Below, in pieces: positions 1 to 64,000 of a stretch of 64,000 bases of DNA (positions within the stretch are counted from its first letter, which is position 1; every line of letters begins with the position of its first letter). The position numbers were made by a program, and so were the translations under genes. The DNA lies in IMG/VR virus record IMGVR_UViG_3300028581_000012, one strand, 5' to 3'. Below the pieces are notes generated by a model, which was given only the letters and a program-made list of their open reading frames with translations, did no database searches and had not been told where the DNA came from. Origin of the DNA: a virus.

Positions 1-1748
1 GGTTGTGTACTTATAGTTCCAGATTGATTAGTCAGACCTGTTAAACTTACTGACGAACCATTACACGAAATATATGATAAAGTTGTAACTCCACTACCAA
101 CTGACCATCCCCAATCAGCGCATTCTTTGAAAATTAAATTATCGTGAAGACCCTGACTACCTCCACCCCAAGAAATGTTAAAAGGAACACCTATTTGTTT
201 TTCTTTTTCACAGTTTAATTCACGAGGTATTATTTCTTCAAAATTTTCAATTACCGTAAATAAGTAACCATTTATATATAATTTTAATCTACCGAGTCTA
301 TACCAAGTATCATCAAACCATTTACGGTCAAAAATAATTCTATAAACTTTATTTTCTTTTGTATCTCCCGAATGAGTTTCAGGTGGCATTATTAAATTAT
401 ATGAAGTTCCATTTAATATTGATTGATAAGTAACTTCTCTAATATCACCAAGACCTCCAAGATTCAATAAGTCGCATTCTTCTATTGTTGTATACCTTTC
501 AAATACAGCAGTAACCATAACCCATCTATCTTCAGTGATTGTTCCACATACATAATCACATATATCATAAATTGGTGGTGTGCAAACTTCAGTTATCGTA
601 TAACCTGTTTGAAAAGTCACCCCTGTAGTTTCACATACTCCTGTGGTAACACAGTCTCCTGTGATTTTTATGTATTTTACACATAAACTTGGATTTAAAG
701 GGCAACCGCTAAATCTCATAGAAAGTGCGTTTGATAATACATCAAATTTTGGGTCCAACGGAGGATTCGGTATTTCTTCGGTACAAGCTCCACCGCAATT
801 ACAACCAATATTATGGTAGGCAGTTGTAGAACTCATAGGGTATAAATTTACACAGTTAGCGTTTGTATATCCGGTTTCGTAACAAGTACAACTACTTAAA
901 CTTGTAAATCCTGATGTTACACGAGTATATCCTGAATCTGATTCTGGACTTCCACCGGCATAATGATAATATTTGTTTTCTGCTCTTGTACCAAAGTAGA
1001 AAAAAGTACCGGCATTATTTGGATATTTAGTGTTTAAATATTCTTGAGTTGAAGTGTCAATAGAATAAAGGTCGATGTTTCTTGGTTTAATCAAAGTTTC
1101 CATTGTCCACCCTTTATTTAGTCTTTCTGGAAAAACTTCATAGTCATAACCGAATAATTTGTAAAAACCTTGATAAAATCCTCCATATAGTTGTTGGTGA
1201 TATCCCGCAACCAAATCTACTACGGAAACTATATTATACATAGATTGTTTTGGTCTACCATTAAATACAATATTTGGTGAGTTAGTGTAACCTGTGACCA
1301 TATGCATTTTCATTCTTCTATCGTAGTAGTATGGGTTAAATTTAAAGTCGTTTCTTATACCCATTGTATAATTCAATGTTTGACCAGTTAAAAGGGTAAA
1401 TAGTCCGTTGTCAGTTGCTGTCAAACCAACATCACAAGTACCTGTGAAAGCAGAAATACAATCCAAATCTACATTATTTGGGTTGTAATAATTTTTGGAA
1501 ACTAATGTTGCACTACTATAAAAATTATTAAATAACATAGATACTTGAGGACAGGTGTCGGGATTAGATAAATCATATATAATCGGTAACCTATTGCCGT
1601 CATTAATTGCTATCAAATCATCTGAAAAAACTACCTCCTCGTCGTAGTCTTTTTCATCCCCAACGAGAGTAAAATCAAAATAATTCCCAAAATTTAATTT
1701 TTGCGAATATTTTGGCGTAAAATATGAATTAATACTTTGACTTGGCAT
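1..1748 (-). CDS. Putative virion structural protein with LamG/ConA-like motifs; 3' end runs off the window
   Basis: Not in the ORF track because there is no stop in the window. ATG at 1748 reads MPSQSINSYFTPKYSQKLNFGNYFDF; spot-checked in-frame segments include RWVMVTAVFERY and GRLKLYINGYL. TATTTAT motif 8 nt upstream. Confidence 0.6.
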   Translation of the reverse strand, partial: MPSQSINSYFTPKYSQKLNFGNYFDFTLVGDEKDYDEEVVFSDDLIAINDGNRLPIIYDLSNPDTCPQVSMLFNNFYSSATLVSKNYYNPNNVDLDCISAFTGTCDVGLTATDNGLFTLLTGQTLNYTMGIRNDFKFNPYYYDRRMKMHMVTGYTNSPNIVFNGRPKQSMYNIVSVVDLVAGYHQQLYGGFYQGFYKLFGYDYEVFPERLNKGWTMETLIKPRNIDLYSIDTSTQEYLNTKYPNNAGTFFYFGTRAENKYYHYAGGSPESDSGYTRVTSGFTSLSSCTCYETGYTNANCVNLYPMSSTTAYHNIGCNCGGACTEEIPNPPLDPKFDVLSNALSMRFSGCPLNPSLCVKYIKITGDCVTTGVCETTGVTFQTGYTITEVCTPPIYDICDYVCGTITEDRWVMVTAVFERYTTIEECDLLNLGGLGDIREVTYQSILNGTSYNLIMPPETHSGDTKENKVYRIIFDRKWFDDTWYRLGRLKLYINGYLFTVIENFEEIIPRELNCEKEKQIGVPFNISWGGGSQGLHDNLIFKECADWGWSVGSGVTTLSYISCNGSSVSLTGLTNQSGTISTQ

Positions 1749-1751
1749 TTT

Positions 1752-1783
1752 TATTTATAAATACTTTAAACGAAGATATTTAT
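1752..1783. promoter_or_regulatory. Divergent pair of putative late-promoter motifs (TATTTAT on each coding strand)
   Basis: ATAAATA at 1757-1763 serves the minus gene at 1748; TATTTAT at 1777-1783 serves the plus gene at 1798. Confidence 0.5.
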
Positions 1784-1797
1784 ATAAAAAGTATTAA

Positions 1798-2523
1798 ATG
1801 AAGACCTATAAATATTCTACAAAAGAAAGAGCTGAAAGGGTTGCAAAAACAATTAATTGTACCGGCTCACACCAACATACTGAAAAAGGTAAGAAAATTT
1901 ACATGCCGTGTAAGAGCCATGAAATATTTTTGAAAAAGACAAAAAACACCGAAGGTGAAGTGACCGAACTTGTAGATTATGATGGAACGTGGGAAACTTC
2001 TTCAGTTCCAATATTAAATCCTGCAACTACTGGAACTAAAAATAATCCAACAATTACCGATAAAATTGTCTTTATGAGTAAAAACCCAAGAGACCCATTA
2101 TTAAGAGGTTGGTATGGATACTATGGTGAAGGTCACGTTAAAGAAATTGATATGTCTAAAGCGTTTGGGTTTGAGGATACTAAATTTATGGATGCAGAAG
2201 AAACAGAAAAGTTTTATAAAAAAGAACTTAAGTTGAAACCTCAAAATGCAAAAATAAGAACACTAGACCAAGGTAAAAAGAAAGGTTTGGACAAAAAAAC
2301 TCCACCTAGTATTAAAAAGAAAAAAGGATTTATTGATAGGGAAATATTAAAAGAACTTGAAACCGATGAATTATATGAAGATATGTTGTTCAACAAAGAC
2401 AAAAAAACGGATGATGGTGTTATTGGGGATTTAATTAAAAAAAATGTTAGAGCGTTAAAAAAAATGGCGAGTGATAATAATGTATCCATTCAAGAATTAA
2501 TTTATATGTTAAAAGATGAATAG
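1798..2523 (+). CDS. Hypothetical protein with an N-terminal Cys/His motif (CxGSHxH...YMPCxxH)
   Basis: 241 aa ORF, late motif upstream, overlaps the next gene. Confidence 0.6.
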   Translation: MKTYKYSTKERAERVAKTINCTGSHQHTEKGKKIYMPCKSHEIFLKKTKNTEGEVTELVDYDGTWETSSVPILNPATTGTKNNPTITDKIVFMSKNPRDPLLRGWYGYYGEGHVKEIDMSKAFGFEDTKFMDAEETEKFYKKELKLKPQNAKIRTLDQGKKKGLDKKTPPSIKKKKGFIDREILKELETDELYEDMLFNKDKKTDDGVIGDLIKKNVRALKKMASDNNVSIQELIYMLKDE

Positions 2524-2980
2524 TTCATTATACGATAGAAAAGCCGTTATACCCGACACATTATTGAAACATTTAGAACAATGTTTTAGTTCTTCTAATG
2601 GTAATGAAAACACTGAAGGGTATAAAAGAAATAAAGAATTAAGAGATTCAAAAGTTGCAACATACCAACAAATAAAAAGAATTAAAAGTTGGTTTGATAA
2701 CTTTAATGGAAATAAAGAAGATGCACCATTCATTTTAAACGGGGGTGATAGAATGAAAAATTGGTGTGATGAGGTTTTAAATACTTGGAGAAATAATGTT
2801 GAGGGTGGAAAAAAAATAAAAAGTGATACAGGAATGCAAAATCAATTTTTAGATACTCACGAAAAAAATGGAGTTAATATTTCACCTAACAAAAGACACG
2901 AAAAAGGAATAAACAAATTTGACACCTCAATAAAAGAAGAAGTTGAAAAAATAAACTATTTAATTAAAAAAATATTATAA
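2516..2980 (+). CDS. Hypothetical protein
   Basis: 154 aa ORF in a tightly coupled operon. Confidence 0.6.
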   Translation: MNSSLYDRKAVIPDTLLKHLEQCFSSSNGNENTEGYKRNKELRDSKVATYQQIKRIKSWFDNFNGNKEDAPFILNGGDRMKNWCDEVLNTWRNNVEGGKKIKSDTGMQNQFLDTHEKNGVNISPNKRHEKGINKFDTSIKEEVEKINYLIKKIL

Positions 2981-3273
2981 TGGCAGTTCAATCAGATAAA
3001 TTAGATTTTTCGCAACCAGACAATACATTGTCTAAAATTGCAGAAGAACAAAGAAAAAAGATGTTTGCAAGAAACGACTTTAAAGAAGTTAACCCGTATT
3101 CATCTGTAAATCCTGCAGCGTTGGCTGATGGTGATGGTAAAGGAAGAGGTACTGGTGGTGATTTAGATATATATAATCAAAACGCAGGAACAATTACCGA
3201 CAGATTTGAAAGAAAAGATGATTTAAAAGTTAATAAATTTTCACCACAAAATCCTTACTACACAGTAACATGA
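2980..3273 (+). CDS. Hypothetical protein
   Basis: 97 aa ORF; TAATG stop/start overlap. Confidence 0.6.
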   Translation: MAVQSDKLDFSQPDNTLSKIAEEQRKKMFARNDFKEVNPYSSVNPAALADGDGKGRGTGGDLDIYNQNAGTITDRFERKDDLKVNKFSPQNPYYTVT

Positions 3274-3659
3274 AACTAGTCAATAATCTTAGTCAATTGA
3301 TTACAGAGATTGCGGCAATTTCTGATATGACGGATTCTATTAAAAAAAGAAACGTAGTATCAATTTATTACGACGGTAAAGACAATGGAGGTAAGGGATA
3401 TAGAGTTATAGAACCCGTTTGTCTTGGGTTTTCAAAAAGAGACAATATGGTATTAAGAGCGTGGGAAAGAGAAGGTTCATCCTATAGTGCGAAAAACGAT
3501 GGTAATTTCTTACCAGGATGGAGGTTATTTAGAGTTGATAAAATCTTTACATATAAACCAACCTTTGATAAGTTTGATACAGTAAGACCTAACTACAACC
3601 CAACAGGGGATAAATCAATGATTAGAGTTTTAGTTAACGCTAAATTTGATAACGAATAA
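3270..3659 (+). CDS. Stand-alone WYL-domain protein
   Basis: IYY...RVIEPVCLG...LRAW...GWRLFRVDKI matches the WYL signature (R.iEP...W.lFr.dri). Confidence 0.75.
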   Translation: MKLVNNLSQLITEIAAISDMTDSIKKRNVVSIYYDGKDNGGKGYRVIEPVCLGFSKRDNMVLRAWEREGSSYSAKNDGNFLPGWRLFRVDKIFTYKPTFDKFDTVRPNYNPTGDKSMIRVLVNAKFDNE

Positions 3660-3675
3660 AAAAAATTAAAATATT

Positions 3676-4317
3676 ATGTCAGCAGCTGAAGATTTAATGC
3701 AAAGATTGGCAGTATCCAAAAAAATTATGGATAGACAAAGCTCAATCAAAAGAGGTGATTTACCACAACATATTAATACAACACCGATGCTTGAAAGTTT
3801 TGAAACACCTCAAGCAACTTATAATTTACCACAAGAGTTTTTGTCTGAACAACCACAATCACAACCAAGGTCAAATTTTGACCCAACTAAACCAATTGAA
3901 CAAACAAAAATTTTGAATTCAAAACTACCCGATGAAATTAAAAAATTAATGATTGAACAACCAATTGTTCAACCAAACTCAATGGGCAGTACCACAATTT
4001 CAAATGATATCATAGAAGGTGCCCAAAGACTTATGAAAATGGATAAACCAAATATGGTACAAGATAATGTAACATCACAACCTAAAACACAACAAAAACA
4101 ACAACAACAAACAACAAATACTTCATTCAATATGAATGAAATGAAAACAATGATTAGAGATGTTATTAGAGATACGGTTAGAGATGTTATTAGAGAAGAA
4201 TTACAAGAGGCGGGTATTTTAAGTGAGTCAACTGAAAACGCAAATGAAGTAATACAATTTAAAGTTGGTAAACATATTTTTATGGGTAGAGTTACCAAAA
4301 TTCAAAAACTTAAATAA
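3676..4317 (+). CDS. Hypothetical protein, Gln/Pro-rich
   Basis: 213 aa ORF followed by a terminator. Confidence 0.6.
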   Translation: MSAAEDLMQRLAVSKKIMDRQSSIKRGDLPQHINTTPMLESFETPQATYNLPQEFLSEQPQSQPRSNFDPTKPIEQTKILNSKLPDEIKKLMIEQPIVQPNSMGSTTISNDIIEGAQRLMKMDKPNMVQDNVTSQPKTQQKQQQQTTNTSFNMNEMKTMIRDVIRDTVRDVIREELQEAGILSESTENANEVIQFKVGKHIFMGRVTKIQKLK

Positions 4318-4336
4318 TTTAAAAAGATTAATAATT

Positions 4337-4365
4337 AAATCCACCTCAAAAGGGTGGATTTTTTA
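4337..4365 (+). terminator. Rho-independent terminator
   Basis: AAATCCACC-loop-GGTGGATTT stem followed by a T tract. Confidence 0.75.
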
Positions 4366-4444
4366 TTGTAATAATTTACCATTTGATAGAACAGGACTAT
4401 TTATGATTATTAAAGTGAAATAAAACATTCAAGAAAACAAAAGC

Positions 4445-5302
4445 ATGGGAAATAAAATAAATTTAGACGAAAAAAAAGTTTTACAAGAATATATTAGTGG
4501 AAAAAGCTCATTGGTGTTGTCATCAGAGTTTGGGGTTTCTAAACCAACAATTTTAAAAATATTAAAAAAACACAATGTAACAAGAAAACGAGATAGGTGT
4601 AATAGTTTAAATATTATTAAAAAAGATGAGTTTTATATTGTTGAAAGAGTTTGTCCTAGTTGTAAGAAAACTATTTTAACTAAGTCAAAAAATAAAACAA
4701 TCGCATGTAGAAATCATTTCAATAAAATTGAAAAAAATATAGAATGTAAAAAATGTTCACTTGAATCCCAAATCGGAACAGGTAACCCGTTTTATGGAAA
4801 GAAACACACAAAAAAAACAAAAAAAGAAATTTCTAAAAGTAGAAAGGGTAAGGGAATGGGGAAAAACAATTCTATGGCAAAATTAGAAAACAGAGAAAAA
4901 TTAAAAGAAATATTACTAAAAAGAATAGAAATTAATCCTATAAATTTTAATAGTAGGTCAAAAAGTGAAATAGAAATATTTGAAAAAATAAAAAAACAAT
5001 TTACTAATACAAAACATAGTAAAGTTTTAAGGCCATATATTTGTGATATTTTTATTCCTGAATTAAATTTAATTATAGAATATAATGGCGACTATTGGCA
5101 TTGTAACCCTAATAAGTATAATTTTGATTATTATCATGAATTAAAAAAAATGTCCGCAGAAGAAATATGGAATTATGACAAAAAGAAAATTGATTTAATA
5201 AAAAGTAATGGTTATAATTTAGAAGTGATTTGGGAAACGGAATACAACAAAAACCCAAAATTAATAAATAAAATTATAAAAAAATATGTCAAAAAAAATT
5301 AA
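4445..5302 (+). CDS. Putative free-standing homing endonuclease (Zn ribbon, NUMOD3, Vsr/DUF559-like nuclease)
   Basis: CPSC...CKKC; NPFYGKKHTKKTKKEIS (NUMOD3); SKSE...DIFIPELNLIIEYNGDYWH...VIWE nuclease motif. Confidence 0.75.
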   Translation: MGNKINLDEKKVLQEYISGKSSLVLSSEFGVSKPTILKILKKHNVTRKRDRCNSLNIIKKDEFYIVERVCPSCKKTILTKSKNKTIACRNHFNKIEKNIECKKCSLESQIGTGNPFYGKKHTKKTKKEISKSRKGKGMGKNNSMAKLENREKLKEILLKRIEINPINFNSRSKSEIEIFEKIKKQFTNTKHSKVLRPYICDIFIPELNLIIEYNGDYWHCNPNKYNFDYYHELKKMSAEEIWNYDKKKIDLIKSNGYNLEVIWETEYNKNPKLINKIIKKYVKKN

Positions 5303-6503
5303 GGTTTTAGTCACCCCTAGCGACCGGACCGGAGTTGGAAAATTCCGTTCAGTAGACCCCCACGTTTGTCTTCAAAATAATCACTCAGATGAGTTTCACG
5401 TAGATATTGACTACGACCCCAAAATCAATGACTATAACTATTGGAAACAATATGACATTGTACATTTTCATAGGTCTATAGGTCAAGATTTTGATATGGC
5501 GGTTGATTTAATTCAAAAATTAAACTCTATTGGTATTATTACAATAATGGATTTAGATGATTATTGGTTACCAACAAAAGAACATCCTATCCATCAGTTA
5601 ATTGTGCAAAATAAATTAAACCAAAAGATAGTTGCAAATTTAAAAGTTGCATCACATATAACAACAACTACATCTTTATTTGCTTCAGAAATTTCTAAAA
5701 TAAATAAAAATGTTCACGTTTTACCAAATGCGATTAACCCAAAAGAACCTCAGTTTAATTACGAAACAAAACCATCAGAAAAACTTCGTTTTGGTTGGTT
5801 AGGGGGTTCTTCACACTTACACGATTTAAAGTTATTAGATGGTGTTGTAAATAAACTTAAAGACTCAAAAGATAAATATTCTTTACATTTATGTGGTTTT
5901 GATACTAGAGGAACTGTAACTGAAATTAACAAACAAACAGGAGAACAAAAACAAAGACCAATTAAACCTGAAGAAACTGTTTGGGCTCGTTATGAAGAAA
6001 TTTTTACAGATAACTACAAAATGGTTTCACCACAACATTTAGAGTATTTAAAAAAGTTTGAAGACGTTGAGTACACCTTAGAACAAGAACCATTTTACAA
6101 TCGTGTTTGGACCAAACCTGTAACATCTTACGCATCAAATTATAGACTTTTTGATGTATCTTTATCCCCTATTAAAAATCATATTTTTAACAGAGTAAAA
6201 TCACAATTAAAAGTAATTGAAGCTGGATTCTATAAAAAAGCGATTATTGCATCAAATATAGGTCCTTATACAATTGATTTAAAACATTCATTAAAAAATG
6301 GTCAATTTACAGATGGAAATGCACTTTTAGTAGATGAATCAAGAAATCATAGTGATTGGGCAAAATATATGAAAAAGTTAATTGATAACCCTAACTTCGC
6401 ATATGACTTAGGTCAAAAATTGTATGAAACTGTTAAAGACACGTACGACCTTAATATTGTCACAAAAAATAGAGCAGACCTATATAAATCCCTAATTAAA
6501 TAA
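5286..6503 (+). CDS. Glycosyltransferase, GT-B fold (GT4-like)
   Basis: MDLDD, LPNAI, FGWLGGSSH, FNRVKSQLKVIEAG, IIASNIGPY motifs. Confidence 0.75.
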   Translation: MSKKIKVLVTPSDRTGVGKFRSVDPHVCLQNNHSDEFHVDIDYDPKINDYNYWKQYDIVHFHRSIGQDFDMAVDLIQKLNSIGIITIMDLDDYWLPTKEHPIHQLIVQNKLNQKIVANLKVASHITTTTSLFASEISKINKNVHVLPNAINPKEPQFNYETKPSEKLRFGWLGGSSHLHDLKLLDGVVNKLKDSKDKYSLHLCGFDTRGTVTEINKQTGEQKQRPIKPEETVWARYEEIFTDNYKMVSPQHLEYLKKFEDVEYTLEQEPFYNRVWTKPVTSYASNYRLFDVSLSPIKNHIFNRVKSQLKVIEAGFYKKAIIASNIGPYTIDLKHSLKNGQFTDGNALLVDESRNHSDWAKYMKKLIDNPNFAYDLGQKLYETVKDTYDLNIVTKNRADLYKSLIK

Positions 6504-6506
6504 AAT

Positions 6507-6749
6507 ATGAACACATTAACACAACAATTAACACCACAAGAAGTATACGATAACTATATCAATCATCCGTCAACAAACGAAAATTTTATGTTGTTTTATA
6601 TTATCACTGATGACTCATCATATAAGTTTAAATCACATCAATTTAATTCAAAAGACGAAACCTATTGTATTTCACTTTTAGAGTCAATTATGGATTTAGA
6701 AGGGTTTGCTGGATTTCCTTTTGGTGGTAAAATAACATCAAATAATTAA
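6507..6749 (+). CDS. Hypothetical protein
   Basis: 80 aa ORF filling the operon gap. Confidence 0.5.
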   Translation: MNTLTQQLTPQEVYDNYINHPSTNENFMLFYIITDDSSYKFKSHQFNSKDETYCISLLESIMDLEGFAGFPFGGKITSNN

Positions 6750-6755
6750 ATAAAA

Positions 6756-7484
6756 ATGATTAATATTCCTATAACAAAAATTTTATTTTTAGATATCGAA
6801 ACTGTAGGTATCTGTAAAGACTGGTCTACTTGTCAAAAAACAAACCCAACTATTGCGGAACAATTTGTTAAATACTTTGATTGGTTTTTAAAAAGATTCC
6901 CTGAAGATGATGTTGAAACAAACGGGTTAGAAGATGAAATGCAAAAAATGAATGATGTCTATTCATTACGTACCGCGTTAGTGCCTGAGTTTGCAAAAAT
7001 TGTTTGTGTGTCAATGGCATTTGTTTTAGAAAATGGTGAGGTTAAAAAACAAACATTTAAAAACGATGATGAAGAAAAACTTCTTTTGGAAGTGAGAAAT
7101 CTTTTGGACCGTTGTCATAAATTGGATTTTTATCTTTGTGGTCACAACCTTAAAAACTTTGACATACCGATGTTAGCTAAACGTATGATTGTAAATGGTA
7201 TTATGCCATCTAAAATACTACCGTCTTACGATACTAAACCTTGGGAAGTTAAAGCCATTGACACTAAAGAAATATGGCAATACGGAGCGTACACCTCAAT
7301 TGGTTCTTTAGATTTAATGTGCTCTTGTTTAGATATACCAACACCTAAAGATGGCGAAATCAATGGAGGAATGGTTCATTCGGCTTATTGGGAGTCTAAC
7401 AGATTAGATGAAATTGCAAAATATTGTGAAAAAGATGTTGATGTATTAATTTCAACAATAAAAAAATTAAAATCATTAAAATAA
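6756..7484 (+). CDS. DEDDy 3'-5' exonuclease (PolB-related stand-alone family)
   Basis: FLDIET (ExoI), GHNLKNFDIP (ExoII), YCEKDV (ExoIII). Confidence 0.85.
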   Translation: MINIPITKILFLDIETVGICKDWSTCQKTNPTIAEQFVKYFDWFLKRFPEDDVETNGLEDEMQKMNDVYSLRTALVPEFAKIVCVSMAFVLENGEVKKQTFKNDDEEKLLLEVRNLLDRCHKLDFYLCGHNLKNFDIPMLAKRMIVNGIMPSKILPSYDTKPWEVKAIDTKEIWQYGAYTSIGSLDLMCSCLDIPTPKDGEINGGMVHSAYWESNRLDEIAKYCEKDVDVLISTIKKLKSLK

Positions 7485-8083
7485 TGTTTGATAAAATAAA
7501 AGATATTAAAAGTAGCGTGAAGGCACTTAAAGACCTTCAAACACAGTTTGGTGATGTGGATATGTCAAACCCTGAAGCGATGTTAAAGTCTATGGGTGTT
7601 GATATGAATGACTTAAACCAACATTTTGAAAGTCAATTTACAAGTTCAGTTGAATTAAAATTTATTAATGAAAGTGAAAATGTTAATCCTGAATATGCTT
7701 ACAAAAGTGATTCAGGTTTTGATTTAAGAGCGTCGGAAGATGTTTGGGTTTTTCCAAACTCAAGGTCATTAGTACCAACCGGTCTAAAATTCAATATTCC
7801 TGACGGATATGAAATCCAAGTTAGGTCAAAAAGTGGTTTGGCATTAAACCAAGGACTATTCGTTTTAAATTCACCAGGAACCGTTGATAGTGGTTATTTA
7901 GGTGAAGTTAAAGTTATTATTTTTAATACAACAACAGAAAAAGTAAAAATAGTAAAAGGTCAGAAAATCGCACAAGCCGTTCTTTGTCCTGTGGTAAATG
8001 GTAAATGGGTTTCTTTAATTCAAACAAAAAGTATGGATGACAAAGACAGAAACGATAATGGATTTGGAAGTACTGGTCTATGA
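7484..8083 (+). CDS. dut: dUTPase with an N-terminal extension
   Basis: SGFDL, RSKSGLA, GTVDSGYLGE, KIAQ, RNDNGFGSTG motifs. Confidence 0.92.
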   Translation: MFDKIKDIKSSVKALKDLQTQFGDVDMSNPEAMLKSMGVDMNDLNQHFESQFTSSVELKFINESENVNPEYAYKSDSGFDLRASEDVWVFPNSRSLVPTGLKFNIPDGYEIQVRSKSGLALNQGLFVLNSPGTVDSGYLGEVKVIIFNTTTEKVKIVKGQKIAQAVLCPVVNGKWVSLIQTKSMDDKDRNDNGFGSTGL

Positions 8084-8232
8084 AAGATAAAAAAAAACTG
8101 TGTGAAGAAATATATAAAACTAAAATCGAATTAGTGATGTCAAAAAAAAATGATGGGTGGTGGAATATTCACATGAAAGAAAAACTAAACCTTTTAGTAG
8201 AAGAATTGAAAAAATTAAATTTAGAATGTTAA
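8080..8232 (+). CDS. Small hypothetical protein (50 aa)
   Basis: MKDKKKLCEEIYKTKIELVMSKKNDGWWNIHMKEKLNLLVEELKKLNLEC. It overlaps the dut stop (ATGA) and the next ATG; it is below the ORF-track length cutoff. Confidence 0.5.
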   Translation: MKDKKKLCEEIYKTKIELVMSKKNDGWWNIHMKEKLNLLVEELKKLNLEC

Positions 8233-9863
8233 CAGTAGGATTTTCAACAAGAAAAGTGGACGACAATTTTGTGTCCATGTTAAAAAAAACATCAGGAGTT
8301 TCTAAAATTGAAATATTACCTGTTGAAAACAATGGTGAATTTTCACTAAGTCAGGTTTACAACAAATTGATAGAGAAATCTGAAAATGACATTATTGTTC
8401 TATGTCACGATGATATATATTTTGATAGCAAAAATTGGGGTTCCAAAATATTAAATTATTTTAAAAGAAATTCTGATTATGGCATTCTTGGTGTTGCAGG
8501 GTCAACTTCACTTCCATCATCAGGCAAATGGTGGGAAGACTTTTCAAAATTAAAAGGAATTGTCAATCACGAACACGATGGAAAAAAATGGGAATCTAAA
8601 TATTCTACAAGTCTTGGAAATCAATTAGACAACGTTTTACTTGTTGATGGTCTTTTTCTTGCAATAAATAAAAAAAATATCAAAAAGAATTTCAACGAAG
8701 ACGTAAAAGGATTTCATTTTTATGATGTGGACTTTTCATTTAGAAACCATTTGGAAGGAGTTAAAATTGGTGTTATGTATGATGTAAGAATTACACATAA
8801 ATCAATCGGGATGACAAATGAACAATGGGAAAAAAATAGAGAAGAATTTGCAGAAAAATTTAAAGATGTTTTACCATTAAAAATTAAAAGAAATTTAACT
8901 TTAGAATCACCATTGAAAGTTATGTTGTCATGTTTGTTTTTCAAAACTTTTACAGGTTCAGAAATGTATGTTTATGAATTGGCAAGAGGGTTAAAAAAAT
9001 TAAATTGTGATGTTACGGTTGTGTCTGATATTAATGGACCTCTATCACAATTGGCAAAACAACAAGGAATTAAAGTTTTACCTTTTCAACAATCGCCCGG
9101 ATATAAGTTGGGTGATGGTAAATGGGGGTTTAACACACCAGAAGGGTTTAAACCAACACAACCAAATGTAATGTATAAAATATCTGATGTTAATTTTGAT
9201 ATTATACATACTCAACATACACCTGTATCAAATCAAATTTGTCAGATGTATCCAAATATTAATAAAATATCAACAATACATTCAGAAGTTATTGAGTTAG
9301 AAAATCCGATATTACACGAATCAATTAAAAAATATGTTTGCATAAGACCTGAAATTCAAGAACATATTATAGAAAAATTTAATATTGATACAAGTAATAC
9401 TGAAGTTGTTTATAATCCAATTGATTCAAAAAGATTTAATACCAATAATACAAAAGATGAAAACTACATTTTATTTGTTGGAACAATTGATTACTTAAGA
9501 GAAAACGCAATTAGAGATTTGGTTTCATATTCTAAAGAAGTGGGAAAAGAATTATGGTTGGTGGGAGAAAATAAATCAAACTACCTTGATGACTTGTTAA
9601 CTAATCAACACGTAAAACATTCCAATGCAACAAGTAGAGTTGAAACGTTTGTTAAAAACTGTTCAGAAACTGCAGGAATACTTCTTGGAAGAACAACCAT
9701 TGAAGGTTGGATGTGTGGAAAACCTGGATGGATTTACAATGTTGAAAGTAGTGGATATATTGTAGATAAAAAATTACACGAACCTCCAAGTGATATTGAA
9801 AAATTTGATTCATTGGAAGTAAGTAAAAAAATAAAAGAATTATATATTAAAATTTTAAATTAA
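8226..9863 (+). CDS. Two-domain glycosyltransferase (GT2-like N-terminus, GT4-like C-terminus)
   Basis: LCHDDI, VDGLFLA, FHFYDVD in the N-terminus; TGSEMYVYELARGL, VVYNPID, GRTTIEG in the C-terminus. Start moved from the GTG at 8157 to the ATG at 8226. Confidence 0.8.
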   Translation: MLTVGFSTRKVDDNFVSMLKKTSGVSKIEILPVENNGEFSLSQVYNKLIEKSENDIIVLCHDDIYFDSKNWGSKILNYFKRNSDYGILGVAGSTSLPSSGKWWEDFSKLKGIVNHEHDGKKWESKYSTSLGNQLDNVLLVDGLFLAINKKNIKKNFNEDVKGFHFYDVDFSFRNHLEGVKIGVMYDVRITHKSIGMTNEQWEKNREEFAEKFKDVLPLKIKRNLTLESPLKVMLSCLFFKTFTGSEMYVYELARGLKKLNCDVTVVSDINGPLSQLAKQQGIKVLPFQQSPGYKLGDGKWGFNTPEGFKPTQPNVMYKISDVNFDIIHTQHTPVSNQICQMYPNINKISTIHSEVIELENPILHESIKKYVCIRPEIQEHIIEKFNIDTSNTEVVYNPIDSKRFNTNNTKDENYILFVGTIDYLRENAIRDLVSYSKEVGKELWLVGENKSNYLDDLLTNQHVKHSNATSRVETFVKNCSETAGILLGRTTIEGWMCGKPGWIYNVESSGYIVDKKLHEPPSDIEKFDSLEVSKKIKELYIKILN

Positions 9864-10583
9864 ATGAGTTTAGTTATTTTAACAACAACATATAACTGTC
9901 AAGATTATATTGAAAAATGTTTGGCAACCATAATGACACAAACACATAAAGATTTTAGATGTTTTATTACCGATGACATGTCGACTGACCAAACCGTTAA
10001 TAAAATAAAAAATTTTATAAAAGAGGATAATAGATTCATTTTAATTGAAAACAAAAACAAAATGTACCAGCCGGGTAATTATGACCAAGTAATAAGAGGA
10101 AACTATGGGGTAGAAGATGATGATATTTGTATTGAGGTAGATGGTGATGATTGGTTACCCGATAGCAAAGTTTTTGAAAGAATAGTGAATCATTATAATA
10201 GTGGTGACATTTGGCTGGCAAATGGTTCTTTTAAATACCACGATGGTAGAATGGGATTTGCTCAACCATATACAAGTTTTGATAATATTAGAAATGAGAC
10301 GTTTACGTTAACACACCTTAGGACTTGGAAAGTTTTTTTATGGAGAAAAATAAATCAAGATGATTTGAAAAATCATGATGGGGAGTATTGGAGCGTTGCT
10401 GGGGATTTATCATTCATGTACCCGATGGCCGAAATGAGTGGTATTGAGCATTATAAATTTATGTCTGAAATTAATTACATTTATAATGAAAGTAACCCAA
10501 TTAATGACCACAAAGTTAATATGGAAAAAATTTTAAAAATTGTTAATATCATAAGAAATAAAAAACCATATACTAAGTTATGA
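9864..10583 (+). CDS. GT2 glycosyltransferase
   Basis: TTYNCQDYIEKCL, DDMSTD, VDGDD motifs. Confidence 0.85.
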   Translation: MSLVILTTTYNCQDYIEKCLATIMTQTHKDFRCFITDDMSTDQTVNKIKNFIKEDNRFILIENKNKMYQPGNYDQVIRGNYGVEDDDICIEVDGDDWLPDSKVFERIVNHYNSGDIWLANGSFKYHDGRMGFAQPYTSFDNIRNETFTLTHLRTWKVFLWRKINQDDLKNHDGEYWSVAGDLSFMYPMAEMSGIEHYKFMSEINYIYNESNPINDHKVNMEKILKIVNIIRNKKPYTKL

Positions 10584-11383
10584 TATATTGTAATTTGAAA
10601 GGGGGTTTAGGAAATATGTTTTTTCAAATTGCAGCTACTAAATCCTTATCAATCGATAATAACACCAATTGCTCATTTCCAAACTTACATCATCATTTAT
10701 CTTATTTAGATTTAGAAAATACTCACAACCCAAAATTAAATCATAGTAATGAGTATATAAAAATTTTTAAAAATTTAAAAACAGATAACGTAACAAACCC
10801 ACAACCGCAAATAATTAAATATCCCTTTGAGTTTATTGAAACCGACCCAATCACACAAGATGTTTTCATAGATGGGTTTTTTCAGAGTGAAAAGTATTTT
10901 AAACACAATCGTACACATATAATAGATTTTATTGATTTTAGTTTTATTGATAAAGAATACCTTTTTGAAAAATACCCAATAATTTTTCAAAAAAATTGTA
11001 CATCACTTCATATTAGGAGGGGAGATTATTTAAATTTCCCAAACCATCACCCCACACAGAGCTTAGAATATTACCTTTGTGCGGTTGAAAAATTAAAAAA
11101 TATTACTGATATGTTTGTAACATTTAGTGACGACATAGAATGGTGTAAGAAAAATTTAAATCTACCCAACTCACTTTACATTGAAAATGAAAAGGATTAT
11201 ATTGAAATGTATTTAATGAGTTTGTGTAGGAATAATATTATTTCTAACTCTTCATTTTCTTGGTGGGGAGCATGGTTAAATAATAACCCTTTTAAAAAAG
11301 TCATTGGACCTTTAAAATGGTTTGGAGAATCAATACATCATAACACAGGGGATATATTACCCGAAAATTGGATTAGGTTTTAA
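10580..11383 (+). CDS. Alpha-1,2-fucosyltransferase family (GT11)
   Basis: GGLGNMFFQ, GFFQSEKYF, HIRRGDY, FSDDIEWC, NSSFSWWGAWL. Confidence 0.9.
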   Translation: MIYCNLKGGLGNMFFQIAATKSLSIDNNTNCSFPNLHHHLSYLDLENTHNPKLNHSNEYIKIFKNLKTDNVTNPQPQIIKYPFEFIETDPITQDVFIDGFFQSEKYFKHNRTHIIDFIDFSFIDKEYLFEKYPIIFQKNCTSLHIRRGDYLNFPNHHPTQSLEYYLCAVEKLKNITDMFVTFSDDIEWCKKNLNLPNSLYIENEKDYIEMYLMSLCRNNIISNSSFSWWGAWLNNNPFKKVIGPLKWFGESIHHNTGDILPENWIRF

Positions 11384-11386
11384 AAA

Positions 11387-11806
11387 ATGGAAAAAATTTA
11401 TTCAAAAATTGAAAAAGGAAAACTATTACATGTTATTAATAGATTATCTGAAATACAAGGAAGAACTGAAATTGTCCCAGAAGATAATTTTATTCAGTGT
11501 GCCACATTAAGAATGGAAAGGAGAAAAACTTTCCCGCCACACAAACACATAACCAAAGATAGACACCACCCAAAACAAATTGCACAAGAATCTTGGGTGG
11601 TTATAAAAGGTCGTGTTAAATGTATATTATACGACATTGATGATACAATAATATCAACGCCAATTTTAGGTGCTGGTGATGCCAGCTTCACACTATATGG
11701 TGGGCACACATACGAGATTTTAGAAGATGATACGATTGTTTATGAGTATAAAACAGGACCTTATGAAGGTCAATCCTTAGATAAAACCTTCATTAAGAAT
11801 GACTAA
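11387..11806 (+). CDS. Cupin-fold protein (WbuC-like sugar isomerase/epimerase family)
   Basis: PPHKH...QESWVVIKG...GGHTY...EYKTGPY cupin motifs. Confidence 0.65.
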   Translation: MEKIYSKIEKGKLLHVINRLSEIQGRTEIVPEDNFIQCATLRMERRKTFPPHKHITKDRHHPKQIAQESWVVIKGRVKCILYDIDDTIISTPILGAGDASFTLYGGHTYEILEDDTIVYEYKTGPYEGQSLDKTFIKND

Positions 11807-12656
11807 TTTTTATCGTATAGCACCTATCAATCATGGATGGGGATTTGGGTATGGATTTTTTTCAAACTATAGAATTTGTTTGGAGCAATTAATCCATCAT
11901 CACGAAACTGGAGGTAATGGTATACCATATATCGATTGGGGTCAAACAACTTGGGTTGAGGGATTTAATCCGTTTGAATCAACAACATTAGTCCCTAATG
12001 GCAATCCTTTTGATTTTTGGTTTGACCAAAAGATACCGAGTCCCGAAGATTCGGTTAACTTTTGTACCAACAAACCTAGACCAGATTTAATTGACCATAG
12101 TAAACATTACTTTGATGAGCCATCGGAATTAAACCGACAACAAACAATTGATAAATTATATATTAAACCTAAACAATATATTTTAGATAAAATTGACAAA
12201 ATATATGAACAAGAATTAAAAGGTCATGTGGTATTAGGTGTTATGGCCAGAGGTACTGAATATAACCTACATCACCCAATGTACGGGGTGTTTGATGTAA
12301 ATGATTACATTAAAGAAATCAGTAAGATACTGGATGAAAACCCAAAAATAACAAAACTTTTAATTGTCAGTGAAGACATGGAATATATTAATGAACTACA
12401 TAAAAAATTTCCGTCATCTTATTTTATGCCTAACGTTTTTAGAAGAACAGATGAATCGATGGAGTATATTAACCAAGTTCATTGTTGGCCAAATGTTAGT
12501 ACAAAAAGACCCGACCATTGTAAGTTATTAGGTGAAGAAACAATAATACAAGCTAAATTATTAGGTAAATGTGATTATTTGTTTGGTCGACTATCAGGTG
12601 TTTTAGCGGGTGCTGTGATTTGGAATGAAAATATAAAACAAGTATTCAAAATTTAA
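11799..12656 (+). CDS. NodZ/GT23-like fucosyltransferase-fold protein
   Basis: GFFSNY, LGVMARGTE, IVSED, LLGKCDYLFGRLSGV. Confidence 0.6.
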   Translation: MTNFYRIAPINHGWGFGYGFFSNYRICLEQLIHHHETGGNGIPYIDWGQTTWVEGFNPFESTTLVPNGNPFDFWFDQKIPSPEDSVNFCTNKPRPDLIDHSKHYFDEPSELNRQQTIDKLYIKPKQYILDKIDKIYEQELKGHVVLGVMARGTEYNLHHPMYGVFDVNDYIKEISKILDENPKITKLLIVSEDMEYINELHKKFPSSYFMPNVFRRTDESMEYINQVHCWPNVSTKRPDHCKLLGEETIIQAKLLGKCDYLFGRLSGVLAGAVIWNENIKQVFKI

Positions 12657-12658
12657 TT

Positions 12659-13237
12659 ATGACAAGAACAGAAATTATCCAATTTTTAATAAATAAAACG
12701 AATGGAAAAAAATATCTAGAAATAGGTATGGGGCCAGGAATTAATTTTAATAACATTCAATGTGAATATAAAATTTGTGTTGACCCAACACCTACTGTTC
12801 CTGTGACATTTAGATTAACTTCGGATGACTTTTTTGACCAAAACAATGAAACTTTTGATATTATTTTTATTGATGGTTTACATTGGTCCGAGCAAGTTTA
12901 TAAAGATATTAATAATTCGTTACGTGTTTTAAACGATGGTGGATTTATTATTTGCCACGACATGAACCCACATTCAGAGTTTATTCAAAGATATCCCCAA
13001 CCAAAGTTGGAATCTGAATGGACTGGTGATTGTTGGAAAGCTTGGGTCAAACTAAAAACAGAACGTGATGATTTGTATATGGTGGTAGTTGATACAGATT
13101 ACGGATGTGGGATTATCAAAAAAGGTAAACAAAAAATCATAACAATTGATTCAGAATTAACGTGGGAAATGTTAGAAAATGATAGAATTAGATTATTAAA
13201 TTTGATTTCTGTTGAAGATTTTAAAAAAACGATATGA
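12659..13237 (+). CDS. Class I SAM-dependent methyltransferase
   Basis: YLEIG, FDIIFIDGLH, GGFIICHD. Confidence 0.85.
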   Translation: MTRTEIIQFLINKTNGKKYLEIGMGPGINFNNIQCEYKICVDPTPTVPVTFRLTSDDFFDQNNETFDIIFIDGLHWSEQVYKDINNSLRVLNDGGFIICHDMNPHSEFIQRYPQPKLESEWTGDCWKAWVKLKTERDDLYMVVVDTDYGCGIIKKGKQKIITIDSELTWEMLENDRIRLLNLISVEDFKKTI

Positions 13238-13761
13238 TTAATATAATTGGTGATGACGTGTTTATTGATAACGATGTATTATCTAAACAAAATTTAACTA
13301 TAAGTGGTTCACATGTTGCAATAGATAAAGGTGTATATTGCTCAACAAACGTCACAATAGGTGATTATGTACATATTAGTCCATACGTTACAATTATAGG
13401 TGGAAAAAATAGTTCTTTTACGGCAAAAGGTTTTAATAACATAATGGCAGGTGCTAGAATTATTTGTGGTTCAGATAGATTTGATGATAGTGGTTTATTT
13501 GGCGCTATGATTCCTGATGATTTAAAAGGTAGTCAAATAATCAAACCCGTTATTATGGAAAAGTTTTCTAATATTGGGACAAACGCGATTGTATTACCTG
13601 GGTCAATACTTAGACGTGGGGTACTTTTAACCGCAGGTAGCTTACTTATTGGTGATACTGAAGAATGGGGGGTTTACAAAGGTAACCCCGCCGTATTAGT
13701 AAAAAAAATAAATTCAGAAAAGATAATTGAAAACTATAAAAAATTAGGTTATGAAATATAA
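13234..13761 (+). CDS. Hexapeptide-repeat acetyltransferase
   Basis: IGDYVHISPYVTI, IGTNAIVLPG, GVYKGNPA. Confidence 0.8.
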   Translation: MINIIGDDVFIDNDVLSKQNLTISGSHVAIDKGVYCSTNVTIGDYVHISPYVTIIGGKNSSFTAKGFNNIMAGARIICGSDRFDDSGLFGAMIPDDLKGSQIIKPVIMEKFSNIGTNAIVLPGSILRRGVLLTAGSLLIGDTEEWGVYKGNPAVLVKKINSEKIIENYKKLGYEI

Positions 13762-14578
13762 TTTACAATTTGTAAAAATATCACCATCACACCAGTTTGC
13801 TGGCGTTGGTTTTGCTGGTAACATATTTATTACGTTAAACGCTTTAACACATATAAATTTAGATGATAAGTTACACGTTGATATGGAAACAAATGAATGT
13901 GTTTGTACGGAAATTGGCTCAACTATTCACAACACAAATAATTGTTGGGAATATTACTTTGAGCAAACAAAAATAAATGAAGGTGAGGCATTCACCAACA
14001 TGAATAGTCTGATTTCTGCTAAGATAAATTATGAGGACAGAGAAATGTTTATGTATCCGCAAAACTTCATTGAATTGAAAAATAAATTTTACAATTCGTT
14101 TCAATTAAAGACTTATTTGAAAGAAATGTTAGAAGACTTTTATGTTAATAATATTGAGGGAAAGACTACTTTAGGTGTTCAAGTTAGATTAACAGACATG
14201 AAACATTATCATAATGTTTCAACTATTGACAAATACCTTGACAAAATAAATAATATTTTGGTTGAAAAACCAGAAATAAAACAGATTTTTTTAGCAACAG
14301 ATGACGGTACGATAATAAAAAACATAAAAGAAAGTGTTAAAATACCCGTTATATATTATAAAGATATGTTCAGAGCAGATGAACAGAACCCTCACCTACA
14401 CCCATATGATAGGTTTATTGGGAATAGAGAACAACACAAATACAAACTAGGTATTGAGTGTATTCAAGAAATATTTACATTAGCAAAATGTGATTATATG
14501 TTAAAGGCAGATGTTTCTTCAGTATCTATTATTGCTAGTATTTTAGCAGAAAACATAAAACAAGTTTATAGAGTATGA
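13751..14578 (+). CDS. Second NodZ/GT23-like fucosyltransferase-fold protein
   Basis: GFAGN, LGVQVRLTD, IFLATDD, LAKCDYMLKADVSSV; same architecture as 11799-12656. Confidence 0.6.
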   Translation: MKYNLQFVKISPSHQFAGVGFAGNIFITLNALTHINLDDKLHVDMETNECVCTEIGSTIHNTNNCWEYYFEQTKINEGEAFTNMNSLISAKINYEDREMFMYPQNFIELKNKFYNSFQLKTYLKEMLEDFYVNNIEGKTTLGVQVRLTDMKHYHNVSTIDKYLDKINNILVEKPEIKQIFLATDDGTIIKNIKESVKIPVIYYKDMFRADEQNPHLHPYDRFIGNREQHKYKLGIECIQEIFTLAKCDYMLKADVSSVSIIASILAENIKQVYRV

Positions 14579-15273
14579 TTTATATAATTGGTGATAGTCA
14601 TGTTTCAGTTTTTTCGGGCACCGATAAGACACATGATGGGTTGAGGCACATTCAACCAGAATTTGGGACGTGTTACACACTGTCTTCGGGTCAATTAAGA
14701 CCTTTAATTAATCGTTTTGAACAAAGAATACCGTATTTTTGTCCTATCAAAATTGGGTCAAATACTGCATATAATTCTTTTGATAAATTACCAAGAATAG
14801 AACAAGCAATATTAGAATATGGTGTTAGTGAAAAAGATTATGTTTTTACGTGTTTTGGTGAAATAGACATAAGAAACCACATTGGATTTAATGCTGATAG
14901 ACAAGGTATTACTTTTGAAGAAGGTATTAAAATTTGTATTGATAGGTATATGGAAACAGTTTTATATTTAAAAAACAAAGGTATTAATGTGGGTGTTTAT
15001 GGGTCACCGGCATCATCTGTTGGTAGACAAACACCGATTGACTATGGTGAAGTCGTTTTTAGAAATAATATGACGTTGATTTTTAATAGTTATCTAAATA
15101 ATAAATGTATTGAAAACAATATACCTTTTGTAGATATATCAAAATCTCTAATGTTACCGGATGGGACAACGGACCCAAAATTCATTATGGATGACATACA
15201 CTTATCACAAGAGGCGATGCCACTATTGATTAAGGCCTTTTCAAAATATATAGATGAACAGACAAGAAATTAA
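14575..15273 (+). CDS. SGNH/GDSL hydrolase-like protein
   Basis: IIGDSH, FGEIDIR and C-terminal DDIHL. Confidence 0.7.
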   Translation: MIYIIGDSHVSVFSGTDKTHDGLRHIQPEFGTCYTLSSGQLRPLINRFEQRIPYFCPIKIGSNTAYNSFDKLPRIEQAILEYGVSEKDYVFTCFGEIDIRNHIGFNADRQGITFEEGIKICIDRYMETVLYLKNKGINVGVYGSPASSVGRQTPIDYGEVVFRNNMTLIFNSYLNNKCIENNIPFVDISKSLMLPDGTTDPKFIMDDIHLSQEAMPLLIKAFSKYIDEQTRN

Positions 15274-16060
15274 TTTAATAGGTGGTGGTTTCCAACACAG
15301 CCCATCAACATCAGGTTTTGACCCATTATACATAAAATGGGTCAAAGGTGTTCAAACGGCACCAATATCAATCTATGTTGACCAAGGGTTAACGTCACCA
15401 ACTAATCCAAATACAAAAAATTATGGATGGTTATCTGAATCAAAAACAATAATTAACGATTTATATGAATGGGCTAAAAATAATGTTGATTATTTAAAAC
15501 AAAACTTTATTTTGGTATTCACACACGATGTAGAGTTAGCCAAATATTCTGATATTTTTGCATTAACTCAATGTAGCGGCAAATCATTTATTAATGAAGG
15601 TGAAATTTACAAAAAAACAAAAATAGTTTCAATGATTGCATCTAATAAAGTAATATGTAGTGAACACGTTTTTAGACAACAAATGATTAATAAATTTTCA
15701 AACCAATGTGACCATTATGGTAGAGGTTTTAGAGAATTATCAAACAAAGAAGATGGTTTAAGAGATTATTGTTTTTCTATCACAATGGAAAATGGGACTT
15801 ATTCGAATATGTTTACTGAAAAAATTACTGATTGTTTTATGACTGGAACTATACCAGTTTATTACGGAATACCCAACATAGGTGATTTTTTCAACAAAGA
15901 TGGTATTATTGTATTAAATGAAGAATTTAAAATTGAAGATTTATCTTTTGATTTATATAATTCAAAAATAAATGCAGTCATAGACAACTTTAAAAGGGCG
16001 AAAGATTTATTGGTCGCCGAAGATTATATATATTTAAAATACATTAAAAATGAAATTTAA
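15254..16060 (+). CDS. GT10 (alpha-1,3-fucosyltransferase-like) glycosyltransferase
   Basis: YCFSITMEN...FTEKITDCFMTGTIPVYYG. Confidence 0.8.
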   Translation: MNRQEINLIGGGFQHSPSTSGFDPLYIKWVKGVQTAPISIYVDQGLTSPTNPNTKNYGWLSESKTIINDLYEWAKNNVDYLKQNFILVFTHDVELAKYSDIFALTQCSGKSFINEGEIYKKTKIVSMIASNKVICSEHVFRQQMINKFSNQCDHYGRGFRELSNKEDGLRDYCFSITMENGTYSNMFTEKITDCFMTGTIPVYYGIPNIGDFFNKDGIIVLNEEFKIEDLSFDLYNSKINAVIDNFKRAKDLLVAEDYIYLKYIKNEI

Positions 16061-17492
16061 TACAATACACAGTTTAGGTAGTAGATGTCAAAATTCTGAA
16101 ATTTTGAAACATTACAACTATAGAGAGTTTTCTGGATTTTTTGATTTTATGAACACATCTAAAATTGAAATTATAAACCATATAATTGCCGATGATTTTA
16201 AAGAATTATTAAAACCTGAAAATAATGTGACCGTTGAATGTAACGTATTGACAATCGACCCAGAAACCGGAGTTCGCTTACCAAACTCCTTAAGAACGGC
16301 AAATCGTTTTTATGATGAAACTGTAAGTATGGACAACGCATTATTTCCGCACCACAACTTAAATAATGAAAAAGATAAAAGTCATTTTATTAAGTGCCAC
16401 CAAAGATTTAAAAAATTAGTTAATTTTAATACATTATTCAATTACACATACAATACTTGGGAAAATGCACCAACAATTCAACAACTAGAAAAAATGGTTG
16501 GGTTGTTACAAACTGTTCATAATTTCAAAAACTTTAAAGTTTGTTTTATTGCCATTAAGACTACCTATGATAAAGGTGCCACTTTGGTTAAAACAACTGA
16601 ATTTTATGACATTTGGGAATTAAATATTCAACCAAATAGTTTTACAGGGGGATTGTTTTTAAATGAAATAGATAACAACAACTACATAAACATCATCAAA
16701 TCTTACGATATTGAAGATGTTAGAGTTTCTAAAGAAGTTATTGACTCAATTCCAAATATATCAAATGAAGTCAAATATGATAGTTGGCCAATTGGTCGGG
16801 TACCAAAACACATGCAAAGACCGGAGTTAGACCAATTAAAAGAATTAGGGTATAATTGGGCGGACCCTAGAGATGTGATTGACATTTTTGAAACTAAAGT
16901 CGCCAATTTTGCCGGTTGCAAATATGCGGTAACGGTTGATTGTTGTTCTCACGGATTATTTTTAGCTTTAAAATATTTACAATCGATTGGTGAGCTAGAA
17001 AAAGACTCTACCCTTACCATACCAAAAATGACATACATTTCCGCACCTATGCAAATCATACAAGCAGGAAATAAAGTAGAATTCGAAGACTTGGAGTGGT
17101 CCGGTGTTTACCAACTTAAAGGTTCTAGAGTTTGGGATGGTGCGGTTAGATGGACCAAAAATATGTATGTTGGGGGTAATGCATTACAAATAGTATCATT
17201 CCAATTAAAAAAAAGAGTACCAATAGGTAAAGGTGGTATTATTTTAACCGATAGTTTAGAGTCTTATAAATGGCTCAAATTGGCCTCATATGACGGTAGA
17301 GATTTAACAACACCATATACCGATGAAAACCATATTAAAATGCTTGGGTATCACATGTATATGACACCAGAAGATGCCGCTAGAGGTATTATTTTAATGG
17401 ATAACGTTCCGAACGTTAATGAAGATACCGGAAATCACACAACATATGTTGATGCAAGTAAAGTGTTTTCCAAGCTTGACTTATTAAAATAA
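16050..17492 (+). CDS. Fusion of a DUF1796/papain-like N-terminal domain and a DegT/DnrJ-type PLP sugar aminotransferase
   Basis: N-terminal SLGSRC...FD...FPHH; C-terminal FETKVANFAGCKYAVTVDCCSHGLFLAL and SFQLKKRVPIGKGG. Confidence 0.7.
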   Translation: MKFNTIHSLGSRCQNSEILKHYNYREFSGFFDFMNTSKIEIINHIIADDFKELLKPENNVTVECNVLTIDPETGVRLPNSLRTANRFYDETVSMDNALFPHHNLNNEKDKSHFIKCHQRFKKLVNFNTLFNYTYNTWENAPTIQQLEKMVGLLQTVHNFKNFKVCFIAIKTTYDKGATLVKTTEFYDIWELNIQPNSFTGGLFLNEIDNNNYINIIKSYDIEDVRVSKEVIDSIPNISNEVKYDSWPIGRVPKHMQRPELDQLKELGYNWADPRDVIDIFETKVANFAGCKYAVTVDCCSHGLFLALKYLQSIGELEKDSTLTIPKMTYISAPMQIIQAGNKVEFEDLEWSGVYQLKGSRVWDGAVRWTKNMYVGGNALQIVSFQLKKRVPIGKGGIILTDSLESYKWLKLASYDGRDLTTPYTDENHIKMLGYHMYMTPEDAARGIILMDNVPNVNEDTGNHTTYVDASKVFSKLDLLK

Positions 17493-17524
17493 AAGAACTA
17501 AAAATATAAAAATAAAAACAAAAA

Positions 17525-18511
17525 ATGAAAAAAGCATTTATCACAGGAATTAATGGACAAGATGGTTCATATTTAACTGAATATCTTTTAGAATTAGGAT
17601 ATGAAGTGCACGGAATTATAAGAAGAAATTCAAGTGTAGAATCACAACAAAGTAGGTTTTCAGATGAGGTAAGAAACAAAGTCAATATTCACTACGGAGA
17701 TTTATTAGACCAAGGCGGATTAGAAAAGTTATTAGACCAAATCCAACCAGATGAAATCTATAATCTTGCCGCTCAAAGCCATGTTAGAATTAGTTTTGAT
17801 ATCCCACAATTTACCGTTCAAACAAATGCGATTGGTATCTTAAACATATTAGAAGCCTACAGACGTTCATGTCCAACTGCTAAATTCTATCAAGCCAGCT
17901 CTTCTGAAATGTTTGGAAATTCGGTTGACTCCGATGGGTTCCAAAGAGAAACAACACCAATGAATCCTGTATCCCCTTATGGTTGTTCTAAAGTATTTGG
18001 ATATAATATTGTTAGGAACTATAGAAACGCATACAATCTACACGCCTGTAACGGTATTCTTTTCAACCACGAATCCCCAAGACGTGGTTCTAATTTTGTT
18101 ACAAATAAAGTTGTTAAAACTGCGGTAGAAATCAAATTAGGTTTAACTAACAAATTAGAATTAGGTAATATGGATTCATATAGAGATTGGGGTCACTCAA
18201 AAGATTATGTAAGGGCTATGCACATGATAGTCAACCACGAAAATCCTGATGATTTTGTTGTTTCAACAATGACTACACACTCCGTAAGAGAAATGGTTGA
18301 ATATGTATTTAAAAAACTTGATTTGGACTATACAAAATATGTAACTCAAAATGAAAAGTTTTTAAGGTCAGAGGAGTTAAAATACTTAAAAGGAGACTCC
18401 ACAAAAATTAGAACAGTTTTAGGATGGGAACCAGAATATAGTTTTGAATCATTAATGGATAACATGATTGATGGGTGGATGGAGAAACTATTGAACAAAA
18501 AAATATTATAA
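17525..18511 (+). CDS. gmd: GDP-mannose 4,6-dehydratase
   Basis: ITGINGQDGSYL, NLAAQSHV, YQASSSE, SPYGCSK, LFNHESPRRG, RDWGH. Confidence 0.95.
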   Translation: MKKAFITGINGQDGSYLTEYLLELGYEVHGIIRRNSSVESQQSRFSDEVRNKVNIHYGDLLDQGGLEKLLDQIQPDEIYNLAAQSHVRISFDIPQFTVQTNAIGILNILEAYRRSCPTAKFYQASSSEMFGNSVDSDGFQRETTPMNPVSPYGCSKVFGYNIVRNYRNAYNLHACNGILFNHESPRRGSNFVTNKVVKTAVEIKLGLTNKLELGNMDSYRDWGHSKDYVRAMHMIVNHENPDDFVVSTMTTHSVREMVEYVFKKLDLDYTKYVTQNEKFLRSEELKYLKGDSTKIRTVLGWEPEYSFESLMDNMIDGWMEKLLNKKIL

Positions 18512-18512
18512 T

Positions 18513-19247
18513 ATGACAAGAAAAAAAACAACAACAGATGAACCTGTTATACCGCAGTCTTTTACAAAAAAAGACTTTATTAATTCAGTAATAAAAAGAA
18601 AACAAAAAAGTAAATTTTTATCTGATAACCAAAAAGACTACTACGACATATTAGTAAGTAGTCAAATTACAATTTGTTCAGGTCCTGCAGGTGTTGGTAA
18701 AAGTTACATAGCAATGAAAGCTGCTGTTGATTTACTTATGGACCCAACTAACACTTACGAAAAAATTATAATTGTAAGGCCGGCGGTTGAAGCAGAAGAA
18801 AAGTTAGGTAGTTTACCTGGTAATTTGGAAGAAAAATTGGACCCATATATTTTTCCATCTTATTACCTATTAAATAAAATTATTGGGAAAGATACAAGAG
18901 AAAAACTAAAAGAGGCTGAAATTATTGAAGTGTTTGCATTGGCATATATGCGAGGAATGAATATCGATAATTCTATTTTAATTTTTGAAGAAGCACAAAA
19001 TGCAACCCCAAACCAAATTAAATTACTATTGACAAGGATTGGTTATAATAGTAAATTTTTTATATCGGGGGATTTAGAACAAACTGACCGATATAAAGAT
19101 AAAAAACAATCAGGGTTATACGACGCACTTCAAAGGTTTCAAAATGTTAATGACATTGGTATATATGACTTTAGAAATGCTAAAAACGTTAGAAATCCAC
19201 TTATTGGTAAAATTCTAGAAAGGTATGACGAAGAAAATCGGGATTGA
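18513..19247 (+). CDS. phoH: PhoH-family ATPase
   Basis: GPAGVGKS, RPAVEAEEKLGSLPG, AYMRG, EEAQN, LLTRIG, GDLEQTD. Confidence 0.92.
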   Translation: MTRKKTTTDEPVIPQSFTKKDFINSVIKRKQKSKFLSDNQKDYYDILVSSQITICSGPAGVGKSYIAMKAAVDLLMDPTNTYEKIIIVRPAVEAEEKLGSLPGNLEEKLDPYIFPSYYLLNKIIGKDTREKLKEAEIIEVFALAYMRGMNIDNSILIFEEAQNATPNQIKLLLTRIGYNSKFFISGDLEQTDRYKDKKQSGLYDALQRFQNVNDIGIYDFRNAKNVRNPLIGKILERYDEENRD

Positions 19248-19875
19248 AGTTAATGGTGTTTTAAGAAATACTTTAGGTAAAATACGCCAAACTTATGAAA
19301 AATTTATGATTGAAAATAATTCCGAAGAAAAAACATTTATGTTGGATTCATCGGGAAATACTGAATCTATTGTTGAAAATGAATCTTTTGAATATAAGTT
19401 ATTAGAAAATGTGGACAGTTTAAATTTGATGTCCCATTTTGCCTTTAAATCAGAAGACGAATTATATGATTTTTTATATCAAGAGTTTGCAATGCAAATT
19501 TTTGGTCATGCTGAATCTACAGAGATGCATACTTTTCATACACTAAATGATGTTTATATTAAATATAGAAACAGTAATGACTTTTTAATATTGTCAGATG
19601 AAATAGGTAAATCAAAACCGGCAACTCTTTTCTTTTTATCAAAGTTTGGATGTCAATTAGAAAAAGTAAAATTTTATTCAGATACAACTAAAAACTCCAT
19701 ATGGGATGAGGTTGATATTTTAATAACCGCAAACCCAAACTTAATTGATGAACACCCATCAGATAAAGTTATAATTAAATTTAAAACTGATTATAACAAA
19801 AAAAATAAATCAAAACACGAAATCAGTTCACTTGGTGAGTTAGATGAATGTTTACAAAAATTAGGAATATGTTAG
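19225..19875 (+). CDS. HAD-like (5'-nucleotidase-like) protein with a degenerate motif I
   Basis: IGIEVNGVLRN in place of IxIDxDGVLxD. Confidence 0.5.
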   Translation: MTKKIGIEVNGVLRNTLGKIRQTYEKFMIENNSEEKTFMLDSSGNTESIVENESFEYKLLENVDSLNLMSHFAFKSEDELYDFLYQEFAMQIFGHAESTEMHTFHTLNDVYIKYRNSNDFLILSDEIGKSKPATLFFLSKFGCQLEKVKFYSDTTKNSIWDEVDILITANPNLIDEHPSDKVIIKFKTDYNKKNKSKHEISSLGELDECLQKLGIC

Positions 19876-20150
19876 AATTTTTAGGAGAACAGTATTATAT
19901 TGACGTACAAGAAATTGATAATAAAATAGCAATCCCATATACGTTAGAATCAATTGAGATTGATGGTCAAAATGAACCACATATAAGTGTTGCAAAGTGG
20001 GAAGTATATAAAAATTTAATAGATGTTATATTATCAGAAAGAGAAGAACTTGATGAAAATTTGGGTATTCACAGTGCTAAAAATTTATCAATCCCTTTTA
20101 AGTTTGCATTTAATACACTATTAATAAACAACATAATAAAAAAGTTATAA
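19869..20150 (+). CDS. Hypothetical protein
   Basis: ORF; the ATG at 19869 is preferred because it overlaps the upstream stop. Confidence 0.55.
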   Translation: MLEFLGEQYYIDVQEIDNKIAIPYTLESIEIDGQNEPHISVAKWEVYKNLIDVILSEREELDENLGIHSAKNLSIPFKFAFNTLLINNIIKKL

Positions 20151-20153
20151 AAA

Positions 20154-21218
20154 ATGGAATTAGACAAAATCAAAAAAATCGAAACCTCGGTTGAAAAACT
20201 TGGGGACAAATCTGCTAGAATTTATTTTTTAGTACAGGATACTAAAGGAAATCCTAAAGCGGGTATTGCTTACATTTATCAAATGGCAATGTCATTAAGA
20301 AATAAAGGATTTAATGTGAAAATGATTCACGAAACAAAAGACTACCAAGGAGTTGAAGAATGGTTAGGAAAAGAGTATATGGAAATTGAACATTTACCTA
20401 TTGAAGGTCAGAACCTTCCAATTTCACCTGAAGACTTTGTTGTTATTCCTGAGCTATACGCTCACGTTATGGAACAATTAAAGAACTATCCTTGTGGTAA
20501 ATTAGTATTATGTCAAGCTTATGATTATATGTTGGAAACATTACCTCCTGGTATTTCTTGGGCTAATTATGGATTTATAAAATGTATTACAACATCTGAA
20601 TTCCAAAAAGAATATATTCGTTCAGTATTTAAAAACGTTAGTGTTGATATTGTTGAACCTGTTGTTTCTGAAATTTTCACAAAAAAAGAAAAACCTTCTA
20701 AACCAATCGTTTCTATTCATTGTAGAGAACCAAGAGATACTGCAAAAATCATTAAAAGTTTCTATATGAAATATCCACAATATAGATGGTTTACTTTTCG
20801 TGATATGAAAAACATTAGTCAAACAGACTTTTCTAAATTTTTAAAAGAGTCTTTTGTATCTGTTTGGATTGATAGAGAATCTGGATTTGGTACTTTCCCA
20901 ATTGAAAGTATGATTTCAAATACACCGGTAATTGGTGTGGTTCCAAACTTAAAACCTGATTGGATGAATGAAAATAATGGTGTTTGGACTTACTCTTTTA
21001 ATGAGGTTATTGATATTTTGGCAAACTTTTCACAAAACTGGCTTGAAGATAATATTAGTGAAGATTTATACACTAATATGACTGAAACGGGAGAAAAGTT
21101 TCAAAACAAACCTTTGTTTGATGAAAAAGTGGAAACATTATTTAATGAATATTTTCAAGTAAGAAAAGAAATGTTTAGTCAACAATTGGAAAAATTAAAA
21201 ATAACTGAAGAAAATTAA
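20154..21218 (+). CDS. Glycosyltransferase-like protein (GT-B fold)
   Basis: VVIPE, and ESGFGTFPIESMISNTPVIG resembling the GT4 EGFGLPxxEA motif. Confidence 0.65.
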   Translation: MELDKIKKIETSVEKLGDKSARIYFLVQDTKGNPKAGIAYIYQMAMSLRNKGFNVKMIHETKDYQGVEEWLGKEYMEIEHLPIEGQNLPISPEDFVVIPELYAHVMEQLKNYPCGKLVLCQAYDYMLETLPPGISWANYGFIKCITTSEFQKEYIRSVFKNVSVDIVEPVVSEIFTKKEKPSKPIVSIHCREPRDTAKIIKSFYMKYPQYRWFTFRDMKNISQTDFSKFLKESFVSVWIDRESGFGTFPIESMISNTPVIGVVPNLKPDWMNENNGVWTYSFNEVIDILANFSQNWLEDNISEDLYTNMTETGEKFQNKPLFDEKVETLFNEYFQVRKEMFSQQLEKLKITEEN

Positions 21219-21222
21219 AAAT

Positions 21223-22035
21223 ATGGAAAACTTAGAAAAATTAGATGTATCGGTAATTTTACCAATAGATTCGGCAAAAAATGTAATGTTCAATGATTTA
21301 TTTAATCGAGCAATCATTTCAATTCAATCACAAACTAAACCAATTAATGAACTTGTAATTGTACATTCAGGAGAAGAGTTGTTGAAAAATACACTTGATA
21401 ATTTTGATTTCAGTGGTCTTACTGTGACATTAGTTGAAAACGAAAATGAATTTGATTTTTGTTCACAGATTAATATTGGAGTAAAACACGCTAAAAGTAG
21501 TTGGATTTCCATTTTAGAATTTGACGACGAGTATTCAACAATTTGGTTTAAAAACTTTGATAGATATGAAAAGGCTTATCCTGAGGTAGATGCGTTTTTA
21601 CCAATTGTAATTGACACAGACGAGAAAGGAGTATTTGTTGGGTTTACTAATGAAGCAACATTTGCAGTAAGTATGAATTCAGAAATTGGTTATTTAAATA
21701 ATGACACATTATTAAATTATCAAAACTTCCAATCAAGTGGAATGGTTATTAGAAAATCAGTATTTGAAGATAACGGAGGTTTTAAACCAAGTATGAAATT
21801 AACATTTGTTTATGAATACCTTTTAAGATTGACATATAATTCTGTTAAAATTATGACAATCCCAAGAATTGGGTACAAACATATGAACTTAAGACCAGGT
21901 TCAATATTTTGGAAATACAAAAACGGAGAAAATAAAATTACAGATGATGAGGTATCTTTTTGGATTGAGTCGGCCAAAAAAGAACATTTCTTTACGACCG
22001 ATAGAAACATAAAATTTGAACCGCAAAGTGTATAA
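21223..22035 (+). CDS. GT2-like glycosyltransferase
   Basis: VSVILP, SIQSQT, INIGV, ILEFDDEY, GGF. Confidence 0.7.
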   Translation: MENLEKLDVSVILPIDSAKNVMFNDLFNRAIISIQSQTKPINELVIVHSGEELLKNTLDNFDFSGLTVTLVENENEFDFCSQINIGVKHAKSSWISILEFDDEYSTIWFKNFDRYEKAYPEVDAFLPIVIDTDEKGVFVGFTNEATFAVSMNSEIGYLNNDTLLNYQNFQSSGMVIRKSVFEDNGGFKPSMKLTFVYEYLLRLTYNSVKIMTIPRIGYKHMNLRPGSIFWKYKNGENKITDDEVSFWIESAKKEHFFTTDRNIKFEPQSV

Positions 22036-22778
22036 TGTTTTTGGAGGAGACAAACCCCAACAATTTAGAAGAAAAGCAAAAGACAGAAAAAAAAAGTAAA
22101 AATTATTTTGATGTTAGAGAGGAAGAGGCGGTGAAAAATTATATCACCGCCGAAACCCAATTAGAAAAAGAAGAAATATATAATAAATTTCTTAAAGAAC
22201 CGTTAGATAAAATGATTGAATCTATTATCAGACGTTATAAGTTATATCGAAAAGATATGGAGTATAGGGATTTACACACTGATACGCATTCTTTTTTGAT
22301 AACTAAAGTGGATAAGTTTAAACCTGCTAAAAACAAAAAAGCGTATTCATACTTTGGTACTATTTGTAAAAATTACCTTATGGGTCAAATACAAAAAGAC
22401 CAAAAGGAAACAAATAGAAGGGTGTCTTACGAAGATATATCAGCAACATTAGAAAATAGACCAGATATGGTTTATTATTTAGAATTTGAGAAAATGGATG
22501 CTGAAAAAATTATTGATATATTTCTTAATGACCTGAAAGAACATGTAAAAACAACTTCAATGCATGATGGTGAGTATAAGTTGGGAAGCGCACTCATTGA
22601 ATTATTTGAAAATTATGGTAACATTTTTATAGGAAATGATAATAATAAGTTCAATAAAAATATTGTTTTATTATCACTTCGTGAAATGACAAATCTTTCA
22701 ACAAAAGAAATAAGAACATACTTAAAAAAATATAAAGTTTTATATTTAAGTACCATTAGAAGAATAAATAATAATTAA
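22035..22778 (+). CDS. Putative late-transcription sigma factor (T4 gp55-like, sigma region 2)
   Basis: NYF...KFKPAKNKKAYSYFGTICKNYL resembles the gp55/sigma-2 FDPxKxxNPFAYFTQI segment; it directly precedes the structural genes. Confidence 0.55.
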   Translation: MFLEETNPNNLEEKQKTEKKSKNYFDVREEEAVKNYITAETQLEKEEIYNKFLKEPLDKMIESIIRRYKLYRKDMEYRDLHTDTHSFLITKVDKFKPAKNKKAYSYFGTICKNYLMGQIQKDQKETNRRVSYEDISATLENRPDMVYYLEFEKMDAEKIIDIFLNDLKEHVKTTSMHDGEYKLGSALIELFENYGNIFIGNDNNKFNKNIVLLSLREMTNLSTKEIRTYLKKYKVLYLSTIRRINNN

Positions 22779-22786
22779 AATTTATC

Positions 22787-22793
22787 TATTTAT
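22787..22793 (+). promoter_or_regulatory. Putative late-promoter motif TATTTAT
   Basis: 5 nt upstream of the ATG at 22799. Confidence 0.5.
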
Positions 22794-22798
22794 TTAGT

Positions 22799-23167
22799 AT
22801 GGATAGAAAAAGAAAAAAAGAAATTGCACTTAATAAAGACTCCGTTTTAGGTCTTATGCAAGAAATATATAACGAACTCGTTGAGCAAAGGTCGACAGCC
22901 ATACGAATTCAAAATAAAATGTTAGCTCTTCTAAAAGATGCCGAAGATATGACGGTTATTGGTCCTGTCATTAAAGAACAACAAAAAATTATTAACGACA
23001 CTATTGAGAAAAAACTTAGTTTGTCAAAACTTCAATCAACTATTTGGGAAAAATCAAACAACGCCAAAGAAGATAACTTTTCGTTGTCTGATATGGATGA
23101 AACCGTATTACAAAGTTTAATTCAAAAAGACGTTAGTCAAAATAATAATAATGATTTTACACTCTAA
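22799..23167 (+). CDS. Hypothetical coiled-coil protein
   Basis: 122 aa ORF with the late motif upstream. Confidence 0.6.
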   Translation: MDRKRKKEIALNKDSVLGLMQEIYNELVEQRSTAIRIQNKMLALLKDAEDMTVIGPVIKEQQKIINDTIEKKLSLSKLQSTIWEKSNNAKEDNFSLSDMDETVLQSLIQKDVSQNNNNDFTL

Positions 23168-23170
23168 AAA

Positions 23171-25153
23171 ATGGCTAATTTAGATATTAATAAAGGTTAC
23201 TCGGACGCTAAAAGTAAAATCAGTGCATACCAAACTGTAAAACAAAGTAAGGAAGACGATAATAAACAACAGAAAGAAAAAACAAAAGCCAATACTGACA
23301 AAAAGAAAAGTGAGGTTCAAAAAAGTATCAACGATTTAAAGAAAGGGGCTAGCGACAAAAAAAAAGAAATTAAAAATGAAGTTAAAAATCAATTAGAACA
23401 ACTTTTAGATTTATTTAAATCAACTCTACCAAGTGGTGGGGGTTCATCATTAAAAGTTTTAACTAATGTATTTCTTCAAGCAGCAAATAACACAAAACCT
23501 AGAATACAAGAAGCTCTTGTTAGTGAAATTGTAACAACTATTGGTTGTTCAGAAGAACAAGCGTACACTCCAAACCAACCAATATATATTAAAGTTAATC
23601 AGGTAGATTTATTTAAGATATTAAAATACTCTCCTGATGACGAAGATTACAAGTTTCAATACGAAAAAAATACAACAAACAATGGTTCAACACCTTATGC
23701 AATGAACCAACAATTATATAAAAGATTACAAAATCCTTCACAATCGTTTTTACAAGATACTACGGGTGGTAATGGTCAAACATATAAAGGAGCATCGGCA
23801 TCACAAATTTTTGATATACAATATGTACAAAATTATTTGGGTCCGAATAACCTTCAGGTTACTGGGGACTTTTTCAAAGTTACTCTTAATAATCAGGCAA
23901 ATAATAGAACTACTGTTACAGATTTTTTACAAGATTATTACACAAGTATTGATGTTATGCCTTTTGATAATTTAGCAGTTAATTTAAAAAATATGTTAAG
24001 TGGTTCATTTGATTTTTCGGCCGGATTATCAAGTGACCAATTAAGGGAAGAGTCTAAATTTGAAAAAGTTTTAAAAAGAATAATGGGGATTTGTGAAGAC
24101 CCAAACAAAAAAATCGATGTTGCAGGGACTTCCAAACTAAGTGATGTGGATGAAATTGATGATTCTTTCTTTGATGTTACAAATCAAGAATTGATGTCTA
24201 TTGAACAAAAAATAAACAACACACTCAATGGTGTTGTTGAATACGAAGGGTGTGAAGGTATTAAATTACCTATTAATGTTTTGGCAGATAGAAAATCACA
24301 AGAAGAAATTGTAAATGAAAACTCAGATAATGCAAAAATTGAAAAATTTGAAAAGTCTTTAGATAATATGGCAAATGACCCAAAATGGAAATCATTAGTT
24401 CCGGGTCTTGGTTTAGATTTAAATATAAAGTCACTTTTACAAAGTAATATAATTTTAGGACTACCTTTGATGGTTCTTAAAACCATTTTATCACCAAAAG
24501 TTATGTTAGGGTTTTTAATTATGGTTAAAGCAATTAAAAATGAAATATCAGAAAAGTTAGACGACGCATTTGATGACCTAACAAATTTTATGAAAACCTT
24601 TAAAAAGTTTATTTTAAACTTTATGAAAAAAATCACATCCATATTTGTTGAAGAACTTTTTAAAATTTTAAAAAAACAAATTAAAGTGTTAGTAGAAACA
24701 ATACTTTTAGAAATAATTAAAGAGGCTAAAAATAAACAAATTAGTATGTACGCAAATATTGTATATATACTTTTAGTGATTGGTCAGGGGGTTGTAGATT
24801 TTAGAAACTGTAAAAGTGTTATTGATGAAATATTAAAATTATTGAATCTTGGTCTTTCACAATTAAATTTGGGATTACCTCAGTTTATTTTAGCTGGGTC
24901 TTCTTTATTAGGTGGTGTATCTGATACAAGAGCATTTTCAAATGTTGTTGAAAAACTACAGAGTCAAGGTCTACCAACCGGAGCGGCCCCTGACGGTGGT
25001 CCAAACTTTATGAATATGTCTATGATGTCTTTAATTAAAGGAATGAATCAAGAACAGGCGGAAAATGGTAAAGCTGAAATTTTTATTCCACCATTGACTA
25101 TGACACCGGCTGGTATAACTTTACCTTCAAAAGGATATGGAAAAGCACTCTAA
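23171..25153 (+). CDS. Hypothetical protein, probably virion-associated
   Basis: 660 aa ORF in an operon with the baseplate spike-like gene. Confidence 0.55.
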   Translation: MANLDINKGYSDAKSKISAYQTVKQSKEDDNKQQKEKTKANTDKKKSEVQKSINDLKKGASDKKKEIKNEVKNQLEQLLDLFKSTLPSGGGSSLKVLTNVFLQAANNTKPRIQEALVSEIVTTIGCSEEQAYTPNQPIYIKVNQVDLFKILKYSPDDEDYKFQYEKNTTNNGSTPYAMNQQLYKRLQNPSQSFLQDTTGGNGQTYKGASASQIFDIQYVQNYLGPNNLQVTGDFFKVTLNNQANNRTTVTDFLQDYYTSIDVMPFDNLAVNLKNMLSGSFDFSAGLSSDQLREESKFEKVLKRIMGICEDPNKKIDVAGTSKLSDVDEIDDSFFDVTNQELMSIEQKINNTLNGVVEYEGCEGIKLPINVLADRKSQEEIVNENSDNAKIEKFEKSLDNMANDPKWKSLVPGLGLDLNIKSLLQSNIILGLPLMVLKTILSPKVMLGFLIMVKAIKNEISEKLDDAFDDLTNFMKTFKKFILNFMKKITSIFVEELFKILKKQIKVLVETILLEIIKEAKNKQISMYANIVYILLVIGQGVVDFRNCKSVIDEILKLLNLGLSQLNLGLPQFILAGSSLLGGVSDTRAFSNVVEKLQSQGLPTGAAPDGGPNFMNMSMMSLIKGMNQEQAENGKAEIFIPPLTMTPAGITLPSKGYGKAL

Positions 25154-25358
25154 ATTATCATCTGAAAAAGTATTGGAAATTTTATCAGAGTATAAAAAAA
25201 CACCAAATAAAGATTTGATTGCGGTTTTAGATTTTCTATATGAAGATTTTGAAAAAACAAAAGACCTAATTATTAAATTAACCAATCATTTGGATACAAC
25301 GGAAAATAGTTACAACAAAATTTTAGAAGAAATAAATAAAAGAACAAATCAATTTTAA
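25137..25358 (+). CDS. Hypothetical protein
   Basis: 73 aa ORF coupled to both neighbours. Confidence 0.5.
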   Translation: MEKHSKLSSEKVLEILSEYKKTPNKDLIAVLDFLYEDFEKTKDLIIKLTNHLDTTENSYNKILEEINKRTNQF

Positions 25359-26950
25359 TGTCAAACGAATTACCACTTCCCAATAGTCAAATAATTTTCT
25401 TTGGTGTTTGTGTAGACAATCAAGACCCATTGATGCTTGGAAGAATAAGATGTCATCCAATACAAGAAAACATCGAGGCGATGAAAGGCACCATTAAAGG
25501 GTTTAATGAAAAAAGTAAAAGTACTTTAAATGGTCCTTGGGGTGAAAAAGACCCATTTATATTTTTACCATTTTTACCATATTTTGTTAATCAAGTACCT
25601 AAAAAGGATGAAATGGTTATGATTATATACTTTAATAACCAACTTACAAAGGGTAGAAATAGGTTTTATTTAATTGGACCATACTCATCCCCCACAACGA
25701 TTGAAAATGAAGATAATAGGTCATCAAGGACTCATACAGATATGGGGTATCAAAACTCAAGAGAAAAATTACCAAATATCAAAGACCCTTATTCAAAAGA
25801 ATACCCAAATAACAAAAATGCGGGAGTTTTTCCAGAACCTGATGACATATCAATTAATGGTAGAGGTACGGCAGATTTTATATTAAAAAATAATGATTTG
25901 TTATTAAGAGCAGGTAAACACAAACCTTTTAAAACAGGGGAAATACCTGAATATGATGACAACAGAGCTTTTATTCAATTATCAAAATTTACAAACAAAC
26001 TTTCATACGGTGCTCCTGAATCTTATGTCAGATTAGAAAGACAAGAACAACAATTAAAATACTTAATTGAATATGATGTCTATAACCCTGAAAGTGCTCC
26101 TCAAATTTTTCAAGGAGATGTAACAATTTATCAATTACCTGATAAAGAATCGAGGTCAACTAAAACAAGTCAATTTGAGTGGGATACTGAAATCACCGGT
26201 TCAACTTTATCCAAAGTCAGAATTGTAAAAATAGACCAACCTTTGGGTATTGATGATTTTGCAAAATTTGTATCTGACCAAATAGTTGCACTTAAAGATA
26301 CTCCTGAACTAATGATTTCTAATTTACCGGCAAATGGTACGGTAAATCAAAACAACAACTCGGCAAATGAGTTACAATTTCCTTTTTATTACAGACCGTC
26401 AAAAAGAATTAGAAATATAATAAAATCTTTACCAAGTCAAAACACAATTACTGATTTTACAAATATGAATCAGTTAATATCAAAAGTTTTAATTACAACA
26501 ACCGATGTTAGCCCTGGTTATGGGTTAGTTTTGGATAGAAAAGTAAGCCCTGAGTTACCATTCTTACCAAAAAGAGAAGTTTTCACACCAATTAAAACAG
26601 AACAAATTGATAATACAGTAGGTCTTATTGGAGCGTCCCAACTTTATCTACTATCACACGACACATCAATACCCGGAAAAGGTAAAATATCTTTACCTGG
26701 TTCAGTTTCGGGAATCAGTCCAACACAAGTTTTTGATGAGGTGGAACCTAAAACGTCTTCTATGGTTAGAGGTGAAGAACTATTGGAACTATTAGAATCT
26801 ATTGTTGGATTTTTAGTTAGTCACGTTCACCCATATCCATTATTACCTCCGTCAGGGGTTGCTTATGATGGAACTAGTATTGACGATTTAACCAAAAAAA
26901 TGTTAGAGGCATATCAAAAAGTTTTAAACAGTAATATTCGAATTAACTAA
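25358..26950 (+). CDS. Baseplate hub/central spike protein (gp5/GpV-like OB fold)
   Basis: N-terminal GVCVDNQDPLMLGRIRC; C-terminal VRGEEL...SHVHP (HxH spike-tip motif). Confidence 0.6.
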   Translation: MSNELPLPNSQIIFFGVCVDNQDPLMLGRIRCHPIQENIEAMKGTIKGFNEKSKSTLNGPWGEKDPFIFLPFLPYFVNQVPKKDEMVMIIYFNNQLTKGRNRFYLIGPYSSPTTIENEDNRSSRTHTDMGYQNSREKLPNIKDPYSKEYPNNKNAGVFPEPDDISINGRGTADFILKNNDLLLRAGKHKPFKTGEIPEYDDNRAFIQLSKFTNKLSYGAPESYVRLERQEQQLKYLIEYDVYNPESAPQIFQGDVTIYQLPDKESRSTKTSQFEWDTEITGSTLSKVRIVKIDQPLGIDDFAKFVSDQIVALKDTPELMISNLPANGTVNQNNNSANELQFPFYYRPSKRIRNIIKSLPSQNTITDFTNMNQLISKVLITTTDVSPGYGLVLDRKVSPELPFLPKREVFTPIKTEQIDNTVGLIGASQLYLLSHDTSIPGKGKISLPGSVSGISPTQVFDEVEPKTSSMVRGEELLELLESIVGFLVSHVHPYPLLPPSGVAYDGTSIDDLTKKMLEAYQKVLNSNIRIN

Positions 26951-26973
26951 CTATTTATATATAAAATAGTTTA

Positions 26974-28455
26974 ATGTCAATTTACAGGTCATACTTCGAT
27001 AAAAGTGATACAATAATACAAAATAGTTACACAAACACGGGAAGAAACCCGATTGTGGAATTATTTTATGGTCGCGTAGATAATTTAAGTGCGCCAATAG
27101 GATTTAGTCGTTATATTTTTGATATAGATTTAACAGACCTCCAATCAAGAATTTCAGATAAAATTATTACTTCTGGCTGTGGCACAAATTTTACACATAC
27201 CCTTCGTATGACAAATACTTCGTACTTTGATGAAAGTTTAATTAACGATAAAACATCACAAGGTAGAAGAAGGGCCACGTCTTTTGATTTAGTGTTATTT
27301 AGAATACCCAAAACATCAGGAACCACAGGACTTGCTCAAAATTGGGATAGTGGTGTTGGTTATGACTATTATGATTATCAAGTAACAAATTTAAATGATA
27401 GGTCATTTTCACAAAGACCCTCAAATTGGTATGAAGCAACAATTATAAGTGGGTGGAGTTTAAATGGGATTTATGATAATACAAATTCGCAAACGGGTGG
27501 ATTTAGTGGATTAAATTATTCGGCATTGACTATTGTTGATACACAACATTTTGAATTTGGTGATGAAGATATTGAATTTGATATGTCAAGTGAAATAAAT
27601 AATATTTTGAATGGAACACTAACTGGGGTAACAGGATGGGGTGTTGCATTTTATCCTGATGTGGAAAATATTAGTGGTATGACTGAAAACTATTCCGTTG
27701 GATTCTTTTCACCACATACCCAAACATTTTACGAACCATTTTTAGAAACAAATTATGACGATTTAATACTTGATGATAGAAATAAATTTTATTCAGGAAA
27801 TAATAATGAACTTTATTTATATGTTTATGAAAACGGTAATGCGGTTAATTTAGACGCACTTCCAACAGTAGACATATTGGATTTAAACCAAAACCCACTG
27901 ACCGGATTTACAGGATTATCAACATGTCAAGTAACAAAGGGTGTTTATAAATGTGATATAAATAATTTAACAGCGTCTACCGTACCTTGTTTATACTACG
28001 ACGTATGGAAAGGTTTATCTGCAAACACCGTATCCATATCAGATGTGACTTTGGAATTTGCACTACTACCTAAAAATGGTAATTTTCAAATAGGTTCAGT
28101 CACCCAACAACCAAAAATATATGGTTTTGAATTTAACGGCATAAGACAAAATGAAAAAGTTTTAAATACGGATATTAGAAAAGTTAACGTAATAATAAAA
28201 CAAGCATATTCTTCTAATACGCCACTCACAACTGTTGAGGCATACTATAGAATATATGTTAGAGAAGGGGCAAGTACTGAAGTACAAGTACAAGATTGGA
28301 CAAGAATTAATGAAGTTCCTGATGGGTTTTATTTCATTTTTGATACAACTGATAAAATTCCAAATGAATATTTTGTCGATATTAAAGTTGTTAGTGATAG
28401 AAATGTGGACACTTATAAAAGAGAATTACAATTTCAAATTGTAAATAAAAAATAA
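26974..28455 (+). CDS. Putative virion structural protein
   Basis: 493 aa, beta-rich composition; TATTTAT at 26952-26958. Confidence 0.55.
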   Translation: MSIYRSYFDKSDTIIQNSYTNTGRNPIVELFYGRVDNLSAPIGFSRYIFDIDLTDLQSRISDKIITSGCGTNFTHTLRMTNTSYFDESLINDKTSQGRRRATSFDLVLFRIPKTSGTTGLAQNWDSGVGYDYYDYQVTNLNDRSFSQRPSNWYEATIISGWSLNGIYDNTNSQTGGFSGLNYSALTIVDTQHFEFGDEDIEFDMSSEINNILNGTLTGVTGWGVAFYPDVENISGMTENYSVGFFSPHTQTFYEPFLETNYDDLILDDRNKFYSGNNNELYLYVYENGNAVNLDALPTVDILDLNQNPLTGFTGLSTCQVTKGVYKCDINNLTASTVPCLYYDVWKGLSANTVSISDVTLEFALLPKNGNFQIGSVTQQPKIYGFEFNGIRQNEKVLNTDIRKVNVIIKQAYSSNTPLTTVEAYYRIYVREGASTEVQVQDWTRINEVPDGFYFIFDTTDKIPNEYFVDIKVVSDRNVDTYKRELQFQIVNKK

Positions 28456-28480
28456 AGATATATTTATATTATAAAAGATT

Positions 28481-29104
28481 ATGGCAGATTATTTTTATAC
28501 GGTTGAAAATTGTGTTGACCAAAACGATACAGGAGTTTTTAGTTCAACCACACTATACTCGGTTGGTCAAGTTGTATCATTATTTACCCCATCAATTGGG
28601 TGTTACACAATAACTGAGGTTAATTTGGTTGGGGTTGCAACTTTAAATTTTGTATCGGTATATACAACTTGTTTAGAATGTATACAAACTACTGGAGGGG
28701 TTTTTGAATTCGAAAATTGTGCAAATCCTTCCGACCAACCATCAATAGACGTTATTGAATTTCCAATAGTTCCACAACTCAATCAAGTTTATAGTATATT
28801 GACAAGCTCCGGCACTTTAAACTGTTTTACTTTTCTTAGTTATGAATCAGTTGGTAGTGCGACAGAAGGATTAGTAAGTATAGAAGGACCATATGTTGAT
28901 TGCCCCCAATGTACAGTTTTAAGTTTACCTCAATCAGCGAATACTGAAGTATTTGTTTGTGAATATATATGTGTGACTGGAGGTACAGGAAGTTCTGTTG
29001 TTGTTGTAACACCTCCACACCCACAATATTCTAACACTCAAGGTAATTCTGTAACACAATTGAACATGATTACACTCGGAGGTTTTAACGGATTAAATTC
29101 TTAA
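28481..29104 (+). CDS. Cys-rich protein with two internal repeats
   Basis: Two ENC...CY/FT...YxxCxxC units; TATTTAT at 28461-28467. Confidence 0.55.
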   Translation: MADYFYTVENCVDQNDTGVFSSTTLYSVGQVVSLFTPSIGCYTITEVNLVGVATLNFVSVYTTCLECIQTTGGVFEFENCANPSDQPSIDVIEFPIVPQLNQVYSILTSSGTLNCFTFLSYESVGSATEGLVSIEGPYVDCPQCTVLSLPQSANTEVFVCEYICVTGGTGSSVVVVTPPHPQYSNTQGNSVTQLNMITLGGFNGLNS

Positions 29105-29106
29105 AT

Positions 29107-29571
29107 ATGAAAAATTTATCACAAATAATTAATAAAGTTCTAAGAGAAGAACACGAAAATAAAAGTTCTAGATATATGTTCTTTTCAAATTTAGAACAGA
29201 TGAGAAGACAATGTGATTTGTTACTTGATTTGGACCACTCTATGATTGAAGAAATTCTTGAAAATGGCCACGATTGGGCTCAAGACCATATTTCTGAAGC
29301 TAAAAATAATATGGACCAAGTTTTTGATTTTTTAATGAATGAAGTTAACGCAGATTTCCAAAAAGACGATATGTACGACAACGAAGAAATGATGATGCAA
29401 GAAGGTCGTAAAAAAACAGGTACAAAACTTTGCGCTAGGGGATTGGCGTCCGCCAAAGCAAAATATGAGGTTCACCCCTCAGCCTATAGTAATGGACACG
29501 CAATACAAGTATGTAAAGGAAAAATTAAAGGACTTGACGGAAAGAGAAGATGTTCTGGTGCTTTTTGTTAA
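29107..29571 (+). CDS. Hypothetical protein with a leader ending in VLRE
   Basis: MKNLSQIINKVLRE...; basic Cys-containing C-terminal module AKAKYEVHPSAY. Confidence 0.6.
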   Translation: MKNLSQIINKVLREEHENKSSRYMFFSNLEQMRRQCDLLLDLDHSMIEEILENGHDWAQDHISEAKNNMDQVFDFLMNEVNADFQKDDMYDNEEMMMQEGRKKTGTKLCARGLASAKAKYEVHPSAYSNGHAIQVCKGKIKGLDGKRRCSGAFC

Positions 29572-30302
29572 ATAGACCTTAATATTTTATTTATAAGAAT
29601 TTCTAAGGACTCATTTTGAGTCCTTTTCTTTTTTGGTTTGTATGATGTCATTATTGGTTTTTGACCTTTACCTGTTTGTGTATCTTGTTTTTCAGCCCTT
29701 CTTTTTTGTTGACATGCAGCCCTTTTTTCAGATGTACTCATTTTACCTGCAACCCCAGCAGCTCTACATTTCGGATAAGAACCTTTAGATGTGTCACTTC
29801 GACCACAAGGAGGATGTTTACCATCTACTTTTCTACAAATATCAACCCAAGGACCTTTTGGTTGTGAAGAACCTTTAGGTTTCTTTTTTTTACCAAACCA
29901 TACGGCTAAATCTTCATTCAATGGAATTTTGTTTAAATCATACCATTCATTCATTTTTTTTCCGATTACTTCAATTGGGACTATTCTTAACTTACTGTCG
30001 GCATTTTGATTTATAATACCTCCATCCTCATCATTTTGTTTTTTGTGTTTTTTATTATAATGGGATATTTTTTTTGATTTTTGTTCAAGGTTTTTAACAT
30101 TTTTTCTATTAGATTCCAATGAACCATCATAACTATCGTATTCTAAATCTGCATTAAAATATTTAGAAACTTTTGTTTTAAAAGGGCCTAATTCACTTTC
30201 TTCCCAATCAATTTCACCCATAGTTAAAGGACCATTATAATATCCAGCATATCTACTTGAAGTTATTTCTTTTATGACTTTTTGAATAATATTTTCTATC
30301 AT
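29568..30302 (-). CDS. Hypothetical protein with a leader ending in VIKE and a basic Cys-containing module
   Basis: LAVWF...WVDI...CGR...YPKC; TATTTAT-N4-ATG. Confidence 0.6.
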   Translation of the reverse strand: MIENIIQKVIKEITSSRYAGYYNGPLTMGEIDWEESELGPFKTKVSKYFNADLEYDSYDGSLESNRKNVKNLEQKSKKISHYNKKHKKQNDEDGGIINQNADSKLRIVPIEVIGKKMNEWYDLNKIPLNEDLAVWFGKKKKPKGSSQPKGPWVDICRKVDGKHPPCGRSDTSKGSYPKCRAAGVAGKMSTSEKRAACQQKRRAEKQDTQTGKGQKPIMTSYKPKKKRTQNESLEILINKILRSI

Positions 30303-30306
30303 AATT

Positions 30307-30313
30307 ATAAATA
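30307..30313 (-). promoter_or_regulatory. Putative late-promoter motif TATTTAT, 4 nt before ATG
   Basis: Minus strand reads TATTTAT-AATT-ATG. Confidence 0.55.
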
Positions 30314-30323
30314 TTATATAAAT

Positions 30324-30357
30324 AAAAAAAGGTCAGATTTCTCTGACCTTTTCTTTT
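30324..30357 (-). terminator. Terminator downstream of the major capsid gene (bidirectional form)
   Basis: AAAAGGTCAGA-TTTC-TCTGACCTTTT flanked by A and T tracts. Confidence 0.8.
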
Positions 30358-30374
30358 ATTAACCTTTAAATTGA

Positions 30375-32261
30375 TTATCTCAATTCTTGTAAGTCGAATG
30401 AACGAACACCATCAACTGTGATACGTCCGTAGAAACGGTTGTTAACCATTTTCTTAGCGTATCTTGTCATTATACCTTTAATAGGTGTAAAGTTGAATGG
30501 GTTGTACATTGTAGGTGTTAATTGAAGTGGAACATATGGTGCATATACGTAACCAGTATCAAGAAGTGATGTACCTTTGTGTCCTAACAATACTTGGTTT
30601 GCTGGGAAGTAAGGGTCACGATATACTTGGTAACGACCTGCTAATGTACCAACTCTTTCAATACCCATGTTGTATTGGTCTTGCTCAGGAGATGCGTTTG
30701 ATACGTGGAAGTACTCAAGGTCATCAAAGATTGCAGAAACCTCAGAAGAAACAACAATCCAGTTAGCTCCACCACGAAGTGTAGACTTGTGGATTTGTGC
30801 TGACAATTGGTTGATTGCTGTAATCAAAGTTTGGTTCCAGTCTTTTTGAGTGTAAGAAGTTGTGTTAGACAATCTTCTCCATCCGTTGTAATCCCAACGT
30901 AAGTTCCAAGCCGCTCCTTTACGAAGGTCACGAAGAATCTCACGGTCAATTTCTGCAGCAACTTGCTCAGACAATAAAGCTGTTAATTCAGCTTCAGCGT
31001 CGATGTTGTGGAATGCAGAAACGTCTTGTGCCAATTCAGGAGACCATTGTGCTCTTAGTTTTCTTTCTGTCACAGATACAGTAACTGACTCAAGGTCGAA
31101 AGAAACCTCACCAATTTGGTCTTCGAATTCAAGTTCTTTGTAACGTCTGTAAGCCGCCTTGATAACTGTGTTAGCACCTGCTCCAGACCAAGCACTTGTA
31201 AGAGTTGCTCCTGAATAACCATCAATAGTTTGTGCGTTAGAACAAGATACACATACTGGTACTTGTGCGTCGATTTCTAAATATATAAAACCTGTTTGAG
31301 AACAGATATTATCATAAGAACCTCCGTTACCTGCTGTAGAACTTGCAAATCCACTACCAAAAGGGGCTGAAGTACTTGTTGAAGTTGGTCCTACAATACC
31401 TTGACCATATTTTTGAGTAACCACTCTGAATAATAATGGTGTGTATGTAGATGTCCCAAGGTTAGCAGCTGCTGCTGAACTTTCAGTATACAATACCAAA
31501 TTAGATAAAAACGCTTCGTTATCAATTTCTTGACCATCAGGTCCAATTAATTTACCAACACCCGCAGAAGAAAATCCTGACATAGCTACAAGGATTTTTC
31601 TATACTCAACACCCGCAATTGCACTTACAGCTGTTGTATATGCAGATGCGATAAGACTTCCATTTGACCAAGCAACTGTTGGTGTAGAACCTGTTACAGT
31701 TACAAACTGACCTTTTGAGTAATCGAATAAACCAGATGGATTCAATCCTGGTTCAGAACCTTCATAAAATAAATCATAAAGACTTCTAGTATAAGAAGGA
31801 TTGTAATCACCATTTGTGTTATTATAACCATCGTTAGTTTGTCCTTGCATACTTGGTGAACCGATTGGTCCATAATGTGTTCCTGAAGTGATACCCAAAT
31901 TATTTTGAACAGTACCACCAGAGTATCCTTGGATTTTAGGTACAAAATAGAACAATTTACCAATAGGTAAGTTCATTGCTTGTACAGAAACTAAATCGTT
32001 AGCCAACAATTTAGAGAATACACGTCTTACGATAGGGAAAACTACAGTTTCAAAAGAACCTGAGCTATCTGTAGACGCAGCTTCGTTAATTAGGTGAGAC
32101 GCTTGGTTTTCATATAACTGTGCCATGTTCTCTTTGATGTGTCCTTTAAGACCGTCTAGGAATCCTAATCTATCCCATTTGTTAATTGTATCTTCTTTGA
32201 TAACTTTAAGGTGTTTTAACCCGATGTTACCAACAAGACCTGATTCTAATAATGCTCCCAT
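30375..32261 (-). CDS. Major capsid protein (T4 gp23-like)
   Basis: VSVQAMNLPIGKLFY, RKLRAQWSPELAQD, AEIDREI, YAPYVPL, FTPIKGIMTRY. Confidence 0.95.
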   Translation of the reverse strand: MGALLESGLVGNIGLKHLKVIKEDTINKWDRLGFLDGLKGHIKENMAQLYENQASHLINEAASTDSSGSFETVVFPIVRRVFSKLLANDLVSVQAMNLPIGKLFYFVPKIQGYSGGTVQNNLGITSGTHYGPIGSPSMQGQTNDGYNNTNGDYNPSYTRSLYDLFYEGSEPGLNPSGLFDYSKGQFVTVTGSTPTVAWSNGSLIASAYTTAVSAIAGVEYRKILVAMSGFSSAGVGKLIGPDGQEIDNEAFLSNLVLYTESSAAAANLGTSTYTPLLFRVVTQKYGQGIVGPTSTSTSAPFGSGFASSTAGNGGSYDNICSQTGFIYLEIDAQVPVCVSCSNAQTIDGYSGATLTSAWSGAGANTVIKAAYRRYKELEFEDQIGEVSFDLESVTVSVTERKLRAQWSPELAQDVSAFHNIDAEAELTALLSEQVAAEIDREILRDLRKGAAWNLRWDYNGWRRLSNTTSYTQKDWNQTLITAINQLSAQIHKSTLRGGANWIVVSSEVSAIFDDLEYFHVSNASPEQDQYNMGIERVGTLAGRYQVYRDPYFPANQVLLGHKGTSLLDTGYVYAPYVPLQLTPTMYNPFNFTPIKGIMTRYAKKMVNNRFYGRITVDGVRSFDLQELR

Positions 32262-32295
32262 TTTTAAATTTTTTTTAGAGTTTATTTTATTTTTT

Positions 32296-33786
32296 TTATT
32301 TTATTTTGGACATTAAATCCTTCATCCTCATAAATTGAGGATTTTCATAAGCTTTAGATTCAATCAAGTTAGAAGATGAACCATTACTTGGAGTTTTAAT
32401 AACTTTTTGTGTAATTGATTCAGTTACTACTGAATTTGGTGTATCACCTAATTCTTCCTTGATTGATTTATAAAGTGTTTTTGATTCTTTCAAAGAGTCT
32501 ACATTATCGAATCTTCTAAGAATGTTGATTTTTTCTTGTTTTGTTGTTGAGTGTTCTGTAAACAAACGTGTAGCGTAAGCCAAGTTTGAATTGAAAATTG
32601 CAACTTCATTTAATTTATTTCTAAAAAAGTCTAATGCTTTTCTATACTCTTCATTTTTTTCTTTTAAAGTTTCAAATTCGTGAGACTCAAAAGTTAAATT
32701 TCTGTTTGGAGTGATTGCCTTTCTTAAACCTCTACCTTTTTTAGAACCATTTCCATAAGTTCTAGCAGCTTCAGCAGTTTCTACATCATCATCATCATCT
32801 TCTTCTTCGTCCATCCAACCATCTGAGATTTCATCCTCATCAGTTTCAGTAACACCATGCTTTAATTTTGAAGGATAAATCTTAGTTTTAAGTTTTCCGA
32901 TTTTTCCTTTCGCTTTAAAAGCTTCAACAACATTTTCCAATGATTCTTGGTCGATTTCATAAACTTGGTCGTCCATTTCGTACATGTCTTCATCCATATC
33001 TTCATACATTTCATCCATATGACCCATACCTTCGTTGTAGTCCATTTCGTACATGTCTTCATCCATATCTTCATACATTTCATCCATATGACCCATACCT
33101 TCGTTGTAGTCCATTTCGTACATGTCTTCATCCATATGACCCATACCTTCGTTGTAGTCCATTTCGTACATGTCTTCGTCCATATGACCCATACCTTCTC
33201 TATAGTCAAGTTCTGACATACCTCCCATCATTGAATCATCTTCAAAAACCAACTCATATGTTGTGTTTTCAGCCATTTGTTCAATTGGTTGTTCCATTGG
33301 TTGTTCGGGTTCTTCTGCCGCTAAACTGATTAAATATTCAGTATTTGCTTTACCATCTTTTAAATGAACATAATCACCATCTTTTTTGATAATAAAACCA
33401 TCCTCATCACCCATAGCCTTGAAAACTTTCATTAACTCGGGCATTGAAGCGTTTGACATATCAAGTGGAGGTAATTCTTCACCTGATGGTGGCATCGCAC
33501 CTTTACCATTATCAGCACCTACTTCAGGTTGTTGTGTTACAACTTCCTCTTCAGCAGACACATCTTCTTCGCCTTCTTGTTCTGGTTCTTGTGGTTCTTC
33601 ACCACCTTGTGATTGTTCCCTTAAAGACCTTTTAGAACCTAAAATAGATTCTCTTACTAATTCGCCGATTTCTTCCTTCATAGTTGAAGCAAGTATTCCT
33701 TTTGCATTTTCACTAATCGCTTCCTCAATAGACTTCATTTGTAATAAAGCCTCTTCGACTAAGGATTCTGTTTTTCTGTTACTCAT
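32296..33786 (-). CDS. Prohead core/scaffold protein (gp22-like)
   Basis: Very acidic coiled-coil protein immediately upstream of the capsid gene, with many (I/L/V)xE sites. Confidence 0.7.
   Translation of the reverse strand: MSNRKTESLVEEALLQMKSIEEAISENAKGILASTMKEEIGELVRESILGSKRSLREQSQGGEEPQEPEQEGEEDVSAEEEVVTQQPEVGADNGKGAMPPSGEELPPLDMSNASMPELMKVFKAMGDEDGFIIKKDGDYVHLKDGKANTEYLISLAAEEPEQPMEQPIEQMAENTTYELVFEDDSMMGGMSELDYREGMGHMDEDMYEMDYNEGMGHMDEDMYEMDYNEGMGHMDEMYEDMDEDMYEMDYNEGMGHMDEMYEDMDEDMYEMDDQVYEIDQESLENVVEAFKAKGKIGKLKTKIYPSKLKHGVTETDEDEISDGWMDEEEDDDDDVETAEAARTYGNGSKKGRGLRKAITPNRNLTFESHEFETLKEKNEEYRKALDFFRNKLNEVAIFNSNLAYATRLFTEHSTTKQEKINILRRFDNVDSLKESKTLYKSIKEELGDTPNSVVTESITQKVIKTPSNGSSSNLIESKAYENPQFMRMKDLMSKIK
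32970..33205 (-). repeat. In-frame tandem repeat of 48-bp and 69-bp units in the scaffold gene
   Basis: 16-aa unit DEDMYEMDYNEGMGHM and a 23-aa variant with extra DEMYEDM, near-identical at DNA level. Confidence 0.9.
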
Positions 33787-33873
33787 TAAAAAGCATTAAT
33801 ATTTGCGTTTATTTTATAATAAATATATCTACATTCCAAAAAGTTTTATTTTAACACAAAAAACCCATAAAAT

Positions 33874-33897
33874 AAAAAAGGTCCCTTTTGGGGACCT
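33874..33897 (-). terminator. Rho-independent terminator
   Basis: AGGTCCC-loop-GGGACCT with an A tract on the plus strand (U tract on minus). Confidence 0.7.
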
Positions 33898-33918
33898 CAT
33901 CATTAGATAATAAAAAAA

Positions 33919-34128
33919 TTACTCAATCACTTCATCAATCTTACTTTCAACAATAGCGGTTATACGCCAATCTAAAGTATAAGTTTCATAAACTTTTGTG
34001 ACTTTCGCCTCAACATCCGTTGGTGAAAAACCTTTAACAAGTTTTTCTTCTCTCATTTTTTTAATTTTTCCTGTGTTATCATCAACCATATCAGTTGTGA
34101 TTTTTGCTACAAAATACTTCTCATCCAT
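33919..34128 (-). CDS. Small protein resembling DUF4494
   Basis: YFVAKI...GKIKKMREEKLVKGFSPTDVEAKV pattern recalled from a Bacteroidota family; not verified. Confidence 0.5.
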   Translation of the reverse strand: MDEKYFVAKITTDMVDDNTGKIKKMREEKLVKGFSPTDVEAKVTKVYETYTLDWRITAIVESKIDEVIE

Positions 34129-34138
34129 TTTATTAATA

Positions 34139-34852
34139 TTATTTACCTAAATAATCCGATAATCTTTTCATTAAGTCAACAGATTTATCTAAACCACTAT
34201 TACCACCACCATATGTATTTTCGTGTTCAGCCAATTTTTCTTCATATCTTGGTCTGTCTTCAGCATTTAAATATAGATAAGCTCCAGGTGTTGATGGTGA
34301 AGATACAAGGTCAAAACAAATTAACTCAAAATCATCTTGTACTTCGTTTTCGTCACCCTTTTTTACCAAAGACCCGACTCCACGAGAAGATACTCCCATG
34401 GTGACTCCTTGTCTCATAAGATTTGCGGCAACATCACCCTTTGATGTTACTATTCCTCTTTCGTGAAAACCGGGGCTAGTTAATAATTTAATTTTACCCA
34501 TTAAAATATTTCCTTCCCACCACGTTTCAGTAATGAGGTGAGATACTCTATCTAAATCTACTAACGATGATTCAGGGTGATTAAGTTCTGATATAGACAT
34601 TCCTCTTTTGATAACATCTTGGTATTTTTCAGATTCTCTTTTTAATATTTTTTCGGGATAAACTCTTCCGTTTCTATTTGGAACACCGTATTTCTGTAGT
34701 GTTGCATAAAAAACAAATGGTTTTGAATGGTCAAGTTGTCCGTATGATTCTCTAATTATATTTTGGTTTCTTGGTTCGTTTGGATTTATAATTCCTGCAT
34801 CCCATTCAACAAGAATTCCTTTACCCGTATCTTTTGGTCCTAAAATTTTCAT
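34139..34852 (-). CDS. Prohead core protein protease (T4 gp21-like)
   Basis: NRNGRVYP, ELNHP, VSHLIT, GVSSRGVGS, FDLVSSPSTPGA. Confidence 0.93.
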   Translation of the reverse strand: MKILGPKDTGKGILVEWDAGIINPNEPRNQNIIRESYGQLDHSKPFVFYATLQKYGVPNRNGRVYPEKILKRESEKYQDVIKRGMSISELNHPESSLVDLDRVSHLITETWWEGNILMGKIKLLTSPGFHERGIVTSKGDVAANLMRQGVTMGVSSRGVGSLVKKGDENEVQDDFELICFDLVSSPSTPGAYLYLNAEDRPRYEEKLAEHENTYGGGNSGLDKSVDLMKRLSDYLGK

Positions 34853-34872
34853 AATATTTTTATTAATAAATA

Positions 34873-35322
34873 TTATATTTCTTGTGTTTCTGCCAATTTT
34901 GTCTTACTTAATGTGAAATAAAGTGAATTTTTTAAATCATCCTTATAAATTGCAGATAAAATATTTTTTATTTTTGACCTTAAAATTAAAGATTTAAAAT
35001 CGTAAGTATCGTTGTGAATAAAAAGTGTTACTTCTAAATTTAAAAAACTTTTTTTGTTTTTTTGAAGTCCACTTGTTCTAAGGTCCAAGTCTACTATATA
35101 TTTTTTTTCAAAAATTTTATGGTCTACAACTTCAAGTAATGTGTGTAATATTTGTCTTTTTATACTTCCTGTGATTGAAACCCAGTTTGTGTAATCATCT
35201 TTTGGTTCAACCCACGTTTGTAAAATTAAATAAATTGATTTAAAATTTTTGGAATCGACTGTTCCATATTGACATTTTGCATCATCAAAAATGTTTAGTT
35301 TTGATGTTTTTCCTTTCTTCAT
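34873..35322 (-). CDS. Hypothetical protein
   Basis: 149 aa ORF. Confidence 0.55.
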   Translation of the reverse strand: MKKGKTSKLNIFDDAKCQYGTVDSKNFKSIYLILQTWVEPKDDYTNWVSITGSIKRQILHTLLEVVDHKIFEKKYIVDLDLRTSGLQKNKKSFLNLEVTLFIHNDTYDFKSLILRSKIKNILSAIYKDDLKNSLYFTLSKTKLAETQEI

Positions 35323-35427
35323 TTTTCATATGTAAGAGGTTTATTTTTATAAAATATAACAATTATAAAAGAATTTGTCAAAACCTAAAAAAGTTCGTAT
35401 ATTTATATCAAAAAGGGTAAAAAATTT

Positions 35428-35619
35428 ATGATTATTATTGAAGTTAAAAAAAACAATATTGAGCAAGCGTTAAAACAATATAAATTTAAAGTTTATAAAA
35501 CAAAACAATTAGAATTTTTAAGAGATAGACAAGAGTTTGAAAAAAAATCTGTTAGAAATAGAAAACAAAAAATAAAGGCGGCTTACCTTCAAAAGAAAAG
35601 AAATCATTTATCTTCTTGA
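35428..35619 (+). CDS. rpsU: Phage-encoded ribosomal protein bS21
   Basis: IEQALKQYKFK...LRDRQEFEKKSVRNR...KAAYLQ matches Bacteroidota S21; the gene is antisense within the head cluster. Confidence 0.85.
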   Translation: MIIIEVKKNNIEQALKQYKFKVYKTKQLEFLRDRQEFEKKSVRNRKQKIKAAYLQKKRNHLSS

Positions 35620-35855
35620 TTTTTATCTACCTTTTTTTTGTGGGTAAAAAAATCAACAGAAGTAAGACCTAAAGTTCCAAAGGCCAATAAACCGATAGTT
35701 TCTATTAAAATTTCAGGTGCCTCATATTTCCCACAACTGAACAAAGAAACAAATAAAGCGGCAATTAAAGAAATACTACACAAAAGACCAATAAATCTTT
35801 TTGAAGATATACCTCCGTTGGCACCTTCCATCATATTTTTAAAGAATTGAATCAT
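35604..35855 (-). CDS. Small two-TM membrane protein (holin-like)
   Basis: ISSKR followed by two hydrophobic helices and a basic tail. Confidence 0.5.
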   Translation of the reverse strand: MIQFFKNMMEGANGGISSKRFIGLLCSISLIAALFVSLFSCGKYEAPEILIETIGLLAFGTLGLTSVDFFTHKKKVDKNQEDK

Positions 35856-36589
35856 AAACCTTCTTGAAGTTGCTTTAACTTGTAGTAGTTGTAAAAATCT
35901 ACTGGTGAATTCTGTATTTTATCTACAGTTTTTTCTATTGTATTTTTTAAATCATTTTCAGTTGATTCGTTTAACTTTACTTTCAAACTATCAACAATAG
36001 ATTCTTTTAATCTTACCATTCTTAACTCTAACTCATCTTTTGATAAAAAAACAATTTCTTTTATTTCATTTTTTTCACTTTCAGATAATGTAGAAATTTC
36101 TTCATTTAACTTTGAGTTTGCAACCTTTAACATTGTTTCTAAAGGTAAATTGATTGATTCAGAAATAGTTTTTTCTATTTTGTTTGTTGTTAAAACTTTA
36201 GATATTTGTTTTTTGGATTCTAAAATTGACTCTAAATTTTTAATAGACTTATTATATATGACAGTATCAATTGTTTCGTATTTGTTACTTGAGTTGTTGT
36301 GTAAGTCAATTGCGTTAATCCAAGAACCAATTTTATTCAAAACTCTTGTGTTATTTTCTACTAAAATTTGTGAATATTCAACAGATTCATTTACATAGTC
36401 ATTTACCAAATCTGATGACATACCTTTGTTTTCAGTTAAATCATCATATATGTAATACAATTCTGCAATATCCTTATTTTCTAATACAATAGTTCTAAAT
36501 TGATTAGAAAAATATTTAAACTCATCTTTACCATATAAATTGATAAAAGTTTCTTCTATTTTAGTTTTAATTTCACCAAAAGTTGCCAT
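35852..36589 (-). CDS. Hypothetical protein downstream of the portal gene
   Basis: 245 aa helical ORF; late motif at 36604-36610. Confidence 0.6.
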   Translation of the reverse strand: MATFGEIKTKIEETFINLYGKDEFKYFSNQFRTIVLENKDIAELYYIYDDLTENKGMSSDLVNDYVNESVEYSQILVENNTRVLNKIGSWINAIDLHNNSSNKYETIDTVIYNKSIKNLESILESKKQISKVLTTNKIEKTISESINLPLETMLKVANSKLNEEISTLSESEKNEIKEIVFLSKDELELRMVRLKESIVDSLKVKLNESTENDLKNTIEKTVDKIQNSPVDFYNYYKLKQLQEGL

Positions 36590-36611
36590 AATAATTTTTT
36601 ATAATAAATAC

Positions 36612-39383
36612 TTACTTATTCAATAAGTTTTTAATTTTATCATCTATTTCATTTAGGGACATTCGTCCTTTTGATAAATCTAAAGTGTTGTCCTTATCAA
36701 AAAAAGTATTTTCTAAAATTAAATTTAAATCTTTTTTGTTAAAACTTTCAGGAGTTACCCCTCCACCTTCAGGTGCTGGAGGAGCTTCAGGTGCAGGAGG
36801 TGCTCCTCCTCCTTCTTCAGGCGGCATTCCTCCTTCAGGTGCCGCCCCTCCGGCTTCACCACCAGCGGCTGGCACATCTTTTTTACCGTATAATGAATCA
36901 AGAGTATCAAATAATCCTGTTTTAGTTATTACCTCAGCAGTTTTACCTAACTCGGCAGATACCGCTCTTTCAATTCTTTGTTGTTGTAAATCAAGTCTAA
37001 TTTCATCATCAGAAAATCCTAAAATATGTTTTTTGGCCCAAGACGCAGATACAGGAGCAACACTATCTTGAATTGGTGCAACAGCATCTTTAAACAATGT
37101 GATTTTTTCTTTCCATAGTTCTATACCAAGAAGGTCAGATTGTTTTGACGGATTTGTAAGTCCAAGAGTAAAGTTTGTTAATTCATCTTCAAACCCTAAT
37201 AAAAATAAATGAATGATTGCAATTTTGTTCATTTCTGCAATCATAGATTTTTGAATTCGGTTGATTGTTCTTGCAAATCTAATGTCGAGAAGTGATAAGT
37301 TTTTACCATCACCAACAGCCTCTTCAAATCCTAAATACGCTTTTGGAATTCTTAATGCTGTAACTAATTTCTTTTGAATATATTCAATATCTGCAATTTC
37401 AGCCAAGTTTTGAGCTCCTGCTAATGTTGTTATTGGTTCAGGGGCTGCCATATCTCTTACAGGAATAAAGTAATCTTGGTCTACCGCCATTTGATTATAT
37501 CTCATATCAACATTTCCTGTTTTTTGGTCAACAATTTGGTCTCTTTTAAATTTGTTTGCAACTCTTTGTACGTATGCATCAACATCTTTATCGTCCATAT
37601 TACCAACAAAAACTTTAAATACACGTCTTTCAGGAGCTCTTGATACACGATAAATCAACATAGCGTCTTCAGATAACAAAAGTTGTTTCCAAATACGACG
37701 TGCTTTTTCTAACATTGAAGTTCCGTATGGTAGTTTTCTGTCGTCGCCTAAAATTCTAAAGTGAGCAACTTCCCAAGTATTAAACTCCATATTTTTTTCC
37801 TTCCAAGTAAACTTCAACGCATCATTTTCAATTTCTGCAGAATATTTTTCAGGTTGGAATTTCATACCTTTTTCTAAACGTTCAATTTGAATGTTAGGTA
37901 ATTGTTGACAACCAACAACACCTCGTTCTGGGTCCAATTTTAAATACACAAAGTTGTCACCAAACTTACACGTATTTCTAATCCACATTGGTAAGTTTGT
38001 ATTAATATCTAACTTATTGTTGAATAAGTCGGTTAAAACTGATTTGATTCTTTTTGATTCTGAATAAATTTGAAGAATGTGTCCATCTTTATCAGGTGTT
38101 GTTGATTCTTCAGCATAAATGTCTAATGCTGCCGAAATTTCAGGAGTATTATGTGAAAAAATAGAATCTGTTGCAAAATTTTTATACCCTGGAACCGTTA
38201 AATCATAAACAGGAACAACACCATAAGGTTCAATTGATAATATTTTGTGGTTTAGATTAATTACGTCATTTTTTGCCTTTGCGGTCGATAACGGTGATTT
38301 TTTAATACCATATGCCATCAAAAAAGTATTCCAATCTTTATACCCATTTGATACAATTTCTCTTTGTAATTTTCGATAAGATATATTTAATTCTTTAGAG
38401 GTTCCTTTTAAAGTTTTTATTTTTCTTGCCGTTTCAATAATATTATCCCAACCAATTTGTATATATGCAGGATTTTTGTCACCACTACGTCTTCCTCCCC
38501 AAACTAATTTACCTTTTCTTTTTGCAACTTCTGACATTTTTTTTCTATAATCAGGATTAGACCATAATTTTTCATTATTTATTTTTGCGTGATATGCTCT
38601 GTGTTCTGATATTTTCATTATTTGTAAATTTTCAGGTAAATTATTTTTACCATCAAAATCTATATGATGAACTTCTTCATCCTTATTTATTTTTTTATCA
38701 TAAAACCATTCAGCAATTAAATTATGTTCGGAAATCCATCCATTATGACCCTCATTTGAATTACACGTATAAACCCAATTATATTTTTGATTATTAAAGA
38801 ATGATTTACGATAAAACGGCATCATTGAATCCCCCAGTTTCAAGTTCATAACCCTTTCAAATGAACCATCTCTTTTCATAAACTGGTGTTCCCAAGTTGC
38901 AATAATAAAACTTTTGTCATCAAAGGTAATTTTATAAGTCATTTCATCTCTAGTGTAATGTGCATTTCTTGCAATTGCAGGTACCACTTTTTTAAGATTG
39001 TAATCGTACGCATAAGTAATAAATTCATAATCTCTACCTTTTTCCGCTAACTCTTTGATTGTTACAAAACCACTTGGAGTTGCAATTTTAGTGTCACCCG
39101 CTAAACAATATTCCATTGACTCATAATCATAATATGAAGCCATTCTTGTTGGTTCATAATATACTGCCTGTTGATACAGGTTACTTTCAACTTTTTGCCA
39201 TTGTTGACCAATGTACATTGTTTGTTGAGCCTGTAGTTTTTCTCTTTCGTAATCTTGTTTTATTGGTGTTTTTAAAAGTTCTTTTTTATCGAATTTAAAA
39301 ACAGGGGACTGTTGGTCCATTGTTGAATTTGGTCCAAAAACTTTACCTAATCTTTGCCAAACTGTATATTTTTCTTCTGCCAT
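36612..39383 (-). CDS. Portal protein (T4 gp20-like), intein-interrupted
   Basis: YESMEY/TPEISAALDIYAEE, PYGTSMLEKAR, EDAMLIYRVSRAPERRVF, DYFIPVR, ALRIPKAYL. Confidence 0.93.
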   Translation of the reverse strand: MAEEKYTVWQRLGKVFGPNSTMDQQSPVFKFDKKELLKTPIKQDYEREKLQAQQTMYIGQQWQKVESNLYQQAVYYEPTRMASYYDYESMEYCLAGDTKIATPSGFVTIKELAEKGRDYEFITYAYDYNLKKVVPAIARNAHYTRDEMTYKITFDDKSFIIATWEHQFMKRDGSFERVMNLKLGDSMMPFYRKSFFNNQKYNWVYTCNSNEGHNGWISEHNLIAEWFYDKKINKDEEVHHIDFDGKNNLPENLQIMKISEHRAYHAKINNEKLWSNPDYRKKMSEVAKRKGKLVWGGRRSGDKNPAYIQIGWDNIIETARKIKTLKGTSKELNISYRKLQREIVSNGYKDWNTFLMAYGIKKSPLSTAKAKNDVINLNHKILSIEPYGVVPVYDLTVPGYKNFATDSIFSHNTPEISAALDIYAEESTTPDKDGHILQIYSESKRIKSVLTDLFNNKLDINTNLPMWIRNTCKFGDNFVYLKLDPERGVVGCQQLPNIQIERLEKGMKFQPEKYSAEIENDALKFTWKEKNMEFNTWEVAHFRILGDDRKLPYGTSMLEKARRIWKQLLLSEDAMLIYRVSRAPERRVFKVFVGNMDDKDVDAYVQRVANKFKRDQIVDQKTGNVDMRYNQMAVDQDYFIPVRDMAAPEPITTLAGAQNLAEIADIEYIQKKLVTALRIPKAYLGFEEAVGDGKNLSLLDIRFARTINRIQKSMIAEMNKIAIIHLFLLGFEDELTNFTLGLTNPSKQSDLLGIELWKEKITLFKDAVAPIQDSVAPVSASWAKKHILGFSDDEIRLDLQQQRIERAVSAELGKTAEVITKTGLFDTLDSLYGKKDVPAAGGEAGGAAPEGGMPPEEGGGAPPAPEAPPAPEGGGVTPESFNKKDLNLILENTFFDKDNTLDLSKGRMSLNEIDDKIKNLLNK
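38148..39107 (-). mobile_element. Intein of 320 aa (portal residues 93-412) containing an HNH endonuclease
   Basis: Begins CLAGDTKI, block B ATWEHQF, ends VYDLTVPGYKNFATDSIFSHN with Thr as the +1 residue; internal EVHHIDFDGKNNLPENL. Confidence 0.92.
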
Positions 39384-39416
39384 TTTATTTTTTAAAATAG
39401 TTGATTTTATAATATT

Positions 39417-41192
39417 TTAAACTCTTCTACCACCAAATAACCAAGAATAATTTTCATAATCACCTTTTGTTGGTCCCGAATACGTTCTACTATTATACAT
39501 ATCGGTTTGAGACGGAATTGAAGGGTTAAAATTTTGTGATGATTCTCTAAATACATTTTTATCTGTCGTCCAAGAATCAATCATCGCTTTTGCCTGTTCT
39601 GTGGCCTTTTCAAGTTGAGCAAAAGAAGATTCCCCAACATAAATGGCCATTGCCATTGCCATAATTAAGTCATCGTGTTGACCCTTTTGGTGGTCAGGTC
39701 GTCCATTCACATAAACAAAAGTATTAAGTTCATTAAACAACCTCTGAGACCTTACAGCAAACCCAAATCTTAAAGCTTCCTCAAACGCCTGAACAATAAG
39801 AACTCTTTTTGAGTTAAAATTAATTCCTGGTATTTTGTCATTTTGTTTTGGGTCCCACTTCCATTTATCTGCAGGATTTATTCCATCTATATATAAATTT
39901 TTATAACCTAACTCTTGTAACTTTCTTGATGTTGCAACACCCATACCACCGGTAATATCCGTTACAATAAATGCATTATACATTGTTGCCCACTTATAGG
40001 CGATTTCAGCAACAATATCAGGTGGAACTTTTGCAATATATTCTAAAACTTGTTCTCTTTCATCAAAATCGATAATAATAAAAGTTGTAAAATCTTCACT
40101 ATCACCTCTTGAAACATCCATTCCCATTATGTATCTGTGTCCTGCAACCGGTTCTTTCCATTGCCACAATACACCGCCCATAAATTTATTTTCAGGTTCT
40201 TTAATAAAATTGTCTTTTATTTTTTTCATTGTTTCAGGAGGTATTACGTTATCCCCCGAACCTAAAAAGTTACACTCCAACTCTTGTGAAATTTTTCTTT
40301 TGTCAAACTTTAATTTTTTTGACATCGATTCAAACCAAGAAGAATACGCTTTATACCCTTGATTTAGTTTTTCTTTTATTTCTTCAAAATCTCTATCGGA
40401 TACTTTTATATTTGAATAATCTAATATTATTTCATCATCTTTATATTCATTTCTATTTAACATATAGTGAATTATATCATCACACTTAATTAACTTAAAA
40501 TCTTTAGAATATCTTGGGTCACGAAACCAAAACATTTCAGTAATCTTAAAGTCATTCATTCCTTTGATTGCTTGTGAATAAATTGAATAATAAATTGGGT
40601 CAAATCCATTTGGTGTGGAAATTACAATTACTTTACCACCCGTAGATAAAGACGCCATACATGCAGACCAAAAGTCTTCATCAGCGTCAATATAAGCGGC
40701 CTCATCAAAAATAAGAATTGTTGGTGTATATCCACGTAAAGCATCTTTTGATGTTGCAACGGCTTTTACTTCACAACCATTACTTAATTTAAAGTGTCTT
40801 GCCGCATTTTTTTCAGATGAAAATCCTACACCTAACCAAGAAGGCCATTGTTCAACAAAAGCCCTTACTTTATTTGCCATTTCAACAGCAGTATCCAATT
40901 TGTTTGCAATAATTAGGATTTTTTCTGGTTTTGATTTTTTAGCAAAAACCAATTTTTTAGATGCCCAAGCCGATGTAACGGTTGATACTCCAGCCTGACG
41001 ATACTTTAATGCAATATTTTCTTCAGCCGTATCGTAGTCTTTTACAAGAGTAACTTGGTCGTTAAATAATTCTAATGGAACGTATTTAGATTGTGTGTTG
41101 TCGTAAGTTTGCAAATATGTTTTAAGCGCATATGGTGTGTCATTTACACACTTAGCATACTCTAATAATATTTGTTCTTTTGATAACGACAT
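39417..41192 (-). CDS. terL: Terminase large subunit (T4 gp17-like)
   Basis: KYRQAGVST (Walker A), LIFDEAAY (Walker B), ISTPNG, QELECNFLGS, GMDVSRG, HDDLIMA. Confidence 0.93.
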   Translation of the reverse strand: MSLSKEQILLEYAKCVNDTPYALKTYLQTYDNTQSKYVPLELFNDQVTLVKDYDTAEENIALKYRQAGVSTVTSAWASKKLVFAKKSKPEKILIIANKLDTAVEMANKVRAFVEQWPSWLGVGFSSEKNAARHFKLSNGCEVKAVATSKDALRGYTPTILIFDEAAYIDADEDFWSACMASLSTGGKVIVISTPNGFDPIYYSIYSQAIKGMNDFKITEMFWFRDPRYSKDFKLIKCDDIIHYMLNRNEYKDDEIILDYSNIKVSDRDFEEIKEKLNQGYKAYSSWFESMSKKLKFDKRKISQELECNFLGSGDNVIPPETMKKIKDNFIKEPENKFMGGVLWQWKEPVAGHRYIMGMDVSRGDSEDFTTFIIIDFDEREQVLEYIAKVPPDIVAEIAYKWATMYNAFIVTDITGGMGVATSRKLQELGYKNLYIDGINPADKWKWDPKQNDKIPGINFNSKRVLIVQAFEEALRFGFAVRSQRLFNELNTFVYVNGRPDHQKGQHDDLIMAMAMAIYVGESSFAQLEKATEQAKAMIDSWTTDKNVFRESSQNFNPSIPSQTDMYNSRTYSGPTKGDYENYSWLFGGRRV

Positions 41193-41198
41193 TCATTT

Positions 41199-42008
41199 TT
41201 AAATTCTATTTCTATAGTTTCTTAAAAGTTCTTTTTTTGTAAAGTGTGGAGGAATATGTTTTTGAATAATGTTTAAAATACTTTCTTCCAAATTACCTAC
41301 TTCATCTTCACAAGTATCATATACTACTTTATCTTCGTTTTCTGTCATATCATCTGTAACATACATTCCATAGTTACCATCAACAACATAATGACAATTA
41401 CCTGTTTCTTCATATTTGGCATCGGCATCCATCACCATACTTTCAAATTCTCTTTTTTGTTTTTTGAAAAAAATGTCTCCAAACCCTTCTTTTAGTTCAT
41501 CATCGGATGTGCTTGCAAAATCTTTGATTTGTTTTTTTGTCATAGACTTAACAACATCTTTAACTTTACCTCTATAACTTTTTGGTATATCGGACATTTT
41601 TTTATAACCTTTTTCAACTGAATAAGCAGCACCCATTAAACCTCTTTGTTTTTTTGATACGGCCTTTTCATACATTTCAGACTCTGTTGGCATTCCGTCA
41701 CCATAACTATCTTGACCATCATCAGTTCCTGGTCCAACTTGTTTAGGGCTTTGTGTTCTTTTTCCCATTTCGAAGTCCATAGGGTCTTCCATATCTTCTT
41801 CAAGTTCTTCTTCATATGTAACAAACGCTTTTCCTGATGCCTTAGCTTTATTTTCATCATCAGAGCCTTTTTTCACATTTAATACTCCAGCCTGTTCCAT
41901 AATCTTACCATATAGTAAGTTTAATTGTCCGTTTGATAACTTTTCTAAAGTTCCCATTGAAAACCCTTCGTGGAGTAATCTTTGAAGTTTATAATTCATA
42001 TGTTTCAT
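41199..42008 (-). CDS. Hypothetical acidic protein with a DUF3008-like segment
   Basis: KAVSKKQRGLMGAA...SMTKKQIKDFAST; several hydrophobic-x-E junctions. Confidence 0.55.
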   Translation of the reverse strand: MKHMNYKLQRLLHEGFSMGTLEKLSNGQLNLLYGKIMEQAGVLNVKKGSDDENKAKASGKAFVTYEEELEEDMEDPMDFEMGKRTQSPKQVGPGTDDGQDSYGDGMPTESEMYEKAVSKKQRGLMGAAYSVEKGYKKMSDIPKSYRGKVKDVVKSMTKKQIKDFASTSDDELKEGFGDIFFKKQKREFESMVMDADAKYEETGNCHYVVDGNYGMYVTDDMTENEDKVVYDTCEDEVGNLEESILNIIQKHIPPHFTKKELLRNYRNRI

Positions 42009-42408
42009 TTGATACTAAATTTTTTTCCCAATTTAATACGACATCTCTTTCGTATAATTTATTTTCAACATTTTCAATACTTTCTCCAAATTGAAAAACT
42101 AATCGTTTCTTTTTGAAAACAGTTATTTCGTCTGAGTCTGATTTTTCCCACCCCAAAGAAATAACCCCATCAACCGCATCATACACACAAAAAAAGTCTG
42201 AATTTTGAACCAAATCCAATTGTATATCTGAATTTTTTAAAATCCCAACTTTTTTTATAAAGTCAATTTTAGGAGGTGATGGTCTACCGGCAGCCGGCTC
42301 AACATCCCAATCTTCACCATACGCATCGTCAACATCAGAAAAAATAAATTCATAAATGTTATCACCTCTAAAGTTTGGTCCTAATTCATTTATATAAATT
42401 AAATTCAT
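41989..42408 (-). CDS. Hypothetical protein
   Basis: 139 aa ORF coupled to its neighbours. Confidence 0.6.
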   Translation of the reverse strand: MNLIYINELGPNFRGDNIYEFIFSDVDDAYGEDWDVEPAAGRPSPPKIDFIKKVGILKNSDIQLDLVQNSDFFCVYDAVDGVISLGWEKSDSDEITVFKKKRLVFQFGESIENVENKLYERDVVLNWEKNLVSNETYEL

Positions 42409-43733
42409 ATAACGTTTCCTTTTCTATCGATTTTAATTTGTTGACCTCTACGATTAAAAATTAAATTACTTAAATTAGTTTTACCAACAAACTGAGCCCC
42501 TTCATTTAAAAGTCTGTTTGCAGTTTCCAATTGGTATCTTGTTTCAGTTAATTCTTCTAATTCTTTTTTAGCCTTTAATTTTGTAAGTTTACTTTTGATA
42601 TAATCTTTTTGTCTTTTTTCTTCCAAAATTGGTAACTCATCTTCAGTAACTCTAAAATATCCTTTCAAAACATTTTCAACTCTTGATTCACCAAATATAT
42701 TTTCTTTTGGTTCTTGCGGCATTTCACCACCCATTGGTGGCATTTCATCTCCCATTGGTGGCATTTCACCCCCCATCGGTGGTTCTTCACCAAATTCAAT
42801 ATCTTCATCACCACCAAAGTCTAAACTTTCAGGACCTTCATCACCGTACATATCAACTTCTTCAAATTTTGATAAAATATCTTCTTTATCATCTTCATCC
42901 AATTTTTCTAAATCTAATGCTGATAATACCATATTGATAACATATTTAATGTCTTGGGAATCCAATCCATCCTCATCTTGGTTGTTATATGCTCTTAATT
43001 TTTGTGATAATTTACCCGTTAATCTTTGAATTGTTTTAAAAGACCCTCCTTCTTCACCTTCACCACCCATATTAGGCATTCCACCCATTGGTTCTTCTTC
43101 ACCTCCCATAGGTGGCATTCCACCCATTGTCTCTTCTTCACCTCCCATAGGTGGCATTCCACCTTCCATACCTGTAGGTTCTTCACCCATCGGTGGCATT
43201 TCGCCACCCATTTCAGGACCACCTTCCGCTGGTGGCATTTCTCCTTCCATACCTGTAGGTTCAGGAGCAGGAGGGGCTGACGCTTCAGGTGCAGGTGGAG
43301 CTGGCGCTGCAGGTTCTTCGGGTGCGGGTTCAGCCGCCGGTTTAGGAGATTTTAATACGAATTTTTTTTTTGGGGCGGTTTGCTCGCCAATTAAAGGAAT
43401 TTCTTCTTCGTTTTCGTAAATGCGATTCATTTCTTTAGCGTGAAGATTTAATTTCTTCATTGCTTGTGAATAAGAATCAAAATATTTTCTTTGTCTTATT
43501 GGGTCAGAATAGTCAAGTAACGACTCATTAATTCCTTTTTTAATAATATACCCCAATTTTTCTTTTACAATACCATAAGTATAACCATCGGCTAATGTAA
43601 TAGTATAGTTTAAAGTTTCATTTTCGTTAATGTATTCTTTTGGTTTTTCATTATAATGCGCAATTTCTAAGATACGTCTAATTTTGTCCATACCTTGTAA
43701 TTTTTCACTTCCAAGTGCTTTTAAATCTGCCAT
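42405..43733 (-). CDS. Hypothetical protein with Pro/Gly/Met/Glu low-complexity repeats
   Basis: Repeated GGEMPPM / PPMGGEEE; late motifs at 43763 and 43795. Confidence 0.65.
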   Translation of the reverse strand: MADLKALGSEKLQGMDKIRRILEIAHYNEKPKEYINENETLNYTITLADGYTYGIVKEKLGYIIKKGINESLLDYSDPIRQRKYFDSYSQAMKKLNLHAKEMNRIYENEEEIPLIGEQTAPKKKFVLKSPKPAAEPAPEEPAAPAPPAPEASAPPAPEPTGMEGEMPPAEGGPEMGGEMPPMGEEPTGMEGGMPPMGGEEETMGGMPPMGGEEEPMGGMPNMGGEGEEGGSFKTIQRLTGKLSQKLRAYNNQDEDGLDSQDIKYVINMVLSALDLEKLDEDDKEDILSKFEEVDMYGDEGPESLDFGGDEDIEFGEEPPMGGEMPPMGDEMPPMGGEMPQEPKENIFGESRVENVLKGYFRVTEDELPILEEKRQKDYIKSKLTKLKAKKELEELTETRYQLETANRLLNEGAQFVGKTNLSNLIFNRRGQQIKIDRKGNVI

Positions 43734-43826
43734 TTGTGTTTTTCTTAATAAGTTATTTTTGTATAAATATCCAAAAGGATAGTTTACCTCATTAATAAAT
43801 ATATTGTTAATATATAAATTGATAAA

Positions 43827-44585
43827 TTATTCTATATTTAAATGTTCTAAAGAAAGTTTTTTGTCTGTAATTTTGTTTTTAAAGTCTTCTAATTTTTTAA
43901 TATACCCCGACCTTCTTAAGAATTTGAACACCAAATTTTCATATGAAAACTCACCTTCTTTTGATAAACCACATGTTCTATATTTTCTTAATTTCTCTTT
44001 GTATTTTTTAACCAAATTAATTGCCTCATCCAAATCTTCATCTTTTGCGTTTTCTAAAACACCATCAATAATATCCATCCATTGTTGAGCCTTTTGTTTA
44101 ATCTTATTTTCGTCTATTTCAAATTTTTCTTTTTCAGGTACTCTAATCCACTTGTCAGATACCAAAGAATACGACCCCATACTCTTTTCTTTTTCATTTG
44201 AATCTTGAATAAAAACTTCAACCTCATACCCTTTGATTCTTATGTCGTGAGATGCGTTAAATAAAGTTTTTTTAAGTCTGAATAACTCTTCATATAATTC
44301 TTTATTTTCACCGGCTTCATTAAAGTCATATAATAGATGAACATCAAAGTCAGAAAACTCTGACCAATTGTAACCTGTTAGTGAGCCAATTAAAATTATA
44401 TCTTGGATGAAAATATCTTGGTCGATTGTTTTTAAAAAAACATCAGCAACTTGCAAAAGTTTTTTTCTTATTTCTGGTTTTAATTTGTAAGTTTGAACTT
44501 CATCTTTTTTATTTTTATCCCAAACATCTGAATTCAAATCATTTTGCAGATAAAAACTATCAATAATCTTATTATAACCTTTCAT
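43827..44585 (-). CDS. Pol-beta superfamily nucleotidyltransferase
   Basis: IGSLTGYNWSEFSDFDVH (GS...DxD) plus a third acidic residue in YEVEVFIQD; TATTTAT-N4-ATG. Confidence 0.7.
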   Translation of the reverse strand: MKGYNKIIDSFYLQNDLNSDVWDKNKKDEVQTYKLKPEIRKKLLQVADVFLKTIDQDIFIQDIILIGSLTGYNWSEFSDFDVHLLYDFNEAGENKELYEELFRLKKTLFNASHDIRIKGYEVEVFIQDSNEKEKSMGSYSLVSDKWIRVPEKEKFEIDENKIKQKAQQWMDIIDGVLENAKDEDLDEAINLVKKYKEKLRKYRTCGLSKEGEFSYENLVFKFLRRSGYIKKLEDFKNKITDKKLSLEHLNIE

Positions 44586-44589
44586 ACCA

Positions 44590-44596
44590 ATAAATA
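44590..44596 (-). promoter_or_regulatory. Putative late-promoter motif TATTTAT, 4 nt before ATG
   Basis: Minus strand reads TATTTAT-TGGT-ATG. Confidence 0.55.
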
Positions 44597-44606
44597 GTTT
44601 GGTATT

Positions 44607-44849
44607 TTATATTTTTTTGTATTTGAATTTTCTTGCGATATTTTGATTAAAATATTTTCCTTGTGATTCTGCAAGTCTAAATTGGGCATATATTGAATGT
44701 GGTACTTCCTCATACTCATAAATCATTTCATTATTGAAAGTTACTTTAAGTGTTTTATCTTCTGAGTTATATTCACTTCTTTTTAAATTTGATGAGTTTA
44801 TTTCACAAGTTATTTTGGTTCCGTCAATATCTGTTCTAGTAATCGGCAT
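44607..44849 (-). CDS. KTSC-domain protein
   Basis: SSNLKRSEYN...LKVTF...YEYEEVP...AESQGKYFNQNI. Confidence 0.85.
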   Translation of the reverse strand: MPITRTDIDGTKITCEINSSNLKRSEYNSEDKTLKVTFNNEMIYEYEEVPHSIYAQFRLAESQGKYFNQNIARKFKYKKI

Positions 44850-45144
44850 CTTTTTTTCTCAAAGGGGTTATGTCATCTATGTGACTAAGTTTTTTTATAA
44901 TATAATGGCTAACTTCTTGTCCGTCAACATCAAAGCCATAATCTCTTATTGTTCGGTCTGTTTCTCGAACCAATTGTTGGAATTTTGAATGTAAAACCAT
45001 CAAGTCATTTGGATAATATGGAGGTCTTTCAACATCTTTTTGTGTCCAACCTTCTCTTTGAAAGATTTCTCTAATTTTGAAATACATATCTTCTAACTCT
45101 CTTGTTAATTCTAAAGTTTCCGCGAATTTTTTCCAACTTTCCAT
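44836..45144 (-). CDS. Hypothetical protein
   Basis: 102 aa ORF; TATTTAT-N4-ATG (motif at 45149-45155). Confidence 0.6.
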   Translation of the reverse strand: MESWKKFAETLELTRELEDMYFKIREIFQREGWTQKDVERPPYYPNDLMVLHSKFQQLVRETDRTIRDYGFDVDGQEVSHYIIKKLSHIDDITPLRKKDADY

Positions 45145-45160
45145 AACTATAAATATACGA

Positions 45161-45188
45161 AAAAAAAATCCACCGATGAGGTGGATTT
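45161..45188 (-). terminator. Rho-independent terminator
   Basis: AAATCCACC-loop-GGTGGATTT with an A8 tract. Confidence 0.7.
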
Positions 45189-45207
45189 AATAATTTATAA
45201 TTTTGTT

Positions 45208-45711
45208 TTAGTCTTTTTGTGTTGGTGAGTTAAAGTTTTGTATGTAACGAAATAAATTATTATACGCAGTATTCATAGCAGCATATTTTGGGAAATTTGC
45301 TTTGTTAGTGTTTTGGAAGGCAAAACAAAAATTACCATCTAGAAATTGTTCATTACCTTTTGTAATTTTAGGAATACAAGCCGATTGGAGTTCTTTACCT
45401 CTTACCCCTTTTCCTATCACAAGACCTTGTATTTTACCTATATTACTTAAAATTGTTTGTCTAGCTTTAGAAATTTCCATAGGTGTATTATAAAATGTTT
45501 GACCGAAAATAGTTGACCCGTTTGGTGTTTGTTTTTCACCCTCAGCATTAGAATAATTCGGCATTGCAGATTTAACAGCATTTACGTAAGCAGTTACGTA
45601 TGGGGTGGGATTAAATCCGTTTTCTTCCATTAAATAATTTCTTGATGTCGCATTTTGGTGCATTTCCAAAATACGTTGTTTTTCTGATTCTGAGATTATA
45701 AACTTGTTCAT
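45208..45711 (-). CDS. Leader-family protein (MxKFIISESEKQRILEMH leader), putative virion-packaged
   Basis: First 18 aa almost identical to 54956-55990 while the body is unrelated; late motif at 45729-45735. Confidence 0.65.
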   Translation of the reverse strand: MNKFIISESEKQRILEMHQNATSRNYLMEENGFNPTPYVTAYVNAVKSAMPNYSNAEGEKQTPNGSTIFGQTFYNTPMEISKARQTILSNIGKIQGLVIGKGVRGKELQSACIPKITKGNEQFLDGNFCFAFQNTNKANFPKYAAMNTAYNNLFRYIQNFNSPTQKD

Positions 45712-45742
45712 AATTTTTTTATTTAATAATAAATATACTAAT

Positions 45743-45774
45743 AAAAAAAAATCACCAACTTCTTGGTGATTTTC
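45743..45774 (-). terminator. Terminator after dnaK
   Basis: AAAATCACCAA-loop-TTGGTGATTTT. Confidence 0.7.
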
Positions 45775-45787
45775 TAAATAGTAATTT

Positions 45788-47641
45788 TTATTTTACTTCT
45801 TCAAAGTCAACATTTGTAACTTCTTCGTCTGAACTTGTTTCATTTGTGGATTCATATAACTTTTGACTAATTGATTGAAATTCATTGTTAATTTCATCCA
45901 TAAGTTTTTTTACATCATCAATATTTTTTTCATTATGAGCATTTTTTAACTTATCAATTTTTGAAGTCAAATTTTGTTGTTCCTCTTCTGATATTTTATC
46001 TTTTAAATCATCCAAAGATTTTGAAACTTGAAAAATCATTGAGTCGGCAGAATTTAATGTGTCAACGTCTTCTTTTAGTTTTTTATCTGTTTCTGCGTTA
46101 ATTTCAGCCTCTTGTTTCATTTTTTCAATTTCTTCTTTTGATAAACCTGATGATGCTTCAATACGAATTGTTTGTTGCTTGTTTGTACCTTTATCAACCG
46201 CAGATACATTAATAATACCATTCGCATCAATATCAAAAGTAACTTCAATTTGTGGAACACCTCTCATAGCAGGAGGCAATCCATCAAGATGGAATTTACC
46301 AATAGTTTTATTATCTTTTGCCATCGCTCTTTCTCCTTGAACCACATGAATTTCTACGGTTGGTTGATTATCAACCGCCGTTGAAAATATTTCAGATTTT
46401 TTTGTTGGTATTGTTGTATTCGCATTAATTAGTTTAGTGAATACCCCACCCATAGTTTCAATACCTAATGAAAGTGGCGTAACGTCCAATAACAATACGT
46501 CTGTAACATCACCTCCTAAAACACCCCCTTGGATTGCAGCTCCTAAAGCAACAACCTCATCGGGGTTTACACCTTTTGATGGTTCTTTACCAAAGAATTT
46601 TTTAACAGCTTCTTGAATTGCTGGAATACGGGTTGACCCACCAACTAAAATAATTTCATCAATATCTGAAGGTTTTAGTCCCGCATTTTTAAGTGCCGAC
46701 TCACAAGGTTTAATTGTTCTTTTAACTAAATCTTCAGTTAATTGGTCAAACTTTGATTTTGTAATTTTAACAACCAAATGTTTTGGTCCTGTGGCATCTG
46801 CCGTTAAATATGGAAGATTAATTTCAGTTTGAGGTGAAGATGATAATTCTACTTTAGCTCTTTCTGCAGACTCCTTTAATCTTTGAAGTGCCATTGGGTC
46901 TTTTGTAACATCAATTCCTGTATCGTTTTTAAATTCGCTTACAAGAAAATCAATAATTACTTGGTCGAAGTCGTCACCACCTAAATGAGTATCACCATCT
47001 GTAGATAATACTTCAAAAACTCCATCCCCAAGTTCCAATATAGAAACATCGTGAGTTCCACCACCACAGTCAAAAACAACAATTTTCATATCTTTAGACA
47101 TCTTGTCTAATCCGTATGCCAATGCTGCCGCTGTTGGTTCATTGATAATTCTTTTAACATTTAGTCCCGCAATTTCACCAGCCTCTTTTGTTGCCTGTCT
47201 TTGAGCGTCATTAAAGTATGCAGGTACCGTAATTACAGCGTCTGTAACTTTTTCACCTAAGTAATCTTCAGCCGTTTGTTTCATTTTTTGTAAAATGGCT
47301 GCTGATATTTCTTGTGGGGAATAGGTTCTATTGTCAATTTCTACTCTTGGGTTATTTTTTTCATTGACAATCTTATAAGGAACTTTAGAATGTTCACTTT
47401 TTGTATCATTAAACGCACTACCCATAAATCTTTTAATTGAGTAGATTGTTTTTTCTGGATTTGTAACCGCCTGACGTTTAGCAGGGTCTCCAATTTTTCT
47501 TTCACCATCTTTGACAAATCCAACAATAGATGGTGTTGTTCTTTTACCTTCGCTGTTTGTGATTACCACAGGTTCGAGACCCTCCATTACTGCAACGCAT
47601 GAATTTGTAGTTCCCAAATCCACTCCAATAATTTTTCCCAT
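45788..47641 (-). CDS. dnaK: Hsp70 chaperone DnaK
   Basis: [47 protein letters not shown]-terminal VDFEEVK. Confidence 0.97.
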
Positions 47642-47685
47642 TTTTATTTAACATTATTTTTTAGTTTATTTTTGGTCCATTTTTG

Positions 47686-47757
47686 ACCAAAGTTGTGCCA
47701 ATATAAAAGATATGACAAAATGTCAGTATATCAAGTTAGTAGTATGACAATATTACA
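47686..47757. promoter_or_regulatory. Putative operator/promoter between the divergent dnaK and clpC genes
   Basis: Palindrome TGACA-AAA-TGTCA at 47713-47725, a second TGACA half-site near 47744, and minus-strand TGGCAC at 47695-47700. Confidence 0.4.
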
Positions 47758-47817
47758 AATAATTAAAAAATATTGATTTATATTTTTAGTTGGATTACTT
47801 TTAAAAAAAAACACAAT

Positions 47818-49854
47818 ATGATAGAATCTGCAGACAACAACGAAAAAGATAAAGCTAAAAAACCTGAAACAGGCTCTAAAACTCTCGTCCTTGATAATTT
47901 TTCAAGAGATTTGATTAAGGCGGCCGAAGAAGGTAAATTAGACCCAATAATTGGTAGAGAGCAAGAAATAAATAGAATTGCCCAAATTCTATCAAGAAGA
48001 AAGAAAAATAACCCAATTATTATTGGTGAACCTGGTTGTGGAAAAACTGCAATTGTAGAAGGATTGGCTAAAAAAATATTTGAGGGGGATTGTCCTCAAA
48101 ACCTTGTTGGTAAAAGAATTGTTTCTTTAGATTTAACTTCAGTAGTTGCAGGAACAAAATACAGAGGTCAGTTTGAGGAAAGAATGAAAGTGATAATTGA
48201 AGAATTGTACGCAAATCCTGATATTATTATCTTTATTGATGAAATCCACACTATGATTGGAGCAGGTAACGCTTCAGGTTCTATGGATGCATCAAACATA
48301 TTTAAACCCGCTCTTTCAAGAGGTGAAATACAATGCATTGGTGCAACGACCTTAGAAGAATATAGAAAAAATATTGAAAAAGATGGGGCATTAGAAAGAA
48401 GATTTCAAAAAGTAGTTGTTGACCCATCAACAAAAGAAGAAACATTAGAAATATTAAAACAATCAAAAGACCGATATGAAAAACATCATAAAGTAAAATA
48501 TAGTGAAGACATTTTAAAACTTTGTGTTGAGTTGGCAGATAGATACATCACAGACAGAGAATTTCCCGATAAGGCTTTTGATATTATTGATGAGGTTGGA
48601 GCAAGAAGTCAGGTTGAAATAAAACTTCCTGAAGTTATTGAAAAACTAAAAAAAGAAGCTCAAGAAATAAAATCTTTGAAAATTGAAGTAATCAATAAAC
48701 AAAAATATGAAGAAGCCGCAGATTTAAGAGATAGGGAAAGAAGAGTTTTAGGTGAATTACAAAAAGAAAAAGAAAATTTTGAAAAAAATAGAGACCTATA
48801 TAGAAAAGAAGTGACGGAAGATATTGTTTATGATGTTACATCTTTGATGACAAAAATTCCAATTAATAAAATAACAACAGATGAATCAATTCAATTGGCA
48901 TCTTTAAATGAGGTTTTAAATTCAAAAGTAATTGGTCAAAATGAGGCTGTTTCAAAAATTGCAAGAGCAATTCAAAGAAACAAGGTTGGATTAAACGACC
49001 CTAAAAAACCAATATTTAGTGGACTTCTAATTGGAAATTCAGGTGTTGGTAAAACTGAATTGGCAAAACAATTAGCAAAACATATGTTTAATAGCGAAGA
49101 TGCACTTATTAGATTAGATATGAGTGAATTTTCAGATAAGATTGCAACCTCAAAATTAACAGGAACATCACCAGGTTATGTGGGGTATGAGGACGGTTCA
49201 CCATTTTTAAATAAAATTAAAAACAAACCTTACTCTGTTATTTTGTTAGACGAAATTGAAAAGGCACATCCTGAAATTTTTAACGTATTTTTACAAATGT
49301 TAGATGAAGGGTTTTTAACGGATGGTCACGGAAGAAAAATTAACTTCAAAAATTGTATAATTCTAATGACATCTAATGTTGGGACTAGAGTTGTTCAACA
49401 GTTCGGTACAGGTGTTGGTTTTTCAACATCACATAAAGAAGAAACAAAAGATGAAGAAATCAAATCTTTATTGGAAAAAGAATTATTCAAAAAGTTTGCT
49501 CCTGAGTTTATTAACAGATTTGATGACATCGTATATTTTAAAGACCTTAACGATGATGATTTAATGAAAATCCTTAATTTGGAACTTGAAAAATTATACA
49601 GTAGAGTTTTGAATTTAGAATATAATGTTCAAGTTGAAGATTCTTTGAAAAATCATTTAATTAAAGTGGGAACCGATACAAGGTTTGGAGCTCGTATTTT
49701 AAAACGGACCGTTCAAAAATGGATTGACGATGCAATTACGGAAAAAATTCTTTCAGATAACCCAGAAAAAAATTCAACATTTGTGTTATCTTTTGATGAA
49801 AAAAATATTAAAACTGAAGTTAAAATTAAAAAACCAACAAAAAGAAAAAAATAA
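47818..49854 (+). CDS. clpC: ClpC-like AAA+ ATPase lacking the Clp-N domain
   Basis: GEPGCGKT / FIDEIH, UVR-like KQKYEEAADLRDRE, GNSGVGKT / LLDEIEKAH and a GVGF ClpP-docking-type loop. Start placed at the ATG at 47818. Confidence 0.88.
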   Translation: MIESADNNEKDKAKKPETGSKTLVLDNFSRDLIKAAEEGKLDPIIGREQEINRIAQILSRRKKNNPIIIGEPGCGKTAIVEGLAKKIFEGDCPQNLVGKRIVSLDLTSVVAGTKYRGQFEERMKVIIEELYANPDIIIFIDEIHTMIGAGNASGSMDASNIFKPALSRGEIQCIGATTLEEYRKNIEKDGALERRFQKVVVDPSTKEETLEILKQSKDRYEKHHKVKYSEDILKLCVELADRYITDREFPDKAFDIIDEVGARSQVEIKLPEVIEKLKKEAQEIKSLKIEVINKQKYEEAADLRDRERRVLGELQKEKENFEKNRDLYRKEVTEDIVYDVTSLMTKIPINKITTDESIQLASLNEVLNSKVIGQNEAVSKIARAIQRNKVGLNDPKKPIFSGLLIGNSGVGKTELAKQLAKHMFNSEDALIRLDMSEFSDKIATSKLTGTSPGYVGYEDGSPFLNKIKNKPYSVILLDEIEKAHPEIFNVFLQMLDEGFLTDGHGRKINFKNCIILMTSNVGTRVVQQFGTGVGFSTSHKEETKDEEIKSLLEKELFKKFAPEFINRFDDIVYFKDLNDDDLMKILNLELEKLYSRVLNLEYNVQVEDSLKNHLIKVGTDTRFGARILKRTVQKWIDDAITEKILSDNPEKNSTFVLSFDEKNIKTEVKIKKPTKRKK

Positions 49855-49885
49855 TTTGTTAATGTGTTTTTTTAGTTTATATTTG
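49855..49885 (+). promoter_or_regulatory. Bacteroidota primary-sigma promoter
   Basis: TTTG (49855) - N19 - TATATTTG (49878). Confidence 0.7.
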
Positions 49886-49901
49886 TTAAAACAAACCAAT
49901 A

Positions 49902-50936
49902 ATGAACATAGATAAATTTAAAGAACTTCTTTCCGTACCATCAAAAACATATCAAGAAGAAGATATGGTTGAATACATATGTGATGAGTTGGAAAAAATT
50001 CAAGGAGTTACATATTACCGTGATTCTATGATGAATATCTATGTTACAAAAGGTATTTTGGAAGAAGATGAATATTATCCAATGTTTATTGCTCACACCG
50101 ATACCGTTCACACCAAAATTGATAAAATTGTTGTTAAAGAAGAAAAACTTCAAAGACCTTATACTTTTGGAAAAACTTTTGACAACACAGAAGTTGATGT
50201 ATTAAAAGCATATGACAAATATGACAACCCAACAGGTATTGGTGGTGATGACAAATGTGGAATTTTTATTTGTTTGGAATTATTAAAACAATTAGATAAA
50301 GTTAAGGTTGGTTTATTTGTTTCAGAAGAAACAGGATGTCACGGCTCATCAAAATGTGATGAAAACTTTTTACAAGATGTTGGTTATATTACACAATACG
50401 ATGCACCTGGAAATCACCTAATTTCCGAGATTTGCTCGGGAGTTCGTTTATTTGAAAGAGATAGTGAATTTTTTAATATTGTGATTCCAACAATTGAAGA
50501 GTCATTTAAAAATGAAATGTTAGTTCAATCTCACCCATATACCGATATATCACAACTTAAAAAGAAAATTGATGTTTGTTGTATTAATATGTCTTGTGGA
50601 TATTACAATATGCATACCTCAAATGAGTTTATATCAATTGATGATGTAATTTGTGCAATTGATGCAGGAAAAAATATGGTTGAAAAACTTGGATTAAAAA
50701 AATACAAATACGAATATAAACCAATTGTTTATACGCCAAATACCGTTATGAATTCACTAATTGATTTTGATTATGATGAAGATGAGTTGGTCCATAATTT
50801 GGATTCAATTGAAGTGATTGAAGAAAGTGAAGGAATTTATATTATGGATTCTTATCAAGGGGAATCTGTTTTTATTTCAGATGAAAATTTACCAGCACTT
50901 TATGAAATAATAAGAGAAAGACTTCTTGGATTATAA
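49902..50936 (+). CDS. M20/M28-type zinc metallopeptidase
   Basis: AHTDTVH, GGDDKCG, SEETG, GYYNMHT. Confidence 0.8.
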   Translation: MNIDKFKELLSVPSKTYQEEDMVEYICDELEKIQGVTYYRDSMMNIYVTKGILEEDEYYPMFIAHTDTVHTKIDKIVVKEEKLQRPYTFGKTFDNTEVDVLKAYDKYDNPTGIGGDDKCGIFICLELLKQLDKVKVGLFVSEETGCHGSSKCDENFLQDVGYITQYDAPGNHLISEICSGVRLFERDSEFFNIVIPTIEESFKNEMLVQSHPYTDISQLKKKIDVCCINMSCGYYNMHTSNEFISIDDVICAIDAGKNMVEKLGLKKYKYEYKPIVYTPNTVMNSLIDFDYDEDELVHNLDSIEVIEESEGIYIMDSYQGESVFISDENLPALYEIIRERLLGL

Positions 50937-52064
50937 ATCGTCTTTTGTTAAATCAAACAACGGTTCTGTATTCAACAAATTTAATAGATATTCAAAACTT
51001 GTTTTCATCATTTTGTAGTTGTAACCACCATCAAGTTTTCTAAATTGATAAGTTATTTGCAAATTTTTGTTATCAACTTTATTAATCTTAATTGAATATT
51101 TTTTGTTTTTTGAATATATCCACGTTTCAAGACCTCCCAATTTTTGTATTTCATCTATTAATTTAAAAAACTTCAAGTTATACTGTTCGGTATTATCTTT
51201 AATGTTTTCTAGTTCATTTTCAAGAATACTTGTAACTTTGTTATTCCAATATTCATTAAATGCTTGTCCGTCCCAAAAATTATGTTGCATTTCATAATAT
51301 TCAGGAAGGTGGTTTACATTTGCCGTTTCTACGGCCTTAAATAATAAATCCAATAATAAATCATCAGGTTCACCAAATCTTGCAAATAACATAATGGCAG
51401 ACCCCCAACTTAACTCATACTTCCAAAAACAATATTTATCTGAATATCTTTCAATACCAATTTCATCTAAACAATTACAATAAGCCTTTTCTATACCTTC
51501 TGGCACCTCATTTTCAACCGCAAGAACTGAAGCGTCAATATAAGCATCAGTAATTGCATCTTCTAAACCTAAAATTTCAAGTAAATTTGTGATTTTATCA
51601 GTATCTTTTGAAATAACTTTACCATTTTTCAATTCTATTGAATTATATACTTCAGAAGAAAGGTATTTTGAAATTTCTTTAACTATAGATAACTGCTCAT
51701 AAGTAAAATAATCAATAACATACCCCTCACGCCAATCATCATATGTTCTATCACTAAAATCACGCCACCAACTCCAATTACCATTATACATAGATTCATA
51801 GTTATGGGCATCATACTCACCATCACTACCATCTTCATAATAGTCTTTGAAAAAAAATTGTAAGTATTCGGATAAACCATCAAATGTAAAATGTAGACCA
51901 TCTTGTCTTACTTCTATAATACCTTCATACGAATTTCCCTCACTATCAAAAAAATCAACATCATAAGGGCTCAATCTTTTTTTATTAATCTCCAATATTT
52001 TTTGGTAGTCAGATTTTTCTTCATCAGAATCATCATCTTCAAAAAGAAATATTTTTTTAATCAT
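50931..52064 (-). CDS. Hypothetical acidic, Tyr/Trp-rich protein
   Basis: 377 aa; short leader MIKKIFLFE; TATTTAT-N4-ATG (motif at 52069-52075). Confidence 0.6.
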   Translation of the reverse strand: MIKKIFLFEDDDSDEEKSDYQKILEINKKRLSPYDVDFFDSEGNSYEGIIEVRQDGLHFTFDGLSEYLQFFFKDYYEDGSDGEYDAHNYESMYNGNWSWWRDFSDRTYDDWREGYVIDYFTYEQLSIVKEISKYLSSEVYNSIELKNGKVISKDTDKITNLLEILGLEDAITDAYIDASVLAVENEVPEGIEKAYCNCLDEIGIERYSDKYCFWKYELSWGSAIMLFARFGEPDDLLLDLLFKAVETANVNHLPEYYEMQHNFWDGQAFNEYWNNKVTSILENELENIKDNTEQYNLKFFKLIDEIQKLGGLETWIYSKNKKYSIKINKVDNKNLQITYQFRKLDGGYNYKMMKTSFEYLLNLLNTEPLFDLTKDDL

Positions 52065-52077
52065 ATTTATAAATATA

Positions 52078-52108
52078 TTGTAAAATACAATTAATTGTAT
52101 TATCTTTG
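52078..52108 (+). promoter_or_regulatory. Bacteroidota-type promoter for the tmRNA
   Basis: TTG - N20 - TATCTTTG (52101-52108). Confidence 0.55.
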
Positions 52109-52130
52109 TTTTATAGTTCTTTGAAAATAT

Positions 52131-52534
52131 GGGCCCGACTTGGATTTGACAGGCGTTGGTTGAATATAAGGAGCATGCCGGGACTGAATTAATCTCGTTA
52201 AAAACTGATTCACACTATATACGGCAACGTACTAGATAACCTTTCAGTGGTTGGTTTAATTGCAACTGAGCAAGTTACTGTAGCTTAATATAAGCACGGA
52301 AACGGGAGCCGGTTCACATACGCTTAGCAACAGAAGTGATAAAAGTGGATTACCATTAAACTATAAATTGAATGGTCCATTGGTTGTTAATTTACGATGG
52401 TGAAGAACAAATTAACCTTGTTTTTGGTCAAGACAAAATCAAATATTTTGGGGTATTAGAAAATACCAACCTAAGCATGTAGTTGTCTTTTAGACAAGAC
52501 GAGCTGGACGAGGTTTCGATTACCTCCGGGTCCA
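52131..52534 (+). ncRNA. ssrA: tmRNA (SsrA)
   Basis: 5' GGGCCCG pairs with 3' CGGGTCC-A including the G3.U70 Ala determinant; GGATTTGAC D-loop-like segment; T arm GAGGT-TTCGATT-ACCTC; tag ORF 52223-52288 encodes GNVLDNLSVVGLIATEQVTVA*. CCA is not encoded. Confidence 0.92.
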
Positions 52535-52567
52535 CACTAGACATTTTGTACTTCTGGCCATATTTAT

Positions 52568-53407
52568 ATGAAAATATTATATATGGCCAGAGCACAAAAA
52601 AAATATCATTATATCTATAAAACTATTTGCTTAATAACTAATCGGTTTTACATTGGAATGCACTCAACAGACAATATTAATGACAATTATTTAGGTAGCG
52701 GTAGAAGACTATGGAATTCAATTAATTATCACGGTAAAGAAAACCACAAAAAAGAAATATTAGAATTTTTTTCTAATAGAGAGGAGCTTAAATTGAGAGA
52801 AAAAGAAATTGTCAATAAAGAACTTATCAATGACGTTTATTGTATGAATTTACAATTAGGTGGTGGAGGTGGGTTCAAAGATGACTCACATATGGTGAAA
52901 ACATGTAAAGCGGGGAATGAAAAATTTATAAAAAACATGTTGGACCCTGAATACAGAAAAATATTTTCACAAAAAATGTCAGAAGCAAATAAAAAAAGTT
53001 TTGAGTTAGGTAAACGTGTTGGGGTAAATTTTTATGATTGGACAGGTAAAAAACACACGGAGGAATCCAAACAAAAACTTAGCTCAAAAAAAAAGAACAC
53101 AGGTATTGGTTCCGATAATTCAGTTTGGGGGATGAAATGGATGAATAAAGAATGTAAAAATAAAATGGTAAAGCCAGAAGATTTCACCTATTATTTATCT
53201 ATGGATTGGCAATTTGGTCAATATCTTAGTGAAGAAAAAAAATTAATTTTAAGAAATAGTTTAGATAATGCTAGAAAATACTACAAACCGTCCTGTACGG
53301 GTAGAAAGTGGATTAATAAAGATGGGAAAAATAAAAGAGTATATGAAGATGAACTGAAAAGTTTTTTTGATGATGGTTGGGTTTTAGGTTGTTTAATAAA
53401 AAAATAA
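52568..53407 (+). CDS. GIY-YIG (Seg-like) homing endonuclease with NUMOD3
   Basis: YIYKT...FYIGMHST...YLGSG...E...NL; GKKHTEESKQKLS; two C-terminal KWxNKxGKNK repeats. The true start may be the ATG at 52583. Confidence 0.85.
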   Translation: MKILYMARAQKKYHYIYKTICLITNRFYIGMHSTDNINDNYLGSGRRLWNSINYHGKENHKKEILEFFSNREELKLREKEIVNKELINDVYCMNLQLGGGGGFKDDSHMVKTCKAGNEKFIKNMLDPEYRKIFSQKMSEANKKSFELGKRVGVNFYDWTGKKHTEESKQKLSSKKKNTGIGSDNSVWGMKWMNKECKNKMVKPEDFTYYLSMDWQFGQYLSEEKKLILRNSLDNARKYYKPSCTGRKWINKDGKNKRVYEDELKSFFDDGWVLGCLIKK

Positions 53408-53423
53408 TTGTTTTTATAAAAAA

Positions 53424-53454
53424 TTTGGAACTTAAAAAAAAACGTGTATCTTTG
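53424..53454 (+). promoter_or_regulatory. Bacteroidota primary-sigma promoter (cassette 1)
   Basis: TTTG - N19 - TATCTTTG. Confidence 0.75.
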
Positions 53455-53491
53455 TATTGTAATCATCCATAAACCCTTAAAAATTAAAAAA

Positions 53492-53695
53492 ATGAAAAAA
53501 ACAGTAATTTCTTTCTCCGTAGCACTATTTACAAAATTAGTAGTTATTCCATTTCTTAGTCAAACGCCATTTTTTACTCCATTGCCAGCATCATTGTATG
53601 GTTGGGTATATGATTTAAACGTATTAACAATTTTTGTGTTTACATTTACTATTCCAATAATTACTTACAAACTCATAAAAAATAAATTAGTATAA
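53492..53695 (+). CDS. Small membrane protein (67 aa, two hydrophobic segments)
   Basis: MKKTVISFSVALF...; start moved to the ATG at 53492 because the track start lies inside the promoter. Confidence 0.6.
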   Translation: MKKTVISFSVALFTKLVVIPFLSQTPFFTPLPASLYGWVYDLNVLTIFVFTFTIPIITYKLIKNKLV

Positions 53696-53733
53696 AATAA
53701 AAAACCCCCAATAATTAAGGGGGTTTTTATTTT
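53696..53733. terminator. Bidirectional terminator (cassette 1)
   Basis: AAAAACCCCC-loop-GGGGGTTTTT between convergent genes. Confidence 0.8.
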
Positions 53734-53749
53734 CAGATTTGTTTTAGAA

Positions 53750-54226
53750 CTAATCCGCACTATTTCTTTCAGTTGGTAATTTTTCATTTGGATTAAATTG
53801 TTGGAGATGTCTTTCATAATCTCTATACTGTTTTTGAGTACCTGTTAATTGTTGGTACAGGGCCCCTGGTGAAGATGGGTTTTCTGTTTCTCCAAATTTT
53901 GTGTCTCTTGTTCCGGCAGCATATGACATATCCGTACCTATAAACGCACAAACCGTGTTGAAATGGTATCCAAGTTGTGATTTTACGGTTGGTGATGTTT
54001 GAAGTACTTTAATAACCGCGTTATATAAAGGTTTTGAATTAATAGCATAAATTGATTTTCTTGCCAAGGCATCGTCAGTACCAAGACCTCCCATTGCGGT
54101 TAATAAGTCACCAACAATTTTTTTAGCAGTACCAACTAACTTTGGGTCATTAGTTTCTTCTTCATTTATAACTCGTCTAACGATTCGAGCCAAGTCATTT
54201 TCTGTTAATCTAACAATTCTTTTCAT
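53750..54226 (-). CDS. Leader-family protein (MKRIVRLTENDLARIVRRVINE) with an annexin-repeat-like motif
   Basis: Leader 21/22 identical to that of 56618-57112; LLTAMGGLGTDD resembles the annexin motif AMKGLGTDE. Confidence 0.65.
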   Translation of the reverse strand: MKRIVRLTENDLARIVRRVINEEETNDPKLVGTAKKIVGDLLTAMGGLGTDDALARKSIYAINSKPLYNAVIKVLQTSPTVKSQLGYHFNTVCAFIGTDMSYAAGTRDTKFGETENPSSPGALYQQLTGTQKQYRDYERHLQQFNPNEKLPTERNSAD

Positions 54227-54246
54227 AATTTTTTTGTTATAAGTTA

Positions 54247-54275
54247 ATTTTTTTATTATCTTTGTTTAATAAATA
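54247..54275. repeat. 29-bp element, copy 1 (contains the late motif on the minus strand)
   Basis: ATTTTTTTATTATCTTTGTTTAATAAATA, identical at 55991 and 57133. Confidence 0.85.
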
Positions 54276-54322
54276 CGCCCCAATTTAAAAAAGTTCAGTT
54301 TTATTAAATATTTTCATAAAAA

Positions 54323-54353
54323 TTTGGAACTTAAAATAAAATTAGTATATTTG
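54323..54353 (+). promoter_or_regulatory. Bacteroidota primary-sigma promoter (cassette 2)
   Basis: TTTG - N19 - TATATTTG; the leader AATCATnCATAAACCCTTAAAAA is shared with cassette 1. Confidence 0.75.
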
Positions 54354-54383
54354 TAGAGTAATCATTCATAAACCCTTAAAAAA

Positions 54384-54959
54384 ATGAAAAAATTAATTCT
54401 TACACTTTTTGCAATTTTACTTTATGTGAATGCTTACACACAAACAATAGACTATTCAAACTTTGACTATTTATTGTATGAAAAAAAAGTTATAGAAAAA
54501 ATTAATAACTACCGAAGTGGCATTGGTTTTAAAAAGTTATATACCTCGAATACTTTGAAAAACTTTACATCGGTAAACACATCAACTCAAAATTCAACTC
54601 AAGACAGGGCGTTTCATTTAAAGGCCGATGACACTAATGATACAATAAACAGAAAATTATATAGTGAACTTTATAACCTTACTGGAGGTAAATGTGGAAT
54701 AAAAGAACCACCAAGCGTTTTTATTAATGAAGGATATGGAGAAATAATATCAGTAGTTAGTGGTAAATATGATACCTATGATGAATTGGCAATCGAAGTA
54801 TTAAATGCCTGGTTACATTCTCCTCCACACAAAAATACAATTGAAACAAAATTTGTTAATTTAGATGAGTATGCGGGGTTAATTAGTTGTTCTGCAAAAA
54901 TTTCAAAAAGTGGTAAACTATATACTGTAGTTAACTTTGTTTCGGTTTCTAATTTTTAA
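54384..54959 (+). CDS. Secreted CAP/SCP-domain protein
   Basis: Signal peptide MKKLILTLFAILLYVNA; INNYR, GEII, AWLHSPPHKNTI. Confidence 0.75.
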   Translation: MKKLILTLFAILLYVNAYTQTIDYSNFDYLLYEKKVIEKINNYRSGIGFKKLYTSNTLKNFTSVNTSTQNSTQDRAFHLKADDTNDTINRKLYSELYNLTGGKCGIKEPPSVFINEGYGEIISVVSGKYDTYDELAIEVLNAWLHSPPHKNTIETKFVNLDEYAGLISCSAKISKSGKLYTVVNFVSVSNF

Positions 54960-55990
54960 ATATAAGGTTTTACGTATTTAGCATATCTTTGATTTGATGA
55001 TGTTGTATTACCTTCTGAAATTCCCATCATATATATTAATTTCGAATCACTTTTTGATACGTTAGTTGATGGTGGAAATATTTTATCAATAGGGTAAGAA
55101 TTATTATATTGTTGACTTGTAATTTTAGTAATTCTTTTACCTGTAGGGTCCCAATAAAAATTCCACCTAACTAAAGGCACGGTATATGGGTTTTTCATCA
55201 CTCCTGGATTCCATTTAATTTCAAACGCGGAAATTTTGTCGGCACTATTTCTAATTATTTGTGGACATTGGTTACTGTAATCATCAGGTCGACCGGCACC
55301 TCCTTGTGAGGTTTTTCCGTTACAAAAATAAGAACCTGTCAAAACCATTTTAGGAGATATGTCATTGAACGTTTTAATACCACTAATATTATATATTTCA
55401 TCTATTGTTTTAAATACCATCCTACAAGTTATAAATTGACCGGCATTTGGGTATGTTACTGTGTCCTTATCTTTATCAGTTTTACCACCAGTATCAACAA
55501 CCCAAGATTGAGTTGAAATTTTTGTAACATCAGCCTTTTTAATATTGAATTTTGCTAATTTCTGAAACAATGATGTTTCAAAAGACGAACTTCTTTTTAA
55601 CGCTAAATCTTTATTTTTTTGGTATAAATCGGTTTCTGTTGGGGTGACTACCTTCCAATCGTTTGTGTGGTCAAATCCTGTTGGTTTACCTCCCCATGAA
55701 TTACTAGCTCCCGCAGTAACTGTAATGTTAGAACAAATCATACCACCAGAACTTGTTCTCATTTTTTTTGCTTCTGGGTTAGCATCTATTTTGGCAATTA
55801 AATTTGTAATAAATGTATCAATAAATGCCGATGGGTCAGTCGCACCCGCAGCATAAGTACTTTTTTCAGAATGTTGGATATTAACCTCTTCAGTTAATAA
55901 TGGTTTTCTATTAAGAACCTTTGCAACTTCTTTAATATGCATTTCCAAAATGCGTTGTTTTTCTGATTCTGAAATTATAAATTTACTCAT
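54956..55990 (-). CDS. Leader-family protein (MSKFIISESEKQRILEMH) with a possible OmpA-C-like segment
   Basis: Leader shared with 45208-45711; ITVTAGAS...NKDLALKRS resembles the OmpA-C NxxLSxxRA motif. Confidence 0.6.
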   Translation of the reverse strand: MSKFIISESEKQRILEMHIKEVAKVLNRKPLLTEEVNIQHSEKSTYAAGATDPSAFIDTFITNLIAKIDANPEAKKMRTSSGGMICSNITVTAGASNSWGGKPTGFDHTNDWKVVTPTETDLYQKNKDLALKRSSSFETSLFQKLAKFNIKKADVTKISTQSWVVDTGGKTDKDKDTVTYPNAGQFITCRMVFKTIDEIYNISGIKTFNDISPKMVLTGSYFCNGKTSQGGAGRPDDYSNQCPQIIRNSADKISAFEIKWNPGVMKNPYTVPLVRWNFYWDPTGKRITKITSQQYNNSYPIDKIFPPSTNVSKSDSKLIYMMGISEGNTTSSNQRYAKYVKPYI

Positions 55991-56019
55991 ATTTTTTTAT
56001 TATCTTTGTTTAATAAATA
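55991..56019. repeat. 29-bp element, copy 2
   Basis: Identical to 54247-54275. Confidence 0.85.
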
Positions 56020-56076
56020 TACGACAAGTTTATAAAAGTTTATTTTTTCAAAAACTTAAAAATTTTTTCAAAAAAA

Positions 56077-56107
56077 TTTGGATATATAGAAAAAACCCGT
56101 ATCTTTG
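56077..56107 (+). promoter_or_regulatory. Bacteroidota primary-sigma promoter (cassette 3)
   Basis: TTTG - N19 - TATCTTTG. Confidence 0.75.
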
Positions 56108-56145
56108 TATTGTAATCAGTTATTAACCATCTAAAAATCAAAATT

Positions 56146-56586
56146 ATGAAAAAATTGTTTTTTGTTTCCCTTTTATTATTTTTTGTAACGTCGTTAAGTG
56201 CCCAAACAAAGTATAACTTTTTTGGTTTATATGGTAATGATTACTATGATATTACCGATAAAAAAATGAAGTATGAGGATATTTTATCGTCTGATAATTT
56301 GGGTCAAAAGTTATTAAACGGAGGGTTTAATCATTATGAGATTAATTTAGAAAAAAAGACTTTTACTCATAATTATGTTACTTTGGAAACTGGGGAACCA
56401 GACCGAAAAGAAGTTGTCAGTAAAATTACTAACCTTGTATATGGTAAAGGATTTATTAAGTTTAATGTTACAACTAAAGACTTTGGTAAATTAAACTTGG
56501 TCATTAATAATGACGATTCGGATGATATTGGTCTTGTTGTGGTTTTTAAAGAATCTGATAAAACCTACGCGGCGGTATTTAAATAA
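56146..56586 (+). CDS. Secreted/periplasmic hypothetical protein
   Basis: Signal peptide MKKLFFVSLLLFFVTSLSA|Q, a typical Bacteroidota SPI site with Gln at +1. Confidence 0.7.
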   Translation: MKKLFFVSLLLFFVTSLSAQTKYNFFGLYGNDYYDITDKKMKYEDILSSDNLGQKLLNGGFNHYEINLEKKTFTHNYVTLETGEPDRKEVVSKITNLVYGKGFIKFNVTTKDFGKLNLVINNDDSDDIGLVVVFKESDKTYAAVFK

Positions 56587-56616
56587 AAAACCCCCCCATT
56601 AAGGGGGGTTTTATTT
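56585..56616. terminator. Bidirectional terminator (cassette 3)
   Basis: A tract, C tract, loop, GGGGGGTTTT; near copy of the cassette 1 terminator. Confidence 0.8.
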
Positions 56617-56617
56617 A

Positions 56618-57112
56618 TTATTTTTTTAATAAATTTTGTACTTCAAATTTGTAACTATTACCTGCCTTAACATTCGGGTCTGCGGGTGCTCCTTGGGAAC
56701 TACAGAATTGTCTTGTAAGGTCATTAATTTTTCCGTATCCAAAACGGAAATAAGGACCTCCGTCCGTTATTGATGATACTCCATCGTATAATGTAGAAGG
56801 GTTCATTGAATCGTAACTTGTATCGTTTTTATCAGATTGAGTTGTTCCACATGCTCCGACCATTTTACTCACATCGTATTTTTTATTACCTTTGTAGTCA
56901 ATAACCATACCATTGAATGAAACCTCAAAAGGAATCATCATAGGATAACCAGGTCTTTTTTGTTTTGCGGCAATTGTTGGGTTTGACATAACAACTAAGT
57001 ATTTCAACTCACCTCGTCCAGCATCTACAATTGGAGTATTAGATTGTTCGTTTATTACTCGTTTTACGATACGAGCCAAGTCGTTTTCTGTTAATCTAAC
57101 AATTCTTTTCAT
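56618..57112 (-). CDS. Leader-family protein (MKRIVRLTENDLARIVKRVINE) with an unrelated body
   Basis: Leader shared with 53750-54226. Confidence 0.65.
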   Translation of the reverse strand: MKRIVRLTENDLARIVKRVINEQSNTPIVDAGRGELKYLVVMSNPTIAAKQKRPGYPMMIPFEVSFNGMVIDYKGNKKYDVSKMVGACGTTQSDKNDTSYDSMNPSTLYDGVSSITDGGPYFRFGYGKINDLTRQFCSSQGAPADPNVKAGNSYKFEVQNLLKK

Positions 57113-57132
57113 AATTTTTTTTTTATTAGTTA

Positions 57133-57161
57133 ATTTTTTTATTATCTTTGTTTAATAAATA
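57133..57161. repeat. 29-bp element, copy 3
   Basis: Identical to 54247-54275. Confidence 0.85.
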
Positions 57162-57189
57162 TACCTTACTTTGAAAAAGTTCAATTTTT

Positions 57190-57663
57190 ATGCAAACATT
57201 TCTTCCATACTCAGATTTTAGAAAATCATTAGAGTCATTAGATAACAAACGTTTAGGTAAACAACGTGTAGAGGCCTATCAAATTATTTCAGCAATTACA
57301 GGTAGACTTCGTAAAGATGGAAAACCATATAAGGGTTGGTTAAATCACCCTTGTTCTGTTATGTGGAAAGACTATGTTAATTCACTTAAACAATACTATA
57401 ATGATTGTATTGATGTTTGGGTTGAACGAGGTTTTAAAAATACAATGGAACACGAACATATTGAAGGTGAGTTTGTTTTACCTCATTGGTTGGGTAATGA
57501 AGAATTCCACTCTTCACATAGAGCAAATTTATTACGTAAAGATTTTGAGTATTATTCTAAACATAATTGGACTGAAGACCCCAATGACCCATATGTGTGG
57601 ATGGACGATAAGGGTTTGTGGTATAAACAAATTGTTGGAAGTAAAAAGCGAATTTACTTATAA
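57190..57663 (+). CDS. Pyrimidine-dimer DNA glycosylase family protein (DenV-like, MSMEG_6728 type)
   Basis: MQTFLPY...LDNKRLGKQRVEAYQI...HPCSVMW...SHRANLLRKD. Confidence 0.8.
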   Translation: MQTFLPYSDFRKSLESLDNKRLGKQRVEAYQIISAITGRLRKDGKPYKGWLNHPCSVMWKDYVNSLKQYYNDCIDVWVERGFKNTMEHEHIEGEFVLPHWLGNEEFHSSHRANLLRKDFEYYSKHNWTEDPNDPYVWMDDKGLWYKQIVGSKKRIYL

Positions 57664-57687
57664 TAGATTTTAGAATATATTTAAAAT

Positions 57688-59871
57688 GTGAAAATAAATT
57701 TATTATATATTACTCCACATTTATCTACTGGCGGAATGCCTCAATTTGTTTTGAAAAGAATTCAATCTTTATCTAATAATTTTAATATAAAACTTGTTGA
57801 ATATTCTTTTTTTGGTGACAAATATGTCGTTCAAAGAAATAAAATAATTGATATTATTGGTAGAGATAATTTTTATTCATTGGGTGATACAAATGACATT
57901 GAAAAAAAATATCAAGTTATTGATATACTTAAACAAAATAAAATAGACATTGTTCATATCGAAGAAATATCTGAAGGTTTTGAAAGTTTTAACAAAATAC
58001 CAACTACCATATTAAATGAATTATATAACAATAACAGGACATGGAAAATTGTTGAAACTTGCCACAATGTTTGGTTCAACCCAAAAAAAAGAAAATTTCA
58101 TCCTGATTCATATTTGTTTGTAACTCCTTATCATTTAAAAACATTTGAAACTGAAAATGTTTATAAAGAAGTTTTGGAATATCCAATCGAAAACAAAAAA
58201 CCTTCACTTGTTGAAAAATTAGAATCAAGAGTCAATTTGAATTTTGATTTGAAAAAAATTCATGTTTTGAATGTTGGATTATGGACGGAAGGAAAAAACC
58301 AAAAAGAATCAATTGAAGTCGCTCGAGTTTTAGAACAGACGCACCCTTATTTACATTTTCATTTTGTTGGAAACAAGGCTGAAAACTTCGAATCTTATTG
58401 GAAGCCTTTAATGGATAATTTGCCATCAAATGTTACAATTTGGGGTGAAAGAAATGATGTTGATTCTTTTATGATTGCGTCAGATATTTTAATGTTTAAT
58501 TCAACTTATGAATGTAATCCGTTGGTTTTGAAAGAATCGATTTCTTATGGTTTAAAAATTATAGCAAGAAACTTACCACAATATATGGCAATTTTCGATA
58601 AATATATAACACCAATATCTGATAACAATATTATACATATTTCTAATTTATTAGTTGATGTAACGAAGTCTAAAACATCTTATATGGTTGAGTATGATAA
58701 TAGTTTTTCAAAAAAGTTAATTGACTATTATTTTAATGTTCAAAATTTAAAATTTCAAAAAAATAATCTACATCAAAAAGAAATTAACATAAATCACCAT
58801 TTTGTTTTAAATCCATTTATAGAAATACTAACTAATGATAATTCAATATATGAAGTTAATTTTTATGATGATAATCATAATAGAGTTTATACAAATAAAA
58901 TAAAAAACAATTCTTGGGTTAAATTATATCGACAATATTACACAAAGTGGAAAACAGAAATAAAAGAAAACGGTCAGGTTATTTTTTTTGATGATTTAAA
59001 TTTAGAAAACAAACGAGTTTATATTTCTTTTGAATCAAAATCTTTGGGGGACACATTGGCTTGGATTCCATACTGCGAAGAGTTTAGAAAAAAACATAAT
59101 TGCAAACTTATTGTTTCGACTTTTTTAAATGATTTATTTGTTTATAGGTATCCCGAAATTGAATTTGTTGAGCCAGGAAGTCCTGTTTTGAATGTATTTT
59201 TGCAGTATCAATTAGGTTGGTTTTATAATCAAAATAATGAATTTGATTCTAATAGACATCCTAATGACTTTAAACTACAACCTCTACAAAAAACTGCAAC
59301 AGATATATTAGGTTTAGAGTATGAAGAAATAAGACCAAGACTTAACCTTCCTAAGGTTTCAAAAAAGAAAAAAGTTGGCATTGGGTTTCATTCAACAGCT
59401 CAGGCCAAATATTGGAACAATCCAAATGGTTGGCAAGAAGTTGTTGATTATTTAACATCTAAAGGGTATGAATGTATGATTTACTCTAAAGAAGGTGATG
59501 GATACATGGGAAATAATTATCCAAAAGGAGTTACCATATTTAGTGGTGGTAATTTAAAAGAAGTAATAGGTGATTTATTGAGTTGTGAATTTTTTATAGG
59601 TTTAGGTTCAGGACTTTCATGGTTAGCTTGGGCTTGTAAGTTACCGGTAGTTCTCATTTCGGGATTTAGTGAAAAATTCGCTGAAACAAAATTAGATACG
59701 TATCGAGTTATTAACGAAGATGTATGTCATGGATGTTTTAATAAAGAAAGATTAAATGCTGGTGATTGGAATTGGTGCCCATTACATAAAGGAACTGAAC
59801 GACAATTTGAATGCACAAAAAAAGTTAATTCTGAAATGGTAATTGAAAAAATAAAAAGTTTTATTCGTTAA
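57688..59871 (+). CDS. GT4 glycosyltransferase fused to a TibC/Aah-type (BAHT) autotransporter heptosyltransferase-like domain
   Basis: N-terminal PHLSTGGMPQF, KNQ, ECNPLVLKE; C-terminal SLGDTLAW, FIGLGSGLSWLAW, LISGFS, CHGCFN...WCP...QFECTK. Confidence 0.8.
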   Translation: MKINLLYITPHLSTGGMPQFVLKRIQSLSNNFNIKLVEYSFFGDKYVVQRNKIIDIIGRDNFYSLGDTNDIEKKYQVIDILKQNKIDIVHIEEISEGFESFNKIPTTILNELYNNNRTWKIVETCHNVWFNPKKRKFHPDSYLFVTPYHLKTFETENVYKEVLEYPIENKKPSLVEKLESRVNLNFDLKKIHVLNVGLWTEGKNQKESIEVARVLEQTHPYLHFHFVGNKAENFESYWKPLMDNLPSNVTIWGERNDVDSFMIASDILMFNSTYECNPLVLKESISYGLKIIARNLPQYMAIFDKYITPISDNNIIHISNLLVDVTKSKTSYMVEYDNSFSKKLIDYYFNVQNLKFQKNNLHQKEININHHFVLNPFIEILTNDNSIYEVNFYDDNHNRVYTNKIKNNSWVKLYRQYYTKWKTEIKENGQVIFFDDLNLENKRVYISFESKSLGDTLAWIPYCEEFRKKHNCKLIVSTFLNDLFVYRYPEIEFVEPGSPVLNVFLQYQLGWFYNQNNEFDSNRHPNDFKLQPLQKTATDILGLEYEEIRPRLNLPKVSKKKKVGIGFHSTAQAKYWNNPNGWQEVVDYLTSKGYECMIYSKEGDGYMGNNYPKGVTIFSGGNLKEVIGDLLSCEFFIGLGSGLSWLAWACKLPVVLISGFSEKFAETKLDTYRVINEDVCHGCFNKERLNAGDWNWCPLHKGTERQFECTKKVNSEMVIEKIKSFIR

Positions 59872-59995
59872 AATTAACTAATTCTATTGGTACACAGATT
59901 ATTCCCTGTTCTGTAAAAATGTGAATAAATATATCATCCACAGGTTCCCATTTTTCAAAAATATAAGTAATTCCATTAACTGTGACGTTATTCAT
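59861..59995 (-). CDS. Small hypothetical protein (44 aa) coupled to the fibre gene
   Basis: MNNVTVNGITYIFEKWEPVDDIFIHIFTEQGIICVPIELVNFNE; its ATG overlaps the last codons of the fibre gene. Confidence 0.4.
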   Translation of the reverse strand: MNNVTVNGITYIFEKWEPVDDIFIHIFTEQGIICVPIELVNFNE

Positions 59996-62129
59996 ATATT
60001 TGGACAATTACTCTTTTATGACCTAAATTGTCGGGGGTTGTAGTTGAGTTTTGAACCGCGAATAATAAATAATTATCAATCGCAGGATTAAATGAAACTA
60101 AAGTTCTTGTCCCTGATGTTAAATCAGTACTTATCCCGTTTGATGGATTATATACATATAAGTTAGTTTCATCAAAAAAGAAATTCCTCTCAAATCGTTG
60201 TATATAAACCGATGAGTTCATTGCTCCGGCGGTTCCCATTAATGTCGCGCCCGATAAACTATTAGTTGTATTTATATAAATCCTACCCGTTGATGTGGTA
60301 GAACCCGAAGTTTTAGTTAGTAAATTACGAATATAAATCGAGTTATTAGTTGAAATGGTGTTTGCAGGTATCAATACGGTTGCACTAATTTGATTGGAAG
60401 TACCAATTAGATTTCTACCCACAACACTTGATAAAGTCCTTGGGTCAGAATTTATATTTCCTGAACCAAGTAAAGTGACATTATTCAATGTCTTTATGTT
60501 AGTTCCACTTAACAATGTATCCTGTTTGTCATCTAATGCATCTTGTAAGTCAGTCTGTGAACTAATCTTTCCTGTTATTGACCCCCATGTAGTCCCACTT
60601 GACGATGTTCCACTAGTACCATCAGTGCCCGATGTTCCCGATGAACTCATTAATTGCCAATAAAGTGGTCCATCTCCATCATCTGGATTGATGTCATAAT
60701 TTGTCTGTATACATATGTAAGAACTACCATTAAAGAATATAACATCGTTTACTTGATATGTTGTGGTGTTGTTCCAATTTCCTGTCCAATTAAAAGATGT
60801 TCCATCATCACCAGCTTGAGACATTAAAGCCCAACTACTATTAAGTGGAGGTGGTGGAGTTCCTAAATTACCATTTGTTAATGAAATGTAAGAACTACCA
60901 TCATACTCAACAACATCATTAATGTTGTAAGTGACTGCAAAGTTCCATGAACCATTCCAATTAAAAGACAAACCACTAGTTCCATCTGTTCCTGACGTTC
61001 CGTCAATTCCATTAATACCTGAAGTTCCATCTGTTCCTGACGTTCCCGATTGTGACATTAACCCCCAAGCAGTTGGGCTTCCAGGTGGTAGATTACCAAT
61101 ATTACCATTGATTAATGAAATGTAGGAACTTCCATTAAACTCAACCGAATCGTTTACATTATAAGAAATTGTAAAATTCCAAGACCCGTTCCAAAAAATT
61201 GAGATTCCATCTGTACCAGACGTTCCGTCAATTCCACTAGTCCCATCTAATCCATTAACACCTGAAGTTCCATCTAATCCATTAACACCTGAAGTTCCAT
61301 CTGTTCCTGACGTTCCGTCAATACCATTAACACCTGACGTTCCGTCAATTCCATTAATACCGCTAGTTCCGCTTGAACCTGAAGTTCCATCGGTGCCAGA
61401 AGTTCCACTACTACCACTTGTCCCGTTTGTTCCCGATGAACCTGATGTTCCATCTGTACCACTAGACCCATTGGTTCCATTAGTTCCGCTTGAACCGCTA
61501 GTTCCATTGGTTCCTGAAGAGCCGCTAGTTCCGTTAGTTCCCGATGACCCCGATGTTCCATCTGTACCTGAACTACCACTTGAACCCGAACTTCCTGACG
61601 TACCATTAGTTCCCGATGAGCCGTTTGTACCACTACTACCACTCGAACCTGAACTACCATTGGTTCCATTTGTACCACTACTACCTGATGTTCCATCTGC
61701 ACCACCACTTCCTGATGTTCCGTCCGTACCAGAAGACCCTGATGTACCTGAACTTCCATTAGCCCCATTTGTACCGCTAGTTCCGTCCGTACCGGATGAA
61801 CCATTAGTCCCATTTAACCCACTACTTCCCGAGGTTCCACTACTTCCATTTGTACCATTAGTACCTGAACTTCCACTAGTTCCAGATGAACCACTTGAAC
61901 CATTAGTCCCGTTTATACCACTAGACCCATTTGTTCCTGAAGTACCATTTGTACCGCTTGTGCCGTTAGTGCCTGATGTACCACTACCACCTCCACCACC
62001 TGAAGTTAATATTGTATTTCCATTTTCATCCACACCCAAAAGATTCACGGATGAACCACTTGATAGGCCTAAAAACTGTATTGTTCGACCACGGTTTACA
62101 ATTAAATCTATGTATTTTTTCTTCAACAT
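59988..62129 (-). CDS. Collagen-like Gly-X-Y (Ser/Thr-rich) fibre protein with three CBM5/12-like repeats
   Basis: About 260 aa of GTS/GSS/GTN/GTD triplets, then three W-x-G-x-W...Y-x-x-ND-x-(V/I)...GSSYI modules and a C-terminal beta-rich domain. Confidence 0.75.
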   Translation of the reverse strand: MLKKKYIDLIVNRGRTIQFLGLSSGSSVNLLGVDENGNTILTSGGGGGSGTSGTNGTSGTNGTSGTNGSSGINGTNGSSGSSGTSGSSGTNGTNGSSGTSGSSGLNGTNGSSGTDGTSGTNGANGSSGTSGSSGTDGTSGSGGADGTSGSSGTNGTNGSSGSSGSSGTNGSSGTNGTSGSSGSSGSSGTDGTSGSSGTNGTSGSSGTNGTSGSSGTNGTNGSSGTDGTSGSSGTNGTSGSSGTSGTDGTSGSSGTSGINGIDGTSGVNGIDGTSGTDGTSGVNGLDGTSGVNGLDGTSGIDGTSGTDGISIFWNGSWNFTISYNVNDSVEFNGSSYISLINGNIGNLPPGSPTAWGLMSQSGTSGTDGTSGINGIDGTSGTDGTSGLSFNWNGSWNFAVTYNINDVVEYDGSSYISLTNGNLGTPPPPLNSSWALMSQAGDDGTSFNWTGNWNNTTTYQVNDVIFFNGSSYICIQTNYDINPDDGDGPLYWQLMSSSGTSGTDGTSGTSSSGTTWGSITGKISSQTDLQDALDDKQDTLLSGTNIKTLNNVTLLGSGNINSDPRTLSSVVGRNLIGTSNQISATVLIPANTISTNNSIYIRNLLTKTSGSTTSTGRIYINTTNSLSGATLMGTAGAMNSSVYIQRFERNFFFDETNLYVYNPSNGISTDLTSGTRTLVSFNPAIDNYLLFAVQNSTTTPDNLGHKRVIVQIYE
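61205..62000 (-). repeat. Gly-X-Y triplet repeat tract
   Basis: 9-nt periodicity with varied synonymous codons. Confidence 0.9.
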
Positions 62130-62132
62130 TAT

Positions 62133-62489
62133 TTATCGACAACAAAAATTGATATCAGATATTGATTCTGTTATATTAACATATAATCTTTCTTTTAATG
62201 GTATTTCTATCAATCCTTGACTATTTGTTATAAAAAACGAACCCTCAAATCTACCAGTATCCGATGTGTTTCTTTTTGTAAATTGGTAATATACCGTTTT
62301 TTCAGTAGAGTCATAAATGCAAGTACCTCTTGCAACCTTATAAACGTTTGTTTCAACATTTACCATAGAAAAAAAAATGGTCGCACCACTTAATAAATCA
62401 TCTTTTAGATTATAACTTGTTCTACCATCTTTAAAAATATCGAGGCTTAAAACGGGTAAAGTTGCATTTTTTCTAATAAAAAACTCCAT
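62133..62489 (-). CDS. Putative fibre/baseplate attachment protein (BppU-N-like)
   Basis: FFIRKNATLPVL...VYYQFTKRNTSDTGRFEGSF; TATTTAT-N4-ATG (motif at 62494-62500). Confidence 0.5.
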   Translation of the reverse strand: MEFFIRKNATLPVLSLDIFKDGRTSYNLKDDLLSGATIFFSMVNVETNVYKVARGTCIYDSTEKTVYYQFTKRNTSDTGRFEGSFFITNSQGLIEIPLKERLYVNITESISDINFCCR

Positions 62490-62511
62490 ACTGATAAATA
62501 GTCCATATAAG

Positions 62512-62536
62512 AAAAGGTGTCCTCTCGGACACCTTC
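62512..62536 (-). terminator. Hairpin terminator
   Basis: AAGGTGTCC-TCTC-GGACACCTT with an A tract on the plus strand. Confidence 0.6.
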
Positions 62537-62639
62537 CTTAGATACGAAACACCCCCTTTTCTTTAAAAGTTTATGAAATCTTTTTTTAATTAGACTTCTT
62601 GTTGTTTTTATTTGATTGTGACAACATACACAATATTTT

Positions 62640-63998
62640 TTATAAAAATGTATTCACGATATCCAAAAAGGAATCTTGAACCATTAAACTATCGTATCCT
62701 GATTTAATTAATTTTCTTTTTTCTAATTGCAATTCTAAAAGAAATGTTTTATTTCCAACATCATCTCTTTCTATTAAAGACTCAACGACAAAATCAAATC
62801 TATTATTTATTAATTCTTTTTCAACTAACATTTTAGATTTCATTTCTTTTTGTTCAGTTATGATATTCTTTATTTTGTCGTTCAATTTATAAATATTTGC
62901 GTTTTCTTGAATTTGTAAGTTTAACTCTAAAAATTCTAAATTTGGTGACACATTTGTTAATTGTTTAATATAATCTTTTGTTTTTCTTGATAATTTTTTA
63001 AAAATTCTAGCGTGACAACTTTTTATTTTTTCTTTTTCAACTTTTAACATGTTTTTATCTATGTCGTCAATTGATGTGGTTTTTCTATAAAGAGAAACAT
63101 AAGTTTGGTAATACTTTTCAACAATGTCTTCACATTCTTTTTCTGTAAGTGATGTAGATGTTGTTGTAGTTTGTGTTGTTGGTGATGTGGGTAGTAAACT
63201 TAAAATGGTTTTTTTGTATTCATCTTCTGATATTTCAGTAAAAGTTTCTCCATATTCTTTAAACTCACTAACATATATTAAACCACTAACAATATATTTT
63301 TTATCTTTTATTGAAAACAAGTAACAACTATAGGCGACTTCACCTTTAATTGCTTTTAATACAAAATTTTCATTTTTGTAATATTGATTGGTCTTTAATT
63401 CATCGTATTTGACCCTCTTACCTTTGGGGAATGTTTTAGATGTGTCTTCTGGTGTAAGAATAATGTTTTTATATTCATCTTCAGTTATTTCTTCAAAAAA
63501 TTCACCGTAAAGTTTTTTTAAACCACTTGGTTTTATCCATGCTCGATGTCCACTTCTTTTTTTACCTAAATATTTTTTTTCTTTAATGTTATATAAGTAA
63601 AGTTTATAACGATAGTCAATTTGTATTTTTGTTAAATAGTCATCGTTTTTATAAAATTTTGATGATTCTAAATTATCATAATCAACAACATCGCCAATTG
63701 CCTCATTAATTAATTTTTTGTTAGAAACATTACCTTCTTTTTGTAAAAAGGACAAGAAATCTTTTTTGGACATTATTATTGTAAATTCCAAATCATCTTC
63801 ATTTTTTAATCTAAATTCATACTTTGGTGATTTAGAAAAAATAAATTTTGTATCAACGGTTAATATGTATTCTCCAACCTCAACGTTTTCAAACTCAAAA
63901 AAACCATTTTCATTGGCCTTAGTTTCATAAACAATGCTTTTAATATTTTTGTTTTGAAGTTTTACTGTTGGTAATATTTTTTTAATATTTTTTTTAGC
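62640..63998 (-). CDS. 5'-truncated protein with a carboxypeptidase-regulatory/CnaB-like segment and a tandem duplicated domain
   Basis: The frame stays open from 63791 to the window end (ANENGFFEFENVEVGEYILTV), so the track start is not the true start. Two VxYDxL...FxEIxEDEYK repeats. Confidence 0.6.
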   Translation of the reverse strand, partial: AKKNIKKILPTVKLQNKNIKSIVYETKANENGFFEFENVEVGEYILTVDTKFIFSKSPKYEFRLKNEDDLEFTIIMSKKDFLSFLQKEGNVSNKKLINEAIGDVVDYDNLESSKFYKNDDYLTKIQIDYRYKLYLYNIKEKKYLGKKRSGHRAWIKPSGLKKLYGEFFEEITEDEYKNIILTPEDTSKTFPKGKRVKYDELKTNQYYKNENFVLKAIKGEVAYSCYLFSIKDKKYIVSGLIYVSEFKEYGETFTEISEDEYKKTILSLLPTSPTTQTTTTSTSLTEKECEDIVEKYYQTYVSLYRKTTSIDDIDKNMLKVEKEKIKSCHARIFKKLSRKTKDYIKQLTNVSPNLEFLELNLQIQENANIYKLNDKIKNIITEQKEMKSKMLVEKELINNRFDFVVESLIERDDVGNKTFLLELQLEKRKLIKSGYDSLMVQDSFLDIVNTFL

Positions 63999-64000
63999 CC

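Follow-up and report, generated by a model that had tools for sequence, protein, structure and literature searches.

We analysed a stretch of 64,000 nucleotides from the virus record IMGVR_UViG_3300028581_000012 (hereafter the window), whose segment 53424-57163 is a hyperplastic accessory island made of three tail-to-tail two-gene modules. The source is a large (jumbo) T4-like phage of freshwater Flavobacteriales. In each module a gene for an exported protein faces a gene for a protein with a conserved N-terminal leader, and we read this arrangement as a whole, with a probability of about 0.5, as a head-loaded, protease-trimmed cargo protein combined with an early exported partner, the modules moving as units.

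Organization of the three modules

The shared grammar of three units that had been claimed in the initial annotation was confirmed (Table 1). Each plus-strand gene has the proposed host-type promoter at its 5' side, and the early-promoter blocks of all three units are 69-73% alike over 105 nt. The minus-strand genes are all preceded by an exact copy of one element, as had been stated, with a length of 26 nt and not 29 nt. Its 21-nt core has three exact matches and one match with three mismatches (0.07 expected), and the window contains 11 copies of the late motif TATATTTAT where 4.1 were expected, a count that none of 100 shuffles reached. The two genes of a module are set apart by the anticipated signals, namely GC-stem bidirectional terminators in units 1 and 3 (folding energies of -15.4 and -16.6 kcal/mol on the two strands of the unit 1 terminator; z -2.4 and -3.2) and a 4-nt overlap of the stops in unit 2. 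The mosaic sharing of leaders was likewise reproduced, in that a 145-nt block of leader codons and upstream sequence is 89% identical between units 1 and 3, and unit 2 has its peptide leader in common with the unpaired late gene, whose ortholog in the relative L001 bears leader class L1 and not L2. All six gene bodies proved to be unrelated by BLAST clustering and profile comparison.

The promoter dichotomy between leader genes and partners is clean: in relatives, 137 of 140 leader genes are preceded by a late-type motif and none (0/140) by a host-type promoter, whereas the exported partners have a host-type promoter in 27 of 39 cases and a late-type motif in none (0/39). Judged from these motifs, the minus-strand genes would be expressed late and the plus-strand genes early. 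The only three classical signal-peptide genes in 92 kb of this phage's genome are the early genes of the three modules, whose partners are three of the four leader-tagged genes in these 92 kb.

For the 67-aa early protein of unit 1 there was no family match in Pfam or PHROG; a similar 74-aa transmembrane protein is encoded at locus L025, paired with a relative of body family B1. The leader of the unit 1 late protein comprises residues 1-22 (54161-54226), and its body, which has no Pfam or PDB match, contains only a short annexin-like GLGTD motif. The 191-aa early protein of unit 2 gave Pfam CAP at E 0.05, below the cut-off, and PHROG 16914 at 4.6e-5. Body family B5 of unit 3 is distantly related to body family B4 (hhalign 93%). 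The denV-type gene on the right also borders the island in relatives (L001, L004, L007 and others), and the content of the island varies among close relatives from one to three modules.

Table 1. Positions of the island features and of other genes of the window that are discussed in the text
Feature	Position	Strand	Remarks
T4 gp23-type major capsid protein	30375..32261	-	Pfam Gp23 at 1.8e-73
T4-type prohead serine protease	34139..34852	-	Pfam Peptidase_S77 5.4e-23; PHROG 207 4.8e-42
Unpaired putative late gene, 167 aa, L2 leader	45208..45711	-	Late motif at 45729-45737
Host-type (Bacteroidota sigma-A-like) promoter, unit 1	53424..53454	+	TTTG-N19-TAnnTTTG match
Unit 1 putative early gene, 67 aa, exported/membrane	53492..53695	+	ORF; signal peptide with Q at +1, C-terminal TM
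Bidirectional intrinsic terminator, unit 1	53701..53732	.	GC stem between A-run and T-run
Unit 1 putative late gene, 158 aa, L1 leader, body family B1	53750..54226	-	
Conserved late promoter/5' leader element, copy 1	54249..54274	-	Exact 26-nt repeat; contains late-type motif
Host-type promoter, unit 2	54323..54353	+	TTTG-N19-TAnnTTTG match
Unit 2 putative early gene, 191 aa, secreted	54384..54959	+	Signal peptide; weakly CAP/SCP-like
Unit 2 putative late gene, 344 aa, L2 leader	54956..55990	-	Predicted OmpA-like domain at residues 30-195 and unassigned C-terminal domain
Conserved late element, copy 2	55993..56021	-	26-nt repeat 55993-56018; TATATTTAT at 56013-56021
Host-type promoter, unit 3	56077..56107	+	TTTG-N19-TAnnTTTG match
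Unit 3 putative early gene, 146 aa, secreted predicted beta-barrel, partner family S3	56146..56586	+	Signal peptide; AF2 model
Bidirectional intrinsic terminator, unit 3	56587..56612	.	GC stem
Unit 3 putative late gene, 164 aa, L1 leader, body family B5	56618..57112	-	Two invariant Cys
Conserved late element, copy 3	57135..57163	-	26-nt repeat 57135-57160; TATATTTAT at 57155-57163
denV-type pyrimidine dimer glycosylase	57190..57663	+	Pfam Pyr_excise at 2.8e-21; conserved right-hand border of the island

A leader tag on unrelated proteins

The leader is amphipathic, 22-30 residues long and occurs in two or three interchangeable classes (L1 and L2 among them). It heads thousands of otherwise unrelated proteins in metagenomes: the profile of the main leader matched 8,110 protein clusters of public data at E<=1e-3 and 1,091 at E<=1e-10, and the 262 leader-bearing ORFs of the loci examined fall into 146 body families. 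The main leader is covered by no curated family, and tblastn with two leaders found none in all 50,697 phage records searched, T4-type phages included. Strict L1 copies number one to four per genome, members of one body family bear L1 or L2 depending on the phage, and proteins with two or three leaders also occur. Selection on the tag acts at the peptide level, leader codons 18-20 having accumulated 11,464 synonymous versus 5,251 nonsynonymous differences.

Positions 17-22 of the L1 profile, which are those that the search pattern left unconstrained, read [KR]-R-V-I-x-E, with E22 conserved at 99% and position 21 free, and profile entropy rises abruptly from less than 0.7 to more than 3 bits directly after E22. 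The cleavage logo of gp21, the prohead protease of T4, is L/I-x-E (PMC9026906), which is fitted by the hydrophobic-hydrophobic-x-Glu end (V-I-x-E22) of L1, right where conservation ends. A hydrophobic-x-E34 motif (L-x-E) is also kept just ahead of the body in the L2 family alignment. Of the 69 window proteins, 10 (1.5 expected) have the pattern [KRQ][IVL][IVL]xE within residues 1-32, including the capsid protein, whose residues 19-23 form a leader-like K-V-I-K-E. A short x-E motif alone is weak evidence. Because conservation ends exactly at the logo of the T4 prohead protease, the main leader is probably a new type of capsid-targeting propeptide, and we infer its packaging and cleavage. The presumed processing enzyme is the S77 prohead protease, which was found in four of five large leader-bearing contigs.

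It appears highly improbable that the leader serves instead as the recognition tag of another machine, such as a modifying enzyme or the neighboring cluster of ClpC-like unfoldase, DnaK and M42 peptidase. Such a role could be suggested by relatives in which a leader-tagged gene stands between M42-like peptidase and ClpC-like genes; however, the ClpC position of the window itself is free of leader genes, no enzyme family is a consistent companion of leader genes, a radical-SAM gene is absent, and the commonest neighbors of leader genes (denV, a 377-aa gene of unknown function, M42-like peptidase and ClpC-like) are all merely syntenic.

Candidate cargo bodies and exported partners

The bodies behind the leader look extracytoplasmic (periplasmic or extracellular) from their sequences. 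A signal peptide was found in none of the leader-tagged bodies, even numbers of Cys are favored (72 body families with none, 9 with one, 49 with two, 2 with three and 6 with four), and two kinds of peptidoglycan-binding domain, an OmpA-like fold and a PG_binding_1 domain, were identified among them. The 344-aa late protein of unit 2 is predicted to adopt an OmpA-like alpha/beta fold: its AF2 model (pLDDT 84) consists of a leader helix at residues 8-23, a segment of low confidence (residues 20-33, pLDDT <50) and a body from about residue 35, and comparison with OmpA-like domains gave Foldseek E 2.6e-4, TM 0.53-0.59 by target and VIA Z 8.0-8.4, nearly all of the top 30 being OmpA-like. In the alignment of its family, N126, L129 and R133 are invariant, an N-x-x-L-x-x-x-R pattern that resembles the OmpA motif, and Pfam OmpA gave no match to the protein. 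No toxin family was detected by Pfam among 143 + 80 leader-tagged proteins, nor in the three window proteins.

The partners bear Bacteroidota-type signal peptides, and most of them are soluble non-lipoproteins, not outer-membrane lipoproteins. The 146-aa S3 protein of unit 3 has an all-beta AF2 model (pLDDT 81), for which fold searches returned weak lipocalin-like matches at best, leaving the function of the partner unconstrained by fold. It is 61% identical to the product of a chromosomal gene of Crocinitomicaceae/Flavobacteriales MAGs, which indicates these lineages as likely hosts.

Bodies of this appearance would be just as compatible with exposure on the outer surface of the virion. The leader could then be a docking plug for exchangeable binding domains (adhesins or decorations) on the virion exterior, and the early partner could mask the host surface or envelope receptor that matches them, in the way that T5 Llp masks FhuA, the receptor of pb5. 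The disulfide-type Cys parity and the lectin-like or annexin-like matches of bodies agree with this, the T5 llp gene adjoins the pb5 gene (PMC9586334), and internal leader copies could act as repeated docking helices. However, peptidoglycan-binding domains would be useless outside a Gram-negative cell, an invariant Glu exactly at the conservation boundary after a free position is the signature of a protease site and not of an interface, and the scarcity of outer-membrane lipoproteins among the partners does not favor masking, so we consider this explanation quite improbable.

Under the head-loading reading, in which we infer packaging, cleavage, timing and partner function alike, the late minus-strand gene would give a small protein in which an acidic linker joins the leader to an unrelated body. 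The leader would bring this cargo into the prohead core, like the T4 capsid targeting sequence, a T4-type prohead protease would cut it off after the conserved Glu, and the body would ride in the virion and reach the envelope of the next cell. The plus-strand gene, transcribed early from its host-type promoter, would yield a Sec-exported periplasmic or membrane protein that may act on or against the envelope target of the cargo, like an exclusion protein (the weakest step). Recombination at the flanking conserved blocks of divergent promoters and leader would transfer the pair as one unit.

Linkage and assortment of the paired genes

The gene pairs are inherited as units: B7-S3, B5-S3, B3-S3, B4-S16 and B6-S10 remain together at identities as low as 25-40% and between flanks that have changed. 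Twelve of the 24 families that are convergent neighbors of leader genes are exported, compared with 27 among 493 other families (Fisher p 8.6e-9, computed with gene calls, signal-peptide calls and family clustering that are simple heuristics, and over loci without phylogenetic independence), and these twelve tail-to-tail families are mutually unrelated. A reciprocal search from the partner side recovered a convergent leader gene in five of six contexts. When examined in relatives as the initial annotation had proposed, the genes of a pair show linkage and not independent assortment, and at family level the pairing is not one-to-one: S3 adjoins at least five cargo families that are unrelated, B4 and B5 are homologous cargos whose partners show no relationship, and host bacteria bear S3 genes, in tandem in Crocinitomicaceae, with no leader gene nearby.

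The same observations fit an absence of functional coupling, which we regard as a substantial if tentative possibility. Late cargo-type morons would merely be interleaved with early secreted-protein morons, the strand being set by time class as in T4, and the pairs would hold since the recombination-prone conserved sequences lie outside the pair and none between its genes, resembling the shuffling mediated by PeSL (PMC2839356, PMC4122927). The conserved blocks do lie exactly at the module borders, B1 is seen with three different downstream situations, about two thirds of the leader genes lack an exported partner, and tandem arrays of up to five leader genes occur. Against this, besides the enrichment of exported families, body families are bimodal, being always or never in arrays that end with an exported partner, and in five distinct islands a single secreted-protein gene strictly follows the late gene or genes, an order that is unlikely at random (roughly 1e-4, by a rough count).

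Cognate immunity or exclusion is possible on these data. We think it rather unlikely that the pairs are matched in such a way that an early periplasmic (beta-barrel or membrane) partner binds or counteracts the envelope-acting cargo of later kin phages, which would amount to swappable kin-specific superinfection exclusion or protection from lysis from without, with hosts capturing orphan partners such as the tandem S3 genes as defence.

Implications

Should the leader indeed direct head loading, the delivered proteins of a large group of uncultivated jumbo phages could be recognised directly from sequence, covering thousands of now unannotated protein clusters. The T4 capsid-targeting principle would then extend to Bacteroidota phages with a new tag, the capsid-targeted cargo would seemingly be aimed at the cell envelope and not at the cytoplasm, and engineering of such phages could use the tag as a packaging handle. 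That leader genes are regularly paired with genes of early exported proteins is a new genomic rule, which makes testable the idea of cargo/counter-cargo modules deciding which related phages can share a cell. The S3 homologs in hosts suggest how exclusion genes of phages might be turned into defence genes of their hosts.

Comparison with known systems

In polymorphic toxin-immunity cassettes, a conserved N-terminal delivery part is combined with swapped C-terminal bodies, and a small variable partner gene is adjacent. The modules described here share the conserved N-terminus, swapped bodies and variable partner as well as orphan partner genes in other genomes. However, no toxin domain was found in the leader-tagged proteins, the producing cell exports the partner and retains the cargo in its cytoplasm, and the genes are convergent and differently timed, as far as their promoters indicate.

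The initial annotation had named no described system with this layout, a view that two precedents contradict: the T5 gene of the lipoprotein Llp adjoins that of the receptor-binding protein pb5 (PMC9586334), and T4 Spackle (gp61.3) inhibits the virion lysozyme gp5 (PMC7677548). In T5, too, the gene of an exported exclusion protein adjoins that of a late virion protein, the two being functionally matched via a host envelope component; unlike Llp, the partners here are mostly not lipoproteins, and the cargos are small and leader-tagged, with up to three modules per island. Like Spackle, the partner would be a phage protein made early, exported to the periplasm by a signal peptide and potentially able to neutralise what a later virion brings in to act on the envelope. 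Here, in contrast, the genes are adjacent, there are many unrelated partner families with no sequence relation seen to Spackle/gp5, and the interaction is hypothetical.

The T4 internal proteins IPI, IPII, IPIII and Alt carry a capsid targeting sequence and are processed by gp21 (PMC3012670, PMC9026906). The leader-bearing phage resembles T4 in its head module, which comprises a T4-type capsid protein and an S77 protease, in the short conserved N-terminus, a probable propeptide, that precedes the unrelated and rapidly changing bodies of small, putatively late proteins, in a leader end of the (L/I)-x-E type (at the sequence level only) and in the low number of such genes per genome. The differences are that the T4 capsid targeting sequence has 10 residues and no sequence likeness to the longer leader, that interchangeable leader classes and multi-leader proteins occur here, and that the T4 internal proteins are cytoplasmic and anti-restriction, whereas the putative cargo bodies here look periplasmic/extracellular and are in many cases paired with early exported proteins.

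PeSL are mobile regulatory cassettes in hyperplastic regions of T4-type phages (PMC2839356, PMC4122927). In both cases, conserved regulatory sequences flank unrelated accessory genes as apparent exchange points, and an island between conserved genes varies in content among close relatives. Unlike PeSL, in which an early promoter is fused to a stem-loop, the conserved block here consists of divergent late and early promoters plus leader codons, and the moving unit is a convergent gene pair.

Organization of the module island

Six genes on alternating strands, whose bodies show no relationship to one another, lie between a homing endonuclease gene and denV (see the table for coordinates). In units 1, 2 and 3, plus-strand products of 67, 191 and 146 aa face minus-strand products of 158, 344 and 164 aa, respectively. 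All three plus-strand products start with M-K-K and carry a signal peptide in which Gln follows the predicted cleavage site, and TTTG-N19-TAnnTTTG is present upstream of every plus-strand gene, while the three minus-strand genes each begin with a conserved leader and are preceded by an exact 26-nt element containing a late-type motif. Bidirectional terminators occur in units 1 and 3 and overlapping stop codons in unit 2. Leader class L1 is found on the minus-strand products of units 1 and 3, and class L2 on that of unit 2 and on the product of the 45208 gene. These results confirm the observation of the initial annotation, which had described three two-gene units of shared design; the layout holds as described, and two details are corrected, namely the exact element (26 nt, given as 29 bp) and the promoter blocks (69-73% alike, given as near-identical). 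The 26-nt element was also considered as a plus-strand host promoter and rejected, as a correctly spaced TTTG is found in unit 1 only. The homing endonuclease family at the island border is present in the related loci L010 and L017 and missing from L001 and L004, and the plus-strand partner of unit 2 has a weak CAP/SCP-type likeness.

Features of the window and of related loci
Feature	Location	Match or remark
Head-gene neighbours with leader-like N-terminal helices	29107-29571, 29568-30302, 41199-42008	Helix ends K-V-L-R-E, K-V-I-K-E or R-L-L-H-E
Major capsid protein	30375-32261	Pfam Gp23, 1.8e-73
Prohead protease	34139-34852	Peptidase_S77, 5.4e-23
M42-like peptidase gene and ClpC-like unfoldase gene	49902-50936 and 47773-49854	Adjacent, no gene between
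Homing endonuclease gene, island border	52568-53407	PHROG 314, 1.7e-35; N-terminus GIY-YIG-like
Unit 2 partner	54384-54959	Pfam CAP E 0.05, PHROG 16914 4.6e-5; below any curated cut-off
denV	57190-57663	
Leader-tagged genes between M42-like and ClpC-like genes	L001:13755-14402, L011:8704-9357; also L104, L159	1-2 genes
Same-strand arrays of leader-tagged genes	L016:5082-7472, L018:10131-11945, L040:4908-7298	4-5 genes, gaps 12-23 nt
Chromosomal S3 genes	L174:3505-4444, L175:4001-4444, L163:2007-2944	Beside DEAD-box helicase gene

A leader shared by many unrelated proteins

A protein search with the 164-aa product of unit 3 returned full-length relatives together with many proteins that are alike in the first ~22 residues alone. 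Searching with a degenerate-codon leader pattern brought up 36 viral contigs and no fewer than 119 metagenome stretches. Across 163 loci, 262 leader-tagged ORFs fall into 146 body families, and a profile of the first 30 residues matched 8,110 representative clusters at E<=1e-3, 1,091 of them at E<=1e-10. No model of the leader was found in Pfam, NCBIfam or PHROGs, and no cultured phage with the leader among 50,697 records. At least two leader classes exist and are interchangeable, one body family carrying L1 in locus L001 and L2 in the window. Some proteins contain two or three leader copies with a body after each; P0070, P0073, P0077 and P0123, with 2-3 leaders per protein, resemble fused modules or polyproteins, and this pattern is frequent among the best leader matches. 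The same phages encode many small proteins with a third N-terminal tag class, M-K-I-I-I-T-E-x-Q (families S2, S9 and S25; loci L029, L047, L054, L062 and others), and family S1 includes L1-like leaders to which the search pattern was blind, so that the counts of tagged genes are lower bounds. Leader-tagged genes also occur between the M42-like peptidase and ClpC-like unfoldase genes in four loci, at a site that is empty in the window.

The leader as a putative capsid-targeting propeptide

At the leader positions that the search pattern left free, 130 body families show [KR]-R-V-I-x-E, with Glu22 conserved at 99% and position 21 unconstrained. Entropy climbs from <0.7 to >3 bits directly past Glu22, and Glu, Gln and Pro are enriched downstream. 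Arg18, Val19 and Ile20 are each encoded by three or four different codons, and synonymous differences in codons 18-20 exceed nonsynonymous ones by more than 2:1, which indicates selection on the peptide and not on the DNA. The L2-bearing family of the 344-aa protein (unit 2) has highly different leader variants, all with a hydrophobic-x-Glu end right before the body, and the AlphaFold model of this protein runs from a leader helix through a segment with pLDDT <50 into the body.

The T4 prohead protease cleaves after Glu in L/I-x-E, and the diverse T4 internal proteins have in common a 10-residue capsid targeting sequence alone, which is removed at an L/I-x-E-type site (PMC9026906, PMC3012670). 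The AT-rich window (GC 30.6%) belongs to a large phage with a T4-type head module and encodes, besides the Gp23-type capsid protein and the S77 protease, a T4-type large terminase; the genome record is 91 kb with a completeness estimate of 30%, and leader-bearing relatives reach 270-290 kb. The S77 protease is encoded by four of the five large leader-bearing contigs, among them each of the three with >=90% completeness. The motif [KRQ][IVL][IVL]xE lies within the first 32 residues of 10 of the 69 window proteins, the capsid protein among them, against 1.5 expected. Considering the Glu22 boundary, the T4 protease logo, this motif excess and the co-occurrence with S77, we interpret the leader as a new sequence type of capsid-targeting propeptide, by which the tagged proteins would be packaged and from which they would then be cleaved. 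In T4, Asp in place of the Glu blocks this cleavage. A double-glycine bacteriocin leader was rejected, there being neither Gly-Gly nor a C39 peptidase nearby; the frequent 165-aa Cys-containing neighbour family S8 had no Pfam match. No modifying enzyme travelling with the tag (radical SAM or other) was found.

The three head-gene neighbours with leader-like N-terminal helices are candidates for additional protease substrates. The capsid protein itself is about 42% identical to its nearest cultured relatives (42.5% to Microcystis phage Mel-JY01 and 41.9% to Flavobacterium phage vB_FspM_immuto). Since the Gp23 profile spans only residues 361-613 of its 628 aa, and its tblastn matches, split into two pieces, account for about half of the length, it contains a large extra N-terminal or inserted region.

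Properties of the tagged bodies

Most bodies have no match to a known family. An OmpA-like domain was recognised in the 344-aa protein by Foldseek (E 2.6e-4) and VIA (Z 8.4), with OmpA-like structures making up nearly all of the top 30 rows; PG_binding_1 was detected in another leader protein (3.3e-11) and weakly in a third, and Annexin and Lcl_C are each matched by a single leader-tagged family. An annexin reading of the 158-aa protein (unit 1) was discarded, as neither the protein nor its family has a Pfam or PDB sequence match; the Annexin match belongs to another leader-tagged family. Body families contain zero (72), one (9), two (49), three (2) or four (6) Cys, a preference for even numbers of the kind usually seen in disulfide-bonded, extracytoplasmic proteins; in the 164-aa family, two Cys are invariant. 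No signal peptide was found among the leader-tagged bodies. A late cytoplasmic protein intended for an oxidising, cell-wall setting would need a non-Sec exit, and the obvious route would be in or on the virion. These envelope-type features are unlike the role of T4 IPI, which is cytoplasmic anti-restriction. No bacterial relatives of the 164-aa body were found in a scan that used leader-derived patterns only and thus carries little weight.

In the same-strand arrays of three loci (L016, L018 and L040), the promoter motif is absent between genes, and genes before a junction end in a conserved P-T-Q-K tail, so that the conserved junction extends from the C-terminus of one gene into the leader of the next.

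Linkage between leader genes and exported partners

In relatives, the island is bordered by denV and a conserved 377-aa gene, and its content ranges from a single module in L004, through one partner with two leader genes in L010, to three modules in L001, as in the window. Across all loci, which are related to one another, the late-type motif precedes 137 of 140 leader genes but none of the partners, and the host-type promoter precedes 27 of 39 partners but none of the leader genes, timing being read from these motifs only. With gene calls, signal-peptide calls and family clustering by simple scripts, signal-peptide or membrane proteins make up 55 of the 77 convergent neighbours found downstream of leader genes, compared with 8% of other genes, and exported families account for 12/24 convergent neighbour families versus 27/493 others (Fisher p 8.6e-9). 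Same-strand neighbours show no such enrichment. Body families are bimodal in this respect: some occur in arrays ending in an exported partner always or nearly so (B3 8/8, B5 7/7, B6 8/8, B7 5/5, B4 8/9), and others never do (B2 0/6 and several more). The pair of B7 with S3, the family of the 146-aa partner of unit 3, persists in four contexts at identities down to 37%, and that of B5 (the 164-aa family) with S3 at identities down to 25% and 36%, both flanks having changed in each case. A search from the partner side, which removes ascertainment via leader genes, found a convergent L1-leader gene in five of six S3 contexts. As to whether plus- and minus-strand genes co-occur as pairs, as initially proposed, the persistent pairs and the S3 contexts speak for linkage and not for independent assortment.

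The remaining S3 context lies on bacterial chromosomes: in freshwater Crocinitomicaceae/Flavobacteriales MAGs, S3 occurs as a single gene or as a tandem pair with no leader gene near, and one of these genes shares 61% identity with window 56146-56586. Some close relatives have the second copy and others lack it. These chromosomal homologues suggest that Crocinitomicaceae/Flavobacteriales are the probable hosts and that genes have moved from host to phage or from phage to host.

Taken together, we give a probability of about 0.5 to the reading that the late genes code for envelope-directed cargo that is loaded into the head and processed by the protease, and that these genes form, with those of early exported proteins, two-gene modules inherited as units.

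Possible cognate immunity or exclusion

The initial annotation had further suggested that the partner might confer, for example, cognate immunity or superinfection exclusion, an interpretation that is partly supported. The pairs are linked; on the other side, the S3 family is found next to five or more unrelated body families, clade by clade, and B4 and B5, the only detectably homologous body families, are paired with partners (S16 and S3) between which no relation is detectable, so that cognate immunity is not accepted as shown. The B1 family (that of the 158-aa protein) is found beside an S3 partner in some cases and a small membrane protein in others, or lacks a partner of its own, and about two-thirds of leader genes have no exported neighbour, with tight tandem arrays of up to five. 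The chromosomal S3 genes, with no leader gene near them, likewise speak against a cognate pairing as shown. Conserved sequences lie exactly at module borders, with none between the two genes of a pair, and recombination such as that reported in T4 hyperplastic regions (PMC2839356, PMC4122927) would be enough to hold pairs together. We consider a role of the partner as matched neutraliser or exclusion factor unlikely. Partner swapping, as suggested by 99% identical S3 genes beside different bodies in L018 and L040, is weakened by the presence of B3 in both arrays. The 146-aa partner is predicted to fold as a small beta-barrel with weak lipocalin-like rows only (E 0.03-0.1), and because these matches are weak no function is drawn from them.

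Comparison with known systems

As far as our searches show, a swappable multi-module array in which each leader-tagged cargo gene faces an exported partner has not been described, and no paper was found on capsid targeting together with Flavobacterium. The view that the layout lacks any precedent does not stand, because comparable arrangements exist: T4 Spackle is an early periplasmic inhibitor of the virion lysozyme gp5 (PMC7677548), and the T5 Llp gene adjoins that of the receptor-binding protein pb5 (PMC9586334). The modules resemble in architecture the Spackle/gp5 and Llp/pb5 exclusion arrangements, and the leader part would in its working be most like the T4 capsid targeting sequence, without belonging to it by sequence.
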